Of a stretch of DNA of 34,458 bases, positions 1-34,458 are shown piece by piece. Source of the DNA: a virus; IMG/VR virus record IMGVR_UViG_3300044995_000220. One strand, written 5' to 3'. Positions within the stretch are counted from its first letter, which is position 1. Every line of letters begins with the position of its first letter. The notes beneath the pieces are model-generated. The model did not search any database. It was not told the DNA's origin and saw only the letters and a list, made by a program, of their open reading frames with translations. Position numbers and translations under genes: made by a program.

Positions 1-1456
1 CATTAACGTAGATTCGCGTTGGCTGATTGATATACGACTCGTCATACGTCCACGAGTCGATCATCGACGGCATAATAACGTTACACGCCGGAACCTCACC
101 AAATAGGAACTGTGGCTTTACGGCGTATTGAGCCAATCGAATCGGCTCCATTGGGTTTACTATCGTTCTATCGGTATCGCCATTGCGAGCCGCAGCTTCA
201 TTTGCACGTCGAAGTAACGTTTGAAAAATCTGTTCTTCATCAATTACAGACGAATTAGCTGGCGTTGAAGTTAATCCAGCTTCTTCAAGTAATGCTGAAT
301 CAATAGGGAGATTTGGTCCAATTTCGACCTGGGAGTCAAGCACACGGCGCAATTCGTTAGCAATTTGATTGGCGCGTTCACGCAACTGCTGTTGATTTAC
401 GCTTCTTCGTGTCGTTATCGTTGCTGCGCGGTCATCTAACAAACGCAAAATTTTGCCTTCCTCAGGCTGATTAGGTCCAGCTGGTGCAAGTTGCACTTGT
501 ACGCACGCAGGGTTTGGAATCATCGCAATGTCCATGTAGACAAGTCCAAGCACTTGCTGGAAGAGATTCCAAACAGGCCCCGAGTTGCCAACTTGCGACA
601 CAACTTGTCGCTGCATTGCAATCAAAGCTTGATCACTACGTGCAGCATTGAAAATAGGGAAAACTCCCTGACGATCAACTAGCGTTGCAGCATCTTCAAA
701 GATCGGCAATCGCACCCAACGATTATGAAAACGCATCTTGCGGATGTAGCGTGCAAAAAAATTCATCATAGGCACGGCACGCCGATCGTTCGGTACATCC
801 GATGAAATACATCCCTTAATAACGTTAGTAACCAATTCATACGGCGCTTTGATAAGTGCCGTCGCTTCCTGCGTATCAGCCGCGTCTTCACTTGTAGCTA
901 AAGCATTAGACGCAGCTTGCTGATCTTGCGTACGGGGCGTAACTGCTTCAGCTTGCGCAGCGGTCGTGAGTAAACCTTGGTGGAAGATCGCATATGGATA
1001 GAGTAGCCCTGGCGTTGAAAACCCTTGCGCAAGTACTTCTGGCGAACGCGACGCAACGATGTCATCAACGTTCGTCATGTAGAAAAAGTACAATTGCTGA
1101 AATATATGAATGTTTGCAATGCAACTAAATACAATTGCACGAGAACCCGACGACGATGAAAAACTCCAACCTACAATCTCACCATCAACAAGTAAACGGA
1201 ACGTCGGTGTATCGTTAGCCCATTCATCTAAATAAAAAATCTGTACCGGTACACGATCCTCATGACCAAGACGCTGGATCGTTACATCCGGAACGCAGTG
1301 AATGCGAAATGTTGGAATTTGCCAAACACCATACGAAACTTCGAAACCGAGGATTGGGACTTCGCGTCCGTTGATGTAGCAAACCCACGCAGCAGCGTAA
1401 TTAGGAACATCAGAGAAAATACTGCCAGAACGTGTGGCCGTAGGATCAAAAGTCAT
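1..1456 (-). CDS. Putative baseplate hub / tail protein (3' end runs off the window)
   Basis: Absent from the ORF track. Hand translation from ATG 1456 gives MTFDPTATRSGSIFSDVPNYAAAWVCYINGREVPILGFEVSYGVWQIPTFRIHC...RLLVDGEIVGWSF...; I read about 170 codons and assume the frame continues to the edge. Beta-rich N-terminus and position downstream of the tape measure fit a hub protein. Confidence 0.55.
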   Translation of the reverse strand, partial: MTFDPTATRSGSIFSDVPNYAAAWVCYINGREVPILGFEVSYGVWQIPTFRIHCVPDVTIQRLGHEDRVPVQIFYLDEWANDTPTFRLLVDGEIVGWSFSSSSGSRAIVFSCIANIHIFQQLYFFYMTNVDDIVASRSPEVLAQGFSTPGLLYPYAIFHQGLLTTAAQAEAVTPRTQDQQAASNALATSEDAADTQEATALIKAPYELVTNVIKGCISSDVPNDRRAVPMMNFFARYIRKMRFHNRWVRLPIFEDAATLVDRQGVFPIFNAARSDQALIAMQRQVVSQVGNSGPVWNLFQQVLGLVYMDIAMIPNPACVQVQLAPAGPNQPEEGKILRLLDDRAATITTRRSVNQQQLRERANQIANELRRVLDSQVEIGPNLPIDSALLEEAGLTSTPANSSVIDEEQIFQTLLRRANEAAARNGDTDRTIVNPMEPIRLAQYAVKPQFLFGEVPACNVIMPSMIDSWTYDESYINQPTRIYVN

Positions 1457-1468
1457 TGCTCTTTGATC

Positions 1469-2584
1469 TTAAATAGCAATGTGTACGGCGTACAGCAGTG
1501 CCGCAGCAATGGCACCGCCTCGATCGGCGGGATACTCTGAATGCCACGCGCGATCGAGCAACTCCGCAATTTGCGGTGATATATTCGCATCACGCACAAG
1601 AACTTGAAGTAAGCCAGGCCAAAAAATCTTTACAGCGTCAAGCTTAGCCGCTACCTCAACTGGCGACGCTATGTCATGCGCAAGTAAGTGCGGCGTCTCA
1701 ACAGCGAGAACAGCAGTACCAGGTAGCATCGGTGCAAGCGACGCAAGACTTGACTGTTGCACAGCAGCGTAAAACACAACAGCTGTAGGTGCTGTTGAGC
1801 GCGGCGGTACAAGGGCGTCAAGTGCTGCCTGCCGAAAGATTTCTACGATATCTACTGCTGCCGGACGATCAAGTGCTGTGCGCTGTAGCGCAGGATTCAG
1901 TACGCGCGTAGCGCGTTTCACAGTATAGAACGTCCATGTAAACACCGAAGCAAAGCGACGCTCAGAATCAGGACTAACTTCAATTTTCCAATTTACACTA
2001 ACAGATGCGTCATTATCGTAAGCGCGTCGTGGAACAACTTTAACTGATAGCGCATTGCCAACAATGTTACTGTAGCCTGTAAAGTCAGGTCTCAAAAACG
2101 CACCAGTAATAGAATCATTGATTAGTATGCTGTTGAGCGTCAACGCACTATTTACAAACTGTAAACCAGGATCAACTCGGGCAGCAAGAATAAGTGGAGC
2201 AATTACAGGAACATCGATTTGATTAGGTGTTGGACTCTGTGCAAAAATCACGATGTTACCAACACACACCTCGCGCGTAACAACAATGTCGGACGTCTCG
2301 TCATCTTTGTAAATAACGAATAACTTGATGACAACGCCAGGAGGAGGTGCGTCGATAACCGTAATCGTTATAAACAAATAATCATTACCTACGACAGTCT
2401 CTTGCTCAATGCCCGATTGCGTAAAAATCGTGTTGTCAATCCATGAATAAAACAACGATTGTCCACTAAAAATGACAAGCGATTTATTCGGTACAGAGAA
2501 GTCAATGCCATCTACGCGCACCGTAAATCGATACGGCGCACTCCATAGCTCCTTGTCCTGTAATGAAACCGTAAGTGTAGTCAT
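1469..2584 (-). CDS. Hypothetical virion/baseplate-associated protein (371 aa)
   Basis: Long ORF coupled to the upstream gene (1-nt overlap) in the tail operon; beta-rich N-terminal two-thirds. Confidence 0.6.
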   Translation of the reverse strand: MTTLTVSLQDKELWSAPYRFTVRVDGIDFSVPNKSLVIFSGQSLFYSWIDNTIFTQSGIEQETVVGNDYLFITITVIDAPPPGVVIKLFVIYKDDETSDIVVTREVCVGNIVIFAQSPTPNQIDVPVIAPLILAARVDPGLQFVNSALTLNSILINDSITGAFLRPDFTGYSNIVGNALSVKVVPRRAYDNDASVSVNWKIEVSPDSERRFASVFTWTFYTVKRATRVLNPALQRTALDRPAAVDIVEIFRQAALDALVPPRSTAPTAVVFYAAVQQSSLASLAPMLPGTAVLAVETPHLLAHDIASPVEVAAKLDAVKIFWPGLLQVLVRDANISPQIAELLDRAWHSEYPADRGGAIAAALLYAVHIAI

Positions 2585-3759
2585 TAGCGACTCACAGGAA
2601 GGGGCATACGTGACTGATTTTGGTCGATTGGAGTGTAATTGAGCGTCTCGGGCTGAGAGGAGTAAACCGAAGCTTCAGGGGGCTGAGGATCGCGCAACGG
2701 TACACGAACTGTGCTACTTTGAGCGAGTCCAGGAATGCCGTTTATAACTGACTCAACGTACGACTGATTTAACGAAGGATCGTTAGGATCCAAACGCCGC
2801 AACAATGGCGGTACTGAAGCCAGTGGATCGGAACTAACAGCAGCCTGATTGACACGTGGGTCCACTGTACGGTCCGGTACTGGCGTAACCTCTTCAGTGT
2901 CAGGTGGGATACGTCCTGCTATAGCAATACGTGCACCGGAATTGCGCGGGCGTCCATCATACGGAATCGCATTTGGATCGGCAGCAAACGGCGTAAAGAC
3001 ACGAGTAGGTACCCACCCAATAGTGTAATTTACGAAATCAATGCGCTTGACCAATAACTGAAACGCAAATGGAACATATATTTCAGACGCTGCATTTAGT
3101 GTGAAACTCACACCAATCATCGCGCCGGTAATTACATACGAATCAATCTTCAAATTGATAATCTTTTGTCGACGCGCGAGCTGCGTACCACGCAGAATCT
3201 CTAAATAAAGACGTAGAAAATTAGTTGTTTGATCATCCTGCACAGTATTTAGCAACCACCCCGTAAACGACCAAACCGGAGGTTGTTGCCCAAAGAAAAA
3301 TGCAACATAGTTATCAGCAAGTGTGTCCTTAATATCGACCTTTTCCTGAAGCGGCATCGACGCTTGTGAAATGAAAAAATCAAGATACCCATTCGTCGCA
3401 AATGTCTGATTAGCGCGGACATGCGAATCCTGCGCACCCGCTCCACCGCGTGTACGATTACGTTGACGCTGCGTCGGATCACCAGCAATACGCGGAGCAA
3501 GCTGTTGCTGCGTATGTACATCCGCGATCGACGCAAGAAAAAGGTTCATCTCTGACGCATCAACACGAACAAAAATACGCGCAAGTGTATTGCGAAACAG
3601 GTCGCTACGAAAACCACGATTAACAGCATATTTTGGCGTAAAGCCTTGAAGGTACTCAGCAAACACACCGCCCGCACCGCGGGACGGTGAATACGATGTA
3701 CCACCCCTGCTACCTGAAGACGGAGGGCGATCACGACCAGGAGCGTAGATAGTAGTCAT
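2584..3759 (-). CDS. Putative tail-tube initiator / baseplate protein (391 aa)
   Basis: Two genes after the tape measure. Central beta-rich domain (YVAFFFGQQPPVWSFTGWLLN...PFAFQLLVK) and Pro-rich tail. Function inferred from synteny. Confidence 0.5.
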   Translation of the reverse strand: MTTIYAPGRDRPPSSGSRGGTSYSPSRGAGGVFAEYLQGFTPKYAVNRGFRSDLFRNTLARIFVRVDASEMNLFLASIADVHTQQQLAPRIAGDPTQRQRNRTRGGAGAQDSHVRANQTFATNGYLDFFISQASMPLQEKVDIKDTLADNYVAFFFGQQPPVWSFTGWLLNTVQDDQTTNFLRLYLEILRGTQLARRQKIINLKIDSYVITGAMIGVSFTLNAASEIYVPFAFQLLVKRIDFVNYTIGWVPTRVFTPFAADPNAIPYDGRPRNSGARIAIAGRIPPDTEEVTPVPDRTVDPRVNQAAVSSDPLASVPPLLRRLDPNDPSLNQSYVESVINGIPGLAQSSTVRVPLRDPQPPEASVYSSQPETLNYTPIDQNQSRMPLPVSR

Positions 3760-4010
3760 GTGGTATGCGGTTCCTCAAAATAACGATAAACGAACAAGGG
3801 TCCTCGCTCATTGCATACGTGCTTAGCGAGACGCCAAAGCGATGGAAAAACAAGGTTAGGCGCCGTCGCGTTACGAAAGTTTTCGATGATATTCTCATGC
3901 ATTGCGTTGAGCACATCAAACGCAGTGCCAGGAATAACACTCAAACGCAATGGCGGTAACTCTCTGACTGGCGGATCAGTTGGACTGAAGGCTGTAAACG
4001 GCGCATTCAT
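3756..4010 (-). CDS. Hypothetical protein (84 aa)
   Basis: GGAGG Shine-Dalgarno; ATGA overlaps with both neighbours. Confidence 0.7.
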   Translation of the reverse strand: MNAPFTAFSPTDPPVRELPPLRLSVIPGTAFDVLNAMHENIIENFRNATAPNLVFPSLWRLAKHVCNERGPLFVYRYFEEPHTT

Positions 4011-7000
4011 CGCATTCCTCCAACAAGATTATCTAAACTATAGCCTTGCACTACATCGCGCAAATTCGCAGAAACTTGTCGAAGCTCCCTACTTGCATCT
4101 AGCAGTGCATCTGCACTTGCTCCAATCCCTGAACGACGTGCAGTGTCTTCCATGTTTATATTTTGGTCTTCTTGTATATCTGCGACAGTATCTGCTCGCG
4201 TTGTTCGACGAAGTCTTGCAAGAACTTGTTCGTCCTCACGACCAGAAAACAACGCATCCAAAATTGTACCCATAACTCCACGTTCTTCGCGATATCGCCG
4301 TCGCTCTTCTTCTCCTCGCTCACCTCGTCGTGCAAAATATTCGCGAATTACGGCGTAAGCACGAGTATCCAGTCCACTACTCTGTTGATATCTACGAATT
4401 GCACGAGCCAACTCTGGATTACTTTCAGCAAGCCGATCAATATCTTCCCGATAAGCACCCAAAAGTCGATCGCGTACTTCAGCCTCAGAAAAGTTTTCGC
4501 CAGTAATCCCTCGTAGAATGTGTGCCATAGCGCCCCCGCCTTGTGCCATAGCGAGCACACCAAACCGTATATTGCGAGCACTACGTGCATCTTGCAATGT
4601 GCCTATTGATTGCTCAAGCGTAGTCAGCATATCTCGCGCTGAACTCCGACCTGCTGCATCTACAAACCTACGAGCATTATCTCTATCTTCATCTGTCATC
4701 AAAGAAGCCATCCCTCTTGCGCGGTTATCCAACTGAGCCAATTCCGTTGGACTAAGCCCATTTCTTATAGCTTCGACAGATAGTTCTCGTAGGTAACGCC
4801 GTGCGCGTTGCCCTCGCTCCCCACCTAGACCAGCGACTGCAACAAGTTGCGCACGTACCATCATATAACGGCGAGAAAACTCATGCTTTGCTGTGCCTTC
4901 TCGCCCAATCCCTTCGATGTTTTCAAATTGATGCAAAAACTTCGTTGCATCTTCTACCGACGCACTAGTACCAAGAAGTCTAGATACCGCAGCAGTTTCG
5001 CGCTCTTTTAGGACTGCATTGAAGCCCCCTCCACGACCACCAGTATTTGTGCGTTCCAAATCCTGATATAGCCGTTGTCGCTGCTCGGGCGTCATCACGT
5101 CAAGTGCAGCACCAGAACTTGCCTGCACCGCAAGCGACAAACCACCTTGAGCCAATCGCGCTTCAATTTCAGCTTGAGACATTCCAGCGCGTCGAAGAGC
5201 ATTGATATACGCATTTCTGATCTGCTCTCCTGAAGTAGCGCCAGATCCAAGAATATTTCCAGAGTCAATAATGCCACGTGTCAGGGCCATTGTTCCAATA
5301 CGGAACCCTGCGTTGATACTTATTCCCAAACTACCTACGGGCGTTCGTCCTGCACCACTTGCAAGGTCAGCCAAAGCTTGACCAAATTCTTGTTGCGCAC
5401 GAATACCAGCTTCGCCTTGACCAAACAGCCAAGATACCGATGCGCCAAGACGCTGCCGTTCTAGGTCTGTCGTACTCACAACCAAGCCTGACAAACGGCG
5501 CCCTTCTGCGTAATCACGAAGCTCTCCTCGTCGTTCTGCACGTGAAGTAGTCGCTGCAATAATCGGAGCTGCAAACACATTTAGCAGACTCGACCCTCCT
5601 CGCATTTCTGCTAGGTCGTAGCTATCGCGCAACGCATTCATAACGCCGCCTGTATTTTTGTTGCGCTCTACAGCCTCTTGCCCCACCATCTCCATAAATG
5701 TATCGAACTGCGCGGACGCTCGTCGACGCCGTACACGCCGACGTTCTGCATCAGTCAAGGGCGCAGCATCAATCAAATGCTCAATGTGCAGGGCATGCTC
5801 AATGCCTAGACGAGCTTTTTTGATCCCCGATCGTATGCCGTAAAGGCCTTCTTCAACTCCCGTTTCACGAGCAAGAGTGTCAAATATACCTGGTGCCTCT
5901 GCTTCTCGTTGCCGCAGTTCTGCTGCGCGCGCTTCGCGACGCATTACATTGATCTGCTGTCGTTGCCCTTCAAAATACCCCGCAGAAGACAACTCTTGTG
6001 CACGGGCCAAAGCTTGCGACTGAGACATACCCAACGCTTGCGCAGCTGTCATGAAACCAGCTGACCCCCGCATGTTCATCTGTCGCATGAGGTTTATGAT
6101 TTGGATGTCCTCCACGTTGCGCTGAGAGAACGGACCTTGAGCAGCAATAAGACGGCCAATCTGATCCTGAAGAAATGGCTGCATCGCAATAGCCATTCCA
6201 AGACCTTCAATGCCATAGCGACCAGACATACCCGTCAACACATTTGAACCACGTCCAGTCATCGAAAACAGATCTGCACGACCCGCCAGCAAATTTTCGA
6301 TCGCGCGCTGATTAAGGCCGCCACTCACAGACATCATACCAGGCGCCAACATTGGCAACTGGAGTAGGCCTGCGCTGAACATGTTATTGAGATTCGCAAG
6401 CCCTTGTACCCCGCCAACTAATGACAACATCTGCGGGCTCAGAATGCCAGCATTTTGAGACGCCATCGCGATACCAAAGTTGGCCTCGCCGAGTCGGAAA
6501 CCAAGGCCTTGGCTCAATCCCATTGACTGAAATGTCGCTGAGCCCATGCCACCGCCCGCTTCCGAAAGTTCTTGAAACGTCATGCCTGCCATGCGCGCAA
6601 ACAAACGCCCGCTTTGTACTGCGCTGAGGGTTTCGCTTAGATTCAACCCACTCACACGAAGCGAGCCCATTGTCTCAATTGCGCGCTGAATATCAGGCTC
6701 TTTGGCCAGCTCCATAAATGCATTGACACTCTTTGCAATGTCTCGCACACGGCTGACCATGTCCTCAGGGTTAGTAACCCCTGTCATCAAACCAGCATGC
6801 GCACTAATTTGCGTAATTTTGGCCAGATCTTGTGTGTTAAACCGATCAAAGGTTTCACGACGAAACGCCGCCGAGTTACCAAGGTCAACCAGAGCAGTCG
6901 CCGCTTCTAATGCAGCATGATGGCTGAAACCGGCGCCTGAAGCGTGCAGACTACTACCAAACGGCACAAAATGCGTCGAAAGGTGCTCAATGCCACCTGC

Positions 7001-7705
7001 AAATGCACGCTGCTGAATAGACGGCCCCATGACATAATTCATGTATGCATTCTGCCCAGCTTGTCCGAGGCCACCGAACTCCGAGCCGAAAAAGCCAAGC
7101 GCGCCACCAATCGCTGCGCCCCAGCCACCGCCCAAATTTCCACCTATCGTAGCTCCTACAAGACCTGCAAGAGCATTGGTACCAATACGCGCAAAGATTC
7201 CGCGGCTAGCCGTATGTAAAGAAAACGCACGTTCCTCAGCAGCTTGCGCTTGCGCAATCTGATTGGCATATGGTGTATCGAACATCGAAGGCGGCGCCGC
7301 CGGCCCAAATGGCACAACATGTCCACCCTGTAACCCGGCGTAAATGGGAGGAGGCGACGCATATGGCGGCGAGAAGATTGACGGCGGCCCTACATTACTA
7401 AAACTTGCATAAGGATTAGGGCTAGGATAAGGGTTATATGGCGCGCTTGGCATCTGTGGCTGTAGCACGCCAGTGGGCCCCTGGTACATCGGGGGCATTC
7501 CCGTAACCGTTTGATAAGTGCTGCCTGGAAACGTCTGCGACAGCGCACTCATCGCCGCACCAGGACCACCAGCAGCGAGCATAGCGCTAACTTGTCCCGG
7601 AAAAATTACGGGAGGAGGAACCGCTACAGCCGGAAGAAGCCCGGCCTGCTGTTGCATTGAGTTGTACTGTAGATCAAACGGAGACAAATCCTCGTTCGAG
7701 GGCAT
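4007..7705 (-). CDS. Tape measure protein-like (1232 aa)
   Basis: Long Ala/Gly/Leu-rich helical protein with Gly-rich hydrophobic segments, directly after a frameshifting chaperone pair; Pro-rich N-terminal ~145 aa. Confidence 0.75.
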   Translation of the reverse strand: MPSNEDLSPFDLQYNSMQQQAGLLPAVAVPPPVIFPGQVSAMLAAGGPGAAMSALSQTFPGSTYQTVTGMPPMYQGPTGVLQPQMPSAPYNPYPSPNPYASFSNVGPPSIFSPPYASPPPIYAGLQGGHVVPFGPAAPPSMFDTPYANQIAQAQAAEERAFSLHTASRGIFARIGTNALAGLVGATIGGNLGGGWGAAIGGALGFFGSEFGGLGQAGQNAYMNYVMGPSIQQRAFAGGIEHLSTHFVPFGSSLHASGAGFSHHAALEAATALVDLGNSAAFRRETFDRFNTQDLAKITQISAHAGLMTGVTNPEDMVSRVRDIAKSVNAFMELAKEPDIQRAIETMGSLRVSGLNLSETLSAVQSGRLFARMAGMTFQELSEAGGGMGSATFQSMGLSQGLGFRLGEANFGIAMASQNAGILSPQMLSLVGGVQGLANLNNMFSAGLLQLPMLAPGMMSVSGGLNQRAIENLLAGRADLFSMTGRGSNVLTGMSGRYGIEGLGMAIAMQPFLQDQIGRLIAAQGPFSQRNVEDIQIINLMRQMNMRGSAGFMTAAQALGMSQSQALARAQELSSAGYFEGQRQQINVMRREARAAELRQREAEAPGIFDTLARETGVEEGLYGIRSGIKKARLGIEHALHIEHLIDAAPLTDAERRRVRRRRASAQFDTFMEMVGQEAVERNKNTGGVMNALRDSYDLAEMRGGSSLLNVFAAPIIAATTSRAERRGELRDYAEGRRLSGLVVSTTDLERQRLGASVSWLFGQGEAGIRAQQEFGQALADLASGAGRTPVGSLGISINAGFRIGTMALTRGIIDSGNILGSGATSGEQIRNAYINALRRAGMSQAEIEARLAQGGLSLAVQASSGAALDVMTPEQRQRLYQDLERTNTGGRGGGFNAVLKERETAAVSRLLGTSASVEDATKFLHQFENIEGIGREGTAKHEFSRRYMMVRAQLVAVAGLGGERGQRARRYLRELSVEAIRNGLSPTELAQLDNRARGMASLMTDEDRDNARRFVDAAGRSSARDMLTTLEQSIGTLQDARSARNIRFGVLAMAQGGGAMAHILRGITGENFSEAEVRDRLLGAYREDIDRLAESNPELARAIRRYQQSSGLDTRAYAVIREYFARRGERGEEERRRYREERGVMGTILDALFSGREDEQVLARLRRTTRADTVADIQEDQNINMEDTARRSGIGASADALLDASRELRQVSANLRDVVQGYSLDNLVGGMR

Positions 7706-7714
7706 ACAAGAAGT

Positions 7715-8140
7715 CTATCGCTTACGCGGAGCTCCGTCGTCACTAAAACTCGCAACTTTTTTAATAGCCTGCGCCTCGCGCACCTTGCGCTCAGCTTCAG
7801 CTTGCGCCTCACGGCGTAAACGTTCTCGCTCAGCACGCTGGTGCTCAGGTGTGTAACGGTCCTGATACAGCTCCGCTTCGTAAAGACGTAACCAGACGTT
7901 GATGTCCTCGTGTAGTAATGCTTTACGCTTAGCGATTTTATCCGGCGCTGTCGTTAATTCTACGAGTTGCCAAATCACTAACTCAAGAAGCCGTGTAAAA
8001 AGTGTTACTTCTGAATATCTAAGATTTTGTTCACGAAAAAGCATTTCCTGGAGCACTGCGTCTTGAAACGAGCCCGCCCGAGGAAGCGGCACACCTGCTG
8101 CCACCGCTTTGGCGCGTACAATCCCCGACGGGCGGATCAA
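7715..8140 (-). CDS. Tail assembly chaperone, frameshift extension (gpT-like part of gpGT)
   Basis: Lies in the -1 frame of the upstream ORF, opens at the slippery site, and has only a TTG start. Confidence 0.7.
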   Translation of the reverse strand: MIRPSGIVRAKAVAAGVPLPRAGSFQDAVLQEMLFREQNLRYSEVTLFTRLLELVIWQLVELTTAPDKIAKRKALLHEDINVWLRLYEAELYQDRYTPEHQRAERERLRREAQAEAERKVREAQAIKKVASFSDDGAPRKR

Positions 8141-8871
8141 AAACCCGCTGGAGCACCCTCACTCAACGCAGCGTAGGTTTTAGCATCGAAGTCGATCAAC
8201 GCACGATAAACAGCTTCAACAATTGGCCCCGCAATGTACTGATCACAAAATGTCAATCGTGCGCGAAAAGCGGCTTCATGTTTCGCCGGATCCTCATCCG
8301 GCGCAGCAGTTGGGAGAATTTTATCCCGAAAACGAACAAGCGAACACGCAAGCTGCACACGCAGCCGCGCTTGATCAAGCACACGTTGATCGAATGAACG
8401 TACTTCATCAAGCGCGTTAGCAACACGTTGATTGGCAGCAGCGTCACGCGATCGAAGCGTGATCTTAAGTCGCCCGTTGTAAAGCGCGTACTCTTTTTCC
8501 CAATAACCCTGTTCCAACACCTTATCGAGAATTTCGTTAGCCTCAGCTTCGGTCAGGCCTGCGTTCTTGATATTGCGCAACCACCGCTCAGCGGGTGTCA
8601 GACTTAAATACTCCTTAGCTTTGGCTCGCGCTTCTTCAATCTGCTTTAGGCGCTCTTCAGGTGTCGCCGCTGGTGGCGCCGCATTGAGTATTTCTTGTGC
8701 AAGTTGATCAGCAGGATTGCGTGGATCAAACACCGGTGCAGACGGTGGCAAAGGTGGTGCGGGGGGTACACCAGGCATAGTTGCCGGCGACGTTGTCGCA
8801 GATGAAGTTGTTGAAGATGACGTTGAGGTCTTTACGCCGTATTCACCAGGGCGACGGATCTCTTCAGCCAT
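8137..8871 (-). CDS. Tail assembly chaperone (gpG-like, 244 aa)
   Basis: AAGGAG SD; ends GCG GGT TTT TGA; lies upstream of the tape measure. Confidence 0.7.
   Translation of the reverse strand: MAEEIRRPGEYGVKTSTSSSTTSSATTSPATMPGVPPAPPLPPSAPVFDPRNPADQLAQEILNAAPPAATPEERLKQIEEARAKAKEYLSLTPAERWLRNIKNAGLTEAEANEILDKVLEQGYWEKEYALYNGRLKITLRSRDAAANQRVANALDEVRSFDQRVLDQARLRVQLACSLVRFRDKILPTAAPDEDPAKHEAAFRARLTFCDQYIAGPIVEAVYRALIDFDAKTYAALSEGAPAGF
8140..8146 (-). other. Programmed -1 ribosomal frameshift slippery heptamer G GGT TTT
   Basis: X XXY YYZ heptamer in the correct phase immediately before the stop of the 244-aa ORF. Confidence 0.8.
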
Positions 8872-8951
8872 TTTGTCTAACTCCTTTACCTAATAATGGT
8901 ATATAGATATAAATCGTACCAAGTTTGTATGTAACCGGGGAGAAGCCCAAG

Positions 8952-11027
8952 ATGGCAGCAACTGATTGGTTGAACAACCCTCAAGCCGGCGTCGTACGCA
9001 CAGTCCGTCCAGGACAAATCACAATGACGCGCCTCGTAGAAGAGATTTTGACAAGCGAAGCAGGAGGTATCGCGTTTCTAGAAGCCGGCACCGGAACAGG
9101 CAAAAGCTTCGCATATCTAATCCCTACTCTGTTAAGCAACAAGCGCGTAGTCATCTCAACCGCAAAGAAAACGCTTCAAACTCAGCTCATAGAAAAAGAT
9201 CTGCCATTTCTTACCAGCAAGATCAAGCCCACAACATACGCTTTGCTAAAAGGCAAAAACAACTACGCTTGCATGCTCCGTTTCAAGGAGTTGATCACAA
9301 CCGACGCATACAAACAGTTACCGCAGTATGAGCGCAACACCATCGAAGAGTGGATAGAGCAAAGCGCAGCTAACGATCTCTCAGAACTGAGCCCACCATT
9401 CACATTAGAAAATCTTATACGCGTCGCTGAGTGTGTACGTAAAAGTTGCCCATACGCTGAAAACGCGTGCGGCTATATCGCTGCACGAGATGCTGCGCTT
9501 AATGCTCAAATTGTCGTCGTAAACCACGCACTCCTTGCTTATGATCTTTCGGTTGGTGGTGGCAAAATCCTTGGCAAATACGACGCACTAGTAATCGACG
9601 AAGCGCATCAAGCACCAAAATATTTTCGCGAAGCAGTCTCACTAAAACTGCATCACAAACACCCTGAAATGCTCCGGCGTTTGTTCAACGGCACTGAATA
9701 TGAACCGCACGAAATCCTCGACAACATCTATAACACAATTTTTACAAAGGTGCCGGTAAAGAACGATAAGCTCAATTTAACTCCTGAGTTAATACAGGTA
9801 TTTGAAGATTTACACGAAGAACTTGAACGCATCTACGAAAGGTTGGCTATAAAAGGATTACTTAATGAAGACGACGCAGCCGACACAACAGACAGCATTA
9901 TAGCGACAGCACGCGCAAAACTTAAAGCTGGTGCAGTACTAATCGAAAAATGCCGCAAACTCGTCAAGATTGTGCTTGGGAAGCATGTAATACGTAACGA
10001 AGAAGGCGATATCATCGACGGCGATGAAACCGACTACTTATGCTACGTTGAGAAACGCGGTCGTAGCGAAGTACCAGAAATTGTCGTCACACCAATTGAA
10101 ATAGGACCGATAATTGCACCCGCGCTCATTGGAATTAAGCGAGTCGTTATAACGAGCGCGACTCTCGCAACAGCTAACGGAATGGACTACATGGCCCGTG
10201 AATACGGTCTTCATGCTAGTCAAATCACCATCAAAACTACACTGCCATCTCCATTTGATTACAAATCTCGCTCAACAGCGTACATTTCACCTACGGCACC
10301 AGATCCTTCGTCTCGCGGAGACGAATACTACGCGGCCCTGAGCAGCGAAATCCACGAACTACTCGTCGCGTCACGAGGAGGCGCATTTGTACTTTGCGCA
10401 TCTTACGACGACATGAATAACCTAGCAGATGGATGCCGTGAGCTGTTACGCCAAGAACCAAAAAACGGAACAACACCATACATTATTGCAACACAAACAA
10501 GCTCTCCCGAATCGATGTTAGAGTGGTTTCGTAAAACACCGCGAGGAGCGCTATTTGCAGTGAAAACATTTTGGGAGGGCGTCGACCAACCAGGTCTTGC
10601 TCTACGTCTAGTCATCATTCCTCGACTACCGTTCCCAAACGCAAGTGACGTCGTACTACAAGCGCGCAAAGAAGCAGTTGTTGAACATCTCATAGAGCAA
10701 GGCTATGAACAGGGCCGTGCTCAGATCCAAACATGGGAAGACTTCGATTTACAAGAAGCAATCATGGATCTGAAACAAGGTGCTGGTCGCCTAATCCGCA
10801 CTGAGACAGATATGGGTGTCGTCGCCCTGCTTGACAAACGCGCTTACAGGAATACCAAAAAATACTCTAGTAAGGTGCGCAACGCCTTACCAATGCCCAC
10901 AACCTACGAAAAAGACAAAGTGCTCCGCTTTCTCACAATGCTTGCCGATAAAGTAACGCCTGAGAACACAACTTCCTCTACGATCGTACCCATCGTAAAG
11001 AAACGTGATTATCCTAACGCATTGTAA
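8952..11027 (+). CDS. dinG: DinG/YoaA-family SF2 DNA helicase with Fe-S cluster
   Basis: RPGQ Q-motif, EAGTGTGKS, STAKKTLQTQL, KGKNNYAC plus ECVRKSCPY..ACGY cysteines, VVNHALL, DEAHQ, TSATL, FWEGVD, RLPF, QGAGRLIR. ATG 8952 preferred (GGAG upstream). Confidence 0.93.
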   Translation: MAATDWLNNPQAGVVRTVRPGQITMTRLVEEILTSEAGGIAFLEAGTGTGKSFAYLIPTLLSNKRVVISTAKKTLQTQLIEKDLPFLTSKIKPTTYALLKGKNNYACMLRFKELITTDAYKQLPQYERNTIEEWIEQSAANDLSELSPPFTLENLIRVAECVRKSCPYAENACGYIAARDAALNAQIVVVNHALLAYDLSVGGGKILGKYDALVIDEAHQAPKYFREAVSLKLHHKHPEMLRRLFNGTEYEPHEILDNIYNTIFTKVPVKNDKLNLTPELIQVFEDLHEELERIYERLAIKGLLNEDDAADTTDSIIATARAKLKAGAVLIEKCRKLVKIVLGKHVIRNEEGDIIDGDETDYLCYVEKRGRSEVPEIVVTPIEIGPIIAPALIGIKRVVITSATLATANGMDYMAREYGLHASQITIKTTLPSPFDYKSRSTAYISPTAPDPSSRGDEYYAALSSEIHELLVASRGGAFVLCASYDDMNNLADGCRELLRQEPKNGTTPYIIATQTSSPESMLEWFRKTPRGALFAVKTFWEGVDQPGLALRLVIIPRLPFPNASDVVLQARKEAVVEHLIEQGYEQGRAQIQTWEDFDLQEAIMDLKQGAGRLIRTETDMGVVALLDKRAYRNTKKYSSKVRNALPMPTTYEKDKVLRFLTMLADKVTPENTTSSTIVPIVKKRDYPNAL

Positions 11028-11078
11028 ACGGCGTAAAGTTCCTCAAATATTGACGCCGTACCTTGCGTAGAATTACGT

Positions 11079-11567
11079 TTGTTTGTGTTTCCTGACGTCC
11101 CCGATCGCGTCCCAACCACACACTGCGTTACTTGCCGGCAACCGTTAGGTCCTGGTCACGCTGTGATCAAAGTCCTAACGGTTGCCGGCATAGGACCAGG
11201 CGCTGGTTTGGCTCGCACCGTTTATATAAACGAAGTAATTGAATTAGCGCATGCACGCTGTGCAACCCCCGATGTAAAATGGATGCATCGTGAAATCCCT
11301 CGCAGTAAACTCAAAGTTGGAGATCCAGATTTCGTGCCAGCCCGAGCCCCAGATTACCAGTGTCTATTTTGCGGTAAGGTTTATGAACGTGGTGACCGGA
11401 TTGTTGAAATCCTGCGCACCGAAGGACCCGCCTTAGACTCCGACAAAATCCCAGCAATGCGATGCAGTGCAGGTTATGAAACCGCACACAAAGACTGCAA
11501 TGATCCAAAAGGTCTCAATGGCGGCGCTCCACTCATCATCATGAGTAGTGGCAATAATTCGACATGA
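11079..11567 (+). CDS. Protein with two tandem CxxC-x38-HxxC zinc-binding domains
   Basis: CVTC...HARC and CLFC...HKDC with identical spacing. Confidence 0.7.
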   Translation: MFVFPDVPDRVPTTHCVTCRQPLGPGHAVIKVLTVAGIGPGAGLARTVYINEVIELAHARCATPDVKWMHREIPRSKLKVGDPDFVPARAPDYQCLFCGKVYERGDRIVEILRTEGPALDSDKIPAMRCSAGYETAHKDCNDPKGLNGGAPLIIMSSGNNST

Positions 11568-12070
11568 CACGCGAAAGAGAAACACCAAAAGGCATTCTCA
11601 GCCCATGGAGCCTCACGCGTGAAGAGCCCGCGCAAACTGTTGAGGAACAGCTGCGCGAAAAGATGCGCCCCGGCCGAACGCCAGTTGCAATACAAGGGCG
11701 TCAATATCACTTACTCATAACGCTGCCCATTAGCTTCAAACGCGATGACTCTGCCGTTAACAACGCTAAAACGGCAGCAATGCACGTGTTTGGTGAGTTT
11801 TTATCGCGAGCTGCAACCAGAGAATTCGTAGAACTGCTCGCAAAGCAAAAACTTTCACTCAAAGAAGAAGCAATCCTCGGCCCACGCGTCATATTTGAGC
11901 TCGGACCAGTCAAGCTATATGCTGCCGCAAGTTCACATGATGCCAAACTTGCACAAGCAATGGCAGTTGATCGACTTGCCCTTGTACTTACACAAGCTCG
12001 ACTCACAATCCCAAATTTTGATAAGCTCATGGCTGAGCATTACCTTGAGATCGTAAGGAACACTACATGA
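11564..12070 (+). CDS. Hypothetical protein (168 aa)
   Basis: ATGA-coupled to both neighbours. Confidence 0.7.
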   Translation: MTRERETPKGILSPWSLTREEPAQTVEEQLREKMRPGRTPVAIQGRQYHLLITLPISFKRDDSAVNNAKTAAMHVFGEFLSRAATREFVELLAKQKLSLKEEAILGPRVIFELGPVKLYAAASSHDAKLAQAMAVDRLALVLTQARLTIPNFDKLMAEHYLEIVRNTT

Positions 12071-12324
12071 GCAACACCATTAAATGCCGAGACTGCATCT
12101 ACTACGACCCTCAATTTAAATTTACGCCCAAAGGCTTCAAAGAAGCGTGGTATGGCTGGTGCACCAAAAAATCAATCTACCCACATAAAACACCCGACGG
12201 ACAAATCATTCCTGAAGGCGTGCATCGTGTAAATGAAGACGAACCAATTGCCAAACCATTCATTGTTGATGGCTCGAAAGTACTAATTTCTTGTACTGAT
12301 GCTGTAAAAAATAACGCACCATGA
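12067..12324 (+). CDS. Small Cys-containing hypothetical protein (85 aa)
   Basis: CRDC...GWC...C pattern; coupled in operon. Confidence 0.7.
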   Translation: MSNTIKCRDCIYYDPQFKFTPKGFKEAWYGWCTKKSIYPHKTPDGQIIPEGVHRVNEDEPIAKPFIVDGSKVLISCTDAVKNNAP

Positions 12325-12731
12325 CAGTCCAACCCAAAATTTATGTTCCAGGGCAAAACCGAGAAGCAGACAAGCTCAACGAGCTATATGAACAGCTCAA
12401 TGGTTCAACGTTCGCTGAACGTACTGCTGAACGTGTTGAACGCGACCCAAACGACCCCTTTGGCTTCAATGAGCCGTATGAACTCACTGAAGATTATGAT
12501 GTCGCCAAACACGTAGCTGTAAAACTTACAAAGTTCTTTGCTCTCTGTGTACAGGACTACAGGCTTTCACCACGCGCTGCGATGTTCGCTGCTGAGCTGA
12601 TGGCACTCAACATCTTCAATGCTAAGGACATCCCAGCTTCAGCCGAAGAAATTAATGATGCGCGTAAAGCAGCATACGAATACTTCGTAGCATCACTTCC
12701 TCTTGTGCCTGATCCAAAACCTGTACGCTAA
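12321..12731 (+). CDS. Hypothetical protein (136 aa)
   Basis: Coupled in operon. Confidence 0.7.
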   Translation: MTVQPKIYVPGQNREADKLNELYEQLNGSTFAERTAERVERDPNDPFGFNEPYELTEDYDVAKHVAVKLTKFFALCVQDYRLSPRAAMFAAELMALNIFNAKDIPASAEEINDARKAAYEYFVASLPLVPDPKPVR

Positions 12732-13096
12732 TGGAACATTCAGAATACCTTTATCTCCTATTGCGCGCACAAGAAATTCAGAAAATGTCGCGCCGTGCAG
12801 CTGAAGAAGGCGAAGAATTTTTTCCAGCTGACACATTTACGCCGTTATCTTCGGGGCTTGAAGCGCAAGCTGTACTCCGTCCTATACAGCCTAATGGTAC
12901 TGATGCACTGATACTGCGGCTACGCCACCGCGATGATGGCGTCGATCGAACTGATCTTGTACGGCGCACGCAACACATCTTTTTCCCTGGCACATACACC
13001 GTTGTACCCGCCGTAATCCGCGAACGCGGATGGTGCGAATACCTCGCCTACGCCGAACCTGCTCCTGAAATACCAGGAGCACTTCGTACGTCGTAA
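12731..13096 (+). CDS. Hypothetical protein (121 aa)
   Basis: TAATG stop/start overlap. Confidence 0.7.
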   Translation: MEHSEYLYLLLRAQEIQKMSRRAAEEGEEFFPADTFTPLSSGLEAQAVLRPIQPNGTDALILRLRHRDDGVDRTDLVRRTQHIFFPGTYTVVPAVIRERGWCEYLAYAEPAPEIPGALRTS

Positions 13097-13120
13097 AGAT
13101 TCGTTATTAAGTGGTAAAAG
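13094..13120 (+). promoter_or_regulatory. Putative phage promoter TAAA-N15-GGTAAAAG (copy 1)
   Basis: Motif recurs five times at gene boundaries; followed here by a hairpin and GGAGG SD. Confidence 0.6.
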
Positions 13121-13166
13121 CCTCTGTTGTTGGACCCATTGTGGGTTCAACACGGGAGGTTTTGCC

Positions 13167-14501
13167 ATGAAATTCCGCTACCCCATCACAAGCAACTATG
13201 TTGCTGAATGGAAACTAGCGCACGCGGTGCGCGAGATAATAGCTAACGCCATTGACTCAGAAACTGAGCACGGCGCAAACTTCAGCGTAAAATACGACGC
13301 TGACAAATCCCAGCTCACAGTACGTAACGAAAATATAAAAATAAACCCTAAATCACTGTACTTCGGTGAATCCTCAAAACGAGGAAATGTGCACTACATC
13401 GGGCAGTACGGTGAAGGTCTCAAACTAGCAATGCTAGTATTTGCGCGCGATGGTATCGACGTCACGATCAAAAACGGCGACGAAACATGGAAACCTTTAA
13501 TTGAGAAAGACAACCTTGGCGTTGAGACACTTTGTATCAACATCACCAAAACTAAACGGACAACCAACAACTTCGAAGTCATCATCCAAGGAATCAATAA
13601 AGAATTTTGGGAGATGATTCAAAGTTGGTTTTTACGTTTGAATCCGCCAAACAGCGTACACAAAACGTCAGCGGGGGAGCTAATCGACGACCCGCGCTTC
13701 ATCGGAAAAGTTTATGTCCGAGGTGTTTACGTCACTACACGCAACAAATACACCTTCGGATACAATTTCTTCAACGTTGATACTGGTCGCGATCGACGTA
13801 TACCGTCGAATTACGACATTAACTTAGCGATCAGCAAAATGTGGAACGAAATAGCAAAGCGCGAAGACAGTAAACTCATCGCGCGCATGTATAAGAGCTT
13901 CGAACAAGAAGCAGCCGAACAAGAAGTTTTTGCATACATCGCACCAGAAAGTCTTATTGACGCAATGCTCAGTCAATTTCGAAAAGAATACGGTGAAAAC
14001 GCCGTACCAGTTGTTGGCACAGCTGAGGGATCTAGCTTAGAACACCTCGGATACACACCCGTCCCTCTAGCCCCCAAATTGGTGAACTTACTGCGCTATC
14101 GACTGCCAACACCTGAACAAATAAGTAAAGAATACAGCGAAAAAATCGAAACACGTTTCCCTCTGTATGCTCTAACGGAAAACGAACGCAGCAATCTATT
14201 CGCTGCACTAGACCTTATTCGACCATACGTCAAAGACGCCATAAATCGCGTTGCAATTGTGCGTTTTGCGTCAGAAAAAGTCGAGGGCCTGCACAACGGA
14301 AATCAAATCTCCATTGCACGGTCCACGCTCAGCAACTTCGGTAAGCTAGTCACATTACTTGTGCATGAATTCGCACACGACTTCGGCGAAGATGGAACAG
14401 TCTCGCATATCGCAGCCATTCACAAAATCAACGAAGCCGTGATCAATTCTCTGTGGGCTCGGGCATCATCGAATCAGACGTCTGTGCCTCTTGGAACTTA
14501 G
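13167..14501 (+). CDS. GHKL (HATPase_c-type) ATPase fused to a C-terminal zincin-like HExxH domain (444 aa)
   Basis: AVREIIANAIDS N-box, FGESSK, IGQYGEGLK G-box; C-terminal GLH...LLVHEFAH...H. Confidence 0.8.
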   Translation: MKFRYPITSNYVAEWKLAHAVREIIANAIDSETEHGANFSVKYDADKSQLTVRNENIKINPKSLYFGESSKRGNVHYIGQYGEGLKLAMLVFARDGIDVTIKNGDETWKPLIEKDNLGVETLCINITKTKRTTNNFEVIIQGINKEFWEMIQSWFLRLNPPNSVHKTSAGELIDDPRFIGKVYVRGVYVTTRNKYTFGYNFFNVDTGRDRRIPSNYDINLAISKMWNEIAKREDSKLIARMYKSFEQEAAEQEVFAYIAPESLIDAMLSQFRKEYGENAVPVVGTAEGSSLEHLGYTPVPLAPKLVNLLRYRLPTPEQISKEYSEKIETRFPLYALTENERSNLFAALDLIRPYVKDAINRVAIVRFASEKVEGLHNGNQISIARSTLSNFGKLVTLLVHEFAHDFGEDGTVSHIAAIHKINEAVINSLWARASSNQTSVPLGT

Positions 14502-14853
14502 CAGCTGCTTCAACCAATAACTTAACCGTCTCCGGATTGCGCAGCGCCGCCTTCAAGGGTTCCGGCAAGCTTGATACTCGCACCGCATCTGCTGGAATCA
14601 TTCCAGCTCGACGCTGCGCAAAGCGGTGAAATGCTTGCAACACCTTAAACAAATCGACACCGCTCGCACGCATTACTTCAAACACAAATGCGAGCGCTGG
14701 TTTCGACAACGCCCAGGCCTCCCACTGCTCGGGCGTCTTTTTTCGCAGGGCCACATTTAGAATGGCCGTAATAAATGGCCAAACAAGTAGGCCCATGATC
14801 AAGTCCTGATTACGAATCAGGAAAGCACCAACTGACGTACACGAATGTTCCAT
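14443..14853 (-). CDS. Small membrane protein, possibly holin-like (136 aa)
   Basis: Hydrophobic segment LIMGLLVWPFITAILNVAL followed by RKK and a second amphipathic stretch; TATCCT-N6-ATG upstream. Confidence 0.5.
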   Translation of the reverse strand: MEHSCTSVGAFLIRNQDLIMGLLVWPFITAILNVALRKKTPEQWEAWALSKPALAFVFEVMRASGVDLFKVLQAFHRFAQRRAGMIPADAVRVSSLPEPLKAALRNPETVKLLVEAAAKFQEAQTSDSMMPEPTEN

Positions 14854-14870
14854 ACCGAAAGGATAGTCAC

Positions 14871-15290
14871 ATGAGCAACCTCGTCAAACTGCCTGTAATC
14901 AAACCGACAGTTAGTTTCCCGAAGCTCGTCTCAATCTGCCGAAAGCGCTGCCGCTCTGGGGTAGTGCTCATCGGACTCGATCCTCTAACCGCAATGCGCT
15001 GCCGTGCTTTACTATATGCAAATACAGCGATCGCAGCGATTGACGAAACAGATAGCAAAAAAGCTCGTCTTGCACTTGAACGCATTGCAGACGCGTTCTT
15101 GCATGTGCATGACCAGCTTGCCGGCATCAGCTGGTATAGCTGGCCAAGCACAGTACGTGCAGAACGACGCTTCACACTGCGTATGCTCGATAGCGCAATG
15201 ACACGCGCTGAGTTACGACGCGTCAGCAACGCACTCATTCAGTTTTTCCAGAAAAGCTCCGCGCTTAGGAACAAGCCCGTCGCAGCGTAA
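14871..15290 (+). CDS. Hypothetical basic protein (139 aa)
   Basis: AAGGA SD; hairpin at the stop. Confidence 0.55.
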   Translation: MSNLVKLPVIKPTVSFPKLVSICRKRCRSGVVLIGLDPLTAMRCRALLYANTAIAAIDETDSKKARLALERIADAFLHVHDQLAGISWYSWPSTVRAERRFTLRMLDSAMTRAELRRVSNALIQFFQKSSALRNKPVAA

Positions 15291-15305
15291 GCGGCGGGCT
15301 TGTTC
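15269..15305 (+). terminator. Stem-loop at gene end (possible terminator)
   Basis: gaacaagcccgtcgc-agcgtaa-gcggcgggcttgttc; no clear U-tract. Confidence 0.45.
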
Positions 15306-15364
15306 TCCCGCGCCATGTACTAAGTTATAGTACAGCGCGGAATTATCAGCAGCGGGGCAAAATC

Positions 15365-15598
15365 ATGCTGGACGAAGTACTCAATGCTATTGAAGAATAT
15401 GCGAACGCATCGCTTGACGGGCAACTAGACCCTCAAATCGAACAAATCAAAAAAGAGCTAGAAAAGCTCAGCGATCGCGATATTGAAGAAATGCGCAAAA
15501 CAACAAACCCTTTAGAATGGGTAAAATTGTTTTTGAGCGCACTTACATTAGGTAAACAACTACGCGATATGATCCGCGATGTACGCAATCTTCCTTAA
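15365..15598 (+). CDS. Hypothetical helical protein (77 aa)
   Basis: ORF with codon style typical of the window. Confidence 0.6.
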   Translation: MLDEVLNAIEEYANASLDGQLDPQIEQIKKELEKLSDRDIEEMRKTTNPLEWVKLFLSALTLGKQLRDMIRDVRNLP

Positions 15599-16062
15599 TT
15601 AGTAAACGACGCCCTCGACGCGAGTTCAGTCGCGTCGAGGGCGTCACGCATTGATGGATGCGATGCACGTCCAGGGCCATTACCGGGAAGCCCAGCAAGG
15701 AATGCGTGAACTGTACCAATAGCTTGTTGTGCATCGCGCAACACCGTACGAACATCTGGAGCAGGACTCCCTGCATGCGCCGCAAGACGCAGTCCATCCT
15801 GCACAACAAACAACGCACGATCTACATTAGTTACGAGCGCATTGAAACGCGCACGCGTGAGTTCTACATCAGGCGCTCCACTCGTAGTCGCCCAAATTTC
15901 AAAGGCGCTGCGAGCCAAAGAAAGCGCAGTTTGGATGTAATTCACACTAGTCAAAATTCCAGCTACTGGATTAGTGCGCAGCTGTTCAAACCATGCAGCG
16001 CAACCGCTAGTTGAAACAACAAGAACAAACAATACTCCATACAGTAGTTTTTTCATTTTCAT
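15595..16062 (-). CDS. Lipoprotein (helical)
   Basis: MKMKKLLYGVLFVLVVSTSG-C signal peptide II with lipobox-like Cys; start 16062 gives an ATGA overlap with the upstream gene. Confidence 0.75.
   Translation of the reverse strand: MKMKKLLYGVLFVLVVSTSGCAAWFEQLRTNPVAGILTSVNYIQTALSLARSAFEIWATTSGAPDVELTRARFNALVTNVDRALFVVQDGLRLAAHAGSPAPDVRTVLRDAQQAIGTVHAFLAGLPGNGPGRASHPSMRDALDATELASRASFTN
15608..15645. repeat. Perfect 16-bp inverted repeat inside the lipoprotein 3' end
   Basis: gacgccctcgacgcga-gttcag-tcgcgtcgagggcgtc, at the junction of convergent genes. Confidence 0.8.
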
Positions 16063-16763
16063 TTGACAGCTCTCCAATGTGCGTGTTTACGTGTTAGAGA
16101 ATGCGTAGTCCGACACCATTCAGGGCAGGCAGCACCATAATAATCACGCCGCCGTGCGTAGCCATTTTTGATAAATAGGATAGAAGCGTACCCAGTCTTA
16201 TGTATCGAAAAGGGCTTATCAAGCACGCGGCAGTGATCATACGGACCGTCTGCTTTTTCAATGAAAAACTCAGGGTATACAAAGTCAGAAAGCTCAACGC
16301 CGTTTACGGCGTAACCCACTCCCTGAACAGCGTCACACAGCTCCCTAGGCCACAGCTCCACAGTGCTGTCATCAAGAACGCGTACTACCTCCAAGTTGAG
16401 CCATTCGTTGCCAGCCATTTCAATGGCCTCGTGTGAAGCAACACGCGTCCAAGGCACCTTGTTGATCAAACAGTTTTCAATGAAAACATGTCCGATCGGT
16501 ACATAATCAGCACCTTGAGTCGAGTGGCGCCCTAAGAATCCAGCTTCAGATGCTTCACGCGGACTTCGCCAAAGATGAAGCTGCCACACCTTAGGATCTA
16601 GGTTCTGAGTGTCGCGCGCAACCCACGGCAATAAGTAGCGCCCCCAAACAGGGGTAACATCGTGCCGAAATTGTACATCCAAAGCATTGACAAAACGCGC
16701 AAGATCATGCTCACTAATAAGATCTGTTGTATGGTTGATCAACACAAGGGAAGTAACGCCCAT
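16059..16763 (-). CDS. Putative zincin-like metallopeptidase with variant HExxE motif (234 aa)
   Basis: LGRH...VASHEAIEM...ELCDAV...LSDFVYPEFF pattern. Confidence 0.55.
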   Translation of the reverse strand: MGVTSLVLINHTTDLISEHDLARFVNALDVQFRHDVTPVWGRYLLPWVARDTQNLDPKVWQLHLWRSPREASEAGFLGRHSTQGADYVPIGHVFIENCLINKVPWTRVASHEAIEMAGNEWLNLEVVRVLDDSTVELWPRELCDAVQGVGYAVNGVELSDFVYPEFFIEKADGPYDHCRVLDKPFSIHKTGYASILFIKNGYARRRDYYGAACPEWCRTTHSLTRKHAHWRAVK

Positions 16764-16959
16764 GGCAGAAATAAAAATAGCGCCTGGACGCGTGTCGCTT
16801 GCTAAGTTCCGCGAAGTAGTCGAAGCTTACCGCGTATACGACGAAGCGATGCGTACACCTCGCAACGAAGAAGGGCACTTCCCTGAGCACGAAGAAGTCT
16901 TACTTCAGTCTTTGGAGCGCAAAGTGATTGTATGGCTCCAATCTGTTCTTAAACCTTGA
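16762..16959 (+). CDS. Hypothetical protein (65 aa)
   Basis: MAEIKIAPGRVSL...; start shares a CATG with the divergent gene. Confidence 0.55.
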   Translation: MAEIKIAPGRVSLAKFREVVEAYRVYDEAMRTPRNEEGHFPEHEEVLLQSLERKVIVWLQSVLKP

Positions 16960-17007
16960 CTTCTTTACCCACAGTAGTAAACAAAAAACAAAGGAGGATT
17001 CACTGCC

Positions 17008-17184
17008 ATGACTGACGCAATCAAAGCCAAGATGCAAGCGCTGATCGCTGAAGCAAAGAATCACAAAGCCATGCGAGACATGGCTAATATGGATTACAAG
17101 TATACAATGAAGAAGCTTCGTATGCTTACAGAGGCTCACCCGGACATCGCCCGTGAACTGGGCCTCTTCGATGAAAAGGTCTAG
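17008..17184 (+). CDS. Small protein (58 aa), missing from ORF track
   Basis: AAGGAGG SD; MTDAIKAKMQALIAEAKNHKAMRDMANMDYKYTMKKLRMLTEAHPDIARELGLFDEKV*. Confidence 0.8.
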   Translation: MTDAIKAKMQALIAEAKNHKAMRDMANMDYKYTMKKLRMLTEAHPDIARELGLFDEKV

Positions 17185-17227
17185 TAAACTTTCAAAATTA
17201 ACTTCGCACCTCTAGCTCTGTATACAA

Positions 17228-17261
17228 TGCGGGCGCCGAGATAACAGTCTCGGCGCCCGCA
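17228..17261 (+). terminator. Perfect 14-bp GC-rich stem-loop (terminator or processing site)
   Basis: tgcgggcgccgaga-taacag-tctcggcgcccgca, intergenic, weak U-tract. Confidence 0.55.
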
Positions 17262-17272
17262 ACTATTTAAAC

Positions 17273-17896
17273 ATGGACAAGAAAACAAAAGAAGATCTAC
17301 GCCGCAAAATCGCACACATCCAATTCGACGCCAAGATGCTCGTTGGTCATCTCGATACAATGGCCAACGCGCTCGACAAAGAAGACTGGGACGTGTTGCG
17401 CTCGACAGTTTACCAACAACACGCCGATCTACAGCAAATCGTCCCGAGCATTATCTCGCTTGGACAACAGCTCGTCCAACTAGTCTTAAACAACCGTATT
17501 GAACACGACGCACCATGGAAACTGGCTGCTCTAACACACGTACTTCTGTACAAGTACTTGAATTTACATGGAGGCGTCTACGAAGCCATTTATGCACAAC
17601 TTAAACGCGCTATTGAAATCGGACAAAACCCCAACAGTACAGAACGGATCACACAAGATGATCCTGAGATCATAGACCTAGCAACACGCATTGGCGCTGA
17701 ACTCGAAAAACTCAAAGACGCGCCTACCCCTGAAGCCGTGCGCCTAACCGAAATAGTCGAATTGTGCGCAGCTGTGCTCTCACTGATATGTGAAGACACA
17801 CCCACAAATCGAACGAATGTACACACTGCATTCAGCACAGTCATACGCCAACTACCCGACGCCAGCACAGCACTAGAACTACTACAAGAGGGCTAA
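17273..17896 (+). CDS. Hypothetical helical protein (207 aa)
   Basis: ORF ends 1 nt before the helicase start. Confidence 0.7.
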   Translation: MDKKTKEDLRRKIAHIQFDAKMLVGHLDTMANALDKEDWDVLRSTVYQQHADLQQIVPSIISLGQQLVQLVLNNRIEHDAPWKLAALTHVLLYKYLNLHGGVYEAIYAQLKRAIEIGQNPNSTERITQDDPEIIDLATRIGAELEKLKDAPTPEAVRLTEIVELCAAVLSLICEDTPTNRTNVHTAFSTVIRQLPDASTALELLQEG

Positions 17897-17897
17897 A

Positions 17898-19394
17898 ATG
17901 GTCTGGAGTCGTTACCAAGAAGATATTTTTCGCTTCGGCGAAAAAGAGCGTGGTCACCTCGTAGTCATCGCACGCGCCGGATGCGGTAAAACAACTACAA
18001 TCAAAGAACTATGCCGACGCTTGTCGCGTTCACGCATCCTCGTTTGCGCATTCAATAACAAAATCCGTGACGAACTATCGCAAAAGCTACAAAACTTGCG
18101 CCACGTACAAGTCAAAGGTCTGAATCAAATTGGCTTTGGCGCAATGATACGTTTTCGGGGACAAAAACTAAAAGTCGATCGCTACAGGATACGCGACTTC
18201 GTCCGACGATTGATCCCAGATGAATACAAAGAAGCACGCAGTGACGTAATAAAACTCGTCACAATGTGCATGGCAAATCTTGCAGTAGATGCCGAAAGCA
18301 TCATGCAAACTATGTATTACTATGACCTGCGCCCAGTAGATCCAAAACAAGAAGATCTGTATCGCAAGTGGACAGAAGCAACGCTAGCTTTTTCAGAACG
18401 TCCGTCACTGACGATCAGCTTCGACGAACAAGTCTATCTGCCCGCACGATTCAATCTCACTACTGGCTCATACGACATCGTTATCGTCGACGAAGCGCAA
18501 GATCTCAACGCATGCCAATATCGCATCGTTATGAACGCCGTAAAGCCCGCGACCGGACGGATATTTGCTGTCGGCGATGATCGTCAAGCGATCTACGCTT
18601 TCCGAGGCGCAGACGCAAACGCGCTGGCAAAATTTCAAGCGGACCTCAACGCTACCGTGCTGCCACTATCGGTAACGTACCGATGCCCTCGTGCAGTCGT
18701 CAACCTCGCACGGCGCATCGTGAACGACTTCGAAGCAGCACCCAACGCAATCGAAGGTACTGTAGCATGTGTATCTGAAAAAGAATTCCTAACAAAAGTT
18801 ACTGAAGGCGACGCAGTAATCAGTCGTACCAACGCAGCACTTTCGAAATATTGCATGCTCTTATTAGGAAAAGGTCGCCGCGCCCGCATTATCGGACGCG
18901 ATCTTAACTCCAAACTCGATGCACTATTAGCCCGCACACGCACTAACAACGTGCGGGTCGCTCTCGAAGAGCTAAGTGAATACGTAGCCGAAGAATCTGA
19001 CCGCTTGATCGCAGCGGGCAAAGACGACAAAGCTGAAGAACTAAAAGACAATTTAGAAGCGCTACGAGCTATCAGTGAAGACACTAACAGCGTCGAAACA
19101 CTACGTCGTAAAGTTGCAGAACTATTTGATGACGACGAAAGCGTCGCTGACAAAGGGATTATTCCCTTCATGACAGTCCACAAAGCAAAAGGCCTTGAAT
19201 TCGAACGCGTGTGGATGTTTGAATCCACATTCCGTGTGGACTCTACCGAAGGTGAAAATCTATATTATGTAGCCGTAACACGCGCACAACGAGAACTATA
19301 TCTCGTACAAATTCCGCGTTCAGACGGCGTAGTTCCAAAGAGCATCGCGTTAGAGCAACTCAAAGCGTTCGAAAAAGACGCAGTGATAAAGTAA
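17898..19394 (+). CDS. UvrD/Rep-like SF1 DNA helicase (498 aa)
   Basis: ARAGCGKTT, AFN, VDEAQD, VGDDRQAIYAFRGA, YRCP, SRTN, TVHKAKGLEF, YVAVTRA. Confidence 0.93.
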   Translation: MVWSRYQEDIFRFGEKERGHLVVIARAGCGKTTTIKELCRRLSRSRILVCAFNNKIRDELSQKLQNLRHVQVKGLNQIGFGAMIRFRGQKLKVDRYRIRDFVRRLIPDEYKEARSDVIKLVTMCMANLAVDAESIMQTMYYYDLRPVDPKQEDLYRKWTEATLAFSERPSLTISFDEQVYLPARFNLTTGSYDIVIVDEAQDLNACQYRIVMNAVKPATGRIFAVGDDRQAIYAFRGADANALAKFQADLNATVLPLSVTYRCPRAVVNLARRIVNDFEAAPNAIEGTVACVSEKEFLTKVTEGDAVISRTNAALSKYCMLLLGKGRRARIIGRDLNSKLDALLARTRTNNVRVALEELSEYVAEESDRLIAAGKDDKAEELKDNLEALRAISEDTNSVETLRRKVAELFDDDESVADKGIIPFMTVHKAKGLEFERVWMFESTFRVDSTEGENLYYVAVTRAQRELYLVQIPRSDGVVPKSIALEQLKAFEKDAVIK

Positions 19395-19413
19395 AAACGA
19401 ATTGAGGTAAAAG
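19387..19413 (+). promoter_or_regulatory. Putative phage promoter TAAA-N15-GGTAAAAG (copy 2)
   Basis: Exact motif and spacing. Confidence 0.6.
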
Positions 19414-19435
19414 GGGGAGGATACTGTTGTCTGTG

Positions 19436-19496
19436 CTCCTCCCTTGTTCCCTGTGATTGCCCCAGCGATCGCAGAGAACAAGGGAGGAGTTTTTTT
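19436..19496 (+). terminator. Intrinsic terminator
   Basis: ctcctcccttgttc...gaacaagggaggag long stem followed by T7. Confidence 0.8.
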
Positions 19497-19510
19497 GTGA
19501 GGAAGTTATC

Positions 19511-19891
19511 ATGTTGTTGCCGAAAACTACTGACACATACGCCAGTCTCAAACGAGACGGTCGTCCAATCATGTTGTTCGGGGGGTTTGCGATACCTAAG
19601 AAACAAAACGCGATAGAACGTCGCACAGGGCTAAAGTTCGAATGGATTTCTAATGAAAGAAATGGCTCAGGCGACGTCGAATGCGCAAATGCATGCCGAC
19701 AGCTGCGTAACGGTCGCTATGTAGCCATGATCATTCTCAACGAACTGGTTTCACATGCTCAAAGTGAGCAACTCGTATTAGCAGCGAGGGCAAGCAACAC
19801 ACTGTACGCCATCGGCAAAAAAGCCGGCACCGGCGCACTGATCGCTGCACTCGACTTGTTTGAACGACAACTCAAAAAATTCGCAGCCTGA
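19511..19891 (+). CDS. DUF2325-like small alpha/beta protein (126 aa)
   Basis: IMLFGG...VAMIILNELVSH...AARASN...GTGALIAAL resembles the DUF2325 pattern; ATG 19511 with GAGG upstream. Confidence 0.5.
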   Translation: MLLPKTTDTYASLKRDGRPIMLFGGFAIPKKQNAIERRTGLKFEWISNERNGSGDVECANACRQLRNGRYVAMIILNELVSHAQSEQLVLAARASNTLYAIGKKAGTGALIAALDLFERQLKKFAA

Positions 19892-19931
19892 GTTCCATAT
19901 TCATTTCAACTCTAACCCCTAATAGGTAACC

Positions 19932-20489
19932 ATGGCTAAGATCAAACTCGGATTCGACCCACGAATTGTACGAAAACTCGTAAACCGTGAAAGGTGGATA
20001 TTGGACGAGCCAGGACAAGAACGCCGCTCGATAACCCTAGGCTCTGTTACAACCCTTACACCGAGCGGCAAATGTTACGCACCATTTGCGTGCGACAACC
20101 TCAGCATCTGCCCTAACTGCAAGGGCACAGGTAAAGTGCGTTGTCGCATAAAACGACGTGTACGCATAAAATGGGAGAATCGTAGCCGGCGACAACGCCA
20201 ACGATGGATCTCTCAATATGGTCCAGCACTCAACTGGCCCTCGCACATCCGCGCAGCATCAGAGCGTCTCAACGCACTTGTCACGCGCGGAGATGGAAGG
20301 TGTCCGCGTTGTATGGGACTAGGCTCCCATGAAGCGTGGGATGACGAAAAATGGTACAAATCAGCAGAAACCGCGCTCAACGCTGTAGGCCTGACTTTAG
20401 AGCCAAGCGAAGGTGACGGGACATATCTGCTTGCCGTTGAGTACCGTGACGTTGACGACAACAACGACAACGAGGAATCATTGCCATGA
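19932..20489 (+). CDS. Protein with DnaJ-type CxxCxGxG zinc-finger repeats (185 aa)
   Basis: CPNCKGTG and CPRCMGLG. Confidence 0.7.
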   Translation: MAKIKLGFDPRIVRKLVNRERWILDEPGQERRSITLGSVTTLTPSGKCYAPFACDNLSICPNCKGTGKVRCRIKRRVRIKWENRSRRQRQRWISQYGPALNWPSHIRAASERLNALVTRGDGRCPRCMGLGSHEAWDDEKWYKSAETALNAVGLTLEPSEGDGTYLLAVEYRDVDDNNDNEESLP

Positions 20490-21496
20490 GCAAACTCAAC
20501 AGCGCGATCGCCAACGATTATGTTTTAGGGAAACCACTCAATACGCGCTTACTCTCAAAACTCTCTGACCGAGCGCGCTTCTCATATGACGAATACGGCG
20601 TACTCTGGTCATACGAAGTTATACAACTTGCCCGCTGGTTACCAAACGGCATACTGCTCGTCAACGCAGACGAAGGTCCGTCGAAGACAACCAGAGAACA
20701 ACAGAAAGAACTCCGTGAAGCAATCAAGCAACACGGACTGTCAAAAGTCGCGTACATCCCCTACTCAGCACTACGTGCAGCAGGACTCATTCCAGACGAC
20801 GTCATACTCGTAGACGTCACTCCAGATCGTGAAATTGAAACGCTTATTCCCTGTCGAAACAAAAAGTGTGCTCAAGCCGGCACCCCACATAAACACCTGC
20901 AAAAAAAGCATTTCCTTGGCGAAACGCTGTTTCGCATAAAACGAGAGACGTGGGACAACACTAAAAACAAATACTTTACAAGCTACGTCTATTATGTATC
21001 CGGACTGGACCGGAACGACGACCCTGAACGTCGCAATTTCTTCCTAGTGCAACTGCCAAGCGCTCGCCCTGATCCCACAACCGTCGACGAGGCACTCGCA
21101 TTATTGCGTCCAAAAGATGTGCCTAAGGATGCCCTGCGACAGGGCGAATGGTTTCTAATTTCAATGCCCGAGAAGAAATTCAAACCAGATCAAATCATAA
21201 AAAATTGGCAAGACATTTCAAAAAGCAACATTAAAGAATACAAAAAGGGAGTTCCGATATTATCGGACAACGCTAAAATACAGTTTGAGTACATGCAAGG
21301 GGTAGACGGATTAATATACCGTCGGCACAACCGACATCGCGCAACGAGAATGGTGTGCGACGATGGTGTATACGTTAGTGGAATGCTATATGACGCCGAT
21401 CACAGCACGCTCAAACTTGGCAACGGTAAAACCTGGTTCAAAGTAGTAAAAAACCGTGCAGTCAATAGCTGGCGTGCAGGCGGCAACGTAGACTGA
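20486..21496 (+). CDS. Hypothetical phage protein (336 aa) with RQGE motif and His-containing C-terminal beta domain
   Basis: ATGA-coupled long ORF; ALRQGEWF...H...DH. Confidence 0.7.
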   Translation: MSKLNSAIANDYVLGKPLNTRLLSKLSDRARFSYDEYGVLWSYEVIQLARWLPNGILLVNADEGPSKTTREQQKELREAIKQHGLSKVAYIPYSALRAAGLIPDDVILVDVTPDREIETLIPCRNKKCAQAGTPHKHLQKKHFLGETLFRIKRETWDNTKNKYFTSYVYYVSGLDRNDDPERRNFFLVQLPSARPDPTTVDEALALLRPKDVPKDALRQGEWFLISMPEKKFKPDQIIKNWQDISKSNIKEYKKGVPILSDNAKIQFEYMQGVDGLIYRRHNRHRATRMVCDDGVYVSGMLYDADHSTLKLGNGKTWFKVVKNRAVNSWRAGGNVD

Positions 21497-21524
21497 TCTT
21501 TAATTCAACGACGTAAAGAACCCT

Positions 21525-21565
21525 TGGCCATACCGGAAGTCCTCATTAGACTTCCGGTATGGCCA
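21525..21565 (+). promoter_or_regulatory. Perfect 17-bp inverted repeat covering a TAGACT hexamer and the start codon of the next gene
   Basis: tggccataccggaagtc-ctcatta-gacttccggtATGgcca. Confidence 0.65.
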
Positions 21566-21930
21566 CCAAGCTTTATTACATTGACGGACGTAACGGCATC
21601 AAAGAATTCACCGTAAGCGACGAAGACGCTGAAAAAGAAGCGCTTGTTTTGCCAGGGTTGCTCGTCAACCCTGTTTCACGGCGTAATCTTTACACCTCCC
21701 TTGAGGATGCTTGCGCTGCAAGATGCGCTGCCATTGATGCACATATTGCAGCACTTCAAGCACAAATTGATGAACTGACCGCTGAACGAGCAAAATACAT
21801 GAACAATGAAATCGAAGTGCAAGCGGTCGCTCCGACAACTACTGAACGACGCCCTGTAAATCAAGAACAAGTTGCCGCTGCACTCACTAGACGCTCAGAC
21901 ACACAAAGACAAGAGCACAACACTAAATAA
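21559..21930 (+). CDS. Hypothetical coiled-coil protein (123 aa)
   Basis: Heptad stretch IDAHIAALQAQIDELTAER. Confidence 0.7.
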   Translation: MATKLYYIDGRNGIKEFTVSDEDAEKEALVLPGLLVNPVSRRNLYTSLEDACAARCAAIDAHIAALQAQIDELTAERAKYMNNEIEVQAVAPTTTERRPVNQEQVAAALTRRSDTQRQEHNTK

Positions 21931-21973
21931 TCTACGTTTAGACGCAGTCTCTGACGTATGTTATTTTTGAGTA

Positions 21974-22339
21974 ATGCGAAACCATTACTTTAACAACGAC
22001 GAGCTACTTAAACTCGAAGCTCACGACGACGAAATTGTACGCAAACTTGTTGACCTTGTGCGCAGCCTCGCAAGTGAGCGTCTATTAGATTACATGCGTT
22101 ACCTTGGCGTAAAGTACCTTCAAACTGAAAATGCGCCAGGACTAGATTACGCCCTTTGGTATGCCATTATAAACGGCCCTGAAAGACTTACTGAAGAAGA
22201 AGTCGGCGAACTGCATCAGCTATCTGAAATGGCAGGCGGATGGTGGCGCCTCGACGGAGTACCTGAACCTGAGTTTCTTTCGTTCGAAGACTGGGAAGCA
22301 TTCTATAACGGACAGTTCTCATACAAGGAGCGACCATGA
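21974..22339 (+). CDS. Hypothetical protein (121 aa)
   Basis: ORF coupled to the HTH gene. Confidence 0.7.
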   Translation: MRNHYFNNDELLKLEAHDDEIVRKLVDLVRSLASERLLDYMRYLGVKYLQTENAPGLDYALWYAIINGPERLTEEEVGELHQLSEMAGGWWRLDGVPEPEFLSFEDWEAFYNGQFSYKERP

Positions 22340-22686
22340 ACAAACGCGCCGAACGGGAAGGGCTCCCCGACGACGCGAAAATGCGCCGCGTGGCGCTTGG
22401 TAAACTGTTACGAGAAGCACGACAACAACGAGAAAAAGTACTCAGCGAAGTAGCTAAAAGTGCAGGAGTATCAGTACCATATCTGAGTGATCTGGAACGT
22501 GGGAAACGCGCAATCAGTCCCAAACGCCTAGACAAGCTTGCAAAAGTACTTGAACTTGACTCCGACTCATACGTAAAGTTGTTCCAACTACGGGGACGAC
22601 TACCTCCTTATGATGAAGCATGGTTAGTACAACATCCTGAACACTGGCCTTCACGCCGTAAACAAAAAAAGACTTTACCTAGATAG
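22336..22686 (+). CDS. XRE-family helix-turn-helix regulator
   Basis: LGKLLREAR...LSEVAKSAGVSVPYLSDLERGKR...LDKLAKVL; AAGGAG SD. Confidence 0.9.
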   Translation: MNKRAEREGLPDDAKMRRVALGKLLREARQQREKVLSEVAKSAGVSVPYLSDLERGKRAISPKRLDKLAKVLELDSDSYVKLFQLRGRLPPYDEAWLVQHPEHWPSRRKQKKTLPR

Positions 22687-22712
22687 GTAAGTATGGCAGA
22701 GTTAACTCTGCC

Positions 22713-23108
22713 ATGCCACGATATGTCATACATGATTTAACAGGGCCCGACGCTCCGCATCACGAAGTCGATGTCAACGGCACCGACGGTGTGATACGGG
22801 GCACCGGGCCCCGTGTCTTTTTGGGGGACTGGCTACGGGTGGTGGTTGGACAACCACAACACCAATGCCTGTATCGAATCATCGAGCTCAATGCCTTCGG
22901 AGAAGGCTCGTGGAGCTGGGTAGCCATCGTCGAACGAGATGAACAATTTGAACCACGCAAACCTTTACCGCCGAGGAAAACACATGCTGTCGTTTCCGTT
23001 TCCTCTGACAAAAGTGTCCGTAGAAATACCCAAAAGGTTTCGCAGCTGGTTTTCAAATTCGGATACGATGACTGTGATCCTGAACGGGGAGACAGTCACA
23101 ATCAATGA
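22713..23108 (+). CDS. Hypothetical protein (131 aa)
   Basis: ORF fills the gap between neighbours. Confidence 0.55.
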   Translation: MPRYVIHDLTGPDAPHHEVDVNGTDGVIRGTGPRVFLGDWLRVVVGQPQHQCLYRIIELNAFGEGSWSWVAIVERDEQFEPRKPLPPRKTHAVVSVSSDKSVRRNTQKVSQLVFKFGYDDCDPERGDSHNQ

Positions 23109-23442
23109 GAAATCGTTTTATCAAGTGCGTCCCCTTGCAACAGGACAATACGCCGTTATCCGACCAAACAATCCTTCCGCACTTCGTGTCGTAGGCAAGT
23201 TCGACAAAGCATCCGTACGACACACTTTGAGCGAGCGCTTCGCACACGAAATCAATTTGATACGTACTGCCGTATACGGCGTCAAATTCCCTGCACCTGT
23301 TGCATACGTCCTTCGAGACTACGCCCTTGTCCATCCTGGAGAGTGCTTTGATAAGCACCCCGAACTCATCACACTGAAAGCTCTGTACTCAATCAAAGAC
23401 GAAGACTTGCGGTGTTGCGTCTGCAAAGAACCGTTTGTCTAA
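23068..23442 (+). CDS. Hypothetical protein with C-terminal HxxC...CxxC motif
   Basis: ATG 23068 preferred to reduce overlap; HPGEC...CCVC. Confidence 0.6.
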   Translation: MTVILNGETVTINEKSFYQVRPLATGQYAVIRPNNPSALRVVGKFDKASVRHTLSERFAHEINLIRTAVYGVKFPAPVAYVLRDYALVHPGECFDKHPELITLKALYSIKDEDLRCCVCKEPFV

Positions 23443-23469
23443 ACACCATTTCAAAGGATTCAACAAACC

Positions 23470-24324
23470 ATGAAAAGCATCACATACCCCACTATCAAAG
23501 CTCCTAACGGAGTGCGTTACTCAACCGCACCGAGCGTGTCCATGATCGCTGAAACACGCGTCAACGTTGAGGAAATAAAACCTTTTCTCAACGACTATGG
23601 TTTCGACGCTTACTACGAAGAATCAGTAGACGCGCTAGAACGAAGCTTAATCAGCGATGGAGGTTTGCTGTCAAAATTCTCCGGCCAGATCTGCTACCTC
23701 TCGCTAGGCCAACTACACACCCCGCACGCTGAAGCTGACAAATACTTCACGCGCATCATGACACAAGGTCATGGTTCCATTTTAGAACACGCAAACTACA
23801 CATTCTTAATATGGGGTGTCGATCGCGCCGTCACTCACGAGATTGTACGGCACCGCGCTGGCATGGCCTACTCACAAGTATCTCAACGCTACGTAGGCGA
23901 AGATAAGCTGCGCTTCTGTTTACCGTACGACATTCAGAACGATCCAGAACTTGTCCATGACGCCCTAGAGGACATGGCGTACGACCTATACCGCTATAGG
24001 CGCTGGATTGAAGCATACCAAACCAAGTACCCTCAGCTAGACGGAGAATCAAATACGGAGTGGCGAAAGCGACTCCTAAGTGCGGCGCGCCGTGTGCTGC
24101 CTAACTGGGTCGAAGCACCGATCGTGATCACAGGCAACGTTCGCGCATGGCGCCACGTGCTCTTCATGCGCTGCGCAAAATCCGCAGACGTAGCAATACG
24201 TCGCGCAATGGTGCCAGTGCTCAAGGTGCTTCAGAACACCGTGCCAGAACTGTTTGCAGACTTCTCATTTGAAACGCTGCAAGACGGAAGCACCAGCGCT
24301 ACGTCGAAGTACATCAAAGTCTAA
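23470..24324 (+). CDS. thyX: Flavin-dependent thymidylate synthase
   Basis: GHGSILEH, RAVTHEIVRHR-x7-SQVSQRY ThyX motif, AARRVLPN, TGNVRAWRH. Confidence 0.96.
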   Translation: MKSITYPTIKAPNGVRYSTAPSVSMIAETRVNVEEIKPFLNDYGFDAYYEESVDALERSLISDGGLLSKFSGQICYLSLGQLHTPHAEADKYFTRIMTQGHGSILEHANYTFLIWGVDRAVTHEIVRHRAGMAYSQVSQRYVGEDKLRFCLPYDIQNDPELVHDALEDMAYDLYRYRRWIEAYQTKYPQLDGESNTEWRKRLLSAARRVLPNWVEAPIVITGNVRAWRHVLFMRCAKSADVAIRRAMVPVLKVLQNTVPELFADFSFETLQDGSTSATSKYIKV

Positions 24325-24355
24325 CCAACAACTATGTACGCCGTAAAAAACACAC

Positions 24356-24988
24356 ATGAAGTGCGACAAGTGCGGCACAGAGTACAAATTAATTCGAGAT
24401 CAAGACGACAACCTAATTCGGCGTATCTGCCCATGTGAAGTAACCCAAACATGCCACCAATGCAAACGTGGCAAAGTCAATCATGCCCAACTCACATCTA
24501 CTGGGCATGTAGCAAACTACGCATGCGCCAAGCACGGATCGCCTGACGCAGTCGATTGGTTGCCACCAAACATCGATATACCATCCCCTAAGCGAAGTAC
24601 GAAGGAAGTACCCAAGAACGACGAACCAAAAACCGCACACTCTTCAGCCAAAAACAGTGAATCAAAAACAACACAACACACACCAAAAAATCCTCATGGC
24701 AAACTTCAATCCCCGTTGCCATTACGCGAAGCACACTGTGAAAAATGTCGTCGCGTACTACTAACGACGCTTTCGGCGTCGTACTGTCCTGGGTGCGGGA
24801 TGCCAATGGTCTATCGGCCAATTACAGGCACAGAAACTATTCCTGACACACCTGGAGGCACAGCAGAAATTGATGGCGTGTACTACGAAACAGGGCCATT
24901 TGGAACGGCCATCATTATCACCGGTATAGTAATGCGCGAAGAGCCGTATGAAGTCTGCGATGTTTACGTCGCAATGCCTCGCGCGTAA
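24356..24988 (+). CDS. Multi-CxxC zinc-ribbon protein (210 aa)
   Basis: CDKC, CPC, CHQC, CAKH, CEKC, CPGC. Confidence 0.65.
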   Translation: MKCDKCGTEYKLIRDQDDNLIRRICPCEVTQTCHQCKRGKVNHAQLTSTGHVANYACAKHGSPDAVDWLPPNIDIPSPKRSTKEVPKNDEPKTAHSSAKNSESKTTQHTPKNPHGKLQSPLPLREAHCEKCRRVLLTTLSASYCPGCGMPMVYRPITGTETIPDTPGGTAEIDGVYYETGPFGTAIIITGIVMREEPYEVCDVYVAMPRA

Positions 24989-25062
24989 AAATCGAAGCCT
25001 GTCGAAATATTCGACAAGTAATCGTGCGCTTCTACCTATTCAAAGGCTGGGTAAAAATCACA

Positions 25063-25755
25063 ATGCCAGTTCGCGACATCAGCAAAACCACCTATACAGC
25101 AACATACCCTGTTCCAGAAGATCTCGCATCCGGTCAACGCAAGCTTCGAGTACGCTGGGAAGTCAGCCTTTATAAACCAAGCGACAACGACCCTCAACCT
25201 GCGTACTTCAGAGTAAAAGGCGCAACGTGGATTCAAGGACAACACTGTCTAGAATCCGCTGGGTGTCTCCACGACTTACTCGTATCGCTCGCAACACGCG
25301 GACTGCTCAACGAACGCGACGCAATCGTACCATCACTACTGCGATGGCACATGTTCAATGTGAAGTATGGACCATCGCAATACATTGCCAACAGCCTTTT
25401 CTGGTACAAAAAGTACCTACGCCACATAAAAGTGCTCCCACCACCTGTCGATTGGTGGTGGGACTCAAAAGATGAACCTGAAGCCCTCGATCACTTCAAA
25501 TCAACAATCGTCTTTGGCGCGCTCGACAACGACACGCTTCCAGCAGTACCCGAAATGCCTCACGAGCCCGATAGTAACGACCCCTACAACGAACCAAAGG
25601 TTGTACGACAACGGCACCGAAACTGGGTTCGACAATGCGAAATAGCTGTGGATGCCGCCATCACTCCATGGCTAAAAGAACGTCTCCCCCGACTTATGCC
25701 AGTATTCGAAGCTGACATGGTTCGATGGTTCGGTCCAAAAATACTGGCTTCCTAG
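25063..25755 (+). CDS. Hypothetical phage protein
   Basis: SAGCLHD...LLRWH...GP motif; ATG 25063 chosen over GTG 25024. Confidence 0.65.
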   Translation: MPVRDISKTTYTATYPVPEDLASGQRKLRVRWEVSLYKPSDNDPQPAYFRVKGATWIQGQHCLESAGCLHDLLVSLATRGLLNERDAIVPSLLRWHMFNVKYGPSQYIANSLFWYKKYLRHIKVLPPPVDWWWDSKDEPEALDHFKSTIVFGALDNDTLPAVPEMPHEPDSNDPYNEPKVVRQRHRNWVRQCEIAVDAAITPWLKERLPRLMPVFEADMVRWFGPKILAS

Positions 25756-25799
25756 GGATATACTACTCAACCCATTCACCATAAGAAGTAAAACAAACC

Positions 25800-26351
25800 A
25801 TGATAATCAACTACGCTCAATTCGCCGGTAAATTCACGCATCTCACAGCTGATGAAGAGCGCTGGTTATTGCATGCGCTCCGTGACGTGTCAGTCCAACT
25901 AGCTGGCGACAAAAATGAAGAAACGATCAAAAAGCTGATCGCCGATGAACCCTGGCGAAATAAAAATGACCCCTACCTCGCCCCAAACTTCCAGTACTAC
26001 TTTGACTACGACGAAGAAAACAAGAACTGCCTACATATCTACTCTAAAGCCTACGGCAATCCCTGGGCAGCGGGTCAATTAGCACGCGCATTCTTAAAAA
26101 CGTTTCGACCAACAGCCATCTGGGCAATAAGTTGGTCTCCAACTATTGACAAATTGCGAAATGACGAATTCAGTGGCGGCGCTATCGTAGCTACAGCAAA
26201 AGAAATTCGCGCACTGAATATAGCCGGCTGGATCCAGCACATGATGAAATACTTTAATCGCACTGGTAAGCTGCCCCCAAAGCGAAAAGTAAAACACTAC
26301 AAACAAAATAAATTTAAAGGCCCAAACAAATCATACCGTGAAAACAAATAA
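25800..26351 (+). CDS. Hypothetical phage protein (183 aa)
   Basis: DEFSGGAIV motif; basic C-terminus; terminator follows. Confidence 0.7.
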   Translation: MIINYAQFAGKFTHLTADEERWLLHALRDVSVQLAGDKNEETIKKLIADEPWRNKNDPYLAPNFQYYFDYDEENKNCLHIYSKAYGNPWAAGQLARAFLKTFRPTAIWAISWSPTIDKLRNDEFSGGAIVATAKEIRALNIAGWIQHMMKYFNRTGKLPPKRKVKHYKQNKFKGPNKSYRENK

Positions 26352-26362
26352 AAAATAAACAC

Positions 26363-26414
26363 GAAACCTAAACTCTATGGGCATATGTGTCCATAGAGTT
26401 TAGGTTTCTTTTTT
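26363..26414. terminator. Intrinsic terminator between convergent genes, probably bidirectional
   Basis: gaaacctaaactctatgg...ccatagagtttaggtttc with T-tract after and A-rich tract before. Confidence 0.85.
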
Positions 26415-26435
26415 AGATATCACATAGTGCAAACA

Positions 26436-26741
26436 TCAACAAATCCAACGACGACGGCGACGGCGTAACCGTGATCGCGCACGCGCTGCTCGACTACAAG
26501 GATCTCCCCTATGTTCTTTAATTTTTACTTTCGGGCACCAACCCCCAGGACCTTGATGTGCCATAGGTATCTGCGTTGTGCCAGCTACCTTCATGACAGT
26601 ATTGCATGTCCCTAGAGCGCGCGCCTTCTTCAACGCAGCAACAATATCCGTAAACGGCGCAATATTTGGAATACGAACACCATTTGAGTCAACAATCACG
26701 TACTCCACTGTGGTGCAAGTGCCCGTACTCAACTTCTTCAT
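26436..26741 (-). CDS. Hypothetical protein with Arg-rich C-terminus (101 aa)
   Basis: AAGGAG SD; ends RLRRRRRRWIC. Confidence 0.65.
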   Translation of the reverse strand: MKKLSTGTCTTVEYVIVDSNGVRIPNIAPFTDIVAALKKARALGTCNTVMKVAGTTQIPMAHQGPGGWCPKVKIKEHRGDPCSRAARARSRLRRRRRRWIC

Positions 26742-27072
26742 GTTACGGTCTCCTTACGGACACATTACTCATACAAAGTAAACATGTAGAGACACACAAC
26801 TACTAATCATCCTCTTCTTCGCTGGTGCTATGAATGTTTCGTTTTAGGTACTGATCAACTAGTACACGATGCTTACTGTTTAGCGTTGCAAGAAAATGAC
26901 GAAACTTCCGAAACCATTTCGCATTCATGGTTTGATCAGGTTGTGAAAGCACTTCACTCAGATATTCAAGCTATTGGCATGGATCTACAGCGAGCAATGC
27001 AACGCTATGACAACAGGCAAACACAAACTTGAGTGTTGTCAGGATTGTTACGTTGCGCTACGCCTCACGTCC

Positions 27073-27573
27073 ATGTCTTCAACTTTGACTTCAGCTCTGA
27101 TTATCTCCATCATCCTCGATCTTTTTCCATATATGTCTGGCAACAATCGAACGTGCATAGAACGAAACCGTGCACGTATTGCAGCGCAGCTCGATGAAGC
27201 CTTTGCGCGCTATCCAGACGTACCCCGCGAGGTACTAGCTGCTGTCGCCTTTGCCGAAACGCACTTAGGTTGCGATAAGGGAGAGGGCGGCAATTGGGGT
27301 GCACCGATCTCTCGTAATCGCCGACATACTGCCGGCACTCATCTACATGCAGCCGGCGCATTGCACCGTAGCCTTGCAGTGTGCGGCAACATCGATGAGG
27401 CAATCATGCGTTTTCGCGTGGGCCTATGTAATCCACGCCGCCAAACTACTAACACCCTTGTGCGCATTCGGGCCGCAAATTACCTGCGCACTATACAACG
27501 CCTTCAGACCGCAATCATGCGCCGCGCAGCGGCGTTTACCGAAACGAATGAAGGCAATTCATTTACACCGTAA
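27073..27573 (+). CDS. Putative lysozyme-fold / lytic transglycosylase-like protein with hydrophobic N-terminus
   Basis: FARYPDVPREVLAAVAFAET resembles the SLT motif I helix ending in catalytic E(S/T); GNIDEAIMRF resembles motif III; no clear GLMQ motif. Confidence 0.5.
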   Translation: MSSTLTSALIISIILDLFPYMSGNNRTCIERNRARIAAQLDEAFARYPDVPREVLAAVAFAETHLGCDKGEGGNWGAPISRNRRHTAGTHLHAAGALHRSLAVCGNIDEAIMRFRVGLCNPRRQTTNTLVRIRAANYLRTIQRLQTAIMRRAAAFTETNEGNSFTP

Positions 27574-27886
27574 AATCTACTTCAGGTAACTCCATAGGCA
27601 CTTTACGTGCCTCTGCGATCGCACGCTTGAGCGCACGTCTCTCCGATCTCTGTACATCCGGCGGCAGCTTTCGCAGTATTCGATAACACTCAGTTGCCTC
27701 ACGTAACGAGCGTTGTGCTGTACCTAACCCAGGGAGCGCAATGTTCGCATACACGCTCGTCTCATAAAGAGCGCGCAACGCGCGCAGCTTCGCTAGCTTT
27801 GTTGCAGTTGACGCCGAAGGTGCGCACCGATGTTCAATAAGTGCAAGTCGGATTGCACGCTCAATAGACTCTCCCGTATATCGCAT
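27563..27886 (-). CDS. Hypothetical basic helical protein (107 aa)
   Basis: TAGAAT-N6-ATG upstream. Confidence 0.55.
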   Translation of the reverse strand: MRYTGESIERAIRLALIEHRCAPSASTATKLAKLRALRALYETSVYANIALPGLGTAQRSLREATECYRILRKLPPDVQRSERRALKRAIAEARKVPMELPEVDFTV

Positions 27887-27896
27887 GGAAAAATTC

Positions 27897-27923
27897 TAAA
27901 TTATTCAGATAACAAGGTACAAG
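27897..27923 (+). promoter_or_regulatory. Putative phage promoter TAAA-N15-GGTACAAG (copy 3)
   Basis: Exact motif and spacing; 10-bp stem at 27929-27970 follows. Confidence 0.6.
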
Positions 27924-28065
27924 ATTAGGTTGTGGGTCCATGTGGCTTCAACGCCGTCAAGACCCACAACAAACGAAGCTTGCACAAGACCACACGAGTA
28001 CATGTTCCCTTGACAAGAAAACTTGTTGAGATACCGTAAACGGTACGGGAGCCCTTCACCCCCAC

Positions 28066-28116
28066 AAGCCCGTTGTCTTCGGCGTCAGGAACTGAAGACA
28101 ACGGGCTTTTTCTTTT
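28066..28116 (+). terminator. Intrinsic terminator
   Basis: aagcccgttgtcttc...gaagacaacgggctt followed by tttctttt. Confidence 0.8.
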
Positions 28117-28134
28117 CAGATCCACAACAAACAA

Positions 28135-28578
28135 ATGAACATGTCCCCAGCTGAGCTGATCAAGCAGTACCGGGCAATACTACAAGAACGCTATGCCCGC
28201 ATGGAGCACGCTTTAGATCGCTACAGTGTAGCTCTAACTGAATTGCTCCTTGCAAGCAACTTACCCGATCCCCGAGTCGTATCTCGCGTCGGTCCCGGCT
28301 CCGGACAAGACCTCTCAACCGTCTCATGGAGGCAAGAAGTCGCAGCGACTCGGCAAACTGGCAGGACAACAGTAATCGTGCGTGTTGAATTTACCGTTAG
28401 CTTAACTGGCTTTCATTGCGCTGTCCGCGACCCGCGCAGCGAAACATCGCCAGTACGCTACGAGCACACACAGCGCGATTACACACTGCCCCGCCAGTTC
28501 GTTGCCCTCGCGCGACAACTAGCCGACGACCCCTCGTTGCCCCGAGAACATTGGGAAGCAACGATCTACACCTTTTAG
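28135..28578 (+). CDS. Hypothetical protein (147 aa)
   Basis: First ORF of a plus-strand run. Confidence 0.65.
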   Translation: MNMSPAELIKQYRAILQERYARMEHALDRYSVALTELLLASNLPDPRVVSRVGPGSGQDLSTVSWRQEVAATRQTGRTTVIVRVEFTVSLTGFHCAVRDPRSETSPVRYEHTQRDYTLPRQFVALARQLADDPSLPREHWEATIYTF

Positions 28579-28598
28579 GTAATCACAAGGAGGCAACA

Positions 28599-29009
28599 AT
28601 GAACACCAAAACGTCTTTTTACATCCCAGAATACTGCAACCACCCACACAGCCTCGAAGATGGCGAAGCAATGTGGCACGCATGCACTCGACTTTCACCA
28701 ACAAAACTACGCATCAAACACAACTTCGGCGAAAACGCCGTAAAGGAACCGCTAACTGAATTTTATCCAGGCGAGATGGAAGCACTGAAAAACAACGACA
28801 AAAATGCACTAGAACAAATTTACTGGCAACATGCACCAGCCCTCAAAGTGCAGGATGTCATCAACAAACTTATCGAGCTCAGTGAGAAATCACCGCTCGG
28901 CAAAGACACAATCGTTCATGTTTTCATGAACAAACACAAACAACTGAAGAACATCCAACTCAAAACAGATAATTGGGGTAACGCCGAGATCATCTTCATC
29001 GTCAAATAG
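28599..29009 (+). CDS. Hypothetical protein (136 aa)
   Basis: AAGGAGG SD before ATG 28599 (MNTKTSF...). Confidence 0.7.
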   Translation: MNTKTSFYIPEYCNHPHSLEDGEAMWHACTRLSPTKLRIKHNFGENAVKEPLTEFYPGEMEALKNNDKNALEQIYWQHAPALKVQDVINKLIELSEKSPLGKDTIVHVFMNKHKQLKNIQLKTDNWGNAEIIFIVK

Positions 29010-29681
29010 ATGGTGCGTGTTATGAGCACTATCGCGAAAGTTCAACATATTTACCGCCACTGCCAAGGCGGTGAATACATCGTCGAACAAATTGCTCACG
29101 ATAGCTCCAACCCTCCACAAGAAGTCGTCGTCTACCGAGAAGTACACGGATCCAAAGTCTGGGTTCGACCACGAACCGAATTCGAAGGGATGCACCCTTC
29201 TGGAGTGCCTCTCTTTGAACTGATATCGGCACTAACCCGACTTGAATGGACCGAGTATTTCATAGATATAACGCACCTAATCGCACAACGCGCAACATGC
29301 GACCGCAAACGCGTTGGCGCAGTGTTCGTGAAAGATAACCGAATCATCGCCACAGGATACAACGGATCCCCTCCAGGACTCCCGCACTGCGATGAAGTAG
29401 GTCACGACATCATAATCACTGACGGCCGCGAAAACTGCGTGCGCACTGTGCACGCCGAACAAAATGGCATCTACCAAGCCGCACAGTACGGTGCGACCTT
29501 AGTAGATACCGTAGTGTACGTCAACACTTTCCCCTGTTGGAATTGTGCCAAAGCGTTGTTGTCAGTGCGCGTCGCCAAGATCATCTACGACGCTGACTAC
29601 AACAACGACTCACGCGTATTTGACGCCTTCAACCGAGCTGGCGTGCCGCTGGAAAAATTCGTTCGAGAGTCTGTCAAATAA
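29010..29681 (+). CDS. DUF1653 domain fused to dCMP deaminase (ComEB-like)
   Basis: YRHCQGGEY...VVVYR...WVRPRTEF (DUF1653 pattern); RATCDRKRVGAV, TGYNG, HAEQN, PCWNC (deaminase). Start may be 29022. Confidence 0.9.
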   Translation: MVRVMSTIAKVQHIYRHCQGGEYIVEQIAHDSSNPPQEVVVYREVHGSKVWVRPRTEFEGMHPSGVPLFELISALTRLEWTEYFIDITHLIAQRATCDRKRVGAVFVKDNRIIATGYNGSPPGLPHCDEVGHDIIITDGRENCVRTVHAEQNGIYQAAQYGATLVDTVVYVNTFPCWNCAKALLSVRVAKIIYDADYNNDSRVFDAFNRAGVPLEKFVRESVK

Positions 29682-29704
29682 CACAAATAACAAGGAGAAC
29701 ACGC

Positions 29705-30298
29705 ATGAAGAACAAAAACAATCTTGACGTCGAATTGTACGAAGCATTTATTGAGTGGCTCACAAAACCGCTAGACAAAGACTATACAAATCACCTTGCC
29801 GATGCATATCTGCATGCCTCGACTCGTGCACGCAATCTCATAACAACCGCTATCGAAATCGGCGTAGAGGCCGATTATGTCATAGCATGGAAAAATACAT
29901 TGCGCACGTGCGCTAAAGAGCATCGGAACATACTTCGTAACAAATTGGAACAAGCTTTGGACGAAGAGCACATCTACGGCTGCGAAAACAATACATGCGA
30001 TATTGACGCAGCGTACAAATACGATCTGCTCTCTTGGGCTGCGCACATCCTAACTGGGGCAACTGAATGCCCAAAAACAACTGAAGCATACATAAAGTTC
30101 ACCGAAACTTTCATGGAGCCCGGTGAATTCGACGCACACTTAGAGCAAGAACGCAAAACCCTGCTCGCGATCGACCACACTCGCTGCGAGCACTGCGGGA
30201 GCATTGTCTGGGAGCCTGATCGTTATTACGGCGATAGCTGTGGTAACTGCGGACACAAAATCCCCGCAGAAAACTCCGATGACGACGAAGAACAGTAA
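29705..30298 (+). CDS. Hypothetical protein with C-terminal zinc ribbon (197 aa)
   Basis: AAGGAG SD; CEHC...CGNC. Confidence 0.7.
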   Translation: MKNKNNLDVELYEAFIEWLTKPLDKDYTNHLADAYLHASTRARNLITTAIEIGVEADYVIAWKNTLRTCAKEHRNILRNKLEQALDEEHIYGCENNTCDIDAAYKYDLLSWAAHILTGATECPKTTEAYIKFTETFMEPGEFDAHLEQERKTLLAIDHTRCEHCGSIVWEPDRYYGDSCGNCGHKIPAENSDDDEEQ

Positions 30299-30319
30299 CT
30301 AACACCAAGAAAAATAACC

Positions 30320-30619
30320 ATGAACGAACTCACCTTTGACGACGCTTGCCGCAAATACAACTTCAACTGCGCGTTACGCCAAGACTACATCCGCGTACGC
30401 GAAGTACTGCCAGACAAAGACAACGTAGGCGCTCTGTTCGCTTACTGCCCACCCAAAGATGGATACGTCACCATCGATCTATACGTGACTCGCAATGGAA
30501 ACGTTGAGCCCGGGGTGGGAGATCTCAACTGCCGTGTCGAACACGCAGATGACGTTATCGACGCTATCGCCGATGGCGATATAGAGCGCCTCAATCAAAT
30601 CATATTTTCACAAACCTAA
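30320..30619 (+). CDS. Hypothetical protein (99 aa)
   Basis: Last ORF before the terminator. Confidence 0.65.
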   Translation: MNELTFDDACRKYNFNCALRQDYIRVREVLPDKDNVGALFAYCPPKDGYVTIDLYVTRNGNVEPGVGDLNCRVEHADDVIDAIADGDIERLNQIIFSQT

Positions 30620-30623
30620 CACG

Positions 30624-30668
30624 AAATAAAGCACCACAGGGCTTCAAAGCCTTGTGGTGCTTTATTTT
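30624..30668. terminator. Bidirectional intrinsic terminator
   Basis: aaataaagcaccacagggct...agccttgtggtgctttatttt between convergent genes. Confidence 0.85.
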
Positions 30669-30687
30669 GGCCGTAAGAAAAAAACAA

Positions 30688-31113
30688 TTACGACGTAAAG
30701 GCATACGAGAGAGGTCTACCCGCTGAGTGCAGAGCCGAGAGGCGCCCAGCCAAGGCATTGATTCCCTCGCGTGTAGAAAGGAGCTTTTTAGCATCCTGTC
30801 GCCCAGTAAACCCGCCGTACACTCCACCGCTAAGAGCGCCAAGAAGCGCGCCGCGAAGCGCCATATTTTCTTCCTCTCCAGGGTGCGCGAGCAACATACC
30901 GCCCGCACCGCCAATCAAACCTCCATAAAGCGCACCACGTAGACCTTGATCAATTGCGTGCGTGTACGTAAGCGCACGCGCAGGATTTTTGTGAGCAAGA
31001 TCTCCAAAACGGCGCAGAACACCGCTAAGAAATGCGCGCTTGGTCAAGGACGGCCGAAGTCTGCTTGCAAGGTCCACAGAAATACCTGCATGTTTTGTTC
31101 GATAATGAAACAT
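30688..31113 (-). CDS. Glycine-zipper membrane-type protein (141 aa)
   Basis: GALYGGLIGGAGG and GALLGALSGGVYGG; ATG 31113 chosen because the longer start lies in the tandem repeat. Confidence 0.65.
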   Translation of the reverse strand: MFHYRTKHAGISVDLASRLRPSLTKRAFLSGVLRRFGDLAHKNPARALTYTHAIDQGLRGALYGGLIGGAGGMLLAHPGEEENMALRGALLGALSGGVYGGFTGRQDAKKLLSTREGINALAGRLSALHSAGRPLSYAFTS

Positions 31114-31219
31114 AACAACTAAAATATTATGCCGATCGCAACAAGGGGATGCAAGACCCCGAAGATTTGATGCGCTCGGCACAGGGGGGCGCAAACATCG
31201 CGAGGTTTTGCTAAGCAGC

Positions 31220-31285
31220 GCGCTCATAAGGCGCTCATAAGGCGCTCATAAGGCGCTCATAAGGCGCTCATAAGGCGCTCATAAG
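31220..31285. repeat. Tandem repeat (GCGCTCATAAG)x6
   Basis: Six perfect 11-bp units running into the first array unit. Confidence 0.95.
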
Positions 31286-31476
31286 GCGCTCAAACGCCGC
31301 GGGGCTTAGCTAAGCAACGCGCACACGAAAAGGCCGCTCAAACGCCGCTGGGCTTGGCTAAGCAGCGTGCGCACACAAGGAGGGGCGCTCAAACGCCGCT
31401 GGGCTTGGCTAAGCGACGCGCGCAAATGCGAGGAAGGGCGCTCAAACGCCGCTGGGCTTTGCTAAGCGACGCGCGC
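31285..31476. repeat. Left array: 4 units with core CTCAAACGCCGCNGGGCTTNGCTAAGC
   Basis: Cores start at 31289, 31337, 31388, 31441; degenerate fifth unit near 31190-31216. Confidence 0.9.
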
Positions 31477-31480
31477 TAGA

Positions 31481-31558
31481 CACAAAACGGCGTAAAAGTC
31501 AAGAGGGTTTTGTTTAGTGGCGCGGGCCAAGCACAAAACAGTGTAAAAGTCAAGAGGG
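31481..31558. repeat. Two 27-bp direct repeats containing TTGACT on the minus strand
   Basis: 31481-31507 and 31532-31558, 25/27 identical, 51-bp period. Confidence 0.85.
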
Positions 31559-31728
31559 GGTTAGACGATTTTTTGGCGAGCCCGCTGTCGAACTCCGGAA
31601 GAGGGATTGGCAAATGAAGGCCTCTAGCAGGCGTTACAAGCGGCTCAAGGCCCAGCTGGCTACCCCCCCTAGCTTGAGGGGGTATAAAAAGCCCGGAAGG
31701 GCCCTTCCCGTTCGTTGGCGCCCGGGTT

Positions 31729-32124
31729 TCAACGTAACGTGTCCCAGTCGATCCCCGGTGGTTCTGAGAAGACATTGGGTTGGGTGTCAGGGCTGCTGGG
31801 AGGAAGGCCGAAACCCTGGGCAGCGCGAGCGCGTGCGCGTGCGTCTGGGTCAGTAGCAAGGCGCGCGGCGTCGATCTGCTCGCTTGCGGAAGCCATTCCA
31901 GGCGCGATTGGGTCTTCATGGGGGAGCAAGCCTTGGGCGCGGAACTCAGCCTCCCACTGAGCGCACAGCACCATCAACGCTTCGGCTGCGAGCTTGTTAG
32001 GCCGATTCGGGTCGCTTGTGAGGCGCCCTTGGTGCGCGGCGAGCTTTAGCACGCGCTCCAGGCGCACCAGCTTGGTGTACGGGATCGAGAGCGAGAAGGG
32101 GATTGCGCGGTCTTTGATCAGCAT
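31729..32124 (-). CDS. Putative ribbon-helix-helix DNA-binding protein (131 aa)
   Basis: GAGGTG SD and TATAAT upstream; IPFSLSIP strand, YTKLVRLERVLKLAA helix, NKLAAEALMVL helix, then a Pro/Ala-rich tail. Confidence 0.5.
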   Translation of the reverse strand: MLIKDRAIPFSLSIPYTKLVRLERVLKLAAHQGRLTSDPNRPNKLAAEALMVLCAQWEAEFRAQGLLPHEDPIAPGMASASEQIDAARLATDPDARARARAAQGFGLPPSSPDTQPNVFSEPPGIDWDTLR

Positions 32125-32148
32125 CGTGAGCACCTCGTGCGCCGTTCA

Positions 32149-32556
32149 TTATAAATCGAAAGTGGTTATTTTCGACTAATCGAAAATAAAAATAGGTCAG
32201 GCATACACATGCGGGTGTGCGCGTGCGCGCACGCGCGTGCGCGACGGGTGTGTGCACGCGCCCGCATGAGTATGCATGTATGTGTTTGTCATACATTTAC
32301 CTACATTTCTCGCGAGTGACGTATATATAGTTTTTGGTGGGGAAAAGAGAGAGGGAGAGATTGAACGCGATTGCAAAAAATATTCCTGCCAAATTTCCGT
32401 GTGATTTCAACATGTTAGGCGTATTCCGCCATGACTTTGGGGGGGCGCTCGCGCTCGCGCGCGCGCACGCGTACGCGCATGCGTACGCGCACGCACATAC
32501 ACATCTGGTCTATTTTTATTTTCGATTAGTGGCAAATAACCACTTTCGAATTATAA
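32149..32556. repeat. 52-bp AT-rich inverted repeats flanking a 304-bp core
   Basis: 32149-32200 versus 32505-32556, 47/52 identical. Confidence 0.92.
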
Positions 32557-32846
32557 AGAAAAAATGTGTCAATCTGTGCCAATTTGCTGGAATTTTTGTG
32601 CAGTTGTGCGCCATAAAGCAGCGATGTCTGTGTAGTACGATGTGCGTAATGTAATCGATTTAGATTACAATAAGTTATTGTCCTACACAGTGTGAAATGT
32701 ACGGATAATGTGTGTTAGGGTATTGTTTATGCACATATGTAGAAATTGTACGATATGGTAAGAAAGATAAGTTACAGTGTGTGAATAGGAGGTTATATCT
32801 GTTTTGTCAAGACATAAGATTACAATTAGAACAAAGTAGACAATAT

Positions 32847-33034
32847 CATACACTAACTGACATTGTGGTTAGCGCTCCCTGTTTAGTACACAACATACAC
32901 TAATTGACATTGTGGTTAGCGCTCCCTGTTTAGTACACAACATACACTAACTGACATTGTGGTTAGTCCTCCCTGCTTAGTACACAACACACACTAACTG
33001 ACATTGTGGACATCACTCTCTGTTTAGCCCACAA
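32847..33034. repeat. 4 x 47-bp tandem repeat (iteron-like)
   Basis: catacactaactgacattgtggttagcgctccctgtttagtacacaa at 32847, 32894, 32941, 32988; last copy diverged. Confidence 0.95.
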
Positions 33035-33065
33035 CGCGCGCAAAGTGCGCGCTTTGCGCAACGTC

Positions 33066-33327
33066 AAGCCCGTCGGCGTTTGAGACCTTGACGCACGCTG
33101 CGCACGTCGTACGGCGTAAAGCCCGTCGGCGTTTGAGACTCCCTTCTTACTCTTTGTCGTGCTCTCAATGGGGAATGGCGCGCGTTGAGCGCGCTGCGCA
33201 ACGGCAAGCCCGTCGGCGTTTGAGACCTTACAGGTATGCGTTGCGCACGTTGCGCACGTTGCGCACGTTGCGAACGTTGCGCGCGCTGTGCGCGCTGTGC
33301 AACGGCAAGCTCGTCGGCGTTTGAGAC
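33066..33327. repeat. Right array: 4 x AAGCYCGTCGGCGTTTGAGAC, the inverted counterpart of the left array
   Basis: Copies at 33066, 33119, 33206, 33307; a 9-bp tandem (CGTTGCGCA)x~5 lies at 33239-33283. Confidence 0.9.
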
Positions 33328-33389
33328 CCTGCTAAGAGTGCATTGTGAGCGACAAGGTATGGGTTGTTTTTAAGTCCAGCGTATTTTCA

Positions 33390-33416
33390 TAAATTGCTTG
33401 GGGAAACTGGTACAAG
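33390..33416 (+). promoter_or_regulatory. Putative phage promoter TAAA-N15-GGTACAAG (copy 4)
   Basis: Exact motif, then a hairpin and AAGGAGG. Confidence 0.65.
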
Positions 33417-33458
33417 TTTGCGGAGCCGCGTGCTGTGGGCTCCAAAAGGAGGTTTTTT

Positions 33459-33767
33459 ATGCGATCGACGGGTCGAATTCGAGCTCTAGCGCGGTATTAC
33501 AAATTGATTACTGCGTTGGAGCAGGAGCTACAACGCTCCTTTAGAGCAGAAGCTGTTAGCCTCGATGAAATCGTTCGCAACGTGCGCGCTGCTTACGATG
33601 CGCACGTTGCGCATGCTTTGTACGACTCAAAGTCTTCTACACGGCTTGCGTTGCTTTACTTGGCTGTGCAAGCCGGGGGTTTTGCAGTGAAGATAGATAG
33701 AAATATCGACGTGGCGCGCAATGTGCGCGCCCTTCATGCCACTTTAAACCAGGTGGTGGCAATATGA
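33459..33767 (+). CDS. Hypothetical protein (102 aa)
   Basis: AAGGAGG SD before ATG 33459. Confidence 0.7.
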   Translation: MRSTGRIRALARYYKLITALEQELQRSFRAEAVSLDEIVRNVRAAYDAHVAHALYDSKSSTRLALLYLAVQAGGFAVKIDRNIDVARNVRALHATLNQVVAI

Positions 33768-34045
33768 AAACAGACCCACGTTTTGTCGCTCTTGGAGCGG
33801 CGCTTAGGTCTGTGTCACGTAAGCGTCTTGTTCGCCGTGACGATGTGCTTGTTGTGCGCTCTGGACGCCTACGTTGTGAAGCGTATATTGATCTTCTCGA
33901 TCGTGAGACACCTATTACGATCGAGGTTGAAGGGGGGTTATTTCCGATACGGATATATGCGCGAGACGTGGGCGCTGCACTAGCGGCGCTCAAACGATAT
34001 GGCAGAGAGCGGGAGGAGCTTCGACAGCTCTTTTCGCTCTCATAA
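33764..34045 (+). CDS. Hypothetical protein (93 aa)
   Basis: ATGA-coupled; terminator follows. Confidence 0.7.
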   Translation: MKTDPRFVALGAALRSVSRKRLVRRDDVLVVRSGRLRCEAYIDLLDRETPITIEVEGGLFPIRIYARDVGAALAALKRYGREREELRQLFSLS

Positions 34046-34084
34046 AAGAAAGCCCTAGGGTACAAAACCTAGGTGCTTTCTTTT
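34044..34084 (+). terminator. Intrinsic terminator
   Basis: aaaagaaagc-cctagg...cctagg-t-gctttctttt. Confidence 0.75.
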
Positions 34085-34142
34085 GGTTTCTAATCTTCTA
34101 AAGGGAGGGGTATTCTAGAGGGGTTTAGAGGGGGGTATTTTA

Positions 34143-34170
34143 TAAAAACGTCCCTGGGGAGGGGTAAAAG
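34143..34170 (+). promoter_or_regulatory. Putative phage promoter TAAA-N16-GGTAAAAG (copy 5)
   Basis: Followed by tgtagcgg/ccgctaca stem and AGGAGG. Confidence 0.6.
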
Positions 34171-34209
34171 AACATGTAGCGGAATAACCCCCGCTACAAG
34201 GAGGAAACT

Positions 34210-34353
34210 ATGAAGGTCAAGAAGGGCAAGAAGGTCAAGAAGGTCAAGAAGGTAAGCTTCTGCCGGATTATGACTGCTTCAGGTTTTGGCGCCTTTGTAG
34301 GCGCCATTGCCTGGGAAGGGTTCAAGGTGATGGCTCAGGCTATTAGAGCCTGA
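34210..34353 (+). CDS. 47-aa cationic/hydrophobic peptide, missing from ORF track
   Basis: AAGGAGG SD; MKVKKGKKVKKVKKVSFCRIMTASGFGAFVGAIAWEGFKVMAQAIRA*; own promoter and terminator. Confidence 0.8.
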   Translation: MKVKKGKKVKKVKKVSFCRIMTASGFGAFVGAIAWEGFKVMAQAIRA

Positions 34354-34356
34354 GCC

Positions 34357-34380
34357 AGAGGCCTTCGGGCCCTCTTTTTT
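34357..34380 (+). terminator. Intrinsic terminator with cUUCGg tetraloop
   Basis: agaggcc-ttcg-ggccctct followed by T-tract. Confidence 0.75.
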
Positions 34381-34458
34381 GTGTTTTTTTTAGCTAATAT
34401 ATTTTGTTAGGAGTTTAGAGGGGTTTTGGAGGGGGTATTCTGGAGGGTTTTAGAGGGG

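Follow-up and report, generated by a model that had tools for sequence, protein, structure and literature searches.

What role could a stretch of about 2 kb play, almost free of genes and framed by two mirror-image arrays of short repeats, in the genome of an uncultured hot-spring phage? A preliminary description of the window, the whole stretch of 34,458 nt that was analyzed, took this locus for a DNA platform bound by several proteins, such as a bidirectional origin or partition center, or for joined genome ends with packaging or recombination sites. We placed the locus in its whole contig (123,104 bp, around 71% complete) and compared it with six related loci of uncultured phages, which include a 97% sister (L032) and the loci L033, L034, L035, and L036. 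The reading we favor, to which we give a probability of about 0.5, is that the locus would be a conserved control hub for early genes, with divergent promoters and autoregulation.

Anatomy of the locus

The mirrored module is real and non-random. Its four and four inverted copies of a 19-mer are confined to the locus, since no other copy with up to 4 mismatches was found in the 123,104-bp contig, and part of the module is conserved in relatives. The left copies, CTCAAACGCCGC(T/G)GGGCTT, start at 31289, 31337, 31388, and 31441 (spacing of 48, 51, and 53 nt), and the right copies, in reverse complement, at 33066, 33119, 33206, and 33307 (53, 87, and 101 nt). The identity of 17 out of 19 positions previously reported between right copies and left consensus holds for three right copies, but the outermost has 16 out of 19. 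The other repeats had been described as six copies of an 11-mer, about five of a 9-mer, two 27-bp repeats, and four 47-bp repeats following an AT-rich stretch. All of them were recovered (Table 1), and the 27-bp repeats (31478-31555) contain a two-block word, TTGAC-N9-GTTTTGTG. The inverted repeats given as 52 bp are present but longer, with arms of 99 nt at 76% complementarity. The proposed IHF-like site did not hold up: such sites occur at chance level (33 matches in the window vs 30.4 expected), and this one is not conserved in relatives.

Used as a DNA query, the 2.3-kb region gave no match in phage or plasmid collections. Rfam returned sub-threshold miRNA-type noise on GC/GT tracts only, and no tRNA was found. 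We also rejected a CRISPR-like array, as the units are 39 nt long with gaps of only 9-14 nt.

Table 1. Coordinates of the features of the locus and of its flanking genes in the window.
Feature	Position	Strand	Remarks
Glycine-zipper membrane protein gene	30688..31113	-	141 aa from MFHYR...; downstream of RHH-like gene
Degenerate fifth (outermost) left unit	31185..31223	-	Family D6; 74-77% identity to other units
11-mer micro-tandem, x6.6	31220..31292	.	GCGCTCATAAG; slipped copy, outer end of motif unit
Left array	31289..31459	-	4 copies, outward AAGCCC(A/C)GCGGCGTTTGAG; 39-nt units, 48-53-nt period
Two-block word, two copies	31481-31502, 31532-31553 (31481..31553)	-	Conserved in relatives
Terminator-like hairpin with T-run	31694..31710	-	Just past stop codon of RHH-like gene
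RHH-like gene	31729..32124	-	131 aa; GAGGTG ribosome-binding site 6 nt before ATG
Proximal arm	32145..32243	-	Leftward promoter-like TCGAAA-N16-TATAAT (32175-32148)
Central segment	32244..32461	.	Homologous in 5 lineages (alignment)
Distal arm	32462..32560	+	Rightward promoter copy GTGGCA-N18-TATAAA, -10 at 32553-32558
AT-rich tract	32647..32846	.	GC 0.30; one DnaA-box-like word (TTATGCACA, 32727), two AGATTACAAT words
4 x 47-bp tandem repeats	32847..33035	+	Adjoin AT-rich tract
Right array	33066..33325	+	4 copies AAGC(C/T)CGTCGGCGTTTGAG, GC-rich hairpin word before each
9-mer micro-tandem, x4.9	33239..33282	.	CGTTGCGCA; reverse complement of word beside right-hand copies
First two genes of rightward unit	33459..34045	+	102 aa and 93 aa, function unknown; homologues in relatives

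Twin promoter-like cassettes around a conserved center

The conserved core of the locus comprises a rare gene for a ribbon-helix-helix (RHH)-like protein beside two near-identical, outward-facing promoter-like cassettes around a homologous center. The two-block word, one oriented motif of 18-19 nt, and a glycine-zipper membrane gene are located downstream. The promoter-like sequence of the proximal arm scores 10 out of 12 against the sigma-70 consensus, and a perfect 20-bp palindrome, ATTTTCGA-CTAA-TCGAAAAT (32168-32187), overlies its -35 element. This palindrome has no word in common with the arrays. The inner end of the same arm is an alternating GC/GT tract. In all relatives the RHH-like gene is directly preceded by an inverted repeat of 75-91 nt whose arms are separated by 254-277 nt, so that across loci the arms measure 75-99 nt and the homologous center 218-277 nt. 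The two arms are 95% alike within each of L034, L035, and L036. When aligned between lineages, they retain a -10 element T(A/G)TAA(T/A), an AATTAC word, TCGAA at the -35 position, and an upstream box CCCGCAT(A/G)GGTAG.

The center contains neither a promoter nor an ORF. Its conserved words are TTGCAAT (32370-32376, - strand), a (GA)n/(CT)n tract (32345-32361), GTGACGTATATATA (32316-32329), and ACCTACAT (32299-32306), and it also has alternating purine-pyrimidine and ATATA tracts. In 7 out of 7 loci it is oriented in the same way with respect to the RHH-like gene. In the high-GC relatives, the GC minimum of each locus over 100-nt windows falls in the center and arms. A scan with the pattern of central elements returned one viral contig (L039) with TTGCAAT and (CT)n, which we discarded as it has neither an RHH-like gene nor twin arms.

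A very rare RHH-like protein

The gene next to the proximal arm is preceded by a ribosome-binding site in all lineages. Its product has a predicted N-terminal strand-helix-helix, a conserved RLATDPDARARARAxGF block, a conserved Arg-rich tail, and an EPPGxDW C-terminus. In the AF2 monomer (pLDDT of 69 for the model), residues 5-14 are extended and two helices follow, H16-31 and H42-64; pLDDT in this part is 80-90. VIA-align placed many RHH proteins among the top rows with Z of at most 4.2, the first being the RHH centromere-binding ParB of pCXC100 (Z 4.2), and the nearest named Atlas clusters were MetJ, CB_ParB_C, and RHH_6, with scores (0.86-0.87) that are leads only. The 12 members searched gave no Pfam or PHROG match with E up to 10, the profile search of the PDB gave nothing relevant, and Foldseek against the PDB nothing significant. 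For the earlier suggestion of an embedded RHH-like gene, the indications from model, structure search, and Atlas are weak but concordant, and no Pfam or PHROG family backs it. The family is very rare (8 cluster representatives among 1.84 billion), and we found no relatives in cultured phages or in bacterial and archaeal genomes. An identical protein is also encoded on a 133-kb contig.

History of the mirror-image arrays

In five lineages the two-block word is followed by the motif, which always reads outward; the distance from word to motif is 21-28 nt in L033, L034, L035, and L036. The number of motif copies per locus is one in L034-L036, 2+1 in L033, and 4(5)+4 in the window and in L032. The search of relatives for the 19-mer, as proposed in the preliminary description, recovered the oriented motif, but as a single copy on one side in L034-L036. 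Judging from these counts, the mirror symmetry is a lineage-specific amplification, in which this phage and its 97% sister acquired a copy of the single motif on the opposite side, followed by multiplication to 4(5)+4. The two sisters differ by gain and loss of repeat units, with zero substitutions across 31853-33029. The 11-mer is the slipped outer end of the motif (TTATGAGCGCC against GTTTGAGCGCC) and its array lies between the outermost intact left copy and the degenerate fifth one. In L032 this array differs in copy number and content, an additional intact unit sits in the 11-mer spacer near the degenerate fifth unit, and the 9-mer array has one unit fewer.

L033-L036 lack both the 47-mers and the long AT-rich tract and have genes in their place; in this phage and its sister the two elements replace those genes. 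A search for a gene remnant in this stretch with tblastn gave low-complexity matches only, in GC-rich repeats. The first two 47-mers match (C/T)TGAC-N19-GTTTAGTA, which may tentatively, and post hoc, be read as the two-block word with a spacer 10 bp longer. Since the two-block word has no recognizable -10 element, its role as a promoter is doubtful.

Bacterial genomes contain at least 120 matches to the 19-mer, a number close to the chance expectation for 17 fixed bases in 596 Gb. Some of them are intragenic, with for example two encoding a VSNAGGL-type stretch, and a few belong to unrelated repeat families. A match in a hot-spring Fervidibacter genome bin (L061) has nothing else in common with the locus, and a similar word dispersed over a viral contig (L018) forms a family of its own that we judged unrelated.

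Neighboring genes

The two flanks differ in their conservation: on one side the membrane-protein gene and two further genes are conserved, and on the other the gene content is variable. The glycine-zipper gene, whose start was set by alignment with the MSHYR/MNHYR of relatives, has weak Pfam matches below the curated cut-offs, and in L035 and L036, too, its homologues are found on the downstream side of the RHH-like gene. On the far side of the center the genes run outward. Each of the small rightward genes is followed by a terminator-like hairpin, and the relatives' homologues of the first two are 2-6.8 kb from the distal arm, behind extra genes. In four lineages the neighbors encode the glycine-zipper protein, a SLOG/YpsA-like protein, and proteins of unknown function; a Pfam search in all lineages searched revealed no NTPase family, and most neighbors had no Pfam match at all. 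We set aside a toxin-antitoxin system made of an RHH antitoxin and a membrane toxin, since 230-615 nt separate the two genes and this interval holds a terminator-like hairpin as well as distinct conserved upstream words.

A proposed control hub and its alternatives

In the control hub that we favor, the RHH-type protein would be made from one of two near-identical cassettes facing outward from a center of 220-280 bp. It would most likely repress its own promoter via the palindrome over the -35 element, and hence also the twin promoter. Such repression would coordinate a leftward unit (the regulator, then the membrane protein) with the rightward, variable set of small early or accessory genes. 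In every lineage the membrane-protein gene is headed by another conserved cis unit, in which TTGAC-N9-GTTTTGTG precedes the motif AAGCC(C)NNCGGCGYYTGAG and to which a dedicated factor may bind. In this phage an inverted copy of the unit came to stand in front of the rightward genes, and tandem duplication and slippage on both sides then yielded the mirror-image arrays. As products of the inverted copying and amplification of one unit, the arrays would therefore be multiplied regulatory sites, acting either as DNA or in leader RNA. As the RHH-like gene and the left array are separated by a terminator-like hairpin, this array is not simply part of the RHH transcript. The control hub does not explain the conserved center, nor the approximately 900 nt of AT-rich and repeated DNA in the rightward leader.

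A role as a DNA platform for proteins, as in the preliminary description, is possible. As a tentative alternative, the module may be, or may also contain, a transcription-activated replication origin in which the mirrored 19-mers would be auxiliary sites bound by an origin-binding protein. Melting would take place either at the AT-rich tract beside the 47-mers or at the center, underwound by divergent transcription. The tract is the most AT-rich 200-bp window of the contig, lies around 90 nt downstream of a predicted promoter, and is abutted by tandem repeats as in iteron-type origins. The longest ORF-free gap of the contig (32655-33434) is found here, the locus borders a block of replication and nucleotide-metabolism genes (DinG-like and UvrD-like helicases, ThyX, dCMP deaminase), and the phage encodes its own family-A DNA polymerase. 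The low GC of the center and arms in the high-GC relatives, together with the (CT)n, purine-pyrimidine, and ATATA tracts, points in the same direction, and precedents are published for PLE (PMC7145576) and SaPI (PMC9371898). However, the 47-mers and the long tract are missing from all of L033-L036, there is one DnaA-box-like word only, and stretches of similar AT depth occur elsewhere in the contig. No Rep, O, or RepA-type family was found among the neighboring proteins, the 131-aa RHH-like protein being the only adjacent candidate for DNA binding. Three relatives have the 19-mer as one copy on one side, which excludes a conserved iteron set. The GC skew does not flip across the locus in L035, and since it tracks the coding strand it is uninformative. 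A further reading, which we regard as improbable, takes the core for an undescribed start site of both replication and transcription, composed of the twin cassettes, the fixed-orientation center, and an RHH-like protein with a ParR-like tail. Concerted evolution would keep the cassettes alike, divergent transcription would underwind and open the center, and a large, mirrored nucleoprotein platform, assembled by the RHH-like protein with a motif-reading factor, would control both early transcription and origin firing. As a centromere-like partition site, the arrays would instead be coated by the RHH-like protein with its disordered, ParR-like tail, and the protein would hand the DNA to a segregation NTPase. 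The ParB of pCXC100 at the top of the structural search, CB_ParB_C among the nearest Atlas clusters, the conserved Arg-rich tail, and two repeat sets around the promoter of a regulator, as in R1 parC-ParR (PMC2241845), are in line with such a site. Yet ParA/CbiA (PF01656) has no match in the contig, no neighbor in any lineage searched belongs to an NTPase family, the arrays are absent from most relatives, no sign of an integrase, lysogeny, or plasmid life was found in the contig, and the protein has no relative in bacterial genomes. We consider the partition center of the preliminary description very unlikely on these grounds, although the absence of the NTPase is not final because the contig is only around 71% complete.

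The motif could also act in RNA, as a small hairpin followed by a conserved, single-stranded tail in the outward 5' leaders, serving as a signal for processive antitermination or for stability or processing that the arrays would multiply. The orientation of the motif is always that of outward transcription, its center is variable with a 1-nt indel, which a loop would tolerate better than a duplex site, three C-to-T changes retain G.U pairing on the outward strand only, and terminator-like hairpins follow the rightward small genes. The nut sites of lambda offer a parallel. So do the rrn leaders of B. subtilis, where a small hairpin is immediately followed by a boxA-like ...CUUUGAAA (PMC13753749). 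We nevertheless find this role unlikely: folding of the arrays revealed no significant or consistent motif hairpin (z from -2.0 to +1.3), no compensatory double change was seen and one pair is broken in L036, the motif has no match in Rfam and is not next to 16S genes in any of the 80 bacterial loci with the word, its tail GCGYUUGAG resembles published boxA words only loosely, and the left array stands behind the terminator-like hairpin rather than ahead of it. Repeat-dense DNA that lies 1.1-3.4 kb from a contig end in two assemblies would suit a packaging start or a genome end (pac/cos or joined terminal repeats) to which a small terminase binds, and the first rightward gene weakly resembles a T5-type small terminase cluster (TM 0.60/0.72, low-confidence model). 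Such a site is nonetheless hard to reconcile with a locus that is internal in L035, in the middle of a 23-kb contig, and on the opposite side of the contig in L033, and with a terminase-like ORF (C1:55754-56209) around 52 kb away. A repeated G-rich word, which heads variable small-gene cassettes, accounts for the nearby contig ends: both near-identical contigs stop in it or next to it, between cassettes, at an ordinary assembly break. We regard packaging sites or joined genome ends as very unlikely. Least probable of all, at a level we regard as almost negligible, is an invertible promoter switch, with the arms as recombination sites and a center that flips. An inverted repeat of 75-99 nt around a segment of 218-277 nt, with arms as alike as those of L034, L035, and L036, has the expected form, but the single orientation of the center in all seven loci and the lack of matches to serine or tyrosine recombinases (PF00239, PF00589) in the contig argue against recombination sites here. 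Since the predicted promoters lie in the arms and face outward, a flip of the center would not redirect them.

Comparison with known systems

The locus had been presented as an unrecognized architecture, but precedents exist for its main traits: divergent-promoter regions with an autoregulator, origins made of repeats plus an AT-rich element, and multi-repeat non-coding origin regions. In the immunity region of lambda, cI lies between the divergent pL and pR, and nutL and nutR are mirrored around the repressor gene. In immI of P22 the repressors Arc and Mnt are RHH proteins, and RHH repressors of divergent phage promoters are known. As in these phages, the locus has a small putative repressor gene at predicted divergent early promoters that would share an operator logic and, as in lambda, an oriented short element in both outward leaders. 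Unlike in lambda and P22, the predicted promoters are long, near-identical cassettes split by a conserved center of 220-280 bp, and the oriented element forms tandem arrays of 4(5)+4 copies, in this lineage only. The locus is unrelated in sequence to cI, Cro, N, Arc, and Mnt, and it has no boxA/boxB match.

Transcription-activated origins, such as ori(uvsY) and ori(34) of T4, the primary origin of T7, and lambda ori with pR, have a promoter followed by an AT-rich unwinding element, and in lambda ori four iterons lie beside the AT-rich tract. The predicted promoter of the locus is likewise followed by an AT-rich element, but this tract and the 47-mers are lineage-specific. In P1 oriR/incA and mini-F ori2/incC, 19-bp repeats flank a gene on both sides. 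In R1 parC-ParR, two repeat sets flank the promoter of an RHH protein with a disordered tail (PMC2241845). The phage locus shares with these plasmids two separate repeat sets around the promoter or gene of a small, putatively DNA-binding protein. Unlike them, it has no ParM/ParA or Rep-type initiator that we could find, a period of around 50 nt vs 11 or 22, and arrays that are not conserved among relatives.

The PLE, a satellite of Vibrio cholerae phage, has its origin in 2.7 kb of non-coding DNA that separates divergent operons and comprises four repeat families; only one of these families is the iteron, and the gene of the RepA_N initiator adjoins (PMC7145576). Both regions comprise approximately 2-2.7 kb of non-coding DNA with several unrelated repeat families between divergent gene blocks, but the phage locus has no recognizable initiator and is a candidate origin. 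In the origins of SaPI/PICI, opposed sets of iterons flank an AT-rich region (PMC9371898). These iterons are 5-6 nt long, with at least two on each side, in a compact origin just 3' of the rep (helicase) gene (PMC9371898). The phage locus also has an AT-rich region flanked by two oppositely oriented sets of short repeats, but 1.6 kb separates these sets, with a gene and two predicted promoters in between, no rep helicase gene is adjacent, and relatives have one copy on one side.

Implications

To our knowledge, next to nothing is known of how large uncultured phages build their control regions and origins, as no protein signature marks these. The locus offers a conserved and testable cis-regulatory grammar, made of twin cassettes, a fixed-orientation center, a two-block word, and an oriented motif, which is tied to a very rare protein family. 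If the origin is true, it would provide a handle to build replicons or reporters for phages of hot-spring mat bacteria, and the motif, should it work at the RNA level, would represent a new leader element. The locus also provides an example of how a single regulatory site may be copied across a promoter hub and amplified into mirror arrays, and this history warns against taking mirror symmetry for ancestral design.

Genomic setting of the locus

The window corresponds to bases 34-34491, minus strand, of a 123,104-bp IMG/VR virus record classed as linear, with a completeness of 71% as estimated by CheckV. Since the contig covers about this share of the genome, statements on gene absence are provisional. 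The mirrored-repeat locus lies 1.1-3.4 kb from the contig end. A block of replication and nucleotide-metabolism genes is found on the plus strand to its left, and a family-A DNA polymerase is encoded elsewhere in the same phage. To its right are small genes without assigned function.

All the repeats listed in the preliminary description were found where it had placed them, including the four copies of the 19-mer on the left and the four inverted copies on the right. No further copy was identified elsewhere in the 123 kb with up to four mismatches allowed. Both micro-tandems, of an 11-mer and of a 9-mer, derive by slippage from parts of the 19-mer unit. The inverted repeat reported as 52 bp is present but extends over 99 nt, and the 27-bp repeats, which are real, are recast here as a two-block word, TTGAC-N9-RTTYTRTG. 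The IHF-like word occurs at chance level (33 matches for 30.4 expected) and is not conserved in relatives. GATC is absent from 32117-33400 (1.28 kb), where about 6 sites are expected, the window mean being 4.7 per kb.

Features of the locus and its surroundings (window coordinates unless a contig is named)
Feature	Location	Strand	Remark
DinG-like helicase	8925-11027	+	
UvrD-like helicase	17898-19394	+	
ThyX	23470-24324	+	
dCMP deaminase	29010-29681	+	
Glycine-zipper membrane-protein gene	30688-31113	-	start (MFHYR...) set by alignment with relatives
Degenerate fifth left unit	31185-31223		
Left 19-mer array	31289-31459		
Two-block word	31481-31553		
RHH-like gene	31729-32124	-	GAGGTG six bases upstream of ATG
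Proximal arm	32145-32243		
Palindrome	32168-32187		perfect, 20 bp
Centre	32244-32461		
Distal arm	32462-32560		
Most AT-rich 200-bp window of the contig	32647-32846		
Longest ORF-free gap of the contig	32655-33434		
Four 47-bp repeats	32847-33035		
Right 19-mer array	33066-33325		
First rightward gene	33459-33767		102 aa
G-rich word	34105-34139, 34414-34458; L032:1-480		second site runs on to contig end
Lys-rich peptide gene	34211-34354		47 aa
ATGCTCAAACGCCGCAGGGCTT-like word	L018: 248, 3035, 5362, 5892, 6078, 12057	same strand	

The RHH-like protein and its relatives

The protein encoded within the locus has no match in Pfam or PHROG, and its family is tiny. A word-indexed search retrieved 12 proteins, and an exhaustive one of 1.84 billion cluster representatives retrieved 8, including two long repetitive proteins. 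Their alignment shows a conserved N-terminal block, DRA(I/V)PF(S/T)LS...RPNKLAAE, and two further conserved parts, a RLATDPDARARARAxGF block and an EPPGxDW end. In the predicted model, two helices follow an extended segment. When the model was searched against 48,161 chains, many RHH proteins appeared in the top rows (pCXC100 ParB, TacA, MazE6, NikR, ParD2, PutA, and Arc), with Z of 4.2 or less, and among the named Atlas clusters MetJ, CB_ParB_C, and RHH_6 come closest. On this evidence, the protein is probably RHH-like. A 147-aa ORF on the minus strand (31476-31919) lies out of frame over the RHH-like gene and crosses non-coding repeats; it was rejected as a shadow ORF.

We took related loci from viral and metagenome contigs encoding homologues of this protein. 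One of them, L032, is from the same phage (97% identity). The identity of the RHH-like protein to that of the window is 77% in L033, 68% in L034, 51% in L036, and 45% in L035, and L037 represents a longer, more distant form.

A conserved core of paired arms

In every relative, an inverted repeat lies directly upstream of the RHH-like gene, the one of L037 being recognised by eye. The arms of L033-L036 are 75-91 nt long and stand 254-277 nt apart, with 95% complementarity in L034, L035, and L036. When aligned across lineages and read outward, the arms share a -10 element, T(A/G)TAA(T/A), an AATTAC word, TCGAA at the -35 position, and an upstream box, CCCGCAT(A/G)GGTAG. The proximal arm of the window agrees with the sigma-70 consensus in 10 of its 12 positions, and the perfect palindrome overlies its -35 element. 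Together, the alignment, the consensus match, and the palindrome lead us to read the arms as predicted twin promoter cassettes that face outward. The genes past the distal arm also run outward in all lineages.

The centre between the arms is homologous across five lineages, where it is marked by the words TTGCAAT, (CT)7-8, ATATACGT, and ATGTAGGT. Its orientation with respect to the RHH-like gene is constant across all seven loci, and it is the lowest-GC part of each locus in the high-GC relatives. In an intergenic region of another phage (IMGVR_UViG_3300020186_000064, L039:3214-3452), TTGCAAT also precedes long (CT)n runs; the region is dense in GAGGTTGTCC repeats, with one inverted copy, and the phage has neither an RHH homologue nor twin arms.

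Ancestry and amplification of the oriented motif

Downstream of the RHH-like gene, five lineages have the two-block word, then, 21-28 nt past it, the motif AAGCC(C)NNCGGCGYYTGAG, and then the glycine-zipper membrane-protein gene, always in this order. In the window, where we scanned for it, a terminator-like hairpin lies ahead of the word and motif. The motif is present once in L034, L035, and L036, in two copies plus a distant one on the other side in L033, and in 4+4 and 5+4 copies in the window and L032, respectively. It reads outward in every case. Compared with L032, the window shows differences of whole units in both the 11-mer/19-mer and the 9-mer arrays, and no substitution across 31853-33029. 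In the relatives, two to ten genes separate the distal arm from the genes homologous to the first rightward ones of the window. What fills this interval in the window is the AT-rich tract together with the 47-mers and the right array, with no detectable gene remnant. These comparisons indicate that the 19-mer is old, started out as a single copy, and was multiplied in the window's lineage. The first two 47-mers fit the two-block word in outward orientation, with a spacer exactly 10 bp longer, which suggests that the whole unit of word plus motif was copied across in inverted orientation; this is tentative, as the match was noticed post hoc. A similar word is found in six dispersed copies in an apparently unrelated giant-phage contig of 208.9 kb (L018, IMGVR_UViG_3300027573_000779), some with perfect AAGCC/GGCTT stems, and is an intergenic repeat family of that contig's own.

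The listed 179-aa ORF of the membrane protein (30688-31227) is overlong, and alignment with the relatives moves its start to 31113. No ribosome-binding site is seen ahead of the ATG in any lineage. The conserved word GGCRTAWK, which resembles a -10 element, stands 9-13 nt upstream of the ATG, and the mRNA may hence be leaderless or begin with a very short leader.

Alternative readings of the locus

A rival reading is that the motif acts as an RNA element, for which the nearest parallels are the lambda nut sites and the rrn leaders of B. subtilis, the latter starting with a hairpin plus boxA (PMC13753749). Its variable centre, with a 1-nt indel, and three C-to-T changes, after which G.U pairing is retained on the outward strand only, are in line with this. 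However, folding gave no significant hairpin, and no compensatory change was found. In the window, the stretch from promoter to AT-rich tract to four iteron-like repeats resembles an origin of the transcription-activated type and borders the replication gene block. The PLE origin lies within a multi-repeat non-coding region between divergent operons (PMC7145576), and that of SaPI has opposed iteron sets around an AT-rich region (PMC9371898). Yet the AT-rich tract and the 47-mers are not conserved in relatives, there is no recognisable initiator gene, and skew is uninformative. We can only infer that an ancestral origin, if present here, would have to be the conserved centre, which is AT-rich, contains (CT)n as well as alternating tracts, and is bounded by the predicted divergent promoters.

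Three other readings are not supported. A partition centre is disfavoured by the lack of a ParA match in the contig (~71% complete), and none of the searched neighbours, in any lineage, matched an NTPase family. Genome ends or a packaging site do not agree with the locus being internal in a 23-kb relative contig (L035), nor with the terminase-like ORF lying ~52 kb away. The first rightward gene is conserved in L033, L035, and L036. A T5-type small-terminase cluster is among its closest structure rows in the Atlas (TM 0.60/0.72), a weak hint from a poor model with pLDDT 0.59. As for an inversion switch, no recombinase was found in the contig and only one orientation was seen.

Small-gene cassettes at the right end

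At the right end, every small gene has a G-rich word, GGGGTATTCTAGAGGGGTTTAGAGGGG, at its head. Colinearity between the window and L032 holds up to 34215, beyond which different small genes stand between the same G-rich head and terminator; they look like exchangeable early-gene cassettes. The window has at 34211-34354 a gene for a Lys-rich hydrophobic peptide (MKVKKGKKVKKVKKVSF...), built on a 9-nt repeat (GAAGGTCAA x4.7), with a good ribosome-binding site and a strong terminator-like hairpin behind. The window's contig terminates within the repeated G-rich word, and the sister contig, carrying its own cassette, stops just past the terminator, where the next such word is expected. Hence, both ends look like assembly breaks rather than genome termini.

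A putative control hub

The simplest account, and the most likely one, is that the conserved part of the locus acts as a control hub, in which one of the two matched outward promoters would drive expression of a small RHH-type regulator. The regulator would repress its own promoter via the palindrome, and the twin promoter too, as proposed by analogy because almost all RHH regulators are autorepressors. Expression of the leftward unit, comprising the regulator and the membrane protein, would thereby be coupled to that of the variable set of small genes on the right. The two-block word and the oriented motif would constitute a second cis unit heading the membrane-protein gene, which in the window's lineage may also head the rightward genes, in multiplied form.
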